Origin: Mycobacteriales bacterium
GTDB lineage: Bacteria; Actinomycetota; Actinomycetes; Mycobacteriales; SCTD01
Assembly (NCBI GenBank): GCA_046593925.1
Contig: JBKJQN010000039.1
Span: 13,763-77,762, forward strand
Direction: 5' to 3'
Length of the DNA stretch: 64,000 bases
Shown: positions 1-64,000 of the stretch, piece by piece
Layout of the letters: the number at the start of each line of letters is the position of its first letter
Numbering within the stretch: the first letter of the stretch is position 1
Made by a program: the position numbers and the translations under genes
The notes under the pieces: model-generated
The model's database searches: none
Told to the model about the DNA's origin: nothing
Seen by the model: the letters and a program-made list of their open reading frames with translations, nothing else

Positions 1-528
1 CACGCCGACGTCAAGCTGCTCGACGGCGGCCGCAAGAAGTGGGAGCTCGACGGGCGCGAGCTCGTCAAGGATATCCCGGCCCGCCCCGCCACGCAGTACA
101 CCGCGCAGGAGCAGGACACCTCGATCCGCGCGTTCCGCGACGAGGTCGTCGAGAGCATCGGCAAGAAGAACCTGGTGGACGTACGCAGCCCCGATGAGTT
201 CAGTGGCAAGATCAAGGCGCCGGCGCACCTGCCTCAGGAGCAGAGCCAGAAGGCCGGGCACATCCCGACGGCCATCAACATCCCGTGGAGCAAGGCCGCG
301 GCCGACGACGGCACGTTCCGCTCCGACGAGGAGCTGGCCAAGCTCTACGGGGGCGCCGGCCTCGACACCGGGAAGAGCACGATCGCGTACTGCCGGATCG
401 GTGAGCGGTCCTCGCACACCTGGTTCGTGCTGCGGGAGCTGCTCGGCAACACCGACGTCAAGAACTACGACGGCAGCTGGGCCGAGTACGGCTCCCTGGT
501 GCGGGTGCCCGTCCAGAAGGACGTCTGA
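1..528 (+). CDS. sseA: Thiosulfate sulfurtransferase (rhodanese, SseA/CysA), 5' truncated by window edge
   Basis: Frame 1 is open from base 1 (HADVKLLDGGRKKW...). It has the active-site AYCRIGERSS loop and the C-terminal rhodanese signature YDGSWAEYG. Confidence 0.93.
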   Translation, partial: HADVKLLDGGRKKWELDGRELVKDIPARPATQYTAQEQDTSIRAFRDEVVESIGKKNLVDVRSPDEFSGKIKAPAHLPQEQSQKAGHIPTAINIPWSKAAADDGTFRSDEELAKLYGGAGLDTGKSTIAYCRIGERSSHTWFVLRELLGNTDVKNYDGSWAEYGSLVRVPVQKDV

Positions 529-827
529 TGTGCGGCGCCCCTGACCAGGACACCCTGCCGGCGCTGGACGTCTCGTCGAAGGAAGCTGTGGTGCACGGCG
601 TCGTGAGCCGCTCCGGATCGCCGCTGCCCGGCGCGTACGTCCGGCTGCTGGACGGCACCGGCGAGTTCACGGCCGAGGTGCAGACCAGCGCGACCGGCTA
701 CTTCCGGTTCTATGCCGCAAAGGGTGACTGGACCCTGCGCACCCTCGCGCCCGGCCGAGTCGTCGACACCCCCGTCAATGCCGTGCAGGGCTCGGCCGTC
801 GAGGCGACCGTCGAGGTGCCCGCGTAA
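528..827 (+). CDS. sseC: DUF1416/SseC family protein
   Basis: MCGAP...AYVRLLDGTGEFTAEV..SATGYFRFYAAKGDWTLRTL; start overlaps the sseA stop, which is the usual sseA-sseC pairing. Confidence 0.88.
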   Translation: MCGAPDQDTLPALDVSSKEAVVHGVVSRSGSPLPGAYVRLLDGTGEFTAEVQTSATGYFRFYAAKGDWTLRTLAPGRVVDTPVNAVQGSAVEATVEVPA

Positions 828-828
828 G

Positions 829-1113
829 TCAGTCCCCGGGCCGGTCGGTGGCACGTCGCGCGGGGTTGGGCGACAGCGGGCGCCTGACCCCGAGGCGGCG
901 GTCCAGGCGCAGCGCCCTGATCCGGCCCAGCGGCAGGGCGGCCAGCGACGGGACCAGCGCGATCGGGTCGCCGGCGTGGATGCCGTGCCCGGCCAGCAGG
1001 CTGCCTGGCGAACCGAACCGGACCACGACGGGTCCGAGCTTCCAGTAGAACAGGATCATCGCGGCCAGGGCGAGCATCGCGAGCCGGAACCCGGTGATGA
1101 CGAGGTCGCGCAC
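829..1113 (-). CDS. Hypothetical membrane protein
   Basis: GTG at 1113; two hydrophobic stretches (LVITGFRLAMLALAAMILFYW, IALVPSLAALPL). Start uncertain. Confidence 0.45.
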   Translation of the reverse strand: MRDLVITGFRLAMLALAAMILFYWKLGPVVVRFGSPGSLLAGHGIHAGDPIALVPSLAALPLGRIRALRLDRRLGVRRPLSPNPARRATDRPGD

Positions 1114-1178
1114 GGACAGGGGCACACGTCTGCGTCGTCGCGCCGGCGGGGCGGCAATATCACCCGGTCGGGTGCGGA

Positions 1179-1470
1179 GTGAAGCCCGCGCCCGGGCCGT
1201 CCAGCCCCGAGCGCTTCTTTCAGGTGCTGCTCGACGCCTTCCCCGGAGCAACCACGAGCAGCGTCCGGCTCGCTGACATCGGGGTGGCGCGCGGGCAGCA
1301 GCACGACATGGGCGACGGTGACGGCTGGCCCGCCGTCAAGGCCGAGTCCTACGCCGCGGACGTCCTCGTGGTCGTGAGCCCGATCTGGAACGGCCGGCGC
1401 AGCCCGCACCTGCTCCAACGCCGCGCACCTCGCGACGCTGCTCGCGCAGCAGGGCTACCCGGGCGGCTCG
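1179..1470 (+). pseudogene. Truncated flavodoxin / NADPH-dependent FMN reductase family relic
   Basis: MKPAPGPSS...VLLDAF...SVRLADIGV...DMGDGDGWPAVKAESYAADVLVVVSPIWNG matches the N-terminal half of actinobacterial flavodoxin-family proteins. Similarity ends after SPIWNG and the frame runs antisense into dsrE. End coordinate approximate. Confidence 0.65.
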
Positions 1471-1472
1471 GG

Positions 1473-1835
1473 TCAGTAGACGAGCGCCTGGACGTCATCC
1501 TCGAGAGCTTCGGCGACGAAGGCTGCAGCGCCGGCGATCCGTACGCCGGGCAGCAGGTCCTCCTGGGTCAGCGAACGGCGTGCGGCGCACTGCGTGCACA
1601 CGGTCAGCATCCCGTGGGTGAGCACGTCGTCGCGCAGCCCGGCCATCGGCGCACTGTGCGGCAGCTCGAAGGTCTCCGCGTGGCCGGGGACGGCCAGCCT
1701 GACGGCCTCGCCGGTGAGCCACAGCGACACCCGTACGCCCGACAGCGCCGCGACCGAGCTGATGGTCAGAGCCTGTGCGCACCGCTCGGGCGCGTCCTGC
1801 CCCGCGGTGGCCTTCACGAGCAACGATGACCGCAC
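1473..1835 (-). CDS. DsrE/DsrF family sulfur-relay protein
   Basis: LLVKATAGQDAPERCAQA, SLWLTGEAV, VCTQCAARR, GVRIAGAAAFV; TAGTCT -10 box 6 nt before the GTG. Confidence 0.88.
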   Translation of the reverse strand: MRSSLLVKATAGQDAPERCAQALTISSVAALSGVRVSLWLTGEAVRLAVPGHAETFELPHSAPMAGLRDDVLTHGMLTVCTQCAARRSLTQEDLLPGVRIAGAAAFVAEALEDDVQALVY

Positions 1836-1874
1836 GCCACTAGACTAGAACTCCCCGAGGAGAGGCCCGTCGCC

Positions 1875-1976
1875 GTGCTCGAGTTCGTCTACACCGGCCT
1901 CCTCGTGCTGATGTTCCTGATCATTACCTGGTTCTCCGTCTATGTCGTCTACAAGCTCTACCAAGGGCAGCGCTGA
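1875..1976 (+). CDS. 33-aa single-pass membrane protein (MLEFVYTGLLVLMFLIITWFSVYVVYKLYQGQR), not in ORF track
   Basis: Strong RBS GAGGAGAGG at 1857-1865, GTG start, GC3-biased codons, one clean TM helix. Confidence 0.8.
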   Translation: MLEFVYTGLLVLMFLIITWFSVYVVYKLYQGQR

Positions 1977-2004
1977 GCCCGTGAACGGGCGTTAGCATCC
2001 GGGC

Positions 2005-3138
2005 GTGGACTTCTCGATCACCCCGGAGCAGCAGGCGCTGTACGCATCGATGCGCCGGCTGGCCCGCGAGGTGGTCAGCCCGGGCGCAGCGGAGCGGGAC
2101 CGCGACGGCCGCTGGGACCCCGAGGTCTGGAAGCAGCTGGCGGCGGCCGGGGTCGCCGGCATGCCGATCCCGGCAGAGCACGGTGGCTCCGGCGGCTCGA
2201 TCATCGACTGCTGCCTGGTCAACGAGGCGATCGGCGAGGGTGGCCGGGACGGCGGGCTCGGGCTCTCGCTTGGCGCGCACTGGGTGATCGGCTCGGTGCC
2301 GATCTGGCTGCACGGCACTGCGGAACAACAGCAGCGCTGGCTGCCCGGGCTGTGCGACGGCTCGCTGATCGGCGCATGGGCCAGCACCGAGCCCGAGGCC
2401 GGTTCCGACGCGGCCGGGATCCAGGCGACCGCGCGGCGCGACGGCGACTCGTACGTCCTGTCCGGCACGAAGATCTTCATCACCAACGGCCCGATCGCCG
2501 ACGTCTGCACGGTCCTGGCCCGCGCCGAGCAGGGCCCGACGGCCTTCGTCGTCGACACCCGCACGCCCGGCTTCGGGGTCGGCCGGGAGATCGACAAGAT
2601 GGGCTGCCGGTCCTCACCGACCGCCGAGATCGTGCTGTCGGACTGCCGGGTGCCTGCGGACGCGGTGCTCGGCACGCCGGGCGAGGCGCTCTGGAAGATC
2701 GCCTTCGAGTGCTTCGACTGGGAGCGCACCGTCATGCTGGCGGGCATGGTCGGCGGGATGCGCGCGACGATCGACGACACGGTGCGGTATGCCAAGCAGC
2801 GCTCGCAGTTCGGCAAGCCGATCGCGCACTTCCAGGCGGTCGCGCACAAGCTGGCCGACATGGAGATCAACTACCAGGTCTGCCGCAACGCGGTCTACCG
2901 GGCGGCCTGGCTCAAGGAGCACGGCCAGGAGCACATGGTCGAGGCATCGGTCGCCAAGGCGCTGCTCGGCCGGCTGTCGGTCGAGAACGCCCTCGAGGCC
3001 ATCCAGGTGCACGGCGGCTACGGCTACACCCGGGACTTCCCGGTCGAGCGCGCCCTGCGCGACGCCAAGCTCGCCTCCATCGGCGGCGGTACCACCGAGA
3101 TCCAGAAGATGATCATCAGCCGGGTGATGCTGGCGTGA
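2005..3138 (+). CDS. Acyl-CoA dehydrogenase family protein
   Basis: AWASTEPEAGSDA, GTKIFITNG, KMGCRSSPTAE, RSQFGKPI, QVHGGYGY, SIGGGTTEIQK. Confidence 0.95.
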   Translation: MDFSITPEQQALYASMRRLAREVVSPGAAERDRDGRWDPEVWKQLAAAGVAGMPIPAEHGGSGGSIIDCCLVNEAIGEGGRDGGLGLSLGAHWVIGSVPIWLHGTAEQQQRWLPGLCDGSLIGAWASTEPEAGSDAAGIQATARRDGDSYVLSGTKIFITNGPIADVCTVLARAEQGPTAFVVDTRTPGFGVGREIDKMGCRSSPTAEIVLSDCRVPADAVLGTPGEALWKIAFECFDWERTVMLAGMVGGMRATIDDTVRYAKQRSQFGKPIAHFQAVAHKLADMEINYQVCRNAVYRAAWLKEHGQEHMVEASVAKALLGRLSVENALEAIQVHGGYGYTRDFPVERALRDAKLASIGGGTTEIQKMIISRVMLA

Positions 3139-3626
3139 CTGCAGAGCTGCACCCGGCGCTCGAGCCGCTCGGCTGGCTGGTCGGTGTCTGGGAGGGCACC
3201 GGCGCGCTGGTGTACCCGACCGTGCCGGAGCGGACGTACGTCCAGCGCGTGGCGATCAGCCACGACGGCCGGCCCTTCCTGCACCACAGCTCACGCTCCT
3301 GGCTGCTGGAGGACGACGGGAGCCGCGGCCGGCCCGGGCTGTCCGAGGAGGGCTGGTGGCGCCCGGGCGCCGAGAAATTCGCCGTGGAGCTGCTGCTGGC
3401 GCACCCGACCGGCGTGCTGGAGCTGCTGGTCGGCAGGGTCGCCTTCAGGAAGATCGAGCTCGTCAGCGACGCGGTGGTGCGCACCGCGACGGCCAAGGAG
3501 GTGACGGCTACCTCGCGGCTGTACGGCGGGGTCGAGGACGACCTGGCGTACGTCGTGGAGATGGCCGCCGTCGGCCAGTCCCTGCAGCCGCACCTGTCGG
3601 CCCGGCTGCAGCGCGTCGGGCCCTGA
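3135..3626 (+). CDS. FABP/nitrobindin (DUF1794) beta-barrel protein
   Basis: LHPALEPLGWLVGVWEGTG, HDGRPFLHH, ELLLAHPTG, C-terminal PHLSARL (His at the heme-ligand position); GTGA overlap with the upstream stop. Confidence 0.9.
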   Translation: MTAELHPALEPLGWLVGVWEGTGALVYPTVPERTYVQRVAISHDGRPFLHHSSRSWLLEDDGSRGRPGLSEEGWWRPGAEKFAVELLLAHPTGVLELLVGRVAFRKIELVSDAVVRTATAKEVTATSRLYGGVEDDLAYVVEMAAVGQSLQPHLSARLQRVGP

Positions 3627-5166
<1,540 letters not shown>

Positions 5167-5170
<4 letters not shown>

Positions 5171-5997
5171 CCGTGCTGGTGACCGGCGGCTCCGGTCAGC
5201 TGGGTCGCGCGCTGCGCGCGGAGCTGCCCGGCGCCGTGTTCGGCGAGCTGCCGGAGCTCGACATCACCGACCGGGCGGCGCTGGCCGCGCGGGACTGGAG
5301 GGGGACCACGGCGATCGTCAACGCGGCCGCCTGGACCGCGGTGGACGCCGCGGAGCAGGCCGGCACCCTGCTGACGGCCTGGGACGTCAATGTCACTGGC
5401 GTCGCCGAGCTGGCGTCGCACGCTCGCCGACTCGGCGTGCCGTTTGTCCAGCTCAGCACCGACTACGTCTTGGCCGGCGATCACGACGGCGACGCCCCGG
5501 TCGATGCGCCAATTGATCCGCAGGGGATGTACGGCGTCGGAAAGGCCGCCGGCGAGCTGGCCGCCCGGATCGCGCCGCGGCACTACGTGGTGCGTACCAG
5601 CTGGGTGTTCGGTGACGGGCCCAACTTCGTGCGGACGGTGCGCCGGCTGGCCGGGCAGCGGCAGGAGCTGACCGTCGTGGACGACCAGGTCGGCCGTCCG
5701 ACGTACGCCGTCGACCTGGCCAGGGCGATCGTCCGGCTGCTCGCCAGCGACCTGCCCCCCGGGACCTACCACGCGACCGGGTCGGGCGAGCCGGTGTCGT
5801 GGGCAGCCTTCGCTGCCGTCGCCCTGCAGGGCACCGGCTGCACGGTCGTGCCGGTGACCACCGGGCAGTACGCCCGCGGCGCGCCCGGCACGGCTCCCCG
5901 GCCGGCCAACTCGGCGTTGGCGGCCGGCCCGCTCGTGCTGCGCGACTGGCGTGAGGCACTGGCGGAGTACCTGGCGGCGGAGGGGGCTCGCGGGTGA
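5167..5997 (+). CDS. rfbD: dTDP-4-dehydrorhamnose reductase
   Basis: [58 protein letters not shown]. Confidence 0.93.
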
Positions 5998-6860
5998 AGG
6001 GCATTGTGCTGGCCGGCGGCTCTGGCACCCGGCTCTACCCGATGACGCAGGCGGTGTCCAAGCAGCTGCTGCCCGTCTACGCCAAGCCGATGGTGCACTC
6101 CCCGCTGTCCACCCTGCTGCTGGCCGGCATCCAGGATGTCCTGCTCATCACCACGGCGCAGGACCAGGAGCAGTACGCCCGGCTGCTCGGTGACGGGTCG
6201 CGCTACGGCTGTGCCTTCTCCTACGCCGTGCAGCCCGAGCCGAACGGTCTCGCGGAGGCGTTCCTGATCGGTGCCGACTTCGTGGGCAACGACTCGGTGT
6301 CGCTCGTACTCGGCGACAACATCTTCTACGGGCCCGGCTTCGGCAAGCAGCTGCGCCGGTACCGCGACATCGCCGGCGGCGCGATCTTCGCCTATCACGT
6401 CGCCGATCCCGAGCGGTACGGCGTGGTGGAGTTCGACGAGCAGCGACGGGCCGTGTCACTGGAGGAGAAGCCGGCTCGGCCGCGCAGCAGCTATGCCGTC
6501 GTCGGGCTGTACTTCTACGACAACGACGTCCTGGAGATCGCCCGCGGTGTCCGGCCGAGCTCGCGGGGCGAGCTGGAGATCACGACGGTCAACAACGCCT
6601 ACCTCGCGCAGGGCCGGCTGCAGGTGGCGGTGATGGACCGCGGCACCGCCTGGCTCGACACCGGTACGGCGGCCTCGCTCATGCAGGCCGGGTTGTTCGT
6701 CCAGGTCATCGAAGAGCGGCAGGGCCTGAAGATCGGCTGCCTGGAGGAGGTGGCCTGGCGTGAGGGGTTCATCGACGACGCCGGCCTCGTCGCGCTCGCC
6801 GAGCCGCTGCGCAGCAGCGGCTTCGGAAACTACCTGTTGGGGCTGCTCGACCGGCGCTGA
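5994..6860 (+). CDS. rfbA: Glucose-1-phosphate thymidylyltransferase
   Basis: [63 protein letters not shown]. Confidence 0.96.
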
Positions 6861-7042
6861 CACTGGTCGGCTGGTCGGGGAAGGCTGCCCATCCCGACAT
6901 CGTGTGCTTGCTGAAGTCACGGAGCACACAGTGTCGGCCCCCTCGGGCCGCCCTGAGCGTGCGGCCGGCCGGGCGCGACCGGAGTTCGTGTGTCGCGCCC
7001 GCGGTGACAGCACACAACCTCCCCCGTGGCCCCGATCCCCGT

Positions 7043-7078
7043 GGCGGACCCGGCGGACCCGGCGGGCCCGACGGATCC
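7043..7078 (+). repeat. Degenerate 9-nt tandem repeat x4 (ggcggaccc)
   Basis: ggcggaccc-ggcggaccc-ggcgggccc-gacggatcc upstream of ugd. Confidence 0.6.
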
Positions 7079-7144
7079 AGCGGATGAGCCTGCGGGGGCG
7101 AGCGAACAGCCGGGTAGCGCCAACCGCCCGTCTACTCTGCGCGG

Positions 7145-8485
7145 ATGCCCGCCCCCGCCCGTCCTCGGATGACCGTCATCGGCACGGGCTACCTGGGCGC
7201 CACCCACGCGGTGTGCATGGCCGAGCTGGGCCACCAGGTGCTCGGCCTGGACATCGATCCGGACAAGGTTGCTGCGCTCAATGACGGCGTCGTGCCGTTC
7301 TTCGAACCCGGTCTGCCCGAGCTGCTCGCCACACAGCTGGATGCGGGGCGGCTGCGTTTCACCACCTCCTACCAGCAGGTGGGGGAGTTCGGCGACGTGC
7401 ACTTCGTGTGCGTGGGCACGCCTCAGAAGCAGGGCGAGTTCGCGGCTGACCTGACCCACGTCGATGCGGCCTTCCGCGCGCTGCTGCCACAGGTGCGCGA
7501 GGGTGCGCTGCTGGTCGGCAAGTCGACGGTGCCGGCTGGAACGGCTGACCGCCTCGCCGGACTGCTCGCCGCAGCGGCTGCCGACGGCATCCTTGCGCCC
7601 GGTGTCGAGCTGGCCTGGAACCCGGAGTTCCTGCGCGAGGGCTTCGCTGTCGAGGACACCCTGCGGCCCGACCGCCTGGTGTTCGGCGTACGCACGCCGT
7701 CGGCCGAGGCACGGCTGCGGGAGGTGTACGCGGCAGTGATCGAGCGGCCCACGCCGGTCGTCACGACCGACTTCGCGACGGCCGAGCTGGTGAAGGTCGC
7801 GGCAAATGCCTTCCTGGCCACCAAGATCTCGTTCATCAACGCGATGGCGGAGGTCTGCGAAGTGACCGGCGGCGACGTGACGATGTTGAGCAAGGCGCTG
7901 TCGTACGACACCCGCATCGGTGGCCGGTTTCTGCATGCCGGGCTGGGCTTCGGGGGCGGCTGCCTGCCCAAGGACATCCGTGCGTTCATGGCGCGCGCCG
8001 GGGAGCTGGGCGTGGACCAGGCGCTGTCCTTCCTGAAAGAGGTCGACGCCATCAACCTGCGTCGCCGCGCACGGATGGTTGAGATCGCCCGCGAGCTGGT
8101 CGGCGGGAGCTTCGGTGGGATGCGCGTCGCGGTGCTCGGTGCGGCGTTCAAGCCCAACAGCGACGACATCCGCGACAGCCCCGCCCTGGACGTCGCCGAC
8201 AGCATCCAGCGCCAGGGCGCCGCGGTGACGCTGTACGACCCGCAGGCAATGGCGAACGCCCGGGTCAAGCATCCGGAGCTCGGCTACCGGGACAGCGCCC
8301 TGGCAGCGGCCCGCGGCGCCGACCTCGTCCTGCACCTCACCGAGTGGGCGGAGTTCCGCGAGATGGATCCGGAGGTGCTCGGGAATGTGGTCGCTGAACG
8401 CCTGATCGTGGACGGCCGCAACGCCCTCGACCCGGACCGTTGGCGCTCAGCCGGCTGGACCTACCGTGCTCTCGGCCGGCCGTAG
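7145..8485 (+). CDS. ugd: UDP-glucose/GDP-mannose 6-dehydrogenase
   Basis: VIGTGYLG, FVCVGTP, KSTVPAGT, NPEFLREG, GFGGGCLPKD, AFKPNSDDIRDSP, DGRN. Alternative start ATG 7169. Confidence 0.95.
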   Translation: MPAPARPRMTVIGTGYLGATHAVCMAELGHQVLGLDIDPDKVAALNDGVVPFFEPGLPELLATQLDAGRLRFTTSYQQVGEFGDVHFVCVGTPQKQGEFAADLTHVDAAFRALLPQVREGALLVGKSTVPAGTADRLAGLLAAAAADGILAPGVELAWNPEFLREGFAVEDTLRPDRLVFGVRTPSAEARLREVYAAVIERPTPVVTTDFATAELVKVAANAFLATKISFINAMAEVCEVTGGDVTMLSKALSYDTRIGGRFLHAGLGFGGGCLPKDIRAFMARAGELGVDQALSFLKEVDAINLRRRARMVEIARELVGGSFGGMRVAVLGAAFKPNSDDIRDSPALDVADSIQRQGAAVTLYDPQAMANARVKHPELGYRDSALAAARGADLVLHLTEWAEFREMDPEVLGNVVAERLIVDGRNALDPDRWRSAGWTYRALGRP

Positions 8486-8509
8486 CCAGTCAGGACCCGG
8501 CAGGTAAGA

Positions 8510-8583
8510 ACCCCCGGGCGCTTCCTCGCACCGCCCCGAGAGGCGGGTCGAGGGCCGGCTGCACTGGGCCGGCGCCCGGGGGT
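8510..8583. repeat. Perfect 12-bp inverted repeat enclosing internal hairpins
   Basis: acccccgggcgc (8510-8521) / gcgcccgggggt (8572-8583), with inner ccgcc..ggcgg. Confidence 0.6.
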
Positions 8584-8778
8584 CTGGTGCCTGCGTTGGA
8601 TTCGCCGTCGCCGTCACAGGACGAGCGGTCGAGACCAGCGATCGGTCCTTGCAACGGCGTCCTAGCGGACAGCCACCTCACGCGTCCGATAAGCACTCAA
8701 AGTGTCGGACCACCTCCTCTCTCGTGTACCAGCAGCGTAGGTCCCACACGTCAGGCTGTCACCCAGAAAGCTGCCGCT

Positions 8779-9261
8779 TCAGTAGTCGCTGAGCCGGGTG
8801 GGCAGCGGCGCGGCGAGGAGGCAGGCGCCGGTCAGCAGGACCGCCGCCGCCAGGCCCAGCGTCAGAGCGGTCCGGGGGCGGCCGACCGCGGCGCCGAGCC
8901 ACGACCAGCCGCCGAGCAGCAGCACGGCGAGCGCGACCAGTACCGGCGAGGGTCCGCGGTGGATCGAGATGTGGCCGACCCAGAGGTCCATCGTCCGGGT
9001 ATGCGGCATCCGCAGGTACTTGAACAAGAGATCGGGGGTGATCGACACCAACTGCCCCAGCACGGCAGCTGCGAGGGGTGGGACGACCAACCCGCGGCGC
9101 AGCGCCATGGCGACCCCGGCCACGGCCAGGCCGAGCCCCCAGCCGATCAACTGGTGCAGCAGGTAGTGCCACCAGGTGCCACGGCCGAGGTAGGCGACCG
9201 CGACGGCGTACTCCAGGGCGCCCAGCCCCGCGTACGCAGCAAGAACGGCGGCGCGCTTCAT
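8779..9261 (-). CDS. Hypothetical multi-pass membrane protein with clustered His residues
   Basis: About 5 hydrophobic segments; WWHYLLHQ, ITPDLLF, PHTRTMDLWVGHISIH; start overlaps the upstream gene's stop. Confidence 0.75.
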   Translation of the reverse strand: MKRAAVLAAYAGLGALEYAVAVAYLGRGTWWHYLLHQLIGWGLGLAVAGVAMALRRGLVVPPLAAAVLGQLVSITPDLLFKYLRMPHTRTMDLWVGHISIHRGPSPVLVALAVLLLGGWSWLGAAVGRPRTALTLGLAAAVLLTGACLLAAPLPTRLSDY

Positions 9262-9716
9262 CCGTGCCCCGTCAGGTGCTCCAGCAGGACCTCCTGCTCC
9301 TCGGCGTGGTCATACCAGCCGGGGTCGTAGGAGCGGTAGCGGACGAAGCCGGCCGGGTCGACCAGCACGTAGCCGTCGCCGGCGCAGCGGCTCGCCCGTG
9401 GCAGCGCGACGCGCCGGGCGAGATCGACGTCGGTTGAGACCGCGAAGCCGTAGGCCGCGTCGAGGGTGCGCGCCCGGGGCGGCGACGTTGGACAGCTCAG
9501 CACGACCATCGTCGCGCGTCCGCCGAGCGCGCCCAGGCCGGCCACCCGCTCGTGCAGCGACAGGACGTCGAGCTGAAGCAGACCGGCGTCGGGGGCCGAC
9601 GCGTGCCCGGTCGCGAACCAGCCGAACACGACGGCCACACCCACCGCCTGGAGCGCAACGACCGTGCCTAGCCCCCGGCGTGGCAAACCGACCCGCTCGC
9701 GCCCGGGCGGCACCAT
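9258..9716 (-). CDS. Membrane-anchored hypothetical protein with degenerate thioredoxin/peroxiredoxin-like C-terminus
   Basis: N-terminal TM (TVVALQAVGVAVVFGWF); GYVLVDPAGFVRYRSYDPG resembles the AhpC/TSA last beta-hairpin. Confidence 0.65.
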   Translation of the reverse strand: MVPPGRERVGLPRRGLGTVVALQAVGVAVVFGWFATGHASAPDAGLLQLDVLSLHERVAGLGALGGRATMVVLSCPTSPPRARTLDAAYGFAVSTDVDLARRVALPRASRCAGDGYVLVDPAGFVRYRSYDPGWYDHAEEQEVLLEHLTGHG

Positions 9717-9775
9717 GGCAAGCAGCGTACGGCGGAGGGATCCACCCTCGTCGTCGCACAGTAAAGGGAGACAAC

Positions 9776-9922
9776 GTGGACGACGGACCCGCGCGATCGA
9801 TGGCTCTGCTGGCGGGCGGCATCCCGTTGTCGTTGCTGCTCGACCTCGCGCTGGGACCGGACAGCGAGGGCAAGCTGCACGCGGAGCGGCCCGCCGCCTA
9901 CGGGTCAGCGCACTCCGACTAG
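9776..9922 (+). CDS. 48-aa small hypothetical protein (LLAGGIPLSLLLDL motif)
   Basis: RBS AAAGGGAG at 9763-9770, GTG at 9776, divergent from the 9716 gene. Confidence 0.55.
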   Translation: MDDGPARSMALLAGGIPLSLLLDLALGPDSEGKLHAERPAAYGSAHSD

Positions 9923-10363
9923 GGCGAGTGGTGGGACAGCGTCAGGGTGCAGCGCCGGGAGGGCCTCAGGGGCGTACCAGGCGATCCGCGAGATCTCGGC
10001 ACTGCGCGGCGACAGCGCGTGCGCCACGGTGTCGTCGACGTCGAGCCGGGTCACGAACGTCACCCAGCGGTCGTGCGTACGCAGTGACGCCAGCTGCGGC
10101 TGCTCCACCTGGACGTGCAGCCCGATCTCTTCGCGCAGCTCCCGGGCCAGCCCCGACCCGGGGTTCTCACCGCGCTTGAGGTCGCCGCCCGGCAGTGCCC
10201 AGCCCGGGATGTACGGCTGGTCGACGAGCAGCAGGCGGCCGTCCGGGCGGAACACGACTGCCAGCACCCCGACGCGATAGCCCGGCGTCGAGAGGCGGAC
10301 GACGAGGCGCCGGGGCCGGACCGGAGCCCGGGTGAACGCCGCCACGACCAGCCGTTCCCACAT
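9905..10363 (-). CDS. NUDIX hydrolase
   Basis: Nudix box WALPGGDLKRGENPGSGLARELREEIG; ATG at 10363. Confidence 0.9.
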   Translation of the reverse strand: MWERLVVAAFTRAPVRPRRLVVRLSTPGYRVGVLAVVFRPDGRLLLVDQPYIPGWALPGGDLKRGENPGSGLARELREEIGLHVQVEQPQLASLRTHDRWVTFVTRLDVDDTVAHALSPRSAEISRIAWYAPEALPALHPDAVPPLALVGVR

Positions 10364-10435
10364 GCCGTCATTGTCGCAGCCGGGGAATCGCCCGGGCACG
10401 CTGTCACTTGTGCCCAGCATGCGGAGGTGCCCGGG

Positions 10436-11362
10436 ATGACCAGCCAGCTGCTCGGCCGCCCCGGCGCGGTGCCCGCGGACGCCCCCGACAGCGGCGTCGC
10501 GGCGCACTACGGCGACCCGTACCGGGAGCAACGCCGGCTCGCGGCCGGGCAGGCGGAGGTCGACCTGTCGCACCGCCCGGTGGTGCGCATCCAGGGGCCG
10601 GACCGGCTGTCGTGGCTGGACAGCCTCAGCTCGCAGTCGCTGGCGGCACTCGCGCCGGGGGTGCCGACTGAGACGCTCGTGCTGAGCCCGCAGGGTCACG
10701 TCGAGCACCACCTGTCGCTGGTCGACGATGGCGCGGCTGTGCTGGCGCACATCGAGCCCGGTACGGCAGATGCACTGCTGGCCTGGCTCGACCGGATGCG
10801 CTTCATGCTGCGGGTCGAGGTGAGCGACGCGACCGCCGACCACGCCGTCCTCGGCTCGGCGGCGGGCTGGCGCCTGGTGCCGCGCGGGTCGCTGTCGTCG
10901 TACGACGGGGAGCTCGCGGGCGTTGCCGCCGCCGAGGCCCTGCGGGTCGAGGACCTGCGCCCACGGCTGGGTGTCGACGTCGACCACCGCACGATCCCCA
11001 ACGAGACGCGGTGGCTGGAGACGGCAGTACACCTGCACAAGGGCTGCTACCGCGGCCAGGAGACGGTCGCCAGGGTGTCGAACCTCGGCCGGCCGCCTCG
11101 CCGGCTCGCGCTGCTGCACCTGGACGGCTCGGACAGCGAGCTGCCCGCCACCGGTGACCCGGTGCTGTTCGCCGGCCGCGACGTCGGCCGGGTCGGTACC
11201 GTCGCCCGGCACCACGAGCTGGGCCCGATCGCCCTGGCGCTGGTGAAGCGGCAGGTGCCGGACGACGCTGAGCTGCTCGTCAGCGGCGTCGCCGCCCGGC
11301 TGGAGCCCGAGACCGCACCACCGCCCCCGCGGGTCGCCCGGCCGGAGCTGATGCGGTTCTGA
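10436..11362 (+). CDS. ygfZ: YgfZ/GcvT folate-binding Fe-S assembly protein
   Basis: HYGDPYREQR, GPDRLSWL, LSPQGHVEH, signature KGCYRGQETVARV. Confidence 0.93.
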   Translation: MTSQLLGRPGAVPADAPDSGVAAHYGDPYREQRRLAAGQAEVDLSHRPVVRIQGPDRLSWLDSLSSQSLAALAPGVPTETLVLSPQGHVEHHLSLVDDGAAVLAHIEPGTADALLAWLDRMRFMLRVEVSDATADHAVLGSAAGWRLVPRGSLSSYDGELAGVAAAEALRVEDLRPRLGVDVDHRTIPNETRWLETAVHLHKGCYRGQETVARVSNLGRPPRRLALLHLDGSDSELPATGDPVLFAGRDVGRVGTVARHHELGPIALALVKRQVPDDAELLVSGVAARLEPETAPPPPRVARPELMRF

Positions 11363-11449
11363 GTCGGACCCTCGGGTCGATGCTGTCAACATCTGACACC
11401 ATGGGCAGCGCACGCCCACCGGCGGGCGGGACGAGGGACAGGAGCCCGG

Positions 11450-12019
11450 GTGAGCGCCGACGACACGACCGGTACGGGCAGCCGCCGCATCGACAAGGTG
11501 CTGGCCGAGGACTACCTCGACGGGCTGCGCGTTGCGTCGCTGGAAGATGTGCGGGCGCTGCGCGCCGAGGCCGAGCAGGAGGAGGTCGACCTGTCGTACC
11601 TGCGGCGCATGGTGCAGGGCCGGCTCGACGTCCTGCGAGCCGAGGTCGCACATCGCGAGAGCGGTCGGGAGGGCTCAGGTCTGGTAGCCGGGCTCGCGAA
11701 GATCCTCGCAGAGGAACCGCGCGGCCCCGCCCGCGGGCTGGGCCGGTACAGCACCCTGGAGCCGAGTCGCGTGGACCAGCACCGTCGCTACGTCGAGGCG
11801 CTGGTCGCCGACGTCGACCTGTCCGACGTGTCGGCGCGCAGCGACGAGGACGTCGCGGCTGCGCGCCAGGTGCTGACCGAGCAGGAGCGGCTGCTGTCGG
11901 CCAAGCGGCGGGAGGTGCAGGCGGTGATGGACGCGTGCAGCGCTGAGGTCACCCGGCGCTACCGCGACGGCGAGGCCGACGTCGACGCCCTGCTGGGCGT
12001 GGCCGCCGACGAGGGCTGA
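11450..12019 (+). CDS. rsiG: RsiG (AmfC) c-di-GMP-binding anti-sigma factor
   Basis: Two E(X)3S(X)2R(X)3Q(X)3D motifs: EVDLSYLRRMVQGRLD and ERLLSAKRREVQAVMD; adjacent to asparaginase and ygfZ. Confidence 0.9.
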   Translation: MSADDTTGTGSRRIDKVLAEDYLDGLRVASLEDVRALRAEAEQEEVDLSYLRRMVQGRLDVLRAEVAHRESGREGSGLVAGLAKILAEEPRGPARGLGRYSTLEPSRVDQHRRYVEALVADVDLSDVSARSDEDVAAARQVLTEQERLLSAKRREVQAVMDACSAEVTRRYRDGEADVDALLGVAADEG

Positions 12020-12034
12020 CCCGTCACGACGTCG

Positions 12035-12982
12035 GTGCTGCTCGTCGAGGTCACCCGCTCGGGAGTCGTCGAGAGCACCCATCGAGGCGCGGTCGTGGCG
12101 CTGCGGCCGGACGGCTCGGTCGCGATCGGCCTCGGTGACCTCGATCGCCCGATCTTCCCGCGTTCGTCGAACAAGCCGCTGCAGGCGGTCGGGTTGCTCC
12201 GCTGCGGGTGGCGCCCCCGCGACGAGGCCGAGCTGGCGCTGGCGTCGGCCTCGCACAGCGGCGAGCCCCGGCACGTCGAGGTCGTCCGCCGGATGCTCGG
12301 CGACCTCAGCGAGGACGTCCTGGGCTGTCCCTCGCAGCTGCCGCTGGACGAGGCCACCGCGCACGTCCTGCTCGCCGCGGGCGGCGGGCCCACGCGCGTA
12401 CACATGAACTGCTCGGGCAAGCACGCCGCGATGCTCGCGACCTGTGTCGCGCGGGGCTGGCCGACCGCCGGATACCTGGCAGCCGACCACCCGCTGCAGG
12501 TGGCGCTCACGGCAGCCGTTGAAGGGCTCGCCGGCGAGCCGGTGCGGCACGTCGCCGTCGACGGTTGCGGGGCGCCCCAGCACGCGCTCACGCTGACCGG
12601 CCTTGCCCGGGCCTTCGCGCGCCTGGTGACCGCGGCGGAAGGATCCGATGAGCGGCGCACCGCGGATGCGGTACGCGCCCACCCGGGCCTGGTCGGAGGG
12701 ACCGGTCGGGACGTCACCCTGCTCATGGAGGGGGTTCCCGGGCTGCTCGCGAAGGACGGCGCCGAGGGCGTCTACGCCGCCGCGCTCGCCGACGGATCTG
12801 CTGTCGCCCTCAAGGTCGATGATGGTGCCGCCCGGCCGCGCACGCCGGTGCTCATCGCGGCGCTGCGGGCGCTCGGCGCGGACGGCCCGGCGCTGGACGC
12901 GCTGGGGGTCGGTGCCGTCCGCGGCGGTGGCCGCACCGTCGGCGAGGTGCGGGTGGCCGGCCCGCTCGCCGACATCGGCTGA
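12035..12982 (+). CDS. L-asparaginase II (Rhizobium-type, AnsA family)
   Basis: RSGVVESTHRG, FPRSSNKPLQA, ASHSGE, NCSGKHAAML, DGCGAP, AKDGAEGV. Confidence 0.92.
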   Translation: MLLVEVTRSGVVESTHRGAVVALRPDGSVAIGLGDLDRPIFPRSSNKPLQAVGLLRCGWRPRDEAELALASASHSGEPRHVEVVRRMLGDLSEDVLGCPSQLPLDEATAHVLLAAGGGPTRVHMNCSGKHAAMLATCVARGWPTAGYLAADHPLQVALTAAVEGLAGEPVRHVAVDGCGAPQHALTLTGLARAFARLVTAAEGSDERRTADAVRAHPGLVGGTGRDVTLLMEGVPGLLAKDGAEGVYAAALADGSAVALKVDDGAARPRTPVLIAALRALGADGPALDALGVGAVRGGGRTVGEVRVAGPLADIG

Positions 12983-13007
12983 CGCTTGCTGCTCCCCGTC
13001 GTGAGTG

Positions 13008-13083
13008 CACTTCCCCTTCGGCAGAGCGCTCTGACGGCCCCCGACAGTGACCGGACGCAGGGGAAGTGACCGCACGCAGGGGA
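13008..13083. repeat. Composite intergenic element: 10-bp inverted repeat, 12-bp palindrome and 19-nt tandem direct repeat
   Basis: cacttcccct (13008-13017) / aggggaagtg (13059-13068); cagagcgctctg (13022-13033); agtgaccg(g/c)acgcagggga x2 (13046-13064, 13065-13083). Confidence 0.7.
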
Positions 13084-13179
13084 GGAGGTCCGGGCGACTT
13101 CGGGAGTTGCCAGCCGTTGCCGGGCGGCTCAGTGGCCACCCGGTCCCGGGAGTAGGTGGCTGGGCCTATCGTGCCCCTC

Positions 13180-13707
13180 ATGGGTGCCGTGGAGCTCACG
13201 CTGACGGCCAACACGGCAAGCGTCGGAGCGGCCCGGCGGTTTCTCGTGCAGACCTTGCGCGGCTGGGCCGCGACCCAGCTGGAGTGGCCAGCCTCGCAGG
13301 TGGTGTCGGAGCTGGCGACCAACGCAGTGATCCACGCCGGCACGGCTTTCACGGTCGCTCTGGTCATGCAGGGCGACGCCCTGCGCCTCGAGGTGCGGGA
13401 CGGCAGCCTGCTCCTGCCGCGGCAACGGCGGTACGGCCTGTCCGCGACGACCGGTCGCGGCCTGGCGCTCGTCGGCGCGCTCACCCGGGACTGGGGGGTG
13501 CAGCCCGGCGCGGCCGGCAAGACCATCTGGTGCCTGCTGGCCCCCGACGACGCGGAGGCCGCCGGTGTGCCGGACCTGGACGCCTTCCTCACCGAGCAGG
13601 ACCGGGCCGAGCTCGGTGCGCCACCGCCTGTCGTCCCGGTGGTCCTACGACCAGGGTCCTCTGTCGGAACAGACCTCGCGCGACAGACAGTCCAGGTGAC
13701 CGCCTGA
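13180..13707 (+). CDS. ATP-binding protein, HATPase_c_2 (RsbW-like anti-sigma/kinase)
   Basis: ASVGAARRF, VVSELATNAVIHAGT, LRLEVRDGS, TGRGLALV, WGV..GKTIWC. Confidence 0.88.
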   Translation: MGAVELTLTANTASVGAARRFLVQTLRGWAATQLEWPASQVVSELATNAVIHAGTAFTVALVMQGDALRLEVRDGSLLLPRQRRYGLSATTGRGLALVGALTRDWGVQPGAAGKTIWCLLAPDDAEAAGVPDLDAFLTEQDRAELGAPPPVVPVVLRPGSSVGTDLARQTVQVTA

Positions 13708-13733
13708 AAGGGCCCTATCACCAGGAGCACACC

Positions 13734-14210
13734 GTGCGCCTCTCCCGCACCTCCCCGCTCGTCCTGCTGGCTGCGGCCGCCCTCGTGCTCGGCTCCGGAG
13801 CCGGAGCCTTCGCGCTCGCCGGTTCGACCGCCGAGTCGGGTACCGCGGATCGAGCCAACACCCAGCCCATCGATGACAACCGCATCCCGGCGGTGGCCGT
13901 GGACCAGCGGCACGCCGCCGACGACAGCGCGCAGCCCACCGGCGCCCCCGAGGCCGGCGACGACCAGGGGGCGCAGCCCGAGGCCGGCGACGACCAGGGG
14001 GCCGGCGCAGACGACGCCACACCGACAGCTGTCGGTACGCACGAGGCCGGGGACGACTCCCATCGCTCTGGCGGCGGGAGCTCGGGCGGCATCAGTTCTG
14101 GCAGCTCGGGTCACGGCAGCAGCAGCTCGGGTCACGGCGGCGACGACACCGCGACGCACGACGTGGGTGGCGACCATGGCGGCGGGTCCGGTCATGGCTC
14201 GGACGGCTGA
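13734..14210 (+). CDS. Secreted low-complexity His/Gly/Ser/Asp-rich protein with EAGDD repeats
   Basis: RBS CAGGAG, signal peptide MRLSRTSPLVLLAAAALVLGSGAGAFALA, PEAGDDQG x2, HEAGDDSH, GHG repeats. Confidence 0.75.
   Translation: MRLSRTSPLVLLAAAALVLGSGAGAFALAGSTAESGTADRANTQPIDDNRIPAVAVDQRHAADDSAQPTGAPEAGDDQGAQPEAGDDQGAGADDATPTAVGTHEAGDDSHRSGGGSSGGISSGSSGHGSSSSGHGGDDTATHDVGGDHGGGSGHGSDG
13947..14002 (+). repeat. 26-bp perfect direct repeat, 30-nt period (encodes PEAGDDQG)
   Basis: cccgaggccggcgacgaccagggggc at 13947-13972 and 13977-14002. Confidence 0.85.
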
Positions 14211-14276
14211 CCCGGGCCTGCCGGCGGGGGCCGGTCTGCAGGATTCGGCCGGACGGCGGCCAGAACACGCTCTACT

Positions 14277-14306
14277 GGTACGGGACCGGGTCACCGGTCC
14301 CGTACC
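14277..14306. promoter_or_regulatory. Perfect 13-bp stem-loop upstream of the kinase RBS (terminator/attenuator or operator)
   Basis: ggtacgggaccgg-gtca-ccggtcccgtacc. Confidence 0.55.
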
Positions 14307-14328
14307 CCCGCCGTTCGTAGGAGGCTCG

Positions 14329-15705
14329 GTGTCCCGTCCCAGCGGCGAGCCCGGCGGTGGGACCGTCTCGGTGACGCGCGCGGTGGCGGCCTTCCTCGTC
14401 GCGGGTCTGATCGTGCTGACCGCGACCGGCGTGGTGCTCGCGGTGCTGCAGCGCCGGCAAGCCGTCACCGAAGCGGTCCGCGATGCCCGGTCACTGACCA
14501 GCGTGATGGCGCACGCCGTCGTCGGGCCGGCGCTGTCGGACGCTGCGCTGGCTCCGGGGGTGCCGCAGGACGACCTCCACAAAATCGTGAACGAGCGGGT
14601 CCTGGGCAGGTGGATCGTTCGGGTCAAGATCTGGGACAGGACCGGGCGGATCGTCTACAGCGACGACAAAGCCTTGATCGGGCGGGTGTTCCCCCTGCCG
14701 GAGGAGGAGCGGATGGCGCTCACGCAGGAGGGGCCGGCGCTGGCCGAGGTCTCCGACCTGAGCGAGCCGGAGAATGTGGGGGAGCAGCAGTTCGGCCAGC
14801 TCCTGCAGGTCTACCTCGGGGTCCGCACGTTGGAGGGCACGCCGCTGCTGTTCGAGACCTATCAGTCTTTCGACACGATCCGGGCGAGCAGCCGCGCGAT
14901 GTGGCTCGACTCGCTGCCCGTGCTGATCGGGGCGCTCGCCCTGCTCTACGTCGTCCAGATCCCGCTGGCGTACCGGATGGCCGTGCGGCTGCGCTCGGCA
15001 CAGGAGCAGCGCGAGCAGCTGCTGCTCAGCGCGCTGGCAGCCTCCGACCGTGAGCGTCGTCGGATCGCGGCCGACCTGCACGACGGCGTCCTGCAGGGGC
15101 TGTCCGGGGCGTCGTACTCGCTGTCGGCCGCCGCAGGCGGCGTCCGCGCGGCAGGCGACCATGACGCCGCGGAGTCCGTCGAGCGGACGGCCCTCGACCT
15201 GCGACGCTGGGTACGTGAGCTGCGCACCCTGGTCGTCACGATCACGCCGCCCGCGCTCCACCAGCAGGGCCTGGCTGCGAGCTTGGCCGACCTCGCGTCC
15301 ACCCTGGAGGTCAGGGGCGTCGAGGCGACCGTCGACGTCGCCGCCGCCGAGGGGCTCGACCTCGACGAGGCGACCGAGGCGCTGGTCTACCGGGTTGCCC
15401 AGGAGGCCGTCCGCAACGTCTTGCGGCACGCCGACGCGGGACGGGCCATCCTCACGCTGGAGGTCGACCCATCGGCCGGTTGGCTGCGCCTGACGGTCAC
15501 CGACGACGGTCGCGGCTACGACGTTGCCCAGGCCGGGCTGCGTGACCGCGGCAGTGTCGGGCTGGAGCTGTTGCGGGCACTGGTCGCCGAGCGCGGCGGG
15601 AACCTGACAGCGATCTCCTCGGCGGGAGTCGGCACGACGCTGGCGCTGCAGGTCCCACTGAGCGCGGCGGAGGCCCGGCCGGGCCGGCACCGGGTGCCCG
15701 TATGA
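14329..15705 (+). CDS. Membrane sensor histidine kinase, NarQ/HisKA_3 type
   Basis: RBS AGGAGG; 2 TMs; ERRRIAADLHDGVLQ H-box; YRVAQEAVRNVLRHA; VTDDGRGY; SAGVGTTL. Confidence 0.92.
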   Translation: MSRPSGEPGGGTVSVTRAVAAFLVAGLIVLTATGVVLAVLQRRQAVTEAVRDARSLTSVMAHAVVGPALSDAALAPGVPQDDLHKIVNERVLGRWIVRVKIWDRTGRIVYSDDKALIGRVFPLPEEERMALTQEGPALAEVSDLSEPENVGEQQFGQLLQVYLGVRTLEGTPLLFETYQSFDTIRASSRAMWLDSLPVLIGALALLYVVQIPLAYRMAVRLRSAQEQREQLLLSALAASDRERRRIAADLHDGVLQGLSGASYSLSAAAGGVRAAGDHDAAESVERTALDLRRWVRELRTLVVTITPPALHQQGLAASLADLASTLEVRGVEATVDVAAAEGLDLDEATEALVYRVAQEAVRNVLRHADAGRAILTLEVDPSAGWLRLTVTDDGRGYDVAQAGLRDRGSVGLELLRALVAERGGNLTAISSAGVGTTLALQVPLSAAEARPGRHRVPV

Positions 15706-16340
15706 CGCGCGTCATGTTGGTCGACGACCACCCCCTGGTGCGGCGCGGGCTCGTCGACCTCTTCAGCCGGATCGATGACATCGACGTCGTCGCCGTCCTC
15801 GACGACGGCTCGCAAGCGGCCGCCGCGGTGCTCGAGCACGCCGTCGACGTGGTGCTGATGGACCTGTCGATGCCCGGGACCGATGGGCTCGCCGCCACCC
15901 GGCAGGTCGTCGCGGCAGCCCCGGACGTCCGGGTGGTGGTGCTGACCAGCTTCGCGGAGTCCGACCGGATCGTGGCTGCCCTCGATGCGGGCGCGGTGGG
16001 CTACCTGCTCAAGGACGCCGAGCCCGACGATGTCGTCCGCGCGGTGCGCGACGCCGCTGCTGGGCACTCGCCGCTGTCCCCACGTGCCGCGACCGCGCTG
16101 CTGCCGCAGCGGCGCGCTGACCAGGCGGGACCCGCCGACCGGCTGTCGGCGCGCGAGCGCGACGTGCTCGCCCTGGTCGCGGCGGGCCTGCCGAACAAGA
16201 GCATCGGCCGCCGCCTCGGCATCAGCGAGAAGACCGTCAAAGCCCACCTGACCCGGGTGTTCGCCACCCTCGGTGTGGGCGACCGCACGAGCGCGGCGCT
16301 GTGGGCGCAGCGGCACGGGGTCCTGGCCGAGCCGGACTGA
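15702..16340 (+). CDS. NarL/LuxR family response regulator
   Basis: LVDDHPLVRRG, DVVLMDLSMPG, GYLLKDA, LSARERDVL, NKSIGRRLGISEKTVKAH. Confidence 0.96.
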   Translation: MTRVMLVDDHPLVRRGLVDLFSRIDDIDVVAVLDDGSQAAAAVLEHAVDVVLMDLSMPGTDGLAATRQVVAAAPDVRVVVLTSFAESDRIVAALDAGAVGYLLKDAEPDDVVRAVRDAAAGHSPLSPRAATALLPQRRADQAGPADRLSARERDVLALVAAGLPNKSIGRRLGISEKTVKAHLTRVFATLGVGDRTSAALWAQRHGVLAEPD

Positions 16341-16377
16341 CAGCGTCCCGCCCGGCCGGCGCACCCGATGGCACGCT

Positions 16378-16520
16378 CAGCCGTGCGGCTTGAGCCGCAC
16401 CTAGGTGTCACCGTCGACGCGGCGGTCGAGCTTGTCGTACGCGTCGGGCGCCGCTGCGGGCGGGATCTCGTGGGCGACGATGAACGACGGCGTCAGCCGG
16501 CCGCCGACGGTGGGGACCGA
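16378..16520 (-). pseudogene. C-terminal relic of glutathione-independent formaldehyde dehydrogenase (MDR family), internal stop
   Basis: GGRLTPSFIVAHEIPPAAAPDAYDKLDRRVDGDT*VRLKPHG* matches the AGRAxPSFVVSHELxxxxAPxAYxKFDxRxDGYTKVVLxP terminus, with TAG in place of the Lys codon. Boundaries approximate. Confidence 0.65.
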
Positions 16521-16707
16521 TGCGTCACCGTGGTCACGGACCTCGGCGAGCAGCCCGCCGCCGTGCTGCTGTCGCGCCGGGAGCAGGTGCACCTGCAGGG
16601 TGATCGGCCCCCGGCCGTGCCTCGGACGGTAGCTGCAGGCCGGGTGGAGCCGGGAGCCCCGGCCGGATCAGCGGGACGTGGGCGTGCAGGGACCGTTTTG
16701 GGGTGCG

Positions 16708-17016
16708 TCAGCGCGGTGGTGCGGCATGGACCGCGGTGTCCAGCAGGCGTTGGTGGGCGAGTCTCTCGACCAGCTCGGGGAGCGCGGAGCTCGGCGACCC
16801 CGCGAGATCGCGGCGGCAGGCGAACACCACCCGTGAGATGTCGTCAAGGTCGAGCCGGTGCTCGAACTCGGCCATCAGGCGCTGGATGACGTCGGCGACC
16901 GTGCTCCCGCCTGCTGCCCACGGGTCCGTGCCGGGTTGCTGGTCGCGGGCAGCGGTGGCCACTGTCGACGCCTGGCCGGTGCTGAGGGTCCCTGTCACGT
17001 GCTGAGCGGTTGGCAT
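16708..17016 (-). CDS. Small three-helix-bundle (DUF3562-like) protein
   Basis: RBS AAGGAG; VIQRLMAEFEHRLDLDDISRVVFACRRDLAG..LPELVERLAHQRL. Confidence 0.7.
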   Translation of the reverse strand: MPTAQHVTGTLSTGQASTVATAARDQQPGTDPWAAGGSTVADVIQRLMAEFEHRLDLDDISRVVFACRRDLAGSPSSALPELVERLAHQRLLDTAVHAAPPR

Positions 17017-17177
17017 GGCGACTCCTTGGGAGGTCACCGGGGGTCGTCCGGCGGTGAGCGAGCGCTCTCGGGGTGCGGCGCGGACCTGCGCGGCGACCCC
17101 GTCCCGGATCGGCTGTTGTCCAGCCGAGGTCACCTTACGACGCTCCCGCCCGGCTGTGTGATCAGCCTCACGGGACT

Positions 17178-17222
17178 TTGCTAGCAGGAGTGCTTGCAGT
17201 TGCTAGCGGTCCCGGCTACCGT
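17178..17222 (+). promoter_or_regulatory. Leaderless promoter of the XRE regulator with (T/G)TGCT(A/T)GC repeats
   Basis: TTGCTAGC at 17178 and 17200, GTGCTTGC at 17190; -10 TACCGT (17217-17222) 7 nt before ATG 17230. Confidence 0.5.
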
Positions 17223-17229
17223 TATGAAC

Positions 17230-17655
17230 ATGATCAAAGAACCGCTGGGGACGGTCACCGAAGCCGGCCACCGCCTCGGAGAGTTCATTCGCGAGCAACG
17301 GCACGGCAGCCAGATCTCACTTCGTCAGCTGGCCACCCTCGCGGGCGTCAGCAACCCCTACCTCAGCCAGATCGAGCGGGGGCTGCGAAAACCGAGCGCG
17401 GAGATCCTGCAGCAGATCGCCAAAGGGCTTCGCATCTCCGCCGAAGCACTGTACCTGCAGGCGGGGATCCTCGAGCAGCGCGAGGGCGACCGCCTCGTCG
17501 TCGACGCGGTGCTCGCCGACGACGGGATCAGCGAGCGGCAGAAGCAGGTACTGCTCGAGATCTACGACAGCTTCCGCAAGGAGAACGCCGCGGCGCCGCC
17601 GCCAGCCACCACACCGAGCACCATCCCCACCCCGCCCCAGGAGGCATCATCATGA
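17230..17655 (+). CDS. XRE-family HTH transcriptional regulator (Rv0474-like)
   Basis: LGEFIREQR..ISLRQLATLAGVSNPYLSQIERGLRKPSAEILQQIAKGLRISAEALY. Confidence 0.93.
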   Translation: MIKEPLGTVTEAGHRLGEFIREQRHGSQISLRQLATLAGVSNPYLSQIERGLRKPSAEILQQIAKGLRISAEALYLQAGILEQREGDRLVVDAVLADDGISERQKQVLLEIYDSFRKENAAAPPPATTPSTIPTPPQEASS

Positions 17656-18143
17656 GCGTCACCACCGACGTCAACAAGTCCGGCAACACCGTCACCGGCC
17701 GGTTCACCATCAAGAACCTGCCGACGGTGTCACTGGACGAGGTCAGGAAGCCGGCCTTCGCGTTCGCCGGGCTCGCGGACCTCGCACTCGAGCAGGTCAA
17801 GGATGCCCCGGCGGCCTACGTCGCCGAGGTCAAGAAGGCTCAGGGTCGGCTCGCCGAGGTGCCGTCGGTGGTCAAGACCCTCCCGGCGCAGGTGAAGGAC
17901 CTCCGCAGCGAGGTCGAGAGCCGGGTCGCCAAGGCTGGCGAGCAGGCGAACGAGTTCTACGCCGCGCTCGCCATCCGTGGCCAGCGCCTGGTCACGCAGA
18001 TCCGCCGGCAGCCGGCGACCGAGGCCACCATTGCCGAGGGCAAGGAGGCCGTGAAGAAGGCCGGCGCCGCCGCGACCGCTGCCAAGAAGTCGGCCAAGGC
18101 CGGCGAGAAGGCTGTCGAGGGCGCCGTCAACAAGGTCGGCTAG
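17652..18143 (+). CDS. hbhA: Heparin-binding hemagglutinin (HBHA)-like coiled-coil protein
   Basis: KPAFAFAGLADLA, coiled coil, FYAALAIRGQRLV, Lys/Ala-rich tail; sits between the XRE gene and DUF2516 as in the mycobacterial locus. Confidence 0.7.
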   Translation: MSVTTDVNKSGNTVTGRFTIKNLPTVSLDEVRKPAFAFAGLADLALEQVKDAPAAYVAEVKKAQGRLAEVPSVVKTLPAQVKDLRSEVESRVAKAGEQANEFYAALAIRGQRLVTQIRRQPATEATIAEGKEAVKKAGAAATAAKKSAKAGEKAVEGAVNKVG

Positions 18144-18186
18144 TTCCCGCTGTCCCAGGCGGCGGCGAAGCCGCCACCAAGCACGT

Positions 18187-18220
18187 ACGACCCCCGGTGC
18201 CCTCGCAGCCCGGGGGTCGT
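18187..18220 (+). terminator. Intrinsic terminator-like hairpin
   Basis: acgacccccgg (18187-18197) / ccgggggtcgt (18210-18220) downstream of the hbhA-like gene. Confidence 0.7.
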
Positions 18221-18254
18221 GCGCTGCCCGGCCTCCGCCGGGCAGGATGGGCGG

Positions 18255-18545
18255 GTGAACCTGCTCGCGCCTGCCAACTACTTCCTGTTCGCCGTCAACC
18301 TCGTGCTGCTGGGCCTCGCGGTCTGGGCGTTCGCCGACGCCGCGATCCGGCCGGCGGCCGCTTTCCCGGCCGCGGGCAAGCTGACCAAGCCCGCCTGGCT
18401 CGGCATCACGGGCATCAGCGTCGCTCTCTGCCTGCTCGGCGTCGGCCTGCTGGGTCTGCTCGGTGGCGTGGTGGCCATCGCCGTCATCGTGTACCTGGTC
18501 GACGTACGCCCAGCCGTTCGTGGGATGCGCCCCGGCGGCCCGTAG
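18255..18545 (+). CDS. DUF2516 family membrane protein
   Basis: AFADAAIRPAAAFPAAGKLTKPAWLGI, IVYLVDVRPAVR. Confidence 0.92.
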   Translation: MNLLAPANYFLFAVNLVLLGLAVWAFADAAIRPAAAFPAAGKLTKPAWLGITGISVALCLLGVGLLGLLGGVVAIAVIVYLVDVRPAVRGMRPGGP

Positions 18546-18558
18546 GGTTGAGCCCCCC

Positions 18559-18798
18559 TCAACCTGGACCGTGCAGCAGCTCCGGGGCGATCCCCTCGGC
18601 GCTCTGCTGACCGGCGTGGACGAACACGAAGGCGGGAGAGTTGTTGCGGGGCAGGTCCTGGGTCTCCCCGTTGGCCTCGTAGATCTCCAGCATCCCGGGG
18701 GCATCGCTGGCAGCGAGCAGCCGCCGGACACCTTCCGGCACCGTCGTCGACTCGCCGTCGCGGCTCCCGCCACGCAGCACCACCGTCTCGTCAGCCAT
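18559..18798 (-). CDS. Hypothetical protein (79 aa)
   Basis: ATG start, VVLRGGSRDGESTTV, coding-like composition. Confidence 0.65.
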   Translation of the reverse strand: MADETVVLRGGSRDGESTTVPEGVRRLLAASDAPGMLEIYEANGETQDLPRNNSPAFVFVHAGQQSAEGIAPELLHGPG

Positions 18799-18902
18799 GC
18801 GGGCGTTGTGCCCGGGCTCCCGCCCCGCACTCCTGATCCGACCCGGGCAACGGTCGTCATGCCCGGACTGTCAGAGAATGCGAAACCGGTTGCGGTTGGT
18901 GG

Positions 18903-18930
18903 CGTCACTCCCTCGGCCCGGCCTCGTTGC
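18903..18930 (+). promoter_or_regulatory. Putative sigma-BldN-type promoter of ssgB (CGTCAC-N16-CGTTGC)
   Basis: cgtcac 18903-18908, cgttgc 18925-18930; identical hexamers recur upstream of rsbN. Confidence 0.5.
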
Positions 18931-18976
18931 CCCTGTCGACCGGTGAGCCCGCCGGCCCCGTACGAGAGGCCCTGTC

Positions 18977-19411
18977 GTGACCCACATCGCCACCGTCAGC
19001 ACAGAGCTCGAGCTGCGCCTGGTCGTCCCCGGTGGCCCGAGCCTGCCGGTGCTCGCCGACCTGGGCTATGCAGCCGACGATCCGTGGGCGGTGCGCGTGG
19101 CGTTCCAGACCGGAGGCGAGGGCGAGGGCGAGGGCGTCGTGGAGTGGATGTTCGCCCGCCAGCTGCTCGTCGAGGGCGTCGCCCGGGCTGTCGGTGAGGG
19201 CGACGTGCGGGTCTGGCCGGCGGTGAGCGGCCGGGAGCGGGTCGTGCACCTCGCGATGGCCTCCCCGTCCGGGTCAGCGCTGTTCGAGATGGACCGCGAA
19301 GACGTCCTGGCGTTTCTGCAGCAGACCTACCTCGCCGTACCCACCGGCAGCGAGCACGACGCCGTCGACCTCGACGCCGAGCTGTCGCTCCTGCTGGTCG
19401 ACGGCAGCTGA
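18977..19411 (+). CDS. ssgB: SsgA family sporulation/cell-division regulator (SsgB)
   Basis: VSTELELRLVVP, LGYAADDPWAVRVAF, VEWMFARQLL, GEGDVRVWP, SPSGSALFE, FLQQTYLAVPTGSE. Confidence 0.92.
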   Translation: MTHIATVSTELELRLVVPGGPSLPVLADLGYAADDPWAVRVAFQTGGEGEGEGVVEWMFARQLLVEGVARAVGEGDVRVWPAVSGRERVVHLAMASPSGSALFEMDREDVLAFLQQTYLAVPTGSEHDAVDLDAELSLLLVDGS

Positions 19412-19533
19412 TCCGACCGCCGGCCCCCCGATGTGGGTCGGCAGGCTGCTGGCAGGGGCGTCACAGGCTCGGCACAGGTCGCCCACCGAAGTTGGTGAAA
19501 CGGCCGGACGCTCCGGCCGACCTGGAGGCCCCT

Positions 19534-20130
19534 GTGCGTAAGAAGATTCTCACTGTCGCCGCTGCCGGTGTGCTCGGACTGTCCGGGCTGGCGCTCGCCG
19601 GCCCGGCCCTCGCGGCTGCCGGTGCACCGTCCGCCGGCGCTGCCGTCAGCTCCAAGGTCGACCGGGTCAAGCATGCCCTCGCCGGTCTGGTCACCGACGG
19701 CACCCTCAACCAGGCGCAGGCCGACCGCGTCGCCAGCACGCTCGGCTCCGCCGACCTCGGGCCAGCCGGTCACGATGGGCGGCGCCGGGGCCGCGGCGGC
19801 CCCGACCTGGCTGCTGCAGCCACCGCGCTCGGTACGACCGAGGCCGAGCTGCGCACCGCCCTGCAGAGCGGCAAGACGCTCGCTCAGGTGGCGAAGGACA
19901 AGGGGGTCGCCGTCGACACGCTCGTGACGGCGCTTGTCGACGCCGAGAAGAGCCGGACTGCGAAGGCGGTCACGGACGGCCGGCTCACCCAGGCCCAGGC
20001 CGACCAGCGGCTCAAGGACCTGACCGCCCGGGTTGCCGAGCGCGTCAACAGCGCCCGTCCGGCCCACGGCCCCGACGGCGAGGACGCCGCTCCTGCGAGC
20101 CCCGGCAGCCCGGCCGCTCCGACCGGCTGA
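19534..20130 (+). CDS. Secreted helical-repeat hypothetical protein
   Basis: RBS GGAGG; signal peptide MRKKILTVAAAGVLGLSGLALAGPALA; internal repeat TDGTLNQAQAD / TDGRLTQAQAD; GKTLAQVAKDKGV. Confidence 0.8.
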   Translation: MRKKILTVAAAGVLGLSGLALAGPALAAAGAPSAGAAVSSKVDRVKHALAGLVTDGTLNQAQADRVASTLGSADLGPAGHDGRRRGRGGPDLAAAATALGTTEAELRTALQSGKTLAQVAKDKGVAVDTLVTALVDAEKSRTAKAVTDGRLTQAQADQRLKDLTARVAERVNSARPAHGPDGEDAAPASPGSPAAPTG

Positions 20131-20148
20131 CCGCGCGCTGAAGGCGGG

Positions 20149-20973
20149 TCAGGTCACCGGCGCGACGGTCGGCCACGGCACGGTCAGCTCGCCCAGCCGG
20201 GCGCGGCGCGGGTCCGCGCCCGGCCAGGCGAGGGACTCGCAGGCCGCGACCCAGCGCTGCCGGGGTCCGTACACGGCGTACGGCGAGGCCCGGGCCCACG
20301 CGTCGTCGAGCGCCCGGAGCAGGGCGTGCACCGGCTGCCCCGGCACGTTGTGGTGGATCAACGCCTTGGGGAGCCGTTCGGCCAGGTGGGCCGGCCTGCC
20401 CAACGTCGGGAGGTGTGCGGCGAGCACCAGGACCTGTGGGCCGTCCGCGGTCAGCGCGATCCAGGCGGCGCGACGGCCGAGCTCGTCGCAGGTGCCCTCG
20501 ACGAGCAGGCCGCCGGGTGCCAGGCCGGCGATCATCGTCCTCCAGGCCAGCGCTGCGGCCGGCTCGTCGTACTGCCGGAGCACGTTGATGGCACGCAGGA
20601 CCAGCGGCCGCAGGCCGGCCAGCTCGAACCCGCCTCGAGCGAACCGCAACCCGGCCGCGCGTGCACCGGCCGCCGCGGCCACCCGCTCGGGGTCGATCTC
20701 CAGCCCCACCACCTGTACGTCGGGGCGCACCGCCCGCAACCGGGCGGCCAGCTCGACGGTCGTGACCGGGGTGGCGCCGTAGCCCAGGTCGATGACCAGC
20801 GGCGGCTCGGGCGCCGACGTCAGCAGCCGGCCGTACATCGCGGTCAGCCAGCGGTCGACGCGCCGCAGCCGGTTCGGTGCCGTCGTCCCTCGCGTCGACA
20901 GGCCGAGCGCGCGGGCGCGGCCCGCCGCATACCGCCCCGCCACGATCCGCCCCGCCACGTTCCGTCCGGCCAC
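20149..20973 (-). CDS. Class I SAM-dependent methyltransferase-like conserved protein
   Basis: TRGTTAPNRLRRVDRW, VIDLGYGATPVTT, VVGLEIDPERV, RAINVLRQYDE, VEGTCDELGR. Start may be downstream. Confidence 0.85.
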   Translation of the reverse strand: MAGRNVAGRIVAGRYAAGRARALGLSTRGTTAPNRLRRVDRWLTAMYGRLLTSAPEPPLVIDLGYGATPVTTVELAARLRAVRPDVQVVGLEIDPERVAAAAGARAAGLRFARGGFELAGLRPLVLRAINVLRQYDEPAAALAWRTMIAGLAPGGLLVEGTCDELGRRAAWIALTADGPQVLVLAAHLPTLGRPAHLAERLPKALIHHNVPGQPVHALLRALDDAWARASPYAVYGPRQRWVAACESLAWPGADPRRARLGELTVPWPTVAPVT

Positions 20974-20976
20974 GCC

Positions 20977-21726
20977 TCAGGCCGGCCGGCGGTGGACCTT
21001 GGTGGCCGAGGCCTGCTGCTGGGGGGTGACCTGGACCAGGTCGATGTTGACGTGCGCCGGACGCGAGGCGACCCAGGCGATGACGTCGGCGATGTCGTCG
21101 GCGCTCAGCGTGTCCACGCCGGCATACACCCCGGCCGCGCGGCCGGCGTCGCCAGCGAACCGCACCATCCCGAACTCCTCGGTCTCCACCATGCCGGGGG
21201 CGACCTCGCTGACCCGCACGCCACGGTCGACGGTCTCCAGTCGCAGCGTCTCCCGGAGCGCGACGAGCGCGTGCTTGGCGGCCGTGTAGCTCGCGCCCCC
21301 CTCGTACGCCCATCGGCCCGCGGTCGACCCGGTCAGCACGATGTGGCCGCCACCCCCGGCGATCAGCGCAGGAAGCATCGCCTGCACGGTGCGTACCGTG
21401 CCGAGGACATTGACGTCGTACGTCTTGGCCCAGGTGTCGACGTCGCCGTCGGCGATCGGGGTGAGGTCGAAGGCGCCGCCGGCGTTGGCGACGAGCAGGT
21501 CGCAGAGGGGTACTGCGTCCGCGAGCTGCTCGACCGAGCGCGGGTCGGTGACGTCCAGCGCACACGGCCGGATCCCCGCGTGCTGCCGGGCCAGCGCGCC
21601 GAGCCGGTCGAGCCGCCGGGCGGCCGCGACCACCTGCCAGCCGTCCCGCGCGAGGCGCAACGCGGTCGCCGCGCCGATCCCGCTGCTCGCACCGGTGACC
21701 AGGGCCGTGCGCACGGGCGTCGTCAT
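20977..21726 (-). CDS. SDR oxidoreductase (YdfG-like)
   Basis: TGASSGIG, ANAGGA, GSTAG, YTAAK, APGMVETEEF, HVNID. Confidence 0.92.
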   Translation of the reverse strand: MTTPVRTALVTGASSGIGAATALRLARDGWQVVAAARRLDRLGALARQHAGIRPCALDVTDPRSVEQLADAVPLCDLLVANAGGAFDLTPIADGDVDTWAKTYDVNVLGTVRTVQAMLPALIAGGGGHIVLTGSTAGRWAYEGGASYTAAKHALVALRETLRLETVDRGVRVSEVAPGMVETEEFGMVRFAGDAGRAAGVYAGVDTLSADDIADVIAWVASRPAHVNIDLVQVTPQQQASATKVHRRPA

Positions 21727-21798
21727 GCGGGAAGTGTCCCCGAGGTGCGGCTGTTGGGCCGGGGAGGGCAGGATCGCCGACGAGAGTGAGGTGGGCGT

Positions 21799-23124
21799 AT
21801 GACCCCGTCCGTGCCGGCCCCGTCCGTGCTGGCCCCGTCCGTGCTTCGCAGCGTGCACCCGCGGCGGGTCGCCGTGCTGTCGGTGCACACGTCGCCGCTG
21901 GAGCAGCCCGGGACGGGCGACGCCGGCGGCATGAACGTCTATGTCCTGGAGACCAGTAAGCGCCTGGCGGCGCTCGGCGTCGAGGTCGAGGTCTTCACCC
22001 GCGCCACCCGGAGCGACCTGCCACCGGTCGTCGAGGTCGTGCCCGGCGTGACGGTGCGGCACGTCGCTGCCGGCCCGCTGGAGGGCATGGGCAAGGAGGA
22101 CCTGCCGTCGCAGCTGTGCGCGCTGACCAGCGGTGTGCTGCGGGCCGAGGCACGACGCGAGCCCGGCTGGTACGACGTCGTGCACTCGCACTACTGGCTG
22201 TCGGGACAGGTCGGCTGGCTCGCGACGGAGCGCTGGGGCGTGCCGCTGGTGCACACCGCACACACTCTGGCCAAGGTGAAGAACCTCTCGCTCGCCGATG
22301 ACGACGTACCCGAGCCGCTACGCCGGGTCGTCGGTGAGGAGCAGGTCGTGGCGGCTGCCGACCGGCTGGTCGCCAACACCGATGACGAGGCCCGCCAGCT
22401 CGTCGAGCTCTACGACGCGCAGGCCCGCCGGGTCGTGACGGTGAACCCCGGCGTGGACCTCGAGCACTTCCGGCCCGGCACGGCCAGCACGGCCCGTACC
22501 CGCCTCGGGGTGCCGCCCGACGCCGTCGTCCTGCTGTTCGTCGGGCGCCTGCAGCCGCTCAAGGCGCCCGACGTCCTGCTCCGCGCCGCGGCGCGGCTGC
22601 TGGAGCAGGAACCGGGCCTGCGCGACCGACTGCTCGTGGCCGTCGTCGGCGGGCCCAGCGGCAACGGTCAGGCGACATCGACCTCGCAGGGTGAGCCGCA
22701 GATGTTGCGTGACCTTGCCGCAGAGCTCGGCCTGCCCGTCCGCTTCGAACCGCCGAGCAGCCCCGACCGGCTGCGCGACTGGTACCGCGCCGCCGACGTC
22801 GTGGCGGTCCCGTCCCACAACGAGTCATTCGGTCTGGTGGCCCTGGAGGCGCAGGCCTGCGGCACCCCCGTCGTGGCGACCGACGTCGGAGGCCTGCGCA
22901 CCACGGTTCGGGACGGCGTCAGCGGCTTGCTCGTGCCGGGCCACGACCCGACGGCGTGGGCGGCGGCCCTGCGCCGGGCTGTCGACGGCCGCGCGGCACT
23001 GTCGCCCGGCGCCCTCGCCCATGCCCGGCAGTTCTCGTGGACCTCGACCGCCGCAAGCCTGCTCGCGACCTACCGGGACGCGCTCGCCGACCGGGTGGCG
23101 CCGCGACTGGTCGCCGCCCGATGA
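21799..23124 (+). CDS. mshA: D-inositol-3-phosphate glycosyltransferase
   Basis: [66 protein letters not shown]. Confidence 0.97.
21801..21845 (+). repeat. 15-nt tandem repeat x3 at the mshA 5' end
   Basis: gaccccgtccgtgcc-ggccccgtccgtgct-ggccccgtccgtgct ([15 protein letters not shown]). Confidence 0.85.
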
Positions 23125-23630
23125 GTACCGCCGACCGATCACCGGGCCCTGCCGAGATCGTGCAGGCGGCGCTCGAGGAGGCCGGCCTGGAGTGGTCGAG
23201 CCCGGGGGAGGGGCAGTTCTTCGTCAAGCTCCCCGGCACCCACAAGCTGGCCACCAACTGCTGGCTCGTCATCGGCCGGCACGCCCTGCTCGTCGAGGCC
23301 TTCGTGTGCCGCAAGCCCGACGAGAACGTCGAGGAGTTCCTGCGCTTCCTGCTGCGCCGCAACGCCAAGACGTACGCCGTCGCCTTCAGCGTCGACGCAG
23401 CCGGCGACGTCTACCTGGTCGGCCGGCTCCCGCTGCACGCGATCACCGCGGACGAGGTCGACCGGCTGCTCGGGGCGGTGCTGCAGTACGCCGACGAGGC
23501 CTTCGACCCGCTGCTCGAGATCGGCTTCGCCGGCTCCATCCGGCGGGAGTGGGCGTGGCGACAGAAGAACGGCGAGTCGTTGGCGAACCTGCAGGCGTTC
23601 GCGAGGTTCGCCGACCCCGACCGCGGGTGA
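23121..23630 (+). CDS. YbjN domain protein (Rv0487-like)
   Basis: [58 protein letters not shown]. Confidence 0.92.
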
Positions 23631-24175
23631 GCACCGGGTCCCCGCCGGACCGCGCCGGCACGCTGTGGTGGCTCGACGGCCTGCTGCTCGACGCGCTGAC
23701 CGCACTCGGCGCCCCCTTCGAGCGGGTCGAGGCCGGCGCGTACGCCGTGGCCCTCTACGGACGCCGGCGCCCGAGCACCGTGGTGTGGCTGATCGCCGGG
23801 GAGCAGGCCGTCGGCGTCGAGGCTTTCGTCATGCACGTCGTCCCCGACAGCTGTCCCGACCCGACCCGGCTGCACCGGCACCTGCTCGCCCGCAACCTGC
23901 GGCTGCGCGGCGTGCACTTCGGCCTCGACGACGTCGGCGACGTCTTCCTCACCGGGTCCTTGCCGCTGGCTGCTGCCGACGAGGACGGCGTCGACCGGGC
24001 GCTCGGCGAGGTGCTGCAGCTGCTGGAGGACGAGCAGGAGGCGCTGCTCGCGCTGGCATACGGCGACCGGCTGGGCAGGGACCAGGCGCTGGCCGCGAAG
24101 GTACTGGCCGACGGCGCCGGGCGGCGTCCCGCCGGTACTCCCGAGCGGGCCCCCCGCCGCGACGTCCGCAGGTAA
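23627..24175 (+). CDS. Second, divergent YbjN domain protein
   Basis: VEAFVMHVVP, HRHLLARNLRLRGVHFGLDDVGDVFLTGSLP, GVDRALGEVL; GTGA coupled to the first paralog. Confidence 0.8.
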   Translation: MSTGSPPDRAGTLWWLDGLLLDALTALGAPFERVEAGAYAVALYGRRRPSTVVWLIAGEQAVGVEAFVMHVVPDSCPDPTRLHRHLLARNLRLRGVHFGLDDVGDVFLTGSLPLAAADEDGVDRALGEVLQLLEDEQEALLALAYGDRLGRDQALAAKVLADGAGRRPAGTPERAPRRDVRR

Positions 24176-24244
24176 CTGCGGAAGCTGCCCCCTGCGGCCG
24201 GCAGCCGTGCCAGGGTGCCGCATCCGCGTCCGCAGGAGGCCCCC

Positions 24245-25666
24245 GTGCTGCACGCCCCCCGCACTGCCCCATGGCGGCGCGCCGCCCTAGCCGTCGGGTC
24301 GCTCGTTTCCGGCTCGCTGCTCGTGGCCGGCGCGGCGCCGTCGTCGGCCACCACGACCGATCCGGCGGCCGCGACCGCGGCAACCAGCTGGTCGGCGTAC
24401 CTGCACGGGCCGCGGCACTCCTCGGCCGGCCCGGCCAACACGGCGATCACCCGGACGTCGGTCGCAGCACTCACGGTCGCGTGGACGTGGAAGGCGCCCG
24501 GCGGCCTGCCCGGCTCCTCCCCGGTCACCGCCGGCGGCTCGGTGTTCCTCAACGCGGGCAACGGCTCGGTGTTCGCGCTGAACGAGGCCACCGGTGCGGT
24601 CCGCTGGCACAAGGACCTCGGCCTGTCGCCGTGCGGTCGCCGCGGGTCGGTCTCGAGCGCCACCGTCGCGCCGGACCCGGTCGGCGGCGCCGCCACGCTC
24701 TACATCGCCGGGGCCGACAATTTCCTCTACGCCTTGGACCCGGCCACCGGCGCGACCCGTTGGCGCTCGGTCGTCGGTGGCGCCGGCAACGCCTTCTACA
24801 CGTGGGGTTCGCCCACCGTGGCCGGCGGCAAGGTCTACATGGCGGTCAGCTCGGCGTGCGGCGACACCACGCACGGCGGGGCGGCGGCCTACGACCAGCA
24901 CACCGGCGCCCTGCTAAGCGGCTACCAGACCGGTGCCGGCAGCGGCCTGCCGACGGTCTACACCTCGCCTGCCGCCGACGGGACCGACGTCTACGTGACC
25001 ACGGGTGACAGCACGGGCAGCCCGACCGGCCAGGACAACGACGCCGTCGTCCGGCTCAGCGCCAGCACCCTGACCCGACAGGAGGCGTACCTGCTGCCGA
25101 GCCCGCCGAACAACTCCGACTACAACGCCTCGCCGGCCTTCTTCCCGCGAGCCACCGCCACCGGCACCGAGGACATGGTCGGGGTCTGCAACAAGGACGG
25201 TGTGTACCGCGCCTTTCGGGCCGGTCAGCTCGCGGCGGGCCCGGCCTGGACGCGGCGGGTGGGCCTGGACTCCCAGCAGCAGCCGGACACGCTGCGCTTC
25301 TGCGGGGGCTCGAGCGCGTACGACTCGCTGCACCAGGTCCTGCTGCAGGGCTCGAACCAGCAGTCACTCACCGACAGGGCGCTCGGCAGTGTGTACAGCC
25401 TGAACCCGCAGACCGGCGCCGTCCGCTGGCGTACCTCGCTGGCTGCCGGCCCGGTCATCGGCAGTGTCAGTGTCAACGGCTCGCAGGTCGTCGCCGCGCC
25501 GACCTACGACGCCAAGGGTGGCGTCGGGAAGGTCTACCTGCTCGACGAGGCGACCGGGAAGATCCTGCGGACGTTGCCGGCGGGCGGCCCGGTCTTCGCC
25601 CAGCCGACCTGGAGTGCCGACCGCCTGCTGGTGGCTGCCGGCACGGTGCTGACCGCCTGGCGGTAG
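24245..25666 (+). CDS. Secreted PQQ-binding-like beta-propeller protein
   Basis: RBS AGGAGG; signal peptide; repeated ALNEATGAVRW / ALDPATGATRW / SLNPQTGAVRW / LLDEATGKIL blades. Confidence 0.87.
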   Translation: MLHAPRTAPWRRAALAVGSLVSGSLLVAGAAPSSATTTDPAAATAATSWSAYLHGPRHSSAGPANTAITRTSVAALTVAWTWKAPGGLPGSSPVTAGGSVFLNAGNGSVFALNEATGAVRWHKDLGLSPCGRRGSVSSATVAPDPVGGAATLYIAGADNFLYALDPATGATRWRSVVGGAGNAFYTWGSPTVAGGKVYMAVSSACGDTTHGGAAAYDQHTGALLSGYQTGAGSGLPTVYTSPAADGTDVYVTTGDSTGSPTGQDNDAVVRLSASTLTRQEAYLLPSPPNNSDYNASPAFFPRATATGTEDMVGVCNKDGVYRAFRAGQLAAGPAWTRRVGLDSQQQPDTLRFCGGSSAYDSLHQVLLQGSNQQSLTDRALGSVYSLNPQTGAVRWRTSLAAGPVIGSVSVNGSQVVAAPTYDAKGGVGKVYLLDEATGKILRTLPAGGPVFAQPTWSADRLLVAAGTVLTAWR

Positions 25667-25699
25667 GCCGCAGGGCCGGCCCTGGCAGGATCGCTCGGC

Positions 25700-26443
25700 A
25701 TGGCGACCCTGGTGCTGCTGCGGCACGGCGAGAGCGCGTGGAACCTGTCCAACCAGTTCACCGGCTGGGTCGACGTCGACCTCACCGCCAAGGGCGAGCG
25801 GCAGGCCGTGCACGGCGGCGAGCTGCTCGGCGAGGCCGGACTACTGCCGACTGTCGTGCACACGTCCGTGCTGACCCGGGCGATCCGCACGGCCAACCTG
25901 ACCCTGGACGCCGTCGGGCGCCCGTGGCTCCCGGTGCGCAGGCACTGGCGGCTCAACGAGCGGCACTACGGCGCCCTGCAGGGCAAGGACAAGAAGCAGA
26001 CCCTCGAGGAGTTCGGCGAGGAGCAGTTCATGCTCTGGCGCCGTTCGTACGACGTGCCGCCGCCGGCGCTGCAGCCCGGCGACGAGTGGGACGTCACCGC
26101 TGACCCGCGCTACGCCGCCCTCGCCCCCGACCTGGTGCCGCGGACCGAGTGCCTGGCCGACGTGGTCACCCGGCTGCTGCCGTACTGGTACGACCGGATC
26201 GTCCCGGACCTGCGGGCCGGCGAGACGGTGCTGGTCGTGGCGCACGGCAACTCGCTGCGGGCGCTGGTCAAGCACCTCGACGGCCTCGGTGGGGCCGAGG
26301 TGGTCGGCCTCAACATCCCGACCGGGGAGCCGCTGCGATACGACCTGACCGACGACCTACGGCCGGTGGTCCGGGGCGGTACGTACCTGGACGCGCAGGC
26401 CGCGGGGACGGCGGCCGCAGCCGTGGCGGCGCAGGGACACTGA
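25700..26443 (+). CDS. gpmA: 2,3-bisphosphoglycerate-dependent phosphoglycerate mutase
   Basis: [53 protein letters not shown]. Confidence 0.97.
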
Positions 26444-26480
26444 CCTCTCCGGTCCGGGCACCCCGCGCCGCCTGGTCAGC

Positions 26481-26950
26481 TCAGAAGCGGGAGTACTCCA
26501 CGGCCGCGAAGCGGCTGGCCCTTGCCGAGATGCGACCGATCGGGAAGATCATTGTGTCGCTGAAGGTCGGCCCGGACGGCTTCCTGCTGTCGGCGTGACA
26601 CGTGGTGTCCAGGATGTTGTCGGTGACGAAGGCGGCCTGGTGGGTGCTGGCGTCGGCGCCCAGGCACCGGAGCTGCATGGCGTGTGCCTCCTTGTCCGGC
26701 GGGGCCGCGCTCCGGTCGTTGAACGCGAAGACGCTGGTCCGTGTCGTGACGGCGTGCCAGTTGCTGAACGACACCCACCCGTCCACGCCGCCGCTGTCCA
26801 CGTCGACGTCGACCTGGCGGCGCAGCACGACGTTGGAGATCGCCGACCCCGTATTATTCTTCAATGTCATCTTGATCTGGACCGCCCGCTCATTCGGTAC
26901 GAACGTGACGACCTGCGTGACGCTCGCGGAGCGGCGGTGGCCGCCGCTGG
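26481..26950 (-). pseudogene. Start-less fragment of a beta-rich (probably exported) protein
   Basis: Frame stays open upstream of ATG 26870 (SVTQVVTFVPNERAVQIKMTLKNNT...) back to the CHRD stop without a start; local A/T-rich patch at ~26850-26880. Confidence 0.45.
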
Positions 26951-26966
26951 CGCGGCCGCGCCGCGA

Positions 26967-27190
26967 TCAGCCGCTCAGCTGGCCGCGTACGGCGCCGGCA
27001 GGGAACTCCATGGTGTGCACGTTGACGTAGTACTGGCCCGGGTGCGCCCGGGCCAGCCTCGCGGGCGCCTCGTGGATGTGCCCCCGCCACCGGTGTGCCG
27101 AGCCGGCTAAGGCTGATCTTGGCGCAGACCTTCCCGGCCTTCGGGTAAGGCGACCCGGCGTACGCGGGGCGCCGGGGTGGTCGGGATCAG
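26967..27190 (-). pseudogene. CHRD-domain protein relic, frameshifted and internally deleted
   Basis: GKVCAKISLSRLGTPVAG in one frame, then HIHEAPA...HPGQYYVNVHTMEFPAGAVRGQL in another across a G run near 27080-27085. The usual segment between HIH and YYVNVHT is missing. Confidence 0.7.
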
Positions 27191-27265
27191 GAGCACGGGT
27201 TCTGCTTCGATCGGGCCCGCCGGGCTGCACCCGCCAACAGGGGCCGTCGGGCGGTATGCCAGCCG

Positions 27266-27919
27266 TCAGGCGACGGGGGCTGCGCGCTCGCCGGTGACCA
27301 GGTAGACGACGCGGCGGGCCACCGACACCGCATGGTCGGCGAAGCGCTCGTAGTAGCGCCCGGCGAGGGTGATGTCGATGGCAGCCTCGGTGCCGCCCTC
27401 CCAGGTGTCGTCAAGGATCACCGTGAACAGCCGCCTGTGCAGGTCATCCATGACGTCGTCGTCGCTCTCCAGCTCGGCCGCGAGAGAAACGTCGCGACCG
27501 GCGATCACGCTGCCGGCCTTCGCCACGATCTCCTCCGCGACATGGCCCATCTCCAGCAGGGTTGAGCGCAGCTCCGGCGGGACGGCCGAGCTGGGGTAGC
27601 GGCGCCGGGCGATCTTCGCGACGTGCAGTGCGAGGTCGCCCATCCGCTCGAGGTCGGCGACCATCCGCAGCGAGGTGACCAGGATGCGCAGGTCGCTGGC
27701 GACCGGCTGCTGGCGGGCCATCAGTTCGAACGCCCGCGCCTCGACCTCGCGGTAGAGCTCGTCGACCTGCTCATCCGCGGTGATCACCGTCTCCGCCAGG
27801 TGCAGGTCGGCGTCGAGCAGCGCCGTCGTCGCCCGGCTCATCGCGGAGCCGACCAGGTTGGTCATCTCGACGAGCAAACCGGAGATGGCGTCGAGCTCGT
27901 CGTGGTAGGCGTCGCGCAT
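27266..27919 (-). CDS. phoU: Phosphate signalling protein PhoU
   Basis: MRDAYHDEL, ARQQPVASDLR, DLERMGDLALHVAK, DDDVMDDLH, GRYYERFADHAV. Confidence 0.97.
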   Translation of the reverse strand: MRDAYHDELDAISGLLVEMTNLVGSAMSRATTALLDADLHLAETVITADEQVDELYREVEARAFELMARQQPVASDLRILVTSLRMVADLERMGDLALHVAKIARRRYPSSAVPPELRSTLLEMGHVAEEIVAKAGSVIAGRDVSLAAELESDDDVMDDLHRRLFTVILDDTWEGGTEAAIDITLAGRYYERFADHAVSVARRVVYLVTGERAAPVA

Positions 27920-27962
27920 GCTGCCAGGGTAGTCGCGCGGACCCCGTCGCCCGGGCCGTGTC

Positions 27963-27979
27963 ATGAACGGTGGATGAAC
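27963..27979. promoter_or_regulatory. PHO box (PhoP/RegX3 site): GTTCA-N6-GTTCA on the minus strand
   Basis: ATGAAC at 27963 and 27974 (11-nt period) in the divergent phoU/senX3 promoter. Confidence 0.75.
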
Positions 27980-28040
27980 AGCGCCTGGAGCGACTGCGTC
28001 GCAGGCCAGCCGGGTTGTCGCGGCACCTAGCATCGGCGTC

Positions 28041-29195
28041 GTGGAGGTGCTCGCCGCAGGTCTCGGACTGGTGGCCGGCGTGCTCGTCGGCGTTCTGGTG
28101 CTGCTCGTCGCCCTGCGGGCACGCCGCGTGCCCCCCGTGTCGGCCGCCCCGCTGCCCTCGTCGGTGCTGAGCGCGGTCGACGTCATCCACGCCCTGCCCG
28201 TCGCGGTCGCGGTGCTCGACGGCCAGGATGACGTCGTCCTCGCCAACAGCTCGGCGGTGCACCTGGGCGTCGTCCGCGACGACCGGGTACTCGTCGCCGA
28301 GCTGCGCCGCCTGGTGCGAGACACCCGCCGCAGCGGCACCGCACACGACGCCGAGCTCGAGCTCGCCGCGTCTCGGTTGGGCCGGGTGCCCGAGGCTGTC
28401 CGGGTCCGGCTGACCCCGATCGGCGGCGCCGGGCACGTCGCCCTGCTCGTCGAGGACGTCACCGAGGCCCGTCGGGTCGAGGCGGTCCGCCGCGACTTCG
28501 TCGCCAACGTCAGCCACGAGCTCAAGACGCCGGTCGGGGCGATGGGTCTGCTGGCCGAGGCCCTGCTGGACTGCGCGGCCGACCAGGTCGCCGTACGCCG
28601 ATTCGCCGGTCGCGTGCAGCACGAGGCCGATCGCCTCGCCCGGCTCGTCCAGGAGCTGATCGACCTGTCCCGCCTGCAAGGGGCCGACCCGCTGCCCGAC
28701 CCCGAGACGGTGTCGGTGGACCGGGTCGTCGCCGAGGCGGTCGACCGCACCCGCACCCTGGCTGCCGCGCGCGGCAGCGCCCTGGTCATCGGCGGCGAGC
28801 GCGGGCTGTCCGTGCTGGGCAGCGAGAGCCAGCTGGTCACGGCGCTGGCGAACCTGCTCGACAACGCCGTCGCCTACAGCCCGGACCGGACCCGGGTCGC
28901 GGTGGCCGTCCGCCGGCGCGAGGGCGCCGTCGAGATGAGCGTGACCGACCAGGGCATCGGGATCGCCGACAAGGACCTCGAGCGGGTCTTCGAGCGGTTC
29001 TACCGGGCCGACCCGGCGCGCTCCCGGGCCACCGGCGGCACCGGCCTGGGGCTCGCCATCGTCAAGCATGTCGCCACCAACCACGGCGGTGAGGTCGACG
29101 TGTGGAGCGTCGAGGGCTCCGGCTCGACGTTCACCCTGCGCCTGCCGGCGGCGACCCCCGCCCCGGCCCCCCTGCTGATCCGAGGAGTCGCGTGA
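28041..29195 (+). CDS. senX3: Sensor histidine kinase SenX3/PhoR
   Basis: RRDFVANVSHELKTPVGA, NLLDNAVAYS, VTDQGIGI, FERFYRADPARSRATGGTGLGLAIVKH. Confidence 0.95.
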   Translation: MEVLAAGLGLVAGVLVGVLVLLVALRARRVPPVSAAPLPSSVLSAVDVIHALPVAVAVLDGQDDVVLANSSAVHLGVVRDDRVLVAELRRLVRDTRRSGTAHDAELELAASRLGRVPEAVRVRLTPIGGAGHVALLVEDVTEARRVEAVRRDFVANVSHELKTPVGAMGLLAEALLDCAADQVAVRRFAGRVQHEADRLARLVQELIDLSRLQGADPLPDPETVSVDRVVAEAVDRTRTLAAARGSALVIGGERGLSVLGSESQLVTALANLLDNAVAYSPDRTRVAVAVRRREGAVEMSVTDQGIGIADKDLERVFERFYRADPARSRATGGTGLGLAIVKHVATNHGGEVDVWSVEGSGSTFTLRLPAATPAPAPLLIRGVA

Positions 29196-29872
29196 CCCGC
29201 GTGCTGCTGGTCGAGGACGAGGAGTCGTTCTCCGACCCGCTGTCCTACCTGCTGAAGGCGGAAGGGTTCGAGGTGGCCGTCGCGTCGACCGGGCCCCAGG
29301 CGCTCGCTGAGTACGACCGCAGCGGCGCCGACATCGTGCTGCTGGACCTGATGCTGCCCGGGCTGTCCGGCACCGAGGTCTGCCGCGCGCTGCGCCAGCG
29401 CGGCTCCGTGCCGGTGATCATGCTGACGGCCCGCGACAGTGAGATCGACAAGGTGGTCGGCCTCGAGCTGGGCGCCGACGACTACGTCACCAAGCCTTAC
29501 TCCACCCGCGAGCTGCTGGCGCGGATGCGTGCGGTGCTGCGCCGCGGAGCCGAACCTGAGGAACCGGCCCCGGCGGCACTGGAGGCCGGGCCGGTGCGGA
29601 TGGACGTCGACCGGCACGTCGTCACGGTCGCCGGTGAGCATGTCCAGCTGCCGCTCAAGGAGTTCGAGCTGCTCGAGCTGCTGCTGCGCAACGCCGGTCG
29701 GGTGCTGACCCGCGGCCAGCTGATCGACCGGGTCTGGGGAGCCGACTACGTCGGTGACACCAAGACCCTCGACGTGCATGTCAAGCGGCTGCGCGCCAAG
29801 GTCGAGCCCGACCCCGGCCTGCCCCGGCACCTGGTCACGGTCAGGGGGCTGGGCTACAAGTTCGAGCCTTGA
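29192..29872 (+). CDS. regX3: Response regulator RegX3/PhoP
   Basis: MTRVLLVEDEESF, LLDLMLPG, EIDKVVGLELGADDYVTKPYS, LIDRVWGADYVGDTKTLDVHVKRLR. Confidence 0.96.
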   Translation: MTRVLLVEDEESFSDPLSYLLKAEGFEVAVASTGPQALAEYDRSGADIVLLDLMLPGLSGTEVCRALRQRGSVPVIMLTARDSEIDKVVGLELGADDYVTKPYSTRELLARMRAVLRRGAEPEEPAPAALEAGPVRMDVDRHVVTVAGEHVQLPLKEFELLELLLRNAGRVLTRGQLIDRVWGADYVGDTKTLDVHVKRLRAKVEPDPGLPRHLVTVRGLGYKFEP

Positions 29873-29893
29873 GCGACGTCCGGTCGGCCTCGC

Positions 29894-31270
29894 TCAGACG
29901 AGCCGGTCGGGCAGCGCCGTGCCGGCCAGGACCGCGGCCACGGTCACCAGTGCTGCGGCGAGCGCCAGCTCGATGCGGACGGCCGACGCGAGGTCGCCGC
30001 AGGCGGTGAGCCGGGCGCTGACCGACGCGGCACGCGAGGACATCCGCGGGACGGTCCAGACGGTGGTGAGCGCCGCGACCAGCAGCACGGTCGCCCACAG
30101 GGCCAGCTTGATCACCAGTTCGACCCCCCAGGGCGCGTGCAACTGGGCCGGCCCGTGGATGTTGCGCAGCGCCGGGTACGCGCCGGTCAGCAGCACCGTG
30201 AGCATCGCGAGCTGGGCCGTCCGGGCGAAGGCCCCGGTGAAGGCAGCGGCCGTACCGGCGGCGGCGAGCTGGTCGCGGGGCACCAGGTCGCGGGCGGTGG
30301 GCATCGCAGCGAGTGCCAGCCCGAGCAGGCCGCCGGTCCACACGCCGGCGGCGAGCAGGTGCGTCCAGTCCAAGGCCACGCCGAGCGCGGCGCCGGTGCT
30401 CGCGACGGCCGCGTGACTCGCGAGCGAGACCGTGGCCAGCAGCGCGAGTGGCAGGACCGCCAGTGCGGCGTCGGGGACCGCGCCGGCCGTCTCCCGCCGT
30501 GCGGGACGGGCGTGCAGCAGCAGGCCGGCCACCGCCAGCAGCCCCAGGAGCCGGGCGCCCAGCAGGTGGCCGGGCCGGGTTGCGGTCACCAGGTGCCACA
30601 CATCGCCGAGGTGACCGCCGACCGAGAGGGCGGCAAAGCCGCGGGACTGCGCCGCGCTGTCGAGCAGCAGCAACAGGCCGCCAAAGCCGGCCAGGCCGGT
30701 GGCGGCGAGCTGCCAGGGCCACAACCGCTGGAGCACCCGGCGGCGGGTTGCGGTGAGGTGCTCGGCCGGCAGGTGACGGGTGGCGGGGCGGATGACGAGC
30801 CATCGGAAGGCGGTCAGGCCAACGAGCGCGAGCAGGCCGATGTCTGCCAGCGCCCGGCCCGTGCCCCCGAGCAGGGAGGGGACCCCACCGCTGCTGCTGA
30901 TCTCTGCGTCGAGGGCCAGGGTCGGCGCCCCGATGGCGAAGCGCAGCGCGCCACCGACCGGGTGCCCGTCGACCGACAGGACATGGAAGCGGACCGCATA
31001 GGTCCCTGGCGCCAGCCCGGTCGGCAACCGGGCCTGCAGCGTGTGGCCATCCGATGGGCGGCCGACCACCTCGATGCCGTCGAGCCGGCGCCCGTCCGGT
31101 GCGAAGACGTCCAGCTGGCCCTGGCCGGACTCGACCAGCTCGTCGAAGCGCAGCTCGACGCGGGTGGGCGCCTGTGGCAGGACGCTGCCCGCCGCGGGGT
31201 CACTGGCGACCAGCTCGGCGTGCGCGGATGCCGGGCCCGCGCCGACCCCGACCAGCAGCAGCGCCAGCAC
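29894..31270 (-). CDS. copCD: CopC-CopD fusion copper resistance/uptake protein
   Basis: Signal then AHAELVASDPAAGSVL (N-terminal His), FHVLSVDGHP, and the multi-TM CopD part DWTHLLAAGVWTGGL. Confidence 0.9.
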   Translation of the reverse strand: MLALLLVGVGAGPASAHAELVASDPAAGSVLPQAPTRVELRFDELVESGQGQLDVFAPDGRRLDGIEVVGRPSDGHTLQARLPTGLAPGTYAVRFHVLSVDGHPVGGALRFAIGAPTLALDAEISSSGGVPSLLGGTGRALADIGLLALVGLTAFRWLVIRPATRHLPAEHLTATRRRVLQRLWPWQLAATGLAGFGGLLLLLDSAAQSRGFAALSVGGHLGDVWHLVTATRPGHLLGARLLGLLAVAGLLLHARPARRETAGAVPDAALAVLPLALLATVSLASHAAVASTGAALGVALDWTHLLAAGVWTGGLLGLALAAMPTARDLVPRDQLAAAGTAAAFTGAFARTAQLAMLTVLLTGAYPALRNIHGPAQLHAPWGVELVIKLALWATVLLVAALTTVWTVPRMSSRAASVSARLTACGDLASAVRIELALAAALVTVAAVLAGTALPDRLV

Positions 31271-31320
31271 GACGGTGGAACCTGCTCGCAGCCACTGGGC
31301 CCGGCGCCCCCGGGCCCGGG

Positions 31321-31974
31321 TCAGTGCGGGTGCCCGTCAGGTGCGGTCGCGACCTGGTCGGTCGTCCCGAGGGCGACCCGCAGGGCAGCGCTGGAGCCGG
31401 GGTCGGTGTACTCCAGCCACAGCTGCGAGCCGTCTGTCGGGGTGACCATCGTCAGGCGCGCGTCGACGGTCGAGCGTGCCGGGAGCGGACCGGCCTGCAG
31501 GGTGGTCCCGGTTACGGGCACCACCGCTGCCGGCCGGCCGGCGTGTTCGGTGGCCAGCCGGAACTGGCCCGCCTGCACGACGACGGGAGCTCGCCCGGTG
31601 TTGTTCAGCGTGACCAGGACGTTGACCTGCGCCGAGCCCTGCGCCACGAGGTCGGACACGCCGTGCGACATGCCGCCGAGGTCCTCGGCGCTCAACCCGT
31701 TGTCGAGCGTGACCTCCCGGACGGTCAGCGCGCCGAAGCTGGTGCGCACGGGATCGCCGACGGCCAGTCCGCTCGTCGAGGGATCAGCCAGCGCGCCGAG
31801 GGCGGCGTGCTCGCCGCGGGTTCTGACCAGGTCGGTGATCCGCACGGCGCCGGCCGTGGAGGCCACCGCGACCGCGAGCACTCCGGCGACAACCAGCGTC
31901 GCCAGCGCGGGGCTGCCTGGTCGTCGTGGGGCAGCGGCGAGCCGCCGGGTGGGTACGGAGCTGGTGAGCGTCAC
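31321..31974 (-). CDS. Exported/anchored beta-sandwich protein (DUF4352-like) with a GGMSHG motif
   Basis: N-terminal TM/signal; VRTSFGALTV, DLGGMSHGVSDLV, VTLNNTG, QFRL, LWLEYTDPG. Confidence 0.72.
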   Translation of the reverse strand: MTLTSSVPTRRLAAAPRRPGSPALATLVVAGVLAVAVASTAGAVRITDLVRTRGEHAALGALADPSTSGLAVGDPVRTSFGALTVREVTLDNGLSAEDLGGMSHGVSDLVAQGSAQVNVLVTLNNTGRAPVVVQAGQFRLATEHAGRPAAVVPVTGTTLQAGPLPARSTVDARLTMVTPTDGSQLWLEYTDPGSSAALRVALGTTDQVATAPDGHPH

Positions 31975-32024
31975 GGGGCGTCTCTCGGTCGACGGCGGCA
32001 GGGCTGGCAGCAGTGTGGGTCGGC

Positions 32025-32044
32025 GACCTTTGGCAAACCCTTGG
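32025..32044 (-). promoter_or_regulatory. AAGG-N8-AAGG direct repeat upstream of the 31974 gene
   Basis: Minus strand ccaagggtttgccaaaggtc; resembles the site at 37779-37797. Confidence 0.4.
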
Positions 32045-32077
32045 CCCCATTCCGAGTCACGTCCGGCGAGCTCCGGC

Positions 32078-32623
32078 TCAGGCCCCCGGCCGCCAGGCGC
32101 CGGGGATGCTGAGGGTCTGCTCGAACGTGACCTTGGTCGGGCGCAGGTCGTCCGGGGTCACGAAGGTCACCCAGCCGCGTACGCAGCCGGTGAGACCCGG
32201 CGCGTCCGGGAGCGGCGGCTGGGGGAACTGCGGCAGCAGCACCTTGGTCACCTGCGCGGTCCGCCCCTGGTCGTCGCCGAGGACCCAGGCCGGGTAGCCG
32301 AGCGCGACGGGACGGGTGCGACAGACCTGGACGTCGGCGCTGGCCCAGTGCGACGCCGACGCCGCCGGCGCCAGGGCGGGGTCCGGCGCGACCCGGTCGC
32401 GCAGGTCGAACACGCTCAGCACCGCGGGCACGTCCCCGGTTCCCGGCCCGAAGCTGCTGGCCACGAGCACCTGCTGCCCGGTCCCCAGCCTCACCGCCGC
32501 CGCCCGCGGAGCCGGTGGTGCGGTGGGGCTGGGCTCCCCACCGCCCACCGTGGTGCCGCTGCGGCATCCGCCGAGCAGCACCGTCGCCAGGACGAGTGCG
32601 GCCAGGGGCGGCCGAGCTGTCAA
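32078..32623 (-). CDS. Lipoprotein (DUF4352-like fold)
   Basis: Lipobox LLGGC; VQVCR...GCVRGWVTFVTP; TTG start 4 nt after the oxidase stop. Confidence 0.78.
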   Translation of the reverse strand: MTARPPLAALVLATVLLGGCRSGTTVGGGEPSPTAPPAPRAAAVRLGTGQQVLVASSFGPGTGDVPAVLSVFDLRDRVAPDPALAPAASASHWASADVQVCRTRPVALGYPAWVLGDDQGRTAQVTKVLLPQFPQPPLPDAPGLTGCVRGWVTFVTPDDLRPTKVTFEQTLSIPGAWRPGA

Positions 32624-32627
32624 CCTG

Positions 32628-35600
32628 TCAGCCGCCCGTCAGGCAGCTGGGTTCGCCGGCCGGCAGGCCGGCGCAGCTGACCGGTCGGGGGGCCACCCGG
32701 ATCAGCCCCCAGGCGCCGACCTGGGTGAACGGGCGCCGCAGGTCGCCGTAGAAGTAGTCGCCGGTCTGCTGCGCGAAACCGCCGGCGCCCCCCTCGACCC
32801 AGGCGTCGAACGACTCACCGGGCCCCAGCGCCTGGTTGGCGTCGTACTCGCTGCCGGGGATGAGCATGTCGCGCGGAGCCTCCAGGCCGCCCAGGGTGAA
32901 CACGTGCCCCTGCTCGCTGCCCGGGGTCACGCTTTCGTGGACCAGCAGGCCGTCACCGGCATAGGTCTTCACCACGGGTGTCGCCGGGTCTACGGTGCCG
33001 CCCGGGTCGGCGTAGGTCGCCGAGGTGTCCCCGGCGGGCGCCCGCTGGTAGTTGATCACCGTCGCACCCTGCTCCGCGTTCGTGGGGTAGGGCATGAAGT
33101 CCTGGGACATCCGCGGGTCGTTGTCGGCCAGCAGCAGCGACACGTCCCGGTAGTCCTGCCGGTTGGGCCCGGCGATCGGGGCGGGCAGGTGCACGTCGAC
33201 CTGCGCACCGACCGCGGTCGGGGTGTGGCCCGGCCCGAACGTCGCCCCCTGCGGCGAGACCACGACGGCTCCGTACAGCCCCAGCTTCTGACTGTCATGG
33301 CTGTCGTCGCCGGCCAGGTCGGCGACCGTGGCGCTGCCGAGGAAGGCGCTGTCGGCGTAGGAGGTGTACGCGCGGCTGGTGCCTGGGGCCGTCGTGGCCG
33401 CCGGGCTGTAGCCGACGGCGACCCCGGACGAGCCGGCGCTGCGGTCGAGCTTGCCCACGGCGAAGGTGGCCGGCGCCGAGCGGTTGTTGGTGAGGGTGAC
33501 GACGAGGCAGTCGCCGGCCGCGACGTGCAGCACCAGGGGCTCGGGCTTGACGGTGCCGGCCAGCAGCCCGGCCACGGCCGAGGAGGCGGCGAACACCGCC
33601 TGGTTGCTGCCGAGATCCAGGGCGGTCACGTCGTAGGACTTCACCGGCGCCCCGGTCGGGCACGGGCTGGCGTTGTCGACGGCGTTCGGTGCCGGCGGGC
33701 TGGAGCTGGCGGCGGGCCGGACCCAGGTGCCGCCGGGAGCCGGATTGTCCGGCAGGGGCAGCAGGTCGCCGGCATTGGCCGGCAGGACCCGCACGATGCC
33801 CCAGGCGCCCTGGGCGGTGCGGCGAGCGATACCGTTGGAGTAGAGGTAGTCGCCGGGCCGGCTCCTGCCCTTCGGTCCGTTGCCCTCCAGGGCGAGCGTG
33901 TACTTCTCGCTCATCCCGTAGTGGATCGTGTCCGCCGGGCTCCCGACGGTCACGGGCGTCCCCCCGCCCGGGTCACCCTGCACGATCCCATTGACGCCCA
34001 GGGTCATCCTGGCCTCGATGTCGAAGCGCTGGCCCTGGAAGCGAAGTGTGTCCAGTGTCGGGCTGACGTTGATGGTCCGCACGACCAGCGGGTCGCCCGG
34101 GTAGCCGCGCAGCAGCGGGGTCTTGGGGTCGCCGTACGTATAGGAGGAGTAGCGGTTCGCTGCGCTCGGACGCTCGGTGAACGGAGCGGCCTTCAAGTTG
34201 ATCGTGGAGTAATCGCCGTTGTCGTTGTCGTTGATCGTCCACAGTGCCAGCTCGCGGAAGCTGCCGTTGACGTGCCCGGGAAGCAGGTCCTGGTAGCCCG
34301 GCGCGGACCTGTTGGCGACGATGTCCGCGATCGTGCCCGACTTGATCTCGGCGCTGTGGTTACCGGGGGCGTAGAACTTCGACCCGGCCGGCTCGACGAT
34401 CAGCTGCCCGACCAGGCCGTGGCCCCAGCCGTGGATGCCGTCGACGTGGTCGTGCCAGAAGATGTTGTCGAGCTGCGTGTCGGCGTACCACTCGTACTGG
34501 ATGAACTCGAAGCCGGCGCGGTCGGTGACCGGGTGGGCGTTCCTGAGCGGTGCGTCCAGGGTGACGGTGTTGGCTGTCGGGTTGACGGCGAGGACCTGCC
34601 GGACCTCGATCCCCTCGCTGCCCATACCGACCCCGATGAACGGGTGGGAAGGGGCGCCGGTCGCCGTGCGGTCCTGGAACTTGGCCACGCTGGTGAGCTG
34701 CAGACTTGTCGCGCCGCCGCTGCTTGCCGTGCGCAGCGTCGGGTCCTCGACCTGGTACGGCCGGACGGAGTGCTCGTACGCGAAGCCGGTCGAGACGCCG
34801 TCGGAGCCCTGCACGTCGAACTGCACGTGGTGGATGTGCATCGTGGTCTTGGACCAGCCGTCGAAGGTGGTCGCGTCGGGGATCTCGTTGGTCAGCGTCA
34901 CTTTCGCGCAGTCACCCACATTCACGCGCAGGGCCAGCGGCTGGGACGTCGGGTCGCTGTAGACCTTGCGCTTGTCCTGGGCGAGCGTGAACAGCTTGCC
35001 CTCCCGGTCGGTGATCGTGGCGCTGCGCTGCACCGGGGTGGCGATGGCGACGACGTTGAAGTGCCGGGTCGGGGTCGGCCCGCCGGTCGAGGTCCGCGCC
35101 GGGCACAGCCCATCAGGCCGATAGGCGTACGGGTCCACGGTCGGCTGGACGGTCACTGCCGGGTCGGGGTCGGCGCGGAAGCTCGAGTCGATCGGACCTG
35201 GTGAGTCGGCGCTCTGCGGGTCGGTGGTCTTGGAGTGCTGTGCTCCCGGCGCGGCGTCACCGTGCTCGCCGAGCAGCGGTGAGCCGGAGTGGCCCTGCGG
35301 GCTGAACGGTGGTCGGCTGCCCAGGTGGGTGCGCAGGACCGGGAAGGCCGGCCGGCCGTCGACGGGGTTGAACAGCTGGGCGGGCCGTCCCCGGCCGGTG
35401 GCGTCGGTCTCGTAGAACAGCGGCTGCGCCGTGGACAGGTCGAACTGCGGGTGCTGCGCGCTCCCCTGCCGCTTGAGGTCGGTGGTCTGCAGGCCGGGGT
35501 GCTGGGGGATGTCGGACTGGTTGGGCCAGGCGCCGGCCCCGGTGCCGGTGGGGGTGATGTCCTCGGGCTCGGCGAGTGCGATCGCGGGGTTGGCTTTCGA

Positions 35601-37721
35601 CCAGGTCCAGTTGTAGACGGAGGGGTCCTGCGCGGACGCCCGCACGCCCTGCGGCGGCAGCTGCTGGCGTACCAGCGCAGCGAGGTCCGTGGGGTTCTTG
35701 ATGGTCTGGCTGGGGTCGGTCGGGTTGCCGCCGCTGTCCTTCGGGCCGAAGTTCTTGCCGACAAGCTGGTCGGACGTGACGGCTTCGGGCGCGGCGACCC
35801 GGTCGCTCAGCGCGGCGAAGTTGGGCTGCAGGGTGTTGTAGACCCGCCAGAAGCTCCACATGCCCGACACGTAGTGCTTGGCGATGTGGCAGTGGAACAG
35901 CAGGTCGCCGACCGTGTGCTGGACGCCGCCGGCGCCACCTTCGAGCTCGAGGTTGTAGGACTCGCCCGGCCCGATCGACTGGGCATCGAGCCGGTTGGAA
36001 GCCACCTCGTTCTGGGGGTGCTTGTTCAGCCGGGTGTCGGCGTAGTTCCACGACGGGTCGGCGACCGGGTTCATCCGCCAGCGGTCGCCACCACCGTGCA
36101 GGTGATAGACGTGGAACTTCTCGCCGCTGGCATGGCTGATCCGGAACTTCGTGGGGTCGCCGACGTACCCGCGGGGCATCGGGGTCGACGGATCGCCGAA
36201 GGTGTACGAGGAGTACGAATGGGACTTCTCCTTACCGAAGGCGAGCAGCCGGTTGCGGAACGGCTCTGAGCGGTAGTTGAGCGCGAACTGCCCTGGGCGG
36301 TAGCTGCCGGTCGTGGAGTCCACCTGCGGCAGCTCCGCGCCGTTGCGGTCGTAGATGACCTCGTTGTCGTTGCCGACCTCGTGGTGCTGGAAGATCGCCT
36401 CGCGGAACGACGCCCCGCCAGCGGGCGCCACGACGCCCTCCCAGCCCGACAGCAGCGGGGAGCCGGTGCTGGCGCCGGCGTACACAGACCCCTTCGGCTC
36501 CACGTTCAGCATGCCGAACAGCCCGTGGTCCACTGCGGCGCGAAAGCCGGGCCCGGGGTGTACGTAGTGCGACCCCTCCAAGTTCTTGTTGTCTGGGACG
36601 TAGTAGCGGAATGTCGTCGTCTCGCCCAGTGCGACCGCGGAGTCGGCGTTCTTGCCGATCGCGTCTCCGGACGAGGCCGCGGCAAAGGCCAGCCCGTCGA
36701 TGTGCAGCCCGTACCTGCCGCCGGAGGCAAGGTTGGTGAAGGTGACGGTGACGCAGTCGCCCTCGTTCACCCGGACCGACAGGGGCTGGATCGGGTCGTC
36801 CCGCAGGCCGACCGAGACCTTCTGGCTGGCCTCCTCGTGCCGGACTGCCTGCAGCGCCGACAGCGGGCCTTGCGGGTCCGGCACGGGTATCCCGCTCGCG
36901 ACGTCGACCCGGTAGGTGTTGGCCTGCCCGTCCACGCTGTTGACGACGAGCATCTTCCCGGACCGGTCGTTGTCGCCCGACCTGTTGAGGGGAGTCTTCA
37001 GGTCGATCGCCGTGACGTCGAAGGCGCGCTGCGGCGCCCCGGGCAGGCAGGGCTGGCCCGGGTCGCTGCCGGACGCGGACGCCGGCGCTGCGGGCAGCAG
37101 CCCGAGCCCGGCGGCGGCCATCGCGCAGATCGTGAGCCTGGCGACGTACCGGCACAGCCGTCCCCGGCTGGGACCGGCGGTGGTCTGCGCGAGTGGGCCC
37201 GCGCCGACCTCGGGCGACGCGGTGAGCCTGGGCAGCGCGATCGCCGCAAGCGCGGTGAGAACGGTGACCGGGAGCAGCAACACGACGTCGCCAGCGAGGT
37301 GGGAGAGCGGCGCCCCGCCGCCCGCACCGGCGGTGCCGAGCACCGCGTCGCGCAATGGCGTGGCGGCGGCGAGGGCGAGGGCGGTCCCGGCGCCGGTGAG
37401 GACCGCCCGGAGCACCCTGGTCGCCCCTGCGCCGAGCTCGAGCCGTCGGCCGGCCTGCCAGGTGACCAGCGCCGCCAGCACGACGCAGACCAGCACGAGG
37501 GGGAGCGCGAGGCTCGCGTCGCGGAGCGCGGCCGCGGCCAGGCCCGACGGGACCGGCCGGCCTGAAGCGAGGGCGTGGAACTCGGCAGACCAGGCGGCGC
37601 CGACGGCGGCCAGGCACACCGCGACGCCGAACAGCGCCCCGGCGCGGGGACGGGCACCGGCGCGCCCTGCCCTTTCGCCGGCACCCCAGGACACCTGGGT
37701 CGTCAGTGTGGTCGAGTCCAT
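32628..37721 (-). CDS. Giant (~1697 aa) membrane-anchored multicopper oxidase, MnxG-type motif order
   Basis: ATG 37721 with RBS GGGGAGAAG. Copper motifs: HVYHLHG, FHCHIAKHYVSGM, MHIHH, FWHDH. N-terminal multi-TM domain and several cupredoxin-like repeats (PLSVRVNEGDC, PLALRVNVGDC, PLVLHVAAGDC). Confidence 0.9.
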   Translation of the reverse strand: MDSTTLTTQVSWGAGERAGRAGARPRAGALFGVAVCLAAVGAAWSAEFHALASGRPVPSGLAAAALRDASLALPLVLVCVVLAALVTWQAGRRLELGAGATRVLRAVLTGAGTALALAAATPLRDAVLGTAGAGGGAPLSHLAGDVVLLLPVTVLTALAAIALPRLTASPEVGAGPLAQTTAGPSRGRLCRYVARLTICAMAAAGLGLLPAAPASASGSDPGQPCLPGAPQRAFDVTAIDLKTPLNRSGDNDRSGKMLVVNSVDGQANTYRVDVASGIPVPDPQGPLSALQAVRHEEASQKVSVGLRDDPIQPLSVRVNEGDCVTVTFTNLASGGRYGLHIDGLAFAAASSGDAIGKNADSAVALGETTTFRYYVPDNKNLEGSHYVHPGPGFRAAVDHGLFGMLNVEPKGSVYAGASTGSPLLSGWEGVVAPAGGASFREAIFQHHEVGNDNEVIYDRNGAELPQVDSTTGSYRPGQFALNYRSEPFRNRLLAFGKEKSHSYSSYTFGDPSTPMPRGYVGDPTKFRISHASGEKFHVYHLHGGGDRWRMNPVADPSWNYADTRLNKHPQNEVASNRLDAQSIGPGESYNLELEGGAGGVQHTVGDLLFHCHIAKHYVSGMWSFWRVYNTLQPNFAALSDRVAAPEAVTSDQLVGKNFGPKDSGGNPTDPSQTIKNPTDLAALVRQQLPPQGVRASAQDPSVYNWTWSKANPAIALAEPEDITPTGTGAGAWPNQSDIPQHPGLQTTDLKRQGSAQHPQFDLSTAQPLFYETDATGRGRPAQLFNPVDGRPAFPVLRTHLGSRPPFSPQGHSGSPLLGEHGDAAPGAQHSKTTDPQSADSPGPIDSSFRADPDPAVTVQPTVDPYAYRPDGLCPARTSTGGPTPTRHFNVVAIATPVQRSATITDREGKLFTLAQDKRKVYSDPTSQPLALRVNVGDCAKVTLTNEIPDATTFDGWSKTTMHIHHVQFDVQGSDGVSTGFAYEHSVRPYQVEDPTLRTASSGGATSLQLTSVAKFQDRTATGAPSHPFIGVGMGSEGIEVRQVLAVNPTANTVTLDAPLRNAHPVTDRAGFEFIQYEWYADTQLDNIFWHDHVDGIHGWGHGLVGQLIVEPAGSKFYAPGNHSAEIKSGTIADIVANRSAPGYQDLLPGHVNGSFRELALWTINDNDNGDYSTINLKAAPFTERPSAANRYSSYTYGDPKTPLLRGYPGDPLVVRTINVSPTLDTLRFQGQRFDIEARMTLGVNGIVQGDPGGGTPVTVGSPADTIHYGMSEKYTLALEGNGPKGRSRPGDYLYSNGIARRTAQGAWGIVRVLPANAGDLLPLPDNPAPGGTWVRPAASSSPPAPNAVDNASPCPTGAPVKSYDVTALDLGSNQAVFAASSAVAGLLAGTVKPEPLVLHVAAGDCLVVTLTNNRSAPATFAVGKLDRSAGSSGVAVGYSPAATTAPGTSRAYTSYADSAFLGSATVADLAGDDSHDSQKLGLYGAVVVSPQGATFGPGHTPTAVGAQVDVHLPAPIAGPNRQDYRDVSLLLADNDPRMSQDFMPYPTNAEQGATVINYQRAPAGDTSATYADPGGTVDPATPVVKTYAGDGLLVHESVTPGSEQGHVFTLGGLEAPRDMLIPGSEYDANQALGPGESFDAWVEGGAGGFAQQTGDYFYGDLRRPFTQVGAWGLIRVAPRPVSCAGLPAGEPSCLTGG

Positions 37722-37764
37722 GGCTTCTCCCCTGGCAGTGCCGACCTGTTGGTCGTCTGGGCGA

Positions 37765-37797
37765 GACCTTCGACCTACGACCTTCGGACACCCTTGG
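37765..37797 (-). promoter_or_regulatory. Oxidase promoter repeats: gacctWc x3 and AAGG-N7-AAGG
   Basis: gaccttc-gacctac-gaccttc (37765-37785); minus strand ccaagggtgtccgaaggtc (37797-37779). Confidence 0.45.
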
Positions 37798-37881
37798 GGA
37801 ACTGCGGTCCGCCGAGTCGGGCCGGCCCGGTTGCGGTTCGATCCGGCGGCGCTTGTGCCGGACGCCTGCGGCAGCTGGCAA

Positions 37882-37896
37882 AAGGTGTTAGCAAGG
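37882..37896 (+). promoter_or_regulatory. AAGG-N7-AAGG direct repeat upstream of the SpoIIE gene
   Basis: aaggtgttagcaagg, 11-nt period. Confidence 0.4.
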
Positions 37897-37995
37897 TGCC
37901 GAGGGCACGCTCGGGCTCCGGCAGCGAGCCTGGCAGGAGGTCTTGGCGTGCGGATCTTTTCGCGCTCACGCGCGACGGGCACCGAGTCGGTCGCG

Positions 37996-39786
37996 GTGCG
38001 TACGCGGCGTCAGATCCTCCTGATCGGCTTGGGCGGTGTCCTGCTGGAGACGGTCATCGCGCACACCGCCCTGGTCGGGCTGGCGCGCGTCGACGCAGCG
38101 TACGAGAGCGTCGGACGGCTGGGCCTGGCCCAGCGCTACGTCCAGGACGCCGACCAGCTCCACGACGCCCTGCACGCCGACGTCCTGCAGGCCGTCGTGC
38201 TCAGCGACAGCCGTCTGGTGCTGCCCGGGGACGCGACGCAGAGCCTGCGGGCGCACGCGGCCGCTTTCCGGGAGAACCTGAGCCAGGCCCGGGACGTCGC
38301 GCTGCCCACCGACCTGTCTGCTGCCGTGTGGAGCATCCGCGACGTACAGGAACGCTATGTGACCACCGCCGAGCAACTCACGTCGCTGGCGGGACGTGAC
38401 CCGGCTGCGGCCCGCTCCGGGCTGGTGGCCTTCACGGCCACCTTCGTCGAGCTGGAGCGCGCCCAGGCGGACCTGGCGACCCGGCTCGAGTCCGCGGCAA
38501 GCCTGCTCGAGACGCGGGCCGGCGGGGAGGAGCGCGCGGTGCGGCTGCGGATCGGCGAGGCCTCGCTGGCGGCGGTGCTCGGCCTGCTCGGGCTGACCTG
38601 GAGCCTGCTCCGGCTGGGCCGGGCGCTCGCGGCGCTCGCGGCACGGGAGCGCGGGGTCGCCGAGACGCTGCAGCACAGCCTGCTGCCCGACGAGCTGCCT
38701 GAGCTGCCCGGGGTGGAGCTTGCGGCGCGCTACGTCCCAGGGGGCACGGGCACCGAGGTCGGAGGCGACTGGTACGACGTGATCCCGTTGCGTACGGGAG
38801 CGGTCGGGCTGGTGATGGGCGACGTCGCGGGGCACGACCTCCGTGCGGCTGCGGTGATGGGGCAGCTCCGGCACGCCCTGCGGGCGTACGTTGCCGAGGA
38901 CCTGTCGCCCGGCCAGGTGCTCGACCGGCTCAACCGGCTGACCCTGGCCCAGTCGCCCGACGAGATGGTGACGTGCGTCTACGCCGTCCTTGACCCGGTG
39001 GCCCGCACCCTGGTCGTCGCCAACGCCGGCCACTACGCGCCCCTGCTCGTGTCCCCCGACGGCACGGTTACCGCGGTCGAGCAGCCGGCCTGCCCGCCGA
39101 TCGGGGCGGTGCGCGGCACCTCTTACCCGGACGTGCGGCACGAGCTGGAGCCCGGCAGCACGCTGCTGCTGTTCACCGACGGCCTGGTGGAGCGGCGCGG
39201 CGTGCCGGTCTGCGTCGGCATCGAGGAGCTGACCGCCCTGCTCGCGGCGCATGCCCGCGACCTGGACACCCTGTGCGACGGGCTGATCACCGGGATGCTG
39301 GGCGAGCGCCCGCCCACCGACGACGTCGCTCTCCTGGTCGTGCGGGCGGCCCCGCGACTCGGCCACCACCTCGCCCTGGAGTGGCCCGCGGAGCCCGCCC
39401 GGCTGGTCGACCTGCGCCGCACCCTGGAGCGCTGGCTGGTCGAGGCCGGGGCCGACGAGGCTGAGGTGTACGAGGTCGTCGTGGCCTGCTCGGAGGCGGC
39501 GACCAACGCGATCGAGCACGCCTACGGTCCGGGGGAAGCCTCGTTCGAGGTAACCTGCGACGTCGACCCGCATGACCGTACGGCGACCATCGTGGTCCGC
39601 GACCACGGCCACTGGCGCAGCGCCCGCGGCCGCGACCGGGGACGCGGCCTGCAGCTCGTGGAGGGGCTGATGGACGAGGTGCGCGTGCTTACCAGCGAGG
39701 CCGGCACCGAGGTGCACATGCGCCGCCGGCTCGGCGGGCAGCCCGGCCGGATCCCCCGCCAGGCACGCGAGCAGGTGTCGGCATGA
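37996..39786 (+). CDS. Membrane SpoIIE/PP2C phosphatase with four-helix sensor and C-terminal HATPase (RsbU-RsbW fusion)
   Basis: 2 TMs flanking a helical domain; LQHSLLP, VGGDWYDV, GDVAGHD, NAGHYAP, LLFTDGLVE, DDVALL; SEAATNAIEHAY, VRDHGHW, GRGLQLV. Confidence 0.92.
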   Translation: MRTRRQILLIGLGGVLLETVIAHTALVGLARVDAAYESVGRLGLAQRYVQDADQLHDALHADVLQAVVLSDSRLVLPGDATQSLRAHAAAFRENLSQARDVALPTDLSAAVWSIRDVQERYVTTAEQLTSLAGRDPAAARSGLVAFTATFVELERAQADLATRLESAASLLETRAGGEERAVRLRIGEASLAAVLGLLGLTWSLLRLGRALAALAARERGVAETLQHSLLPDELPELPGVELAARYVPGGTGTEVGGDWYDVIPLRTGAVGLVMGDVAGHDLRAAAVMGQLRHALRAYVAEDLSPGQVLDRLNRLTLAQSPDEMVTCVYAVLDPVARTLVVANAGHYAPLLVSPDGTVTAVEQPACPPIGAVRGTSYPDVRHELEPGSTLLLFTDGLVERRGVPVCVGIEELTALLAAHARDLDTLCDGLITGMLGERPPTDDVALLVVRAAPRLGHHLALEWPAEPARLVDLRRTLERWLVEAGADEAEVYEVVVACSEAATNAIEHAYGPGEASFEVTCDVDPHDRTATIVVRDHGHWRSARGRDRGRGLQLVEGLMDEVRVLTSEAGTEVHMRRRLGGQPGRIPRQAREQVSA

Positions 39787-40151
39787 CCGTCGCCCATGTC
39801 CAGGTGCAGATCGAGGGCGGCCCGATGTGGCCGGTCGCCCTAGTCGGCGGCGAGGTCGACCTGTCCAACGTCGACGGCGTAGCCAGCACCCTGGAGGGCG
39901 CGGTGAGCAACGCGGCCCTCGGTCTGGTGCTCGACCTGTCCGGCGTGACCTACCTCGACAGCACCGGGCTGCGGCTGCTCTTCCGGCTGGCCCGCGAGCT
40001 GCGCGACCGGCAGCAGGCGCTGCGCATCGTCGTCCCCCCGGAGGCCCTGATCTGGCGGGTACTCCGGCTCAGCGGTGTGCCGGACGTCGTCCCGGTGTCA
40101 CGGTCCCTCCCCGAGGCGCTGCTGGCCACGTCAACCGCGTCCGCCGGGTGA
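39783..40151 (+). CDS. STAS domain anti-sigma factor antagonist
   Basis: GEVDLSN, VLDLSGVTYLDSTGLRLL; ATGA overlap. Confidence 0.92.
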   Translation: MTVAHVQVQIEGGPMWPVALVGGEVDLSNVDGVASTLEGAVSNAALGLVLDLSGVTYLDSTGLRLLFRLARELRDRQQALRIVVPPEALIWRVLRLSGVPDVVPVSRSLPEALLATSTASAG

Positions 40152-40516
40152 CCGACGTGGGCAGCCCGCTGCCAGCACCCATGACGGGGTTCGTGCAGGT
40201 GTGCATGACCGGTGACCTGGACGCGGAGGCGGCGCCCGCGTTCCGTCGCCGTCTCGAGGCGGCGGTCGGCGCAGGCGCGGCGCTGATCCTGATCGACATG
40301 CGCGACGTCGTCTTCCTCGACTCGGCCGCGCTGGCCGTCATCGTCGGGGTGAACCGTCAGCTGCCGGTAGGACAGCGCCTCGCGCTGACCCAGGTCCCCC
40401 TGCGGATGCAGCGGGTGCTCCGGGTGGCCGCGATCGCGAGCCTGCTCCCGGTGCACGAGCAGGGGCAGCCGTGGCCGTGGGGCGATGTCGTCGCCGAACC
40501 GGGCCCCCTGGACTGA
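40148..40516 (+). CDS. Second STAS domain anti-sigma factor antagonist
   Basis: GDLDAEAAP, LIDMRDVVFLDSAALAVI; GTGA overlap. Confidence 0.88.
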   Translation: MTDVGSPLPAPMTGFVQVCMTGDLDAEAAPAFRRRLEAAVGAGAALILIDMRDVVFLDSAALAVIVGVNRQLPVGQRLALTQVPLRMQRVLRVAAIASLLPVHEQGQPWPWGDVVAEPGPLD

Positions 40517-40534
40517 CGCGTGCGGCACCCCGCG

Positions 40535-41371
40535 TCAGCCGGTCAGGGGTTCAACGACCGGTGCGGAACGGGGGCGGACCGATGGCAGGCCGAGGCTGCG
40601 GGCGGCGGCTGTGGCGGGGTGCGGCGGCAGGCCGGGGCGGTCGCGGCACAGTCCGGCGAGCACGGCGTAGGCGTCGGCCCCCAGCAGGGCGGTCAGCTCC
40701 GCGGCGTACGACACCCACAGCGGCTCGGCGCCGACGTGCGCCTCCGGCGCGCCGGTGCACCACCAGTGCAGGTCGGCGCCGCCCGGACCCCAGCCGCGCC
40801 GGTCGAACTCCCCGACGGAGCTGACGAGGACCTCGACGTCGTCCGGCCGGGTGACGCGCTCCTGCGAGCGGCGGACCGGGAGCTGCCAGCAGACGTCGGG
40901 CTTGGTCTGCAGGGGGTGCCGGCCGCTGCGCAGCGCGAGGGCGTGCAGCGCGCAGCCCTCGCCGCCGGCGAAGCCCGGCCGGTTGAGGAACACGCACGCG
41001 CCGTCGACGGTGCGGGTACGCCGGACCGTCTCGCCCTCGAGCTCGTCGAGCTCGCCGATGCCGAGCGCCCGGCCGGTGTCCGCATGCTGCCAGTCGCGCT
41101 TGCGCAGCTGGCTGGCGGCGCGGGTGACCCGCTGCTCGTCGTCGTCGTCGGACCAGAACGCGCCGTGCGTACAGCAGCCGTCGTCGGCCCGGCCCGGGGC
41201 GATGCCGAGGCACCCCGAGCCGTAGACGCAGGTCCAGGACGACAGCAGCCAGGTGAGGTCGGCGCGCACGACGTGCCCGTCGTCGGCGGGGTCGGGGAAC
41301 TCCACCCAGTCGCGCGGGTGGTCCGGGTCGACCTCGCGACGCCGCGGGAGGCCCAGGTCTGTGCTCGTCAC
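40535..41371 (-). CDS. Conserved Cys-rich protein (Rv0495c/DUF3109-like)
   Basis: [49 protein letters not shown]; lies just upstream of and divergent from ppx, apart from the relic. Confidence 0.85.
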
Positions 41372-42211
41372 AGGACGCGGACGACCGGTAGTGCCACGTC
41401 GTCGCGGCCGGTGGCGTCCGGTGCCGCGAGCAGCTCGTCGCACACCGTCTCGGCGTCGGCGTCGGCAGCGGTCGAGCTGGGCGGACAGCTGTCCGCGCAC
41501 CCGAGCCCCGGCACCTGTGGCAGCCGACGCAGCAGGCTGCGCTGCAACGCCTCCGCGACGTCGTGCTCGCGCTCGTAGAGCCGGGCGCTGTCGACGGTGA
41601 GCGCCGCCCGGCGGCCAAGGTCGGCAGCCAGCGACAGGTCGTCCTCGTCGTACTTCCGGTCGGCTGCAGGCCCCTGGGCCCGCTTGCGCAGGCCGGCCCT
41701 GGCGGGGTCGACATGGCCGCCGCTGTCGTCGACGAGCTCGGCGGCGGACCGGGCGCTGCGCTCGGCCTCGAGCGCGCGGCCGCGCTCCTGCTCGGCAACC
41801 ACCCGGGCGGTGACGTCGGCCCGGATGCCGACAACGTCGGTGCGTATGCCCTCGCTGTCGCGGACCGGTGAGAGCGACAGCTCGTCCCAGAAGGGGGTGC
41901 CGTCCTTGCGCTGGTTGAGCAGGGTGACGACCAGGTGCCGCCGGCGCTCCCCGGATCCGCCGGACGGCCGCCCGGTCGGTGTCGCGGCCCTGCAGCAGCC
42001 GGCAGTTGCGCCCGACCACCTCGGTGGAGGACCAGCCCGTTGTGCGTGCGAAGGCCGGGTTGACATGCACCAGCGGGTCGTCATCGGCACGCGCCTCGCT
42101 GACGGTGAGCGACCGGCCTGCCGGGGCCACCGCCCGCTCGCGCAGGCCCGACGGGGCCGGCAGGTCGCTGAGGACCTGCAGGGATGTGTCCGCCGCACCG
42201 GGAGCGACCAC
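41368..42211 (-). pseudogene. Decayed LOV(PAS)-GAF-SpoIIE signalling gene
   Basis: [26 protein letters not shown], frameshift near 41950, then [25 protein letters not shown] end ([16 protein letters not shown]), SpoIIE start (ALQRSLL) and end (DDVAL) with large deletions. Confidence 0.82.
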
Positions 42212-42318
42212 GCGGACGGTCGCGCGGTCGGCGTCGACGGCCTCTCCCGCGGGGTCACAAAGGTGAATCTACCGGGGCGGCGCGCCCCGCGGGTAGTCAC
42301 CTGGGTAGCGTCCGGCGC

Positions 42319-43254
42319 ATGCGGCTCGGCGTGCTCGACGTGGGGTCCAACACCGTTCACCTGCTGGTCGTGGATGCGCACCGGGGCGGCCACCCGGATC
42401 CGGTGCGGTCGCACAAGACCGAGCTGCACCTCGCCGAGTTGCTGCACCCCGACGGCTCGCTCGGCGCGGACGGCGCCGCCGCGCTGTGCGACGCGGTTGC
42501 TGCGGCCCGGGCTGCCGCCGACGCCGACGGCGCCGAGGACCTGGTCGCGTTCGCCACCTCGGCGGTGCGCGACGCCACCGACAGCGCCGCGGTGCTGGCG
42601 GCCGTCCTGGAGCGCACCGGCGTGGAGCTGCAGGTGCTGCCGGGCGCCGACGAGGCGCGGCTGACGTTCCTGGCTGTCCGGCGCTGGTTCGGCTGGAGCT
42701 CCGGTCGCCTGCTGTGCCTGGACATCGGAGGTGGTTCGCTCGAGCTGGCCACCGGGATCGATGAGGACCCCGACGCGGCCCTGTCGGTGCCGCTCGGCGC
42801 CGGCCGGCTGACCCGCGAGGTCTTGACGAGGGACGACCCGCCGAAAAAGCGTGACGTTGCTGCCCTGCGCGAGCACGTACGCGCAGTGCTCGCGGGTGCT
42901 GTCCCGGCGCTGCTCGACGCCGGCCATGCCGACCGGAGCGTCGCCACCAGCAAGACGTTCCGCTCGCTCGCCCGGCTGGACGGCGCGGCGCCCTACAGCG
43001 AGGGGCCGCGGGTGCCGCGGGTGCTCAGCCTGGCCGGCCTGGACCGGACGGTGGAGCTGCTGTCGGGGATGCGGGTCGTCGACCGGGCCCGGCTGCCCGG
43101 CGTCTCGCCCAGCCGGGCCGGGCAGCTGCTGGCCGGCGCTGTCGTCGCGCAGGAGTCGCTGCGCTCGTTCGGGCTCACATCGGTCGAGGTCTGCCCGTGG
43201 GCGCTGCGGGAGGGCATGATCCTGCGGCGGCTGGACTGGCTGGCGGGGGCCTGA
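42319..43254 (+). CDS. ppx: Ppx/GppA exopolyphosphatase
   Basis: [54 protein letters not shown]. Confidence 0.95.
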
Positions 43255-43276
43255 GTCCCCGTACGCTGGCGATGCC

Positions 43277-44122
43277 ATGACCGCTGCCACCCCCCCGGGG
43301 CTCCCCGTGGTCCCCCGGGCGCGGATCGCGATGTCCACCGCGAGTGCCTACCCCGAATCGACCGCCAGCGCGTTCGAGATGGCGGCCCGGCTGGGCTACG
43401 ACGGCGTCGAGGTGATGGTCTGGACCGACCCGGTCAGCCAGGACGTGACAGCGCTCCGGCGGCTCTCGGACTTCCACCAGGTGCCGATCCTCGCGCTGCA
43501 CGCCCCCTGCCTGGTCATCACTCAGCGCGTCTGGGGCACCGACCCGTGGGCCAAGCTGGTGCGCGCCAAGGACGCCGCCGAACAGGTCGGCGCGGAGACC
43601 GTGGTGGTGCACCCACCGTTCCGCTGGCAGCGCGACTACGTCCGGCAGTTCGTCGGCGGGATCGCGCAGATGGCCGAGGAGACCGAGGTGCGCTTCGCGG
43701 TCGAGAACATGTTCCCGCTACGGGCCCGCGGCCGGGAGGTGTCGCCGTACGCCCCGGACTGGGACCCGACCCTGGAGGACTTCCGGGACTTCACGCTGGA
43801 CCTTTCGCACACCTCGGTGAGCCGTAGCGACGCCCTGGCGATGCGCGAGGTGATGGGCGACCGGCTCGCCCACGTCCACATCGCCGACGGCACGGGCAGT
43901 GCCCGGGACGAGCACCTGGTGCCCGGCCGCGGCAACCAGCCGTGCGCTGAGCTGCTCGAGGGCCTGGCTGCCAGTGACTTCGGCGGCCTGGTGGTCTGCG
44001 AGGTCAGCACCCGCAAGGTCGAGGACCGCGCCGAGCGCGAGGCCGACCTGGCCGAGGCGCTGGCCTTCACGCGCCTCAACCTGGTCGCCCCGGCGGCCGG
44101 CGAACGCTCGTCCCGGCAGTAG
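43277..44122 (+). CDS. Sugar phosphate isomerase/epimerase (AP endonuclease 2 TIM barrel)
   Basis: [53 protein letters not shown]. Confidence 0.92.
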
Positions 44123-44131
44123 ATTGCGGGC

Positions 44132-45052
44132 ATGCTCCGAGCGGCGATCCTGGCGGCCTCCCGAGACCCGCGCATCCGGGCGCTGGTGGCGGGGGCGCCG
44201 ATCTCGCGAGGCGTGGTCCGCCGGTTCGTGTCCGGTGAGGCGGTGGAGGACGCCGTACGCACGACGCAGGCTCTGCACCGGAGCGGGCTGCAGGTCAGCC
44301 TGGACCACCTGGGCGAGGACACCCTTGACGTCGGGCAGGCCGAATCGACCGTCAAGGCCTACCTGGTGCTGCTCGACCGGCTCGCGGACGCCGGCCTGAG
44401 CGACGGCGGCCGCACCGAGGTGAGCGTCAAGCTCAGCGCGGTGGGCCGCTCGCTGGACGCCGGCCTCGCCTTGGACAACGCCCGCACGATCTGCGAGGCC
44501 GCGCGGGTGGCGGGCACCACGGTCACCCTCGACATGGAGGACCACACCACCACCGATGCCACGCTGGAGGTGCTCGCGTTGCTGCGCAAGGACTTCCCGG
44601 GCACCGGCGCGGTCCTGCAGGCCTACCTGCACCGTACCGAAGCGGACTGCCGTGACCTGGCCGGCGCCGGCAGCCGGGTGCGGCTGTGCAAGGGCGCCTA
44701 CCGCGAGCCGGCGACCGTGGCGTACCAGAGCCGGGGTGACGTCGATCGTTCCTTCGTGCGCTGCCTGAAGATGTTGCTCGCCGGCCAGGGGCACCCGATG
44801 GTCGCCACCCACGACCCGCGGCTGGTGGCGATCACCGGTGCGCTGGCTGCCGGCCGACCGCAGGGTTCCTACGAGTACCAGATGCTGTTCGGCATCCGGC
44901 CGCTGGAGCAGCAGCGGCTCGCGGCTGCCGGCGAGACCGTGCGGGTCTACGTGCCGTACGGCGACGAGTGGTACGGCTACCTGATGCGTCGCCTCGCCGA
45001 GCGCCCCGCCAACCTGGTGTTCTTCCTGCGCGCGCTGGCGAGCCGCTCGTGA
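44132..45052 (+). CDS. Proline dehydrogenase (monofunctional)
   Basis: RRFVSGE, SLDHLGE, SVKLSA, LDMEDH, VLQAYL, RLCKGAY, ATHD, EYQMLFG, VYVPYG..WYGYLMRRLAERPAN. Confidence 0.95.
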   Translation: MLRAAILAASRDPRIRALVAGAPISRGVVRRFVSGEAVEDAVRTTQALHRSGLQVSLDHLGEDTLDVGQAESTVKAYLVLLDRLADAGLSDGGRTEVSVKLSAVGRSLDAGLALDNARTICEAARVAGTTVTLDMEDHTTTDATLEVLALLRKDFPGTGAVLQAYLHRTEADCRDLAGAGSRVRLCKGAYREPATVAYQSRGDVDRSFVRCLKMLLAGQGHPMVATHDPRLVAITGALAAGRPQGSYEYQMLFGIRPLEQQRLAAAGETVRVYVPYGDEWYGYLMRRLAERPANLVFFLRALASRS

Positions 45053-45903
45053 GTGCTCGCCCGGGCGGTCCTGCCGCGGGCGGTGCTGCGCCGACCGGCG
45101 CCGCCCCGGTGATCGCGCTGCTGGGCGTCGGCAAGCTCGGTGAGGCGCTGCTGTCGGGGCTGCTGCGCGCCGGTCAGCCGGTCGACCGGCTGCTCGGCGC
45201 AGAGCGGCACCCCGAGCGGGCCACCGAGATCGCCGCCCGCTACGGCGTCGTGACGCCCGACCCCGTCGACGCCGTCGGGCTGGCCGACGTGGTGCTGCTG
45301 GCCGTCAAGCCCCAGGACATGCGCGCACTGCTGACCGAGATCGCCCCGGGGTTGCGCCCGGGCACGCTGGTCGTCAGTGTCGCGGCCGGGATCACGACCC
45401 GAGTCATCGAGCGCGAGCTGGCGGCCGGCACCCCGGTCGTCCGGGTGATGACCAACACGCCGGTCTTCGTCGACCAGGCGATGTCGGCGGTGTCGGCGGG
45501 CAGCCACGCCACCTCCGCGCAGCTCGCGTATGTCGAGGAGCTGCTCGGCCACGTCGGCAAGGTCGTCCGCGTCCCGGAGTCGCAGCAGGACGCCGTCACC
45601 GCGCTGTCCGGCAGCGGCCCCGCGTACTTCTTCTTCCTGGTCGAGGCGATGATCGACGGCGGGATCCTGCTGGGCCTGCCACGCGCGGTCGCGCACGCGC
45701 TGATCGTGCAGACCCTCGTGGGCTCCGCCGCGATGCTCGCGCAGTCCGGTGAGCACCCGGTCTTGCTGCGCGAGGCCGTGACCAGCCCGGGCGGCACGAC
45801 GATCGCGGCGATCCGCACGATGGAGGACCACGGCGTGCGCGCCGCGATGCTGTCCGCGATCGAGGCGGCCCGCGACCGCAGCCGCGAGCTTGCCGGCGAC
45901 TGA
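45049..45903 (+). CDS. proC: Pyrroline-5-carboxylate reductase
   Basis: LGVGKLG, LAVKPQD, VSVAAGI, VRVMTNTP, TALSGSGPAY, VTSPGGTT. Confidence 0.96.
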   Translation: MSARPGGPAAGGAAPTGAAPVIALLGVGKLGEALLSGLLRAGQPVDRLLGAERHPERATEIAARYGVVTPDPVDAVGLADVVLLAVKPQDMRALLTEIAPGLRPGTLVVSVAAGITTRVIERELAAGTPVVRVMTNTPVFVDQAMSAVSAGSHATSAQLAYVEELLGHVGKVVRVPESQQDAVTALSGSGPAYFFFLVEAMIDGGILLGLPRAVAHALIVQTLVGSAAMLAQSGEHPVLLREAVTSPGGTTIAAIRTMEDHGVRAAMLSAIEAARDRSRELAGD

Positions 45904-45939
45904 CCGTCCGCCCTCTCCCGCCCGCCGGCGCCGCGCCCG

Positions 45940-46400
45940 CCGCCGCCGCCGTCGACGGTGACCTCGCTGCCGCTCTCGAGCCGGCGCGTCGGCCGCGGAT
46001 CGGAGCTGCTGGACGACCACCGCAGGGTGAGCGTCGCCGGACCGCCGGGGCCGGACCGACTCCGGGGGTGCGCGTTCCTGCCCGCGCGGGTCGGTGGGGA
46101 CGCCGTTGGCCAGCGGTCACAGGGCAACGCAGGTGACCCAGACCCGGTAGGGCTCGTCGGCCGCCGGCTGTGCGGGGGCCAGCGTCTCGGTGCCAGCCGG
46201 TCGGAGCAGCGGGACCGCGATCAGGACACCCGCCAGCGCCACGGCCAGTGGGGCAGGCACGGCGCCGCGCCGGTTGCGCCGACACCTGCGGGCTGCGCGC
46301 TGCAGCTCGGGCAGGTCCAGCGGGGCCACCCGCACCTGCGCCGCAGGGCCTGCAGATCCCCGTCCTGGTTGAGGTCGTCACTCACGACGTCGTCCTGTCG
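45940..46400 (-). pseudogene. Relic of a membrane anti-sigma factor
   Basis: VSDDLNQDGDLQALRR / VAPLDLPELQRAARRCRRNRRGAVPAPLAVALAGVLIAVPLL: Arg cluster plus TM, typical of anti-sigmas behind SigE-type ECFs; frameshifts and a stop are present. Boundaries approximate. Confidence 0.5.
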
Positions 46401-46580
46401 GCGAGGCGGCGCGCCCATGACCTCTGGCGGCTCCGCAGTGGTTCGTTCCCGGCGCCACGCCCGGCGCTGCCGGGCGAGGAACGCCGTGAGCAGCACCTGC
46501 CGTGCGTGAGCCTCCGGGACGTCCGCGCGCTCCGTTGCCACACCACCAGCACCTTCATATCCCCTCCTGCACCAGTTCCT
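46395..46580 (-). pseudogene. Internal relic of a SigE-family ECF sigma factor
   Basis: KVLVVWQR, then after a frameshift ADVPEAHARQVLLTAFLARQRRAWRRERTTAEPPE, matching region 2 of SigE-family ECFs (KVxxxWxR...PxAYARRVLVNxxxxxxRRxWRRExP). Confidence 0.6.
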
Positions 46581-47071
46581 GAGCCTGCTCGTGGTGTCCG
46601 GTCAGCAGGTAGGCAGCCCTCAGCAGCAGTACCTGCTGCCGATCGAGGAACTCCGCCTGACCGTCCACACCCGTCCTGGTGCGCCAACCCCTTGCGAAGG
46701 TTGCTGTCCACAGCCCTCGGGCCCGGTCGCCACGTCAGCGGCCCTGTGGAAACGCCGATGGACACAGCTCATCCGGCAGCTGCAGGCGACGGACGAGCTC
46801 GTCGGGGCCGACCGACCGGCGTAGCTGCGGTCCGGCTCAGCACCGTGACCGCGCGGCGGGCACCATCTGCACGCCCCAGCTCGGGGGCGACTCCTGACGA
46901 CGACGAGGACGAGGACGTGGCAGTCAGCGGTCCGGCCGGCGGCGCTGATCTGTCGGTCTGCTGAGCAGCCCGGCCGCGGAGGCGACATGGCCGGTGGAGT
47001 CCGATGGGTGCACGATCAGGACGGTGACCCGGTCGACCGGCCGGGAGCGTGGGCACCGGAAAGGTGACCGG

Positions 47072-47323
47072 ATGGGACCAGGCGCCGCGGGCAAGGTCGG
47101 CTGCGTCGTCCACCGCGTCCGTGGCGGGAACGCCCCGGGGGAGGTCCGCGTCGTCCATGACGGCATGACCCATGACTACATCGCCTTCTCCGCCGGGCCG
47201 GTGCCCCTGGGGGCGCAGGTGCTCGTCGTCAACGACCGCGGCTCCCGTCAGATCGACGTCGAACCGTGGGATCTACCGGGACTGGACACCTCCGGTGCCG
47301 CCGGCGAGCCAGAAGGAACCTGA
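47072..47323 (+). CDS. Short NfeD-like OB-fold partner of flotillin
   Basis: RBS GGAAAGGTG; PGEVRVV..YIAFS..PVPLGAQVLVV..RQIDV; stop overlaps the flotillin start. Confidence 0.75.
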   Translation: MGPGAAGKVGCVVHRVRGGNAPGEVRVVHDGMTHDYIAFSAGPVPLGAQVLVVNDRGSRQIDVEPWDLPGLDTSGAAGEPEGT

Positions 47324-48480
47324 TGTTCGGCTATCGCGTGCCCGCGCCCAACGAGGCATTGATCATCACCGGCCGGAGACAGCGGGGGGACGACCTCCAG
47401 TTCAAGGTCGTCGTCGGCCACGGCACATTCGTGGTTCCCGTCGTCTCCAGGGCGTCCATCCTCGACCTGTCGATGCAGGAGGCGGGCGTCGAGGAGGACT
47501 GCTACACCCAGCAGGGACTCACGCTCGGCGTGAAGGCGCTCATCGCGTTCAAGGTCGGGGACGACCTGCAGAGCATCAACGCGGCCGCGCGACGGTTCCA
47601 GGCAGACCAGTCGCAGATGGCGACCCTGGTCGGCCGGATCTTCGCCGGCCACCTGCGCAGCATCATCGGGTCGATGACGGTGGAGAGCATCATCCGGGAC
47701 CAGCAGAGGCTCTCCGACAACATCCTCGATGCCAGCAAGGTCGAGATGGCCCGCATCGGGCTGGCCGTGGACAGCCTCCAGATCAGCCAGATCGACGACA
47801 AGGGCAGCGGCTACATCGCGGCGCTCGCCGCCCCCCACCAGGCCACCGTCAATCAGGCAGCGAAGATCGCGCAGGCGGCGGCCGACCAGGCCAGCGCCAT
47901 GGCGCAGCAGGAGTCCGACCGCAACCAGGCGGAGTACGCCCGGCAGACCGCGATCGCCCGGTCGCAGTACCAGGCCGAGATCGACCACGCCGCCAGAACC
48001 GCTGCCGCCGCGGGGCCGCTCGCCGAAGCCAAGGCCCAGCAGGCGGTCCTGGCCGAACAGGCGCTCGTCGCCGCCCGGAACGCAGAGCTGCGCCAGGCCG
48101 AGCTCGTCGCGGAGGTCATCAAGCCTGCTCAGGCCGAGGCGGAGAAGGTCCGGATCGCCGCGGACGCGGCTGCCCACGCCACGAAGGTGTCGGCGGAGGC
48201 CGCCGCCGCCGAAGACCGCATCGCGCTGGACCAGCGCATCATCGACCAGCTTCCCGAGCTGGTGCGGGCCGCCGCCGAGGGACTGCAGGGCGCCCAGGTC
48301 ACGGTGTTCAACGGCGCCGCCGGCGTCAACGACGTGATGACCCAGCTCGTCGGCCAGGGCCTGTCGATCCTGGACACGGTCCGGGCCAACCTGAGGCAGA
48401 TCGAACCGCCCGCCAGCCAGGGACTCGGCCCGGCCGAGGTCGTGGCCGCGCAGCAGCGCCGGGCCGGCGCCCAGGGCTAG
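47323..48480 (+). CDS. Flotillin / SPFH domain protein
   Basis: YRVPAPNEALIITG, GHLRSIIGSMTVESIIRD, GLAVDSLQI, Ala/Glu-rich coiled coil with VIKPAQAEAE. Confidence 0.93.
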   Translation: MFGYRVPAPNEALIITGRRQRGDDLQFKVVVGHGTFVVPVVSRASILDLSMQEAGVEEDCYTQQGLTLGVKALIAFKVGDDLQSINAAARRFQADQSQMATLVGRIFAGHLRSIIGSMTVESIIRDQQRLSDNILDASKVEMARIGLAVDSLQISQIDDKGSGYIAALAAPHQATVNQAAKIAQAAADQASAMAQQESDRNQAEYARQTAIARSQYQAEIDHAARTAAAAGPLAEAKAQQAVLAEQALVAARNAELRQAELVAEVIKPAQAEAEKVRIAADAAAHATKVSAEAAAAEDRIALDQRIIDQLPELVRAAAEGLQGAQVTVFNGAAGVNDVMTQLVGQGLSILDTVRANLRQIEPPASQGLGPAEVVAAQQRRAGAQG

Positions 48481-48644
48481 CGGTCGCCGGCATGCACTCC
48501 TCATGGGCGGCGACCTTGCGCAGCGACCGGCGCGTCGGCGACCCCCGCTCCTGGCGGGAAGCGAACGGACCTCCCTCTGTCCTGCATCCATCACCAGTCT
48601 GTGCGGCGCGCGCCAGAACCTTCGCCGGGCGCCCGGGACAAACA

Positions 48645-48712
48645 CCTTGCACCCCGCAACATCATCGCCCCGACTGAGCGTGGGTCTGCGGATGATGTCC
48701 CGAGGTGCAAGG
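48645..48712. repeat. Symmetric 68-nt imperfect hairpin
   Basis: ccttgcacc/ggtgcaagg outer arms and acatcatc/gatgatgt inner arms, each pair separated by 5 nt. Confidence 0.7.
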
Positions 48713-48951
48713 CAGATGTCCCGCCGAGACCCGCCGAGCCCGGGCCCGGGCCAGGCGGCCGAGCACTCCCGTGGCACGCCGGGGTCCGCGTCAGTGCGCA
48801 CCACGGCGCTGCGGGCCTCGGTGACTCGATGCCGGAGCGGGCTCCGTTGGCAGCGGATTCGGCCTCGTCATCCCGGTGGGAGGCGGGTGCACGGCGGGGT
48901 GCCCGCGGCGTGGCCGGACAGCCCGAGCTCCCGTGGGGCATGGACGTCGCT

Positions 48952-48971
48952 GGCGTCAGGTACCTGACGCC
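48952..48971. repeat. Perfect 20-bp palindrome
   Basis: ggcgtcaggt-acctgacgcc. Confidence 0.85.
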
Positions 48972-49261
48972 GGCCCTGTACATCGCCAGACCTGCGACGC
49001 AGGGCGAGTGTGTTTCCCGATCCGGCACCGGCACAGCTGGCCGATCGCCGCGACGTAGCCGGCCGAGTGCAGGGTTGGACATGACTACGACATGCCCGCA
49101 GGCTGAGGGGCTGACGCTGGGTCAAGGTCAAGGACTGGTGTCGGCCGGCGGCCCGCTGGCCTTCCCCCGGCGTCGCCGCGGAGGCTCCAGGCGCCGGAAG
49201 CGCGTCCGAGCACCGTCCGAGGCGGCACCGGGCAGCGTCGGTACGAGAGCGACGAGCGCCG

Positions 49262-50347
49262 TTAGCCCGCGACGCTGTCGGCCTTCACGGCTTGCCGCCG
49301 GCCCATCGGCAGCTCGGGGCCCTTGGTGCTGTCGCGAGCGGTCTGTTGTTCGGACTCACTGTTGATCTCCGCCCCGAGTAGAACGATGAACGCGGTGATG
49401 TACAGCCAGAGCAGCAGGACGACGACGCCTGCCAGCGCGCCGTAGGTCTTGCCGTACGAGCCGAAGTGGCCCACGTAGATGGACAGGGCAGCGGATGCCG
49501 CGATCCACAGGACGGTCGCGACGACGGCGCCGAGCCCGACCCATCGCAGCTTGGGGGCGTCCCGGTCGGGAGCCAGCCGGTACAGCACCGCGAGCGCCAC
49601 CATCATGAAGGCCACCAGAGCGACCCAGCGCAGCACGAACGCCAGCGCGGTGCCGACGGCGCCGAGGCCGACGCTCTTGAAGACCGCGGGCAGCACCGCG
49701 ATCAGGCCGATCGCGACGACGACGAACAGCACGGCGCCGACGGTGAGCAGCAGGGCCAGGCCGCGGAGCTTGACGAAGCCACGGGTCTCCTCCTCGTCGT
49801 ACGCGATGTTGATCGCTTTGATGAGGTTGCCGACACCGCCGCTGGCGCTGAACAGCGCGGCGAGGACACCGACGACCAGGCCGACCCCGAGGGCGCTCGA
49901 CGGTCCGCTGGCGATCGTCTCCAGCTGGCCGCGGATCAGGCTGGCGGCGTCCGACGGAAGTGAGTCGGTGAGGCTCTTGGTCTGCGTGGCGACCTGCGCC
50001 GGGTCGGCGATCAGGCCGTACAGCGTGACGGCGGCGATCAGTGCCGGGAACAGCGCCGTGAAGGCGTAGTACGCAATCCCGGCCGCGATCAGCCCGATGT
50101 TGTCTTTCTGCTGCTCAGCCCAGGCGCGCTGCAGGACCTGCCGCCAGCCGGCCTTCGGGATCTGCATGGGGGAGTCCGCGTCGATGCCGGGCACGCCGTC
50201 ACCCGACCCGCCCGCGCGACCGGTCGGGGAGCGCTGCCGGGCGACCTCCCGGCTCGTCATCAGCTCACGGACCGACAGGCGCGGGGCGGCTGGACCCTTG
50301 CGGGTGCGGCGGCCGGCGACGAAGGCCGTCCCAGCCAGGGTCGCCAT
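49262..50347 (-). CDS. YihY/virulence factor BrkB family membrane protein
   Basis: DNIGLIAAGIAYYAFTALFPALIA, ASGGVGNLIKAINIAYDEEETRG, YRLAPDR, YGKTYGALAGVVVLLLWLYIT, GAEINSE. Start uncertain. Confidence 0.92.
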   Translation of the reverse strand: MATLAGTAFVAGRRTRKGPAAPRLSVRELMTSREVARQRSPTGRAGGSGDGVPGIDADSPMQIPKAGWRQVLQRAWAEQQKDNIGLIAAGIAYYAFTALFPALIAAVTLYGLIADPAQVATQTKSLTDSLPSDAASLIRGQLETIASGPSSALGVGLVVGVLAALFSASGGVGNLIKAINIAYDEEETRGFVKLRGLALLLTVGAVLFVVVAIGLIAVLPAVFKSVGLGAVGTALAFVLRWVALVAFMMVALAVLYRLAPDRDAPKLRWVGLGAVVATVLWIAASAALSIYVGHFGSYGKTYGALAGVVVLLLWLYITAFIVLLGAEINSESEQQTARDSTKGPELPMGRRQAVKADSVAG

Positions 50348-50438
50348 CGTCCACGGGCCAGGTCGTCTGTGCATGGGCGTCAGCGTTCCACGCCCCAGCA
50401 GGACGACACCGCAGGTGACCGCTCCGTACGCTGTGGCA

Positions 50439-51767
50439 GTGAGGCCCCCGCTCGTCCTATCCGCCGTCGTCCTGCTCGCCGCGGGCTGCTCCGGCGGCCA
50501 GGCACCCGCCGTGCAGACCGGCCAGGTCGTCCGGGCCACCGTCACCGAGGTCGTCAACGCGCCCGGCCGGATCACGGCGAAGGAGACCAGCGCGGTCACC
50601 GCCCCGGCCGACGGCACCGTGGCCGCGCTGCTGGTCCCCGACGGGGCGACCGTCACCAAGGGCGCCATCCTGCTGCGCCTCGACAGCCCGGCCGCGCAGC
50701 AGCGGCTGGCCCAGGCGCGCAGCGCGAAGGCGGCGGCTGCGACCCGGCCACGGGTGCCGCAGGCCGACCTCTCGCCGCTGCAGGACCAGCTCGACGCGGC
50801 TGCTGACGGCGCGTTCGCGGCGGCCCGTGCTGCGGCTGCGCAGGTGCCCGACCCCACCGCTCGCCAGGGGGTGCTCGATGCCGTCGCCGCCGCCGAGGCC
50901 CGCTACCGTGCCGCGGCGACCGCGGCCCGCAGCGTCGCCGGCTCGGTCGCTGCAGGCGCCAGCGGGCTCGGCTCCGCGCTGGACGCCCTCGGCAGTAGTC
51001 AGCGACTGCAGGCCGACGCACTGCTGCAGGCCGCGCAGAGCACCGTCGAGGCCTTGACGGTGACCGCGCCGCAGAACGGCGTCGTGACCTACGGCGCCGG
51101 TGGCGGTGCTGCGCCCGCTGCCTCAGGCGGGCTGTCCGGCCTGCTCGGGCAGCTGCCGGCCGGGCTCGCCGGTGCGCTCCCCACGACCGGCACCGCACCG
51201 GCGACCTCGGCGGCGCTCGCCGTCGGTGTGCCGGTTGCGTCCGGCAGCCCGCTGCTCACCGTCACCGACATCTCCGGCCTCGGGGTCACCGCCGACGTCG
51301 ACGAGACCGATGTGCTGCTCGTCCGGCCCGGGGTACCGGCCGGCGTCCAGCTCGACGCGGTGCCCGGCGCTGCGTACGACGCCACCGTGGCCTCGGTCGA
51401 CGTCACGCCGTCGCCCGCCGCCGGAGGCGGGGTCACCTACCGGGTCCGGCTCACGCTGACCCCCGGCACCACCGCCGACGGCGCCCCCTCCCCGCAGCCG
51501 CGGCCCGGCATGAGCGCGGTCGTCGACCTGCGGGTCCGCGAGGCCGTCGACGCGGTCTCGGTCCCCAGCTCCGCCGTCCTGCGCGACGGGGCCAAGGCTG
51601 CGGTCTTCGTCCAGGAGGGCACGGGCAGCGGGGCGGTCTACCGGCGGCGCGAGGTCGCCCTCGGCGCGCAGGGCTCGGACCGGGTCGAGATCCTCAGCGG
51701 GCTCGAGGTGGGCCAGCGCATCGTGAGCCGCGACGCCGACCGCCTTCGCGACGGCCAGCAGGTGTGA
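50439..51767 (+). CDS. Efflux RND/MacA-like periplasmic adaptor lipoprotein
   Basis: Lipobox [53 protein letters not shown]. Confidence 0.9.
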
Positions 51768-52465
51768 AGCCCGCAGCCCTGGCACCCGACGCCCGGCCGC
51801 CCGCGCTGGAGGCTCTCGACGTCACCCGGTCCTACCGACTCGAGGACGTGACCGTGGACGCGTTGCGCGGGGTCAGCCTCACCATCGACCAGGGCGACTA
51901 CGTGGCGGTGGTCGGCCCGTCCGGCTCTGGCAAGTCGACCCTCATGCACCTGCTCGGCGGCCTGGACCGGCCGACCAGCGGCACCGTGCGGGTGGGCGGC
52001 CGGGACGTGTCGCGGATGTCCGGCGACGAGCTTGCGCAGGTACGCAACGCCACGATCGGCTTCGTCTTCCAGGCCTTCCAGCTGCTCGCCCGCACCAGCG
52101 CCCTCGACAATGTCGGCATGCCGCTGGTCTACCGGGGCGTCCGCCGGGCCGAGCGCCGCCGGCGGGCCCGCGAGGCGCTCGAGCGGGTAGGCATGGGGCA
52201 CCGGCTCGCGCACACCCCCAACCAGCTGTCCGGCGGGGAGCAGCAGCGTGTGGCGATCGCGCGGGCCCTGGTCGGCGATCCGCAGGTGCTGCTCGCCGAC
52301 GAGCCGACCGGCAACCTGGACAGCCGCACCGGCGAGGAGGTGATGGCGCTGCTCGAGGCGCTCAACGCCGCGGGCGTCGCCGTCGTGGTCGTCACGCACG
52401 ACCGAGAGGTGGCGGCCAGAGCGCGGCGCCGGGTCTTCGTACGGGACGGGCTCCTGGAAGCATGA
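51764..52465 (+). CDS. ABC transporter ATP-binding protein (LolD/MacB-type)
   Basis: [49 protein letters not shown]. Confidence 0.96.
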
Positions 52466-53649
52466 GGCTGGCCGAGGCCTGGCGGGTCGCCGTGACCGCG
52501 CTGCGCGCCAACCGGCTGCGCTCGCTGCTGACGATGCTCGGCGTCGTCATCGGGGTCGCCGCGGTCGTCGTACTCGTCGCGATCGGCACCGGGGCCAAGC
52601 AGGAGGTCCAGGCGCAGGTGGAGGGACTGGGCTCCAACCTGGTGCTGATCGTGCCCGGCCGGCTGGACTTCGGTTCGGCCCCCACGCGTGGCCGGCTGCA
52701 GCTCGCGGACGCCACCGCCATCGGCCGGGCGATCGGCCAGCCGGACGGCGTCGGAGCCACGCTGACCAGCGGCGAGCAGGTCCGAAACGGCGCCCGAGCC
52801 GGCTTCGCCACTCTCACGGGGGCCAACCCCGCGCTGCCCCGGGTGATCACCCGCGACCTGGCCCGCGGCGCGTACTTCCGGCAGAGCGACGTCGACACCC
52901 GGCGCCGCGTGGCGGTGCTGGGCAGTGCGCTGGCCGCGTCGCTGTTCGACGGCGCCGACCCGTTGGGCCAGACCGTGACGATCAGCGGCGCCCGGTTCCG
53001 GGTCGTCGGCGTCTTCGCCCCGCTCGGGGCGAGTCTGGGCACCAACCGCGACAACGAGGTGCACGTACCGATCACCACCGCCCAGCGGCTGCTGGGCGCC
53101 GAGCGCGTCGACGCGTTCGCGGTCAGGGCGCCCACCCCCGGGGCGGTCGAGCGGGTGCGGTCCCAGTCGCTCGCGGTGCTCAAGGGTCGCTACCCGAACG
53201 AGGAGTTCAGTGCGGTGACCCAGGAGCAGATCCTGGGCACGGTCGGCAGGATCCTGGGGCTGCTGACCACCGTGCTGGCCGCAATCGCGGCGATCAGCCT
53301 GCTGGTCGGCGGCGTGGGCGTCAGCAACATCATGCTGGTCTCGGTACGCGAGCGGACCCGCGAGATCGGGCTGCGCAAGGCCGTCGGCGCGCGTCAGCGC
53401 GACGTGCTGCTGCAGTTCCTGATCGAGGCGGTGCTCCTCACCAGCATCGGCGGGGTGCTGGGCATCGCCATCGGGGTGGGCGGCGCGCTCGGCCTGTCGG
53501 CGGCGATCGACTCGCTGCCGGCCGTCATCACCTGGTGGTCCCCGGCGCTCGCTTTCGGGGTGAGCGCCGCAGTGGGACTGTTCTTCGGAGTGGTACCCGC
53601 GCGCCGCGCGGGCAGGCTCGATCCGGTGGTCGCCTTGAGGTCGGAGTGA
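52462..53649 (+). CDS. ABC transporter permease (MacB/FtsX type)
   Basis: [56 protein letters not shown]. Confidence 0.95.
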
Positions 53650-53656
53650 TGCACAG

Positions 53657-54862
53657 GTGAGCGATTCGACACTGGTCGTCTGGGACGACATCTTCTCCTC
53701 GTACGACTTCGGTGCCTCGCACCCGATGCGGCCGATGCGGCTGGAGCTGACGATGGCGCTGGCCGGGCAGCTCGGCGTGCTCGACCGGCCGGGCGTCCGG
53801 ATCGGGGCCCCGGTGCCGGCCGGCGACGACCTGCTCGAGCTGGTGCACGACCCGATGTACGTGTCGTCGGTCAAGCGCGCCCCCGACGACCTGCTCGGCC
53901 GGCTGTCACTGCGGTGGGGCCTCGGCACCGGCGACGTCCCGGTGTTCGCCGGCATGCACGAGGCGTCCGCGCTGGTGACCGGGGCCAGCGTCACCGCCGC
54001 CGAGGCCGTCTGGCGGGGCACCGCGCAGCACGCCGTCAACATCTCCGGTGGCCTGCACCACGCGATGAAGGACCGCGCGTCGGGCTTCTGCGTGTACGAC
54101 GACCCGGCGGTCGCCATCGCCTGGCTGCTCGCGCAGGGCGCCCAGCGGGTGGCGTACGTGGACGTCGACGTGCACCACGGTGACGGCGTCGAGGCGGCCT
54201 TCTACGACGACCCGCGGGTGATGACCGTGTCGATGCACGAGAGTGGTCGGACGCTCTTCCCGGGCACCGGCTGGCCCGACCAGGCCGGCCAGGGCGCCGC
54301 GCTGGGCACCAACGTCAACCTCGCGCTGCCCGCGGGCACCGGCGATGCCGGCTGGCTGCGGGCCTTCGACGCGGTCGTGCCGCCGGTGCTCCGGGCCTTC
54401 GCGCCGCAGGTCCTGGTCACCCAGCACGGCTGTGACACCCACGCCCTGGACCCGCTGGCGCACCTGCTGATGAGCGTCGACGGCCAGCGGGTGGCGTACG
54501 CAGCCCTGCACCGGCTCGCACACGAGCTGTGCGGCGGCCGGTGGGTGGTCCTGGGCGGTGGTGGTTACGAGCCGGTTCAGGTCGTGCCGCGCGCCTGGAC
54601 GCACCTGCTGGCCGAGGTGTCGGGAGGCGAGCCCGGCAGCGGCTGGGTCGACGGGGCGACCCCCGTCGACTGGCGCGCGGAGGCCGCCGAGAAGGGCCAC
54701 GAGGCCGCACCGACCTCGCTCACCGACGGCGTCGAACCGCTGTGGACCCCATGGGAGGGCGGTGCCGGCTCGCCCGGTGACGGCGCCGACCGCGCTGTCG
54801 TCGCGACCCGTGAGTCGGTCTTCCCGCACCTGGGCCTGGACCCGATGTCGGCCCAGGGATGA
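53657..54862 (+). CDS. acuC: Acetoin utilization protein AcuC (HDAC-like deacetylase)
   Basis: [57 protein letters not shown]. Confidence 0.94.
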
Positions 54863-55650
54863 GCCTCACGACGGACCGCCGCGGGCTGCGCCGCCACCTG
54901 TTGCAGGCCCGGATCGCCGGTGACGTCGCGACCTCCCGCGAGGACAACCTGCGCAAGGCCGCCCGGATGGCGCAGGGCCGCCCGGGCTACGACTTCGGGC
55001 TCGAGCCGGCCCGGTCCTGGAGCCCCGACGAGGTGCTCGACGTGATGGTCCGGCGCTGCGGTGTGCGACCCGACCCGACCTACCTCGAGGGCCCCGACAC
55101 CATCGACGTCGAGCTCACCTTGGATGCGTTGGACCGGGTCCGCGACCGGCTCGCCCTTGCCGCGGCGCGACGGGAGCGGGTGCTGCTCGCGACAGGCCAC
55201 CCCACCGGCATCCTGGCGCTGCACCTGGCCGCCGCGCAGGCCCTGCGCGCCGCCGGCGCCACCGTGCTGGTGCCCGACCTGTCGTGGTCATGGCCGTGGG
55301 AGCGCGAGGGCGACTGGTCCTCGGCGCGGCCCCGCCACGTGCGCTCGATCGGTGGGGTGCACATGCTCGCCAGCGGCGGCGAGCTGCTGCACACCCACGC
55401 CGCCGAGCCAGGCCGGGCCCTGCTCGACGCCCTCGACGGCCAGCCCGACCTGGTCGTCGGCGACCACGGGTGGGCGGGGGCAGCCGCGCAGGCGGGCCTG
55501 GAGGTCGTGTCGTACGCGGACTGCAACGACCCCGCGCTGTTCGTCGCACAGGAGGAAGGGCTCGACATCATCGTCGTACCACTGGACGACAACGTGCTTC
55601 CGCACCTGTACGACCCGGTCTCGGCGTACCTGACGTCGTGGGCGGCCTGA
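54859..55650 (+). CDS. Conserved actinobacterial 'phosphatase' family protein
   Basis: IAGDVATSREDNL, LATGHPTGI, LLHTHAAEP, PDLVVGDHGWAGAA, ADCNDPALFV, PLDDNV. Confidence 0.85.
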   Translation: MSLTTDRRGLRRHLLQARIAGDVATSREDNLRKAARMAQGRPGYDFGLEPARSWSPDEVLDVMVRRCGVRPDPTYLEGPDTIDVELTLDALDRVRDRLALAAARRERVLLATGHPTGILALHLAAAQALRAAGATVLVPDLSWSWPWEREGDWSSARPRHVRSIGGVHMLASGGELLHTHAAEPGRALLDALDGQPDLVVGDHGWAGAAAQAGLEVVSYADCNDPALFVAQEEGLDIIVVPLDDNVLPHLYDPVSAYLTSWAA

Positions 55651-55774
55651 GGCGGCTGCCCCGTCTGCGCTACCGGTGGGCCGGGCGTGCCGATAGGCTA
55701 TGAGTGCACGCGCGTGTCCAGTGCCTGCGGTGGGGAAGCCGCGGGCCGCGTCGCGTGCCGACGGTGGTCGCCCC

Positions 55775-56062
55775 ATGTCCAGCCCGAAGCCCGGCACGGT
55801 GCCCGACCTGGTTGTGCCCCACACGCTCAGGCCCGACCCCGACGCGGCCGCCCCGGTCCGGCCGCGCGCGCTCGAGGACCTCGCCTCGGTGCGCTTCCTG
55901 ACTGTCGCCGAGGTCGCGGCGGTCATCCGGGTCTCGCGGATGACCGTGTACCGCCTCGTGCACGCAGGTGAGCTGGCCTCGGTACGGGTCGGCCGGTCCT
56001 TCCGGGTCCCGGAGCGCGCCGTGCACGACTACCTGAACGCGGCCTACACCGAAGCCGGCTGA
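55775..56062 (+). CDS. HTH_17/MerR-like small DNA-binding protein (Rv0500A/BdtA-like)
   Basis: FLTVAEVAAVIRVSRMTVYRLVHAGELASVRVGRSFRVPE; located just before bS22. Confidence 0.9.
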   Translation: MSSPKPGTVPDLVVPHTLRPDPDAAAPVRPRALEDLASVRFLTVAEVAAVIRVSRMTVYRLVHAGELASVRVGRSFRVPERAVHDYLNAAYTEAG

Positions 56063-56137
56063 GCGCTTGGACCTGAGCCCGGGCCCGGCCGCCGGGTAGG
56101 CTCCGGTTTTCCGTCCAGCAGCCGAGAAGGTCGTGTC

Positions 56138-56236
56138 GTGGGTTCCGTCATCAAGAAGCGTCGCAAGCGGATGGCCAAGAAGAAGCACCGCAAGCTGCTG
56201 AAGAAGACCCGCGTCCAGCGTCGCAACAAGAAGTAG
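56138..56236 (+). CDS. 30S ribosomal protein bS22 (AURKAIP1/COX24 family), not in ORF track
   Basis: [32 protein letters not shown]. Confidence 0.96.
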
Positions 56237-56287
56237 GGTCGCGCCCCGCAGGCAGCAACGGCGCTGCCGCAGGGCGATGAGGTACCG

Positions 56288-57118
56288 ATGTCCGAGCAGT
56301 GGCTCTCGTTCCTGTCCGACTTCGGCTTCGAGGATGCGTTCCTCGGCGTCTGCAAGGGCGTCATAGCCCGCATCTCGCCGCAGGTCCGGGTGCTCGACGT
56401 GCTGCACCTCGTTGCGGCGCAGGACGTCGCGCAGGGTGCCTCGGTGCTCGCCTCGGCGATCGGCTACCTGCCGGTGCCCGCCGTGCACCTGGCGGTCGTC
56501 GACCCGTTCCGGGCCAGTCCGGTACGCGGGGTGGCCGTGCGGACGGCCGACGGCTCGACGTTCGTCTCGCCGGACAACGGCCTGACCAGCCAGGCCTGGG
56601 CCGCCGCCGGTGGTGAGGTCGAGGCGGTCGCGCTCGACAACGACGCGCTGTGGTTGCCCAAGCCGGCCAGGACGTTCCGCGGCAGGGACGTCTTCGCGCC
56701 CGTCGCTGCCCGGCTCGCCGCCGGGCTACCGCTGACCGAGGTGGGCAGCCCGGTGCCCATCGCGATGCTCGAGCGGCTGCCGGTGCGGCCGCCGACGGTC
56801 GACGACGATCACGTGCACGGCGAGGTCGTGCAGGTCGACCACTTCGGCAACCTCACGCTGAACTGCTGCCGTGCGGACCTGGAGGCTGCCGGCATGTCTC
56901 TCGGCGACACGGTCGAGCTGCGCTGTGGGGGCCGCTCCCTGGCCGTCCCGTTCGCGCTCACCTACGGCGAGGTCTCGCCGGGCCGGATCGCGGTCTGCGA
57001 GGACTCCTTCCGCACCATCACGCTGGCCGTCAATCAGGGCAGCGCCGCCCGGACACTGCGGGCCGGTCGCGGCCAGCCGATGGTCATCGCCAGGCGACGA
57101 GGCCCGGCCCGCGGCTGA
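56288..57118 (+). CDS. SAM hydroxide adenosyltransferase / SAM-dependent halogenase family (DUF62)
   Basis: FLSDFG..D.FLGVCKGVI, VHLAVVDP, VSPDNGL, TFRGRDVFAPVAA, VDHFGNL. Confidence 0.92.
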   Translation: MSEQWLSFLSDFGFEDAFLGVCKGVIARISPQVRVLDVLHLVAAQDVAQGASVLASAIGYLPVPAVHLAVVDPFRASPVRGVAVRTADGSTFVSPDNGLTSQAWAAAGGEVEAVALDNDALWLPKPARTFRGRDVFAPVAARLAAGLPLTEVGSPVPIAMLERLPVRPPTVDDDHVHGEVVQVDHFGNLTLNCCRADLEAAGMSLGDTVELRCGGRSLAVPFALTYGEVSPGRIAVCEDSFRTITLAVNQGSAARTLRAGRGQPMVIARRRGPARG

Positions 57119-57175
57119 CGCCCGCTCCGCCCAGGTCGGGCGTGCCAGTCGCGCGGCTACCCTGGGTGCACGCCC

Positions 57176-58246
57176 ATGACCAGGAGGACCGTCGTGACCG
57201 CCCGCGTGGTTCTCGTGACCGGCGCCAGCCGCTACCTCGGCAGTCGGCTGGCCGGGGTGCTGGCGGCGGACCCGTCGATCGACCGGGTGATCGGCGTCGA
57301 CACCGTCGCCCCGCGGCCCGAGCTGTCGGCGCTGCTCGGTCGTACCGAGTTCGTCCGCGCCGACATCCGCAACCCACTGATCGCCAAGGTGATCGCGCAG
57401 GCCGACGTCGACACCGTCGTACACATGAACGTCATCGCCACCCCGCTCGACGCGGGCGGTCGTACGGCGATGAAGGAGATCAACGTCATCGGGACGATGC
57501 AGCTGCTGGCCGCGTGCCAGAAGGCACCGTCGGTACGCAAGCTGGTAGTCAAGAGCACCACCGCGATCTACGGCTCCTCGCCGCGCGACCCGGCGCTGTT
57601 CACCGAGGACGCCGAGCCGCGGGCGCTGCCCAGGAGCGGCTACGGCAAGGACGCCGTCGAGGTCGAGGGATACGTACGCGGCTTCGGTCGCCGGCGCCCC
57701 GACGTGACGCTGACGCTGCTGAGGTTCACCAACTTCATCGGCCCGCAGATGGAGACGCCCCTGACCCGCTACCTGTCGCTGCCGGTGGTGCCGACCGTCC
57801 TCGGCTTCGACCCTCGGATCCAGCTGTGCCACGAGGACGACGGCATCGAGGTGCTGCGCCGCTCGACGCTGGAGCAGCACCCGGGTCTGTTCAACGTCGG
57901 CGGCGGCGGGGTGCTGCTGCTCTCGCAGGCCCTGCGGCGGCTGGGTCGGCCGTCGTTCCCGGTGCCGTCCCCGGCGGTCAACATCGTGGCCCGGGTGTTC
58001 CGGGGTACCGGCCTGGTGGACTTCTCGCCCGAGCAGATGCGCTTCCTCGTGCACGGCCGGGCCGTCGACGTCAGCCGGCTCACCCGCGAGTTCGGCCAGG
58101 TGCCGCGCAGCACGTCCGCGGCCTTTGCCGACTTCGCCCGAGCGCACGCCTCCTCGCGACTCGCCGACGCGGCCGGCGGCACCGAGCGGCGCGCCCTCGA
58201 GCTGCTTGCACATCACCCGACGAGCCCGGGAGCACTCGGTGCCTGA
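57176..58246 (+). CDS. NAD-dependent epimerase/dehydratase (Rv0501-like)
   Basis: LVTGASRYLG, ADIRNPLI, KEINVIGTMQLLAACQ, KSTTAIYG, LGFDPRIQ. Alternative start GTG 57194. Confidence 0.92.
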   Translation: MTRRTVVTARVVLVTGASRYLGSRLAGVLAADPSIDRVIGVDTVAPRPELSALLGRTEFVRADIRNPLIAKVIAQADVDTVVHMNVIATPLDAGGRTAMKEINVIGTMQLLAACQKAPSVRKLVVKSTTAIYGSSPRDPALFTEDAEPRALPRSGYGKDAVEVEGYVRGFGRRRPDVTLTLLRFTNFIGPQMETPLTRYLSLPVVPTVLGFDPRIQLCHEDDGIEVLRRSTLEQHPGLFNVGGGGVLLLSQALRRLGRPSFPVPSPAVNIVARVFRGTGLVDFSPEQMRFLVHGRAVDVSRLTREFGQVPRSTSAAFADFARAHASSRLADAAGGTERRALELLAHHPTSPGALGA

Positions 58247-59231
58247 GGCCAAGGTCCTGCCCTTCGACCAACGTGACGACGTGGCCCGGCGGGCCGCCGC
58301 CCGGCCGCCGCTCGATCAGCCGTCGCCCGGAGAGCCGTCGCCCGGAGAGCCGTCGCTCGATGAGCCGTCGCCCGCGAAGCCGGCGGGCCCCGAGTGGAAG
58401 CGCAGGCTCGCCGGCGGCCTGGCGTTCCTGCGCCGCCGCGTCACCGGTGACTACGAGGTCGACGACTTCGGCTTCGACGCCGACCTCACCAAGCACGTCC
58501 TGCTGCCGCCGCTGCGTCCGCTGTACAACCGGTGGTTCCGTGTCGAGACCCGCGGTCTGGAGCACGTACCGGACACCGGCGGCGCCCTGCTGGTCGCCAA
58601 CCACTCGGGCACGGTGCCGATCGACGCCGCGATGACGACGATCGCGATGTTCGACCACCACCCCGCCCACCGGCACCTCCGGCTGCTCGGCGCGGACCTC
58701 GTCTTCACCCTCCCGCTGATCGCACCGCTGGCCCGAAAGGGCGGCAATACGCTGGCCTGCAGCGCCGATGCCGAGCGGCTGCTGAGCTCCGGTGAGCTGG
58801 TCGGGGTGTTCCCGGAGGGCTTCAAGGGCATCGGCAAGCCGTTCAGCGAGCGCTACAAGCTGCAGCGGTTCGGCCGCGGGGGTTTCGTCGCCGCTGCGCT
58901 GCGGACCGGCGTACCGATCATCCCGTGCTCGATCGTGGGCGCCGAGGAGATCTACCCGATGATCGGCAACGTGAAGTCCCTGGCGCGGCTGCTCGGGCTG
59001 CCCTACGCCCCGGTGACGCCGACCTTCCCGCTGCTCGGGCCGCTCGGGGTCATCCCGCTCCCGTCAAAATGGATCATCGAGTTCGGGGAGCCGATCGCGA
59101 CCGCCGATCTCGGTGGACCGGCCGCCGCCGAGGACCCGATGCTGGTGTTCAACCTGACCGACCAGGTCCGCGAGACCATCCAGTCCACGCTGTACACGCT
59201 GCTCATGCAGCGCCGCTCGGTCTTCTTCTGA
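58239..59231 (+). CDS. Lysophospholipid acyltransferase family protein (Rv0502-like)
   Basis: VANHSGTVPIDA, VGVFPEG, RFGRGGF, GAEEIYP, PLPSKWII. Confidence 0.93.
   Translation: MPEAKVLPFDQRDDVARRAAARPPLDQPSPGEPSPGEPSLDEPSPAKPAGPEWKRRLAGGLAFLRRRVTGDYEVDDFGFDADLTKHVLLPPLRPLYNRWFRVETRGLEHVPDTGGALLVANHSGTVPIDAAMTTIAMFDHHPAHRHLRLLGADLVFTLPLIAPLARKGGNTLACSADAERLLSSGELVGVFPEGFKGIGKPFSERYKLQRFGRGGFVAAALRTGVPIIPCSIVGAEEIYPMIGNVKSLARLLGLPYAPVTPTFPLLGPLGVIPLPSKWIIEFGEPIATADLGGPAAAEDPMLVFNLTDQVRETIQSTLYTLLMQRRSVFF
58317..58376 (+). repeat. 15-nt coding tandem repeat x4 (EPSPG-like)
   Basis: cagccgtcgcccgga-gagccgtcgcccgga-gagccgtcgctcgat-gagccgtcgcccgcg. Confidence 0.85.
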
Positions 59232-59232
59232 C

Positions 59233-59308
59233 GGCGGGCGCCCCGCCCGCCCCGGGCGACATCCGGCCATCTCGATCACCGACACCGGCGTGTCGAGAGG
59301 GTGATGTC
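59233..59308. terminator. Hairpins between convergent genes (candidate bidirectional terminator)
   Basis: cgacac-cggc-gtgtcg core with atcacc/ggtgat and gacatc/gatgtc outer pairings. Confidence 0.4.
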
Positions 59309-59386
59309 CGGGTGGGCGCGCCGGGTCGCCGCAGGACCGGGGTTGCGTGCCGTACCGGCGCAGGACGCGGGGGTGGCCGTGCCGGG

Positions 59387-60310
59387 TCAGCGCAGGACGG
59401 CGCCATAGCGCCGGACCCGGCGGGGCAGTGACTCCTGCCGATAGCGCCGCCGAAGCGCGAGCCCCCCCACGACTCCGCCGGCGGCTGCTCCGAGGCCCGC
59501 GGCCGCGGGCACCCCGATCTTGGCCGCCTTGCGCCCCGTACGGAAGTCACGCACCTCCCAGCCGCGCGCGCGGGCCTGTTCGCGCAGCCCGGTGTCCGGG
59601 TTGACCGCCACCGCATGGCCGACAAGCGACAGCATCGGGACGTCGTTGGAGGAGTCGCTGTAAGCGGTGCAGCGGGACAGGTCCAGGCCCTCCCGCTCGG
59701 CAAGCGCGCGGACCGCCTCCGCTTTCGCCGGGCCGTGTAGCGGCTCACCGACCAGCCGACCGGTGTAGCGGCCGTCCTCGACCTCACTGACGGTCCCGAG
59801 TGCGCCGGTCAGCCCGAGCCGCCGGCTGATGATGCGAGCCAGCTCGACGGGGGTGGCCGTCACCAGGAAGACGCGCTGGCCGGCGTCGAGGTGCTGCTGA
59901 GCGAGCGCCCGGGTACCCGACCAGATGCGCTGCTCCATCAGCTCGTCGTAGATCTCCTCGCCGTACCTGACGATGTCCTCGACGCTCTTGCCCGCGACCA
60001 GGCCGAGCGCCTTCTCGCGGATACCGGCGACCGTGTCGGGGTCTTCCTTGCCGCGGACCCGGAAGCGCAGCTGCTCCCAGCCGAAGTTGAGCAGATCCCG
60101 GGTGGTGACGAGCCCGCGGCCGGCCATGCCCTTGCCGAAGAAATAGATCGACGCGCCCCGGATCATCGTGTTGTCGACGTCGAAAAAGGCTGCCGCGCCC
60201 GGGTCGGAGGGTGGCGCGGCGGGTACTTCGACGGCCGCGGCGGAGGCGGCCCCGGCCAGGACGGCGGCTACCCCGTCGCCGCGGTGCGACCTGCGCATCG
60301 AGCGCGTCAC
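59387..60310 (-). CDS. HAD-IB family hydrolase (SerB1/Rv0505c-like)
   Basis: [47 protein letters not shown]. Confidence 0.93.
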
Positions 60311-60394
60311 GCGGACCTCCTGGGCGTCGGGCGGGCGGACGTCCCAACCCTAGCCAGTGTGGTCCGGCAGGCGGGTGACCCGGGCGCCGTGGCC

Positions 60395-61678
60395 TTAGCG
60401 CCCGGGCAGAACGCCGCCTGGAGCGCCCGTGGCCGTCGGCGGCGGGTCGGGTACGAGCGTGGGCACGAGCCCTGTTGGATCGGCTGGCCCTGGCGAGGGC
60501 GGCAGGTCTGGTGCGACAGGCGGCGCGGTCGTCGGGACCGCGGTCTGCGACAGCTGCGACGCGGACAGGTCGGCCGTAGGCGATCCGCCCGTCCCCGCAC
60601 CGCCAGCGGTCGCATCGGGAACGGCGACCGACGGATCGGCGAGTCCGGGACCCGCCGCACCGGGAGTGGCGAGACCCGGATCGGGCGGTGTGCTGCCCGA
60701 CGCGGTGTCGGCCCGAGCCGGGCCGCCCGACACCGGAGCCCCCGGCCGGGCGGACCCGGGGGCGGCAGGGTCCGGCGCCGGCACGGAAGTCACCGGGCCG
60801 CGCCCGGTTGGCTTGCCGCTCGGACCCTTCGGGCTGGAGCCGAGGGCCGGCGGGCAGGTGCCAGAGCCGGCGAGGCACTTGACCAGAGCCGAACCTGCGT
60901 CTGCCCCGACAGCAATAATCACCGACAGCGACGTCTGTGCCTGCTGGCGCGCCGCGCCCGGCAGGTCGGGGACCACGCTGCGCAGGCGGTCGGCCTGTTC
61001 ACCGGACCACTGCTGAAGCACCAGGAACAGCGTGGTGCTACCGGAGTCCCGGGCAACCCGCTGGACGAGTTCGCTGCCGGTGCGGGTCTGGGCGTCCATG
61101 TCGGCGAGCGCCCAGCCAATCGGGCCTTCGCCGGCACTGGCGGCGAGCACGCTGGTGTGTGTCGACGCGGTGGGCAGCGCTAGCGAACCCCGGCCCGATG
61201 CGAGTGCCGCGACCTCGCGGAGCCTGGTCTCGGCGAACTGCAGGTGGCGGCTGCCCTGACCGAGGGCGCCGTCCGCAAGACGCAGCTGCAGCGCCTCGGT
61301 GGCCAGCTTCGCGGCGTACAGCGGCTGGCCCGGCAGCGAGCGCGTCGCGCCGACACCGATGCCGGTCACCGTGACGACGAAGGCGAGCGCTCCGGCGAGG
61401 ACTGCGGCGCGCCGCGGGACGCGGACCCGTTGCAGGGCTGCCGCGGCAACGGCGAGCGGCCCGGTGGGCTCGGCGTTCGGCTCCGACGCCGGCGGCATGG
61501 CGGCGACCGCGAGCAGCCGGGTACGCAGCGCCGACCGCCACTCCAGGCTGGGGACAAGGGCGGGCTCGAGATCGCTCCGCAGGGTCGCGAAGGCATCCAG
61601 CAGGGCGCCCTCGCGCCGCTCGGGAGCGCCGTTGTCCAGGGCCCGGGCGAAGGCGTCGGCGCGGGACCGGGTGGTCAT
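60395..61678 (-). CDS. rsbN: DUF5667 anti-sigma factor RsbN
   Basis: FARALD, WRSALRTRLLAVA, TM, SLPGQPLYAAKLATE, Pro/Gly-rich tail; directly downstream of bldN; RBS GAGGAGG. Confidence 0.85.
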   Translation of the reverse strand: MTTRSRADAFARALDNGAPERREGALLDAFATLRSDLEPALVPSLEWRSALRTRLLAVAAMPPASEPNAEPTGPLAVAAAALQRVRVPRRAAVLAGALAFVVTVTGIGVGATRSLPGQPLYAAKLATEALQLRLADGALGQGSRHLQFAETRLREVAALASGRGSLALPTASTHTSVLAASAGEGPIGWALADMDAQTRTGSELVQRVARDSGSTTLFLVLQQWSGEQADRLRSVVPDLPGAARQQAQTSLSVIIAVGADAGSALVKCLAGSGTCPPALGSSPKGPSGKPTGRGPVTSVPAPDPAAPGSARPGAPVSGGPARADTASGSTPPDPGLATPGAAGPGLADPSVAVPDATAGGAGTGGSPTADLSASQLSQTAVPTTAPPVAPDLPPSPGPADPTGLVPTLVPDPPPTATGAPGGVLPGR

Positions 61679-61760
61679 GCGCGCCCTCCTCGACCGTCGG
61701 CTGTAGTCACGCTATGTGTCGAATCATCATGTGACACCCGGGGATGGCTCGTACGGTCGT

Positions 61761-61830
61761 GCCACATCGCCATAAACCCCGTCACCGGGTGCAACGACGA
61801 TGTCCCCCCGGAAGTGACGGCCACATCGCC
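61761..61830 (-). promoter_or_regulatory. Putative sigma-BldN promoter of rsbN (CGTCAC-N17-CGTTGC) flanked by an 11-bp direct repeat
   Basis: Minus strand cgtcac (61819-61814) and cgttgc (61796-61791); gccacatcgcc at 61761-61771 and 61820-61830. Confidence 0.5.
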
Positions 61831-61865
61831 GCGGGTGCCCGGCGGGCGCCCCCGGACGACTGGCG

Positions 61866-62717
61866 TCACAGCCCGACCCCGTCGGGGAGCAACTGGGCCA
61901 GGTTGCGTACCGCGCGGTACTGCAGGGCCTTGACAGCCCCGTCGTTCCTGCCCATGACCTTCGCGGTTTCCGAGACCGACAGCCCCTGCAGGAATCGCAG
62001 CGAGATGCACTCCTGCTGCTCCGGGCCCAGCCGGCGCACCGCCTCGAGCAGGGCTGCACTCTGCAGGCGCGTCAGGACGACATCCTCAGGGCCTGGCTCG
62101 GAGGCAACCGGCGCCGACGCCGTGACGTCGTCGGTGGTGAGCTCCAGGCGGTAGCGGCCGCTCTTGTAGTGGTCGGCGACGAGGTTACGGGCAATCGTCA
62201 CGAACCAGGCGCCGACGTCGCGCCCCTGCCAGGTGAAGCTGCCGATCCGACGTAGCGCCCGCAGGAACGTCTCGGCGGTGAGGTCCTGAGCCAGGTGGGG
62301 GTCCGCGACGCGGTGCCGCACATAGCGGTAGACCATGTTGACGTAGCGGTCGTAGAGCGCGCCGTAGGCGTCGGCGTCTCCCGCTTGGGCGAGGTGTACG
62401 AGCTCGAGCGACCGGGCCGCCCCGCCGTCCGGCGCCGCTGGCCCCCCGTCCGGTTCTGCTGGCTCCCCGTCCGGCAGCGGCGCTTCCGCGAGCGGCGCAT
62501 CTGGGCTACCGGGGGTACGCGCGGGCGGCACGCTGCCGGGGGCGAGCCGGCCCCCGCGGGAGGAGACCCGGCCGGGCGGGCGCGGGCCGGTGTCCGTCAG
62601 GTCGCGGCTGACCAGCCCCGCCCGTGCCGCCCGCACCAGCTCCTCGCGGTTGGCCTGCACGACAGCCGCCGCCAGATCCTGCAGCCCGGGGACGTGGCGC
62701 CGGGTCATCGTCGCCAT
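61866..62717 (-). CDS. bldN: ECF sigma factor BldN/AdsA with N-terminal pro-sequence
   Basis: AFxxLYDRY-like AYGALYDRYVNMVYRYV, LTAETFLRALRRIGSFTWQGRDVGAWFVTIARNLVADHYKSGRYRLE, QQECISLRFLQGLSVSETA, VKALQYRAVR. Start ATG 62717 or 62708. Confidence 0.9.
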   Translation of the reverse strand: MATMTRRHVPGLQDLAAAVVQANREELVRAARAGLVSRDLTDTGPRPPGRVSSRGGRLAPGSVPPARTPGSPDAPLAEAPLPDGEPAEPDGGPAAPDGGAARSLELVHLAQAGDADAYGALYDRYVNMVYRYVRHRVADPHLAQDLTAETFLRALRRIGSFTWQGRDVGAWFVTIARNLVADHYKSGRYRLELTTDDVTASAPVASEPGPEDVVLTRLQSAALLEAVRRLGPEQQECISLRFLQGLSVSETAKVMGRNDGAVKALQYRAVRNLAQLLPDGVGL

Positions 62718-62939
62718 CCCGGCCGGCCGTGCGGGTGGCCGGCGCTGGCGTCTGGCGGGCGCATCAGGCCTCCTTGCGCGGCGCGGGCATCGCCCGCAGG
62801 CTGCGGTCGTCCTGGCGGATGGTAGGACGAGCTGCCCCCCGGTGCGCGCCGATGACCGTATCGGCACTGTGGGGGTCTTCCTGCAGGGCACGGCGCCATC
62901 GAGGACGCTGGTCGAGGCACGCCGCCGTACCCTCGGGCC

Positions 62940-64000
62940 GTGACCGCGACCGCTCCCGCCGCCCCGATCCGGGGACGGCGGCTGTCGCGGCGGGCCCGCC
63001 GGCGGCGCCGCGGCCGCCGGGTGGTGCGCGGCGTCCTGCTGCTCGTGCTGGCGGTGCTGATCGGCTCCGGCGCCTTCGTCGGCGGACTGCTCGCCGCTCC
63101 CGCCTCCTTCGACCTGCCGCCCGCCCCCCGCCCGGCACTGCTGTATGCCGGTGACTCCCGCACCCAGATCGCGACGATCCTGCCGGCTGAGCGGCGCGAG
63201 CCGGTGCCGGCTGCGGAGGTGCCGCTGGCCATGCGCGAGGCCATCATCTCTGCCGAGGACGGGCGCTTCCTCGACCACAACGGCGTCGACCTGGTGGCGA
63301 CGCTGCGGGCCGCCTTCCGCGACCTGACGGGCGGCAACACCCAGGGCGGGTCGACGCTGACCCAGCAGTACGTCAAGAACACTTACGTCGGTGACGACCG
63401 GACGCTGCTGCGCAAGCTGCGCGAGGCCGCTCTCGCCGTGCGACTGGAGCACCGGCTGACCAAAGACGAGATCATCGTCGACTATCTGAACGCGCTCTAC
63501 CTCGGCAATGGGACCTATGGCGTGCAGGCCGCGGCCAGGTACTACTTCGGTGTCCCGGTCAAGGACCTCGCCCTGGACCCTGGCACGGGGGACCGCAGCC
63601 CGGTCCGCGAGCTGGCCAGGGCGGCGATGCTCGCCGGGATCGCCCCCGCACCATCGGCATGGAACCCGGTCGCGGACCTGCCGACGGCCAAGGCCCGGCA
63701 GCGCTACACGCTCAACCGGATGGTCGCCGGTGGCCTGATCAGCCCGGCCCAGGCCAGTGCGGCCTTCGAGCTGGCGATCGTGCCGGTGCGCGCCGCGACG
63801 CCCGAGCCACCGTCGACGGCGCCGGAGTTCAGCGACCTGCTGAAGGCGCAGCTCATGGATTCCTATGCTGCCTCGCAGCGGGACGACGAGCTGTTCCGCG
63901 GTGGCCTGCGGGTGACCAGCACCCTGGATGCGGGGCTGCAGAAGGCGTTGGCCCAGGCCGCCGTCGAGGTGCTCCCCGGCGCTGGCGACCCGCAGGTGGC
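62940..64000 (+). CDS. Class A penicillin-binding protein (transglycosylase domain), 3' truncated; not in ORF track
   Basis: Arg-rich N-terminus + TM; AEDGRFLDHNGVD, QGGSTLTQQYVKN, RKLREA, KDEIIVDYLN..YLGNGTYGVQAAARYYFG. Confidence 0.94.
   Translation, partial: MTATAPAAPIRGRRLSRRARRRRRGRRVVRGVLLLVLAVLIGSGAFVGGLLAAPASFDLPPAPRPALLYAGDSRTQIATILPAERREPVPAAEVPLAMREAIISAEDGRFLDHNGVDLVATLRAAFRDLTGGNTQGGSTLTQQYVKNTYVGDDRTLLRKLREAALAVRLEHRLTKDEIIVDYLNALYLGNGTYGVQAAARYYFGVPVKDLALDPGTGDRSPVRELARAAMLAGIAPAPSAWNPVADLPTAKARQRYTLNRMVAGGLISPAQASAAFELAIVPVRAATPEPPSTAPEFSDLLKAQLMDSYAASQRDDELFRGGLRVTSTLDAGLQKALAQAAVEVLPGAGDPQV

Follow-up and report, generated by a model that had tools for sequence, protein, structure and literature searches.

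The closest described counterpart of the locus reported here is the Mnx complex of Bacillus sp. PL-12, in which MnxG is complexed with an MnxE3F3 ring (PDB 9bxa) and small accessory proteins are encoded beside the oxidase, as they are in our locus. The other known class of bacterial Mn oxidase, MopA, features an An_peroxidase plus RTX architecture (review PMC13689576), and in Pseudomonas putida GB-1, which carries MnxG, McoA and MopA, an MnxG-type oxidase co-occurs with such an animal-haem-peroxidase/RTX protein, a pairing also found here. We analysed a window of 64,000 nucleotides from a Mycobacteriales bacterium, in which the ORFs confirm the four co-oriented minus-strand genes of the initial annotation at 29894-37721, encoding an oxidase, a lipoprotein, a beta-sandwich protein and CopC-CopD (Table 1). 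As that annotation had also proposed, literature searches gave no characterised system of the same composition.

Table 1. Coordinates of the oxidase locus and its divergent neighbour within the window.
Feature	Position	Strand	Basis
Giant MnxG-type multicopper oxidase, 1697 aa	32628..37721	-	ORF, translation, RBS, Pfam, PDB match, internal repeats
Predicted oxidase N-terminal membrane domain, residues 1-214	37080..37721	-	translation, coding-frame profile, hydrophobic segments in homologues
Oxidase domain-2 copper motifs	35859..36113	-	motif contexts, family alignment A1, alignment to MnxG
Oxidase domain-3 copper motifs	34419..34838	-	motif contexts, family alignment A1, alignment to MnxG
Lipoprotein, 181 aa, clade-specific	32078..32623	-	ORF, lipobox, neighbouring loci, AF2 model
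DUF4352-like partner, 217 aa	31321..31974	-	ORF, weak Pfam match, AF2 model, adjacency to oxidase
CopC-CopD fusion, YcnJ-like	29894..31270	-	Pfam, translation
Oxidase/SpoIIE divergent intergenic region	37722..37947	.	sequence, GC3 dip
Partner-switch module (SpoIIE-HATPase_c_2, STAS, STAS)	37948..40516	+	Pfam, start candidates, neighbouring loci

The oxidase ATG at 37721 is directly preceded by GGGGAG, and in the GC1/GC2/GC3 frame profile the minus strand reads as coding as far as about 37650, with intergenic DNA from there to about 37950. The protein matches Pfam Cu-oxidase_3 and Cu-oxidase_2, and in a single-protein search of the PDB its only sequence match was Bacillus MnxG (9bxa, E 2.4e-81), collinear over all six cupredoxin domains and spanning the whole MnxG chain. 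A family profile scored the same structure at 456 bits, against 38 bits for the next-best two-domain laccases, about 23 bits for ceruloplasmin and about 12 bits (E 0.19) for Fet3, with no three-domain oxidase in the PDB above about 20 bits. Under the NCBIfam MnxG equivalog NF041487, which has a cut-off of 3100 bits, the score was no more than 119.5. These PDB comparisons, outside which the MofA, McoA and Pseudomonas MnxG sequences fall, uphold the earlier proposal of an MnxG-type rather than a CueO-, CotA- or laccase-type enzyme.

The six domains are arranged as three two-domain repeats (residues 225-635, 870-1315 and 1350-1680; E 1e-8 to 1e-14). Domain 2 carries H537-x-x-H540-x-H542 and H610-C611-H612-x3-H616-x4-M621, which line up with HxxHxH and HCH in MnxG and are predicted to form the T1 site and half of the trinuclear cluster, the other half being assigned to the domain-3 motifs H962-x-H964 and W-H1090-D-H1092, followed by H1097 and H1101. 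The eight trinuclear-cluster histidines and the His/Cys/His/Met T1 ligands are invariant in 15 homologues (alignment A1). As judged from these alignments, the oxidase is shown to possess one complete predicted T1 copper site and one predicted trinuclear cluster at the interface of domains 2 and 3, with a motif order that is permuted relative to ordinary three-domain multicopper oxidases; both the placement and the permuted order are those of Bacillus MnxG, its sole close solved relative.

Compared with Bacillus MnxG, the window oxidase is longer by about 470 residues, the extras comprising a 214-residue N-terminal membrane domain, a 235-residue linker after domain 2 and a domain-3 insert, and it belongs to a family with four additional Cys pairs, invariant across the 15 sequences of A1, which fit an extracytoplasmic, oxidising location. 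Residues 1-214 hold four hydrophobic helices followed by a fifth segment that is weakly hydrophobic, resembles a signal sequence and terminates in ASA; the corresponding region is missing from Bacillus MnxG, where residue 3 of 9bxa aligns to profile position 210. Five hydrophobic segments are found in 34 of 51 oxidase homologues, and an RR precedes the last of them in 34 of 51, its place being taken by SRGRL in the window oxidase. Apart from a few residues, among them a near-invariant Asp145 in A1, the domain is poorly conserved. An even number of helices, a final helix of low hydrophobicity and, outside the cell, a large cofactor domain together recall the polytopic actinobacterial metalloproteins Rieske QcrA and Sco3746, which undergo dual Sec/Tat targeting (eLife 2017, PMC5449189), and in two thirds of the homologues the likeness extends to the RR before that helix. 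The families treated there do not include multicopper oxidases, and the window protein further differs from that set in its SRGRL and in its terminal AxA motif. We propose that the four helices anchor the oxidase in the membrane, that the fifth segment takes the catalytic body outside the cell and may be cleaved, and that many relatives may use the Tat route for export. The surface-tethered enzyme of the initial annotation, extracytoplasmic and membrane-anchored, is very likely; its predicted site is the cell membrane, as opposed to the exosporium for Bacillus Mnx.

A synteny survey reduced the four-gene unit first proposed as a conserved system to a core of two genes, the oxidase and its DUF4352-like partner. 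The partner adjoins the oxidase in 67 of the 68 related loci with usable upstream flank, usually directly upstream and on the same strand (median spacing 16 nt), and is present in 69 of 80 loci overall, 10 of the 11 misses being loci without upstream DNA; the co-occurrence also holds among the genomes of relatives. It matches PF11611 (DUF4352) weakly (E 1.6e-3), and its AF2 model (pLDDT 88.6) features an N-terminal transmembrane helix and a beta-sandwich for which Foldseek returned YcdA (4r4g) and YjhA (3cfu). Residues G93, G101 and H104 are invariant within a GGMxHG loop, and the C-terminal H215-x-H217 belongs to an HxH tail that is 84-90% conserved. The partner could be a subunit that the oxidase cannot do without or a chaperone that inserts copper, and may fill the role held in Bacillus by the MnxE3F3 ring.

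The lipoprotein, by contrast with this core, is restricted together with the window gene order to one clade (9 tree rows), where it would constitute a clade-specific third component. The oxidase stop (TGA, 32628-32630) is followed by cagg and then by the lipoprotein TTG start at 32623, so the previously noted 4-nt gap is exact. Its LLGGC lipobox contains a Cys20 that is invariant in 39 homologues, Cys101 and Cys147 are conserved, and it adjoins the oxidase in related loci L002-L005 and L082-L085; a search of 5.8 billion proteins found only 65 clusters, all of them without Pfam domains. Its AF2 model (pLDDT 84.6) is likewise a beta-sandwich, matching MPT63 (1lmi) best, then YxkC, YcdA and YjhA. 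Of the two non-homologous accessory subunits originally proposed, the lack of homology holds in that none is detectable between their sequences, but both fall in one beta-sandwich fold class (MPT63/YcdA/YjhA). Sequence and fold comparison found no MnxE/F homologue among the accessory proteins, consistent with the earlier view; where Bacillus Mnx has MnxE/F, the present locus has the TM-anchored partner and, in the window clade, the lipoprotein.

The CopC-CopD fusion passes the Pfam cut-offs (PF04234, 83 bits; PF05425, 39 bits) and scores under those of the NCBIfam CopC/CopD equivalogs; its true start may be a CTG at 31324. The predicted mature CopC begins with His after ASA and carries a DGH motif, both copper-site residues of B. 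subtilis YcnJ, which also joins CopC and CopD in one polypeptide. A YcnI-like (DUF1775) gene directly follows CopCD in sister loci, including L082; unlike ycnJ, the window fusion forms part of an oxidase operon, with no DUF1775 gene or YcnK-like regulator in the window. The fusion may secure copper for the oxidase, much as the oxidase operon of P. putida GB-1 includes a copper-handling gene, there SCO1/SenC (PMC13689576). Of 80 loci, only about 16-22 (about 20-27%) have CopC/CopD genes in the vicinity of the oxidase.

Of 41 fully flanked loci, 20 carry a giant MopA-like gene (An_peroxidase, RTX calcium-binding repeats, fn3) no further than 10 kb from the oxidase, whereas the three oxidase genes of P. 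putida GB-1 are not described as adjacent. Linkage of this kind is spread over several separate branches in the oxidase tree, with cultured Nocardioides, Intrasporangium, Terrabacter and Pedococcus among the carriers. No MopA-like haem peroxidase was found in the window; two or three such genes are present on other contigs of the same genome. A metatranscriptome holds contigs that share 91-93% identity with the genes for the oxidase, the lipoprotein and the partner; they derive from a relative of the window strain, and one bridges the lipoprotein and partner genes, although contigs from RNA libraries can contain DNA.

The substrate range of multicopper oxidases is not readable from sequence. 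We tentatively read the locus, with slightly less than even confidence, as a metal-oxidising system of the cell surface with, at its centre, a membrane-anchored, six-domain MnxG-type oxidase whose substrate would most likely be Mn(II). The oxidation, from Mn(II) to Mn(III/IV), would take place at the cell surface and pass electrons to O2, and in many relatives it would proceed alongside the MopA-like peroxidase, whose frequent clustering lends indirect support to manganese. MnxG as the sole PDB sequence match, intact copper ligands, the near-universal partner with its H104 and HxH tail, CopCD with DUF1775 and the metatranscriptome contigs count for metal oxidation; the NF041487 score far under its cut-off, the lack of MnxE/F, the peroxidase outside the window and the missing RR count against it. 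Peroxidase linkage also fits non-Mn oxidative chemistry, which weighs against manganese, and a surface laccase-like enzyme that would join secreted haem peroxidases in attacking phenolics, humic matter or lignin, in pigment formation or in envelope cross-linking is a rather unlikely reading that the frequent promiscuity of multicopper oxidases, the soil, sediment and glacier actinobacteria that carry the gene, the fn3/Big_5 adhesion-like domains of the giant peroxidase (fitting oxidative polymer chemistry) and the SARP/BTAD and LuxR-type regulators recurring near related loci would suit. It sits less well with a nearest structural relative that is a dedicated Mn oxidase sharing the six-domain build and copper-site placement, and with a peroxidase of an architecture assigned to Mn oxidation (PMC13689576).

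Copper homeostasis, in which an extracytoplasmic cuprous oxidase and CopC-CopD would form a Gram-positive analogue of the P. syringae copABCD resistance operon, appears improbable. The shared operon, where a multicopper oxidase is likewise encoded with CopC and CopD, the recurrence of these genes in a minority of loci, the DUF1775 gene of L082 and the partner's Met/His motifs, typical of copper ligands, all point that way. Against it, the oxidase is of the six-domain MnxG type and far from CueO/CopA, there is no CopB, most related loci lack CopC/CopD, and P-type ATPases, CsoR/RicR and CopZ are not among the recurring neighbours; moreover, CopCD/YcnJ-type proteins, as established for B. subtilis YcnJ, are tied to copper uptake and not export. 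To a ferroxidase like Fet3 or ceruloplasmin, oxidising Fe(II) at the membrane with the N-terminal domain or CopD as coupled metal permease, we give very little credence: six-domain oxidases do include ceruloplasmin-type ferroxidases, and fusion to a multi-pass domain with Asp145 would suit metal transport, but similarity to both is marginal, iron-uptake or iron-regulated genes do not recur nearby, and little of the membrane domain is conserved. Mn(II) oxidation is the leading but unproven candidate function of an oxidase system that soil bacteria commonly carry and that may bear on manganese cycling.

The initial annotation placed the cluster, as an insertion, between regX3 and the ppx region. 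In three same-family genomes without the oxidase, regX3 directly adjoins a homologue of the window ORF 40535-42211, followed by ppx (42172-43254 in the window, where the plus-strand senX3/regX3-like pair, which converges on the cluster, has its end at 29872), which bears out the position but not the extent: the inserted block, missing from close relatives, spans 10.6 kb (29894-40516) and also includes a divergent partner-switch module. The latter comprises a SpoIIE(PP2C)-HATPase_c_2 gene (37948-39786; candidate GTG start at 37948 preceded by GGAGG) and two STAS genes (39783-40151 and 40148-40516), and has counterparts beside the oxidase genes in L082/L083 (66% identity) and L003 (47%). Jointly missing with the oxidase genes in relatives, it may regulate the block, so that control by partner switching or SARP/LuxR regulators here would differ from sigma-54/MnxS1S2R in Pseudomonas. 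Within the divergent intergenic region GC3 falls to 0.66-0.68 and no sigma-70-like site was found; the region does contain a perfect direct repeat, GAAGGTC-N7-GAAGGTC (37765-37785), the single zero-mismatch match in the window.

The oxidase of the cluster resembles Bacillus MnxG throughout its catalytic body. Searched against the PDB with phmmer, it matched a single chain, that of Bacillus MnxG (9bxa, E 2.4e-81), in six collinear or paralogous stretches over MnxG residues 51-1215, and the match of a profile of 15 family members, run against all PDB chains, begins at MnxG residue 3. This profile gave 456.5 bits to MnxG, no more than 38.6 to two-domain laccases, 22.9 to ceruloplasmin and 12.3 to Fet3, within a set of PDB chains from which MofA, McoA and Pseudomonas MnxG are absent; a separate tree was built within the family. 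On these scores the protein does not group with ordinary laccases or CueO, and its designation as MnxG-type in the initial annotation is upheld. In the body a two-domain unit is repeated three times in tandem (residues 225-635, 870-1315 and 1350-1680; pairwise E 1e-8 to 1e-14), that is, six cupredoxin domains collinear with those of MnxG, and copper ligands are kept at one inter-unit interface only, between domain 2 (H537xxH540xH542 and H610-C611-H612xxxH616xxxxM621) and domain 3 (H962xH964 and W-H1090-D-H1092). The T1 and trinuclear ligand set is complete, each of these ligand residues is invariant in a 15-sequence family alignment and aligns with the MnxG motifs, and the permuted order of the copper motifs is the one typical of MnxG. 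The NCBIfam equivalog model NF041487 has a cut-off of 3100 bits and gives the protein 119.5, as befits a distant relative of MnxG rather than an equivalog.

Relatives of the oxidase are carried by at least 413 GTDB species genomes (413 stretches, one genome scanned per species), mostly of Actinomycetota (Frankiales, Intrasporangiaceae, Nocardioidaceae, Pseudonocardiales, Ilumatobacteraceae, Solirubrobacterales, Gaiellales and Rubrobacteraceae) with some Chloroflexota, and gene neighbours were analyzed in the best 80 of the 413 loci. Among the relatives of the window's own genome the distribution is patchy, with the oxidase in 3-4 of 41 genomes.

Residues 1-214, which have no counterpart in Bacillus MnxG, comprise four hydrophobic helices and a fifth, Ala/Gly-rich segment ending ASA. 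Five hydrophobic segments are present in 34 of 51 homologues, and the same build is found in Nocardioides, Intrasporangium and many MAGs; from the positive-inside rule we infer that the catalytic body lies outside the cell, a location with which four Cys pairs invariant in the family alignment (C225/C323, C873/C938, C1354/C1405 and C1683/C1693) would agree. An RR pair precedes the last hydrophobic segment in 34 of the 51 homologues, a 93%-identical one included, where the window oxidase has SRGRL. The RR-before-last-segment build recalls actinobacterial metalloproteins inserted jointly by Sec and Tat, a route whose described families do not include multicopper oxidases (PMC5449189), and because of the SRGRL sequence dual insertion of the window oxidase is raised here as a bare possibility. 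A signal peptidase I gene lies upstream of the oxidase and the gene that usually precedes it in 8 of the 80 loci (L080 4556-5269 and seven others), and could be related to the AxA site after the fifth segment.

The window, with a GC content of ~73%, is actinobacterial, and the public genomes nearest to it are MAGs of Frankiales recovered from soil and glacier material. ORF calls and translations returned four co-oriented minus-strand genes exactly where the initial annotation had placed them. Frame-specific GC content indicates minus-strand coding to ~37650 and a true intergenic stretch from there to ~37950, so that a longer ORF of 1784 aa reaching 37982 is not the oxidase gene; this GC3 pattern and the ribosome-binding site at 37721 rule it out. 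The 4-nt gap reported between the oxidase and lipoprotein genes is also borne out, the stop TGA being followed by cagg and then TTG, and the lipoprotein start at this TTG, with its lipobox, is backed by homologues. In the public record of the window the lipoprotein gene is called from a start further downstream (P0126), which yields 138 aa. An ORF at 31971-32567 (-) that overlaps the lipoprotein gene, with an Arg/Pro/Gly-rich translation in the wrong frame, was discarded as spurious. The CopC-CopD fusion scores 83 bits with PF04234 (cut-off 23.3) and 39 bits with PF05425 (cut-off 32.1), and falls below the NCBIfam CopC and CopD equivalog cut-offs (72.8 vs 195 and 70 vs 95 bits). Its canonical GTG start at 31270 leaves a signal peptide without a charged n-region (window 31268-31339). 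The in-frame codons upstream of this GTG, TRARGRRAQWLRAGSTV, would supply a good n-region with RR, and the sole possible start within TRARGRRAQWLRAGSTV is a CTG at 31324-31322 that overlaps the partner stop (CTGA); the real start may be non-canonical and translationally coupled.

Genes of the oxidase cluster and its immediate flanks (positions in the window)
Feature	Position	Strand or orientation	Remarks
Oxidase	32628-37721	-	1697 aa; ATG with GGGGAG before it
Lipoprotein	32078-32623	-	181 aa; TTG start
Partner	31321-31974	-	217 aa; weak DUF4352 match
CopC-CopD fusion	29894-31270	-	Both domains above Pfam cut-offs
senX3/regX3-like pair	Flank	Converges on cluster	
SpoIIE-HATPase_c_2 gene, then two STAS genes	From 37948	Divergent from oxidase	

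By far the most conserved neighbour of the oxidase, in an unbiased clustering of all flanking ORFs, is the DUF4352-like protein that we call the partner. An iterated profile found it in 69 of the 80 loci, 10 of the 11 misses having no upstream DNA, and in 67 of the 68 loci with an upstream flank; it usually lies directly upstream of the oxidase on the same strand (median 16 nt; gaps of 4-18 nt in annotated genomes). Among the 41 relatives' genomes both genes occur together in the window's own genome, G023 and G027, with the oxidase of G001 on a contig without flanks and the partner of G014 on a 3.6-kb contig. Some loci hold tandem or multiple modules: L030 (10001-20714) and L031 (1771-9598) each carry two oxidase copies in a row, L031 has two partner matches, and G027 has three oxidase paralogues on separate contigs (C167, C83 and C540). 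The partner is built from an N-terminal transmembrane helix and a beta-sandwich (AF2 pLDDT 88.6) with a fold like that of the solved DUF4352 proteins YcdA (4r4g, E 1.1e-4) and YjhA (3cfu, E 3.5e-4). The window copy scores under the gathering threshold of PF11611 (19.2 vs 25.9 bits), and 23 of 46 family members match this model at E <= 0.01, the best at 1.8e-7. In its loop GGMxHG, residues G93, G101 and H104 are invariant, and a C-terminal HxH is present in 84-90% of the family; the loop His and the HxH tail are plausible copper ligands.

Homology of the partner and the lipoprotein to MnxE or MnxF was considered and rejected. Against the PDB the partner profile matched only YcdA and YjhA and no chain of 9bxa, and fold searches with models of both proteins returned sandwiches of the MPT63/YcdA/YjhA type, 9bxa chains being absent from the top 50. 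The lipoprotein family comprises 65 clusters in 5.8 billion proteins, none with a Pfam domain, and the cysteine of its lipobox does not vary across 39 homologues. Its model (pLDDT 84.6) is closest in fold to MPT63 (1lmi, E 5.5e-4), followed by YxkC, YcdA and YjhA, and it has no match to PF11611 DUF4352. A family-against-family comparison with the partner by hhalign gave 20% probability and aligned only the transmembrane parts, so the two accessory proteins are non-homologous, as had been proposed, to the extent that no sequence homology is detectable, whereas they share a fold class. The expectation of co-conserved neighbours likewise holds for the partner but not for the other two genes. The lipoprotein is confined to the window's clade, which has 100% support in the oxidase tree and keeps the order oxidase, lipoprotein, partner (L002-L005 and L082-L085), and an iterated profile matched it in only 4 of the 80 loci; CopC/CopD genes occur within 10 kb of the oxidase in 16-22 of the 80, at variable positions. 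A YcnI-like DUF1775 gene directly follows CopC/CopD in L082.

In Nocardioides aromaticivorans and Intrasporangium flavum the partner-oxidase pair is preceded by the gene for a protein of ~1800 aa with An_peroxidase, RTX calcium-binding and fn3/Big_5 domains. MopA, which stands for the second known class of Mn oxidase in bacteria, likewise combines An_peroxidase with RTX repeats (PMC13689576). Of the 80 loci, 20 have a MopA-like peroxidase gene no more than 10 kb from the oxidase, and all 20 are among the 41 loci whose flanks reach at least 8 kb on either side; they are concentrated in the Intrasporangiaceae/Nocardioidaceae branch of the oxidase tree, with further cases in L002 of the window's clade and in three distant branches (L046, L055 and L079). 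As the peroxidase family had no match in 14 control genomes, chance proximity is unlikely. The 64-kb window itself holds no such gene, and other contigs of the same genome (C75, C14 and C24; L090-L096) carry two giant An_peroxidase frames (1778 and 1733 aa) besides a shorter one.

This linkage, an indirect argument by association, is the best one for manganese as the substrate, and we tentatively predict that the oxidase acts on Mn(II), with a confidence slightly short of even. Action on organic or polymeric substrates would be the main competing reading for a multicopper oxidase that scores far closer to MnxG than to the two-domain laccases, and we regard it as rather unlikely. A role in copper homeostasis, for which the adjoining CopC-CopD fusion could be cited, appears improbable: copABCD-type copper resistance has a three-domain oxidase of the CopA/CueO kind, and no such PDB chain exceeded ~20 bits with the family profile. 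Ferroxidase activity, the profile scores of ceruloplasmin and Fet3 being marginal, is more improbable still. In the preferred reading, manganese oxidation, the catalytic body would work outside the cell with the partner as its subunit or copper chaperone, CopCD would supply the copper, a partner-switch module would control the genes, and Mn(II) would be oxidised. More broadly, the data may describe a cell-surface Mn-oxidising machine shared by soil Actinomycetota and some Chloroflexota, in which a polytopic-anchored MnxG-type oxidase, maybe of a new jointly Sec/Tat-inserted family, would act together with the DUF4352-like protein and its His motif, an obligatory subunit or metallochaperone that would functionally replace the MnxE3F3 ring, alongside a MopA-like haem peroxidase in many lineages; this wider proposal we hold as doubtful but worth stating.

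In soil, manganese oxides rank with the strongest oxidants and sorbents that occur naturally, Mn(III) drives the breakdown of litter and lignin, and the enzymology of Mn oxidation has to our knowledge been clarified only for Bacillus spores and a small number of proteobacteria. Were Mn oxidised by this system, a mechanism could be named for a very large set of bacteria from soil and rock varnish, and the Mnx machine would gain a second, differently assembled example; were it not, metagenomic counts of 'Mn oxidase' in Actinomycetota would be misleading. MnxG-like genes of Actinomycetota are already known as such, being counted in surveys and labelled 'MnxG' or 'manganese oxidase' by pipelines (bioRxiv 10.1101/2022.11.10.515945; PMC13439051). 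Our literature searches found no experimental study of them and no account of the partner, of the membrane anchoring or of the linkage to peroxidases; nor, as the initial annotation had supposed, did they find a characterised system of such composition. Cultured carriers include Nocardioides aromaticivorans, Nocardioides pocheonensis, Terrabacter sp. Root85, Intrasporangium flavum and Pedococcus sp. KACC 23699, so that the function is directly testable.

The placement of the cluster as an insertion between regX3 and the ppx region is corroborated by three genomes of the same family that lack the oxidase (L102-L104), in which regX3 directly abuts a homologue of the ORF at 40535-42211, followed by ppx. 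From this order, 29894-40516 is a single 10.6-kb indel containing the four-gene oxidase cluster, the SpoIIE-HATPase_c_2 gene and the pair of STAS genes; neither an integrase nor flanking repeats were seen at the block, and its junctions are only ~20 nt wide. In the relative G012 a longer gene (L103 9599-12057) is matched by the minus-strand ORF 40535-42211 at its ends only; the middle of this longer gene is SpoIIE-like, which suggests that the window copy is truncated or rearranged.

The partner-switch module formed by the SpoIIE-HATPase_c_2 and STAS genes also accompanies the oxidase cluster in L082/L083 (66% identity) and in L003 (47%), where it is again adjacent, and is the likeliest regulator of the oxidase genes in the window's clade; other loci repeatedly have SARP/BTAD and LuxR-type two-component genes close to the oxidase. 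Control by senX3/regX3 is unlikely, the pair being convergent and retained in relatives without the cluster. The divergent intergenic region of 226 bp contains a perfect direct repeat, GAAGGTC-N7-GAAGGTC, at 37765-37785 (44-64 nt before the ATG of the oxidase). No other stretch of the window matches this pattern without a mismatch, matches with up to three mismatches are not enriched (10 vs 5 expected), and a promoter and terminator scan gave nothing useful. Contigs of an ice metatranscriptome share 91-93% identity with the genes for oxidase, lipoprotein and partner, and one of 999 nt bridges the last two; as these come from a related strain and may include DNA carry-over, they weakly support transcription of the cluster as an operon. 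In the bridging contig (run X12) the 302-nt stretch that separates the two genes, 31768-32069, is replaced by 299 unrelated letters; the partner/lipoprotein intergenic region varies between close strains.
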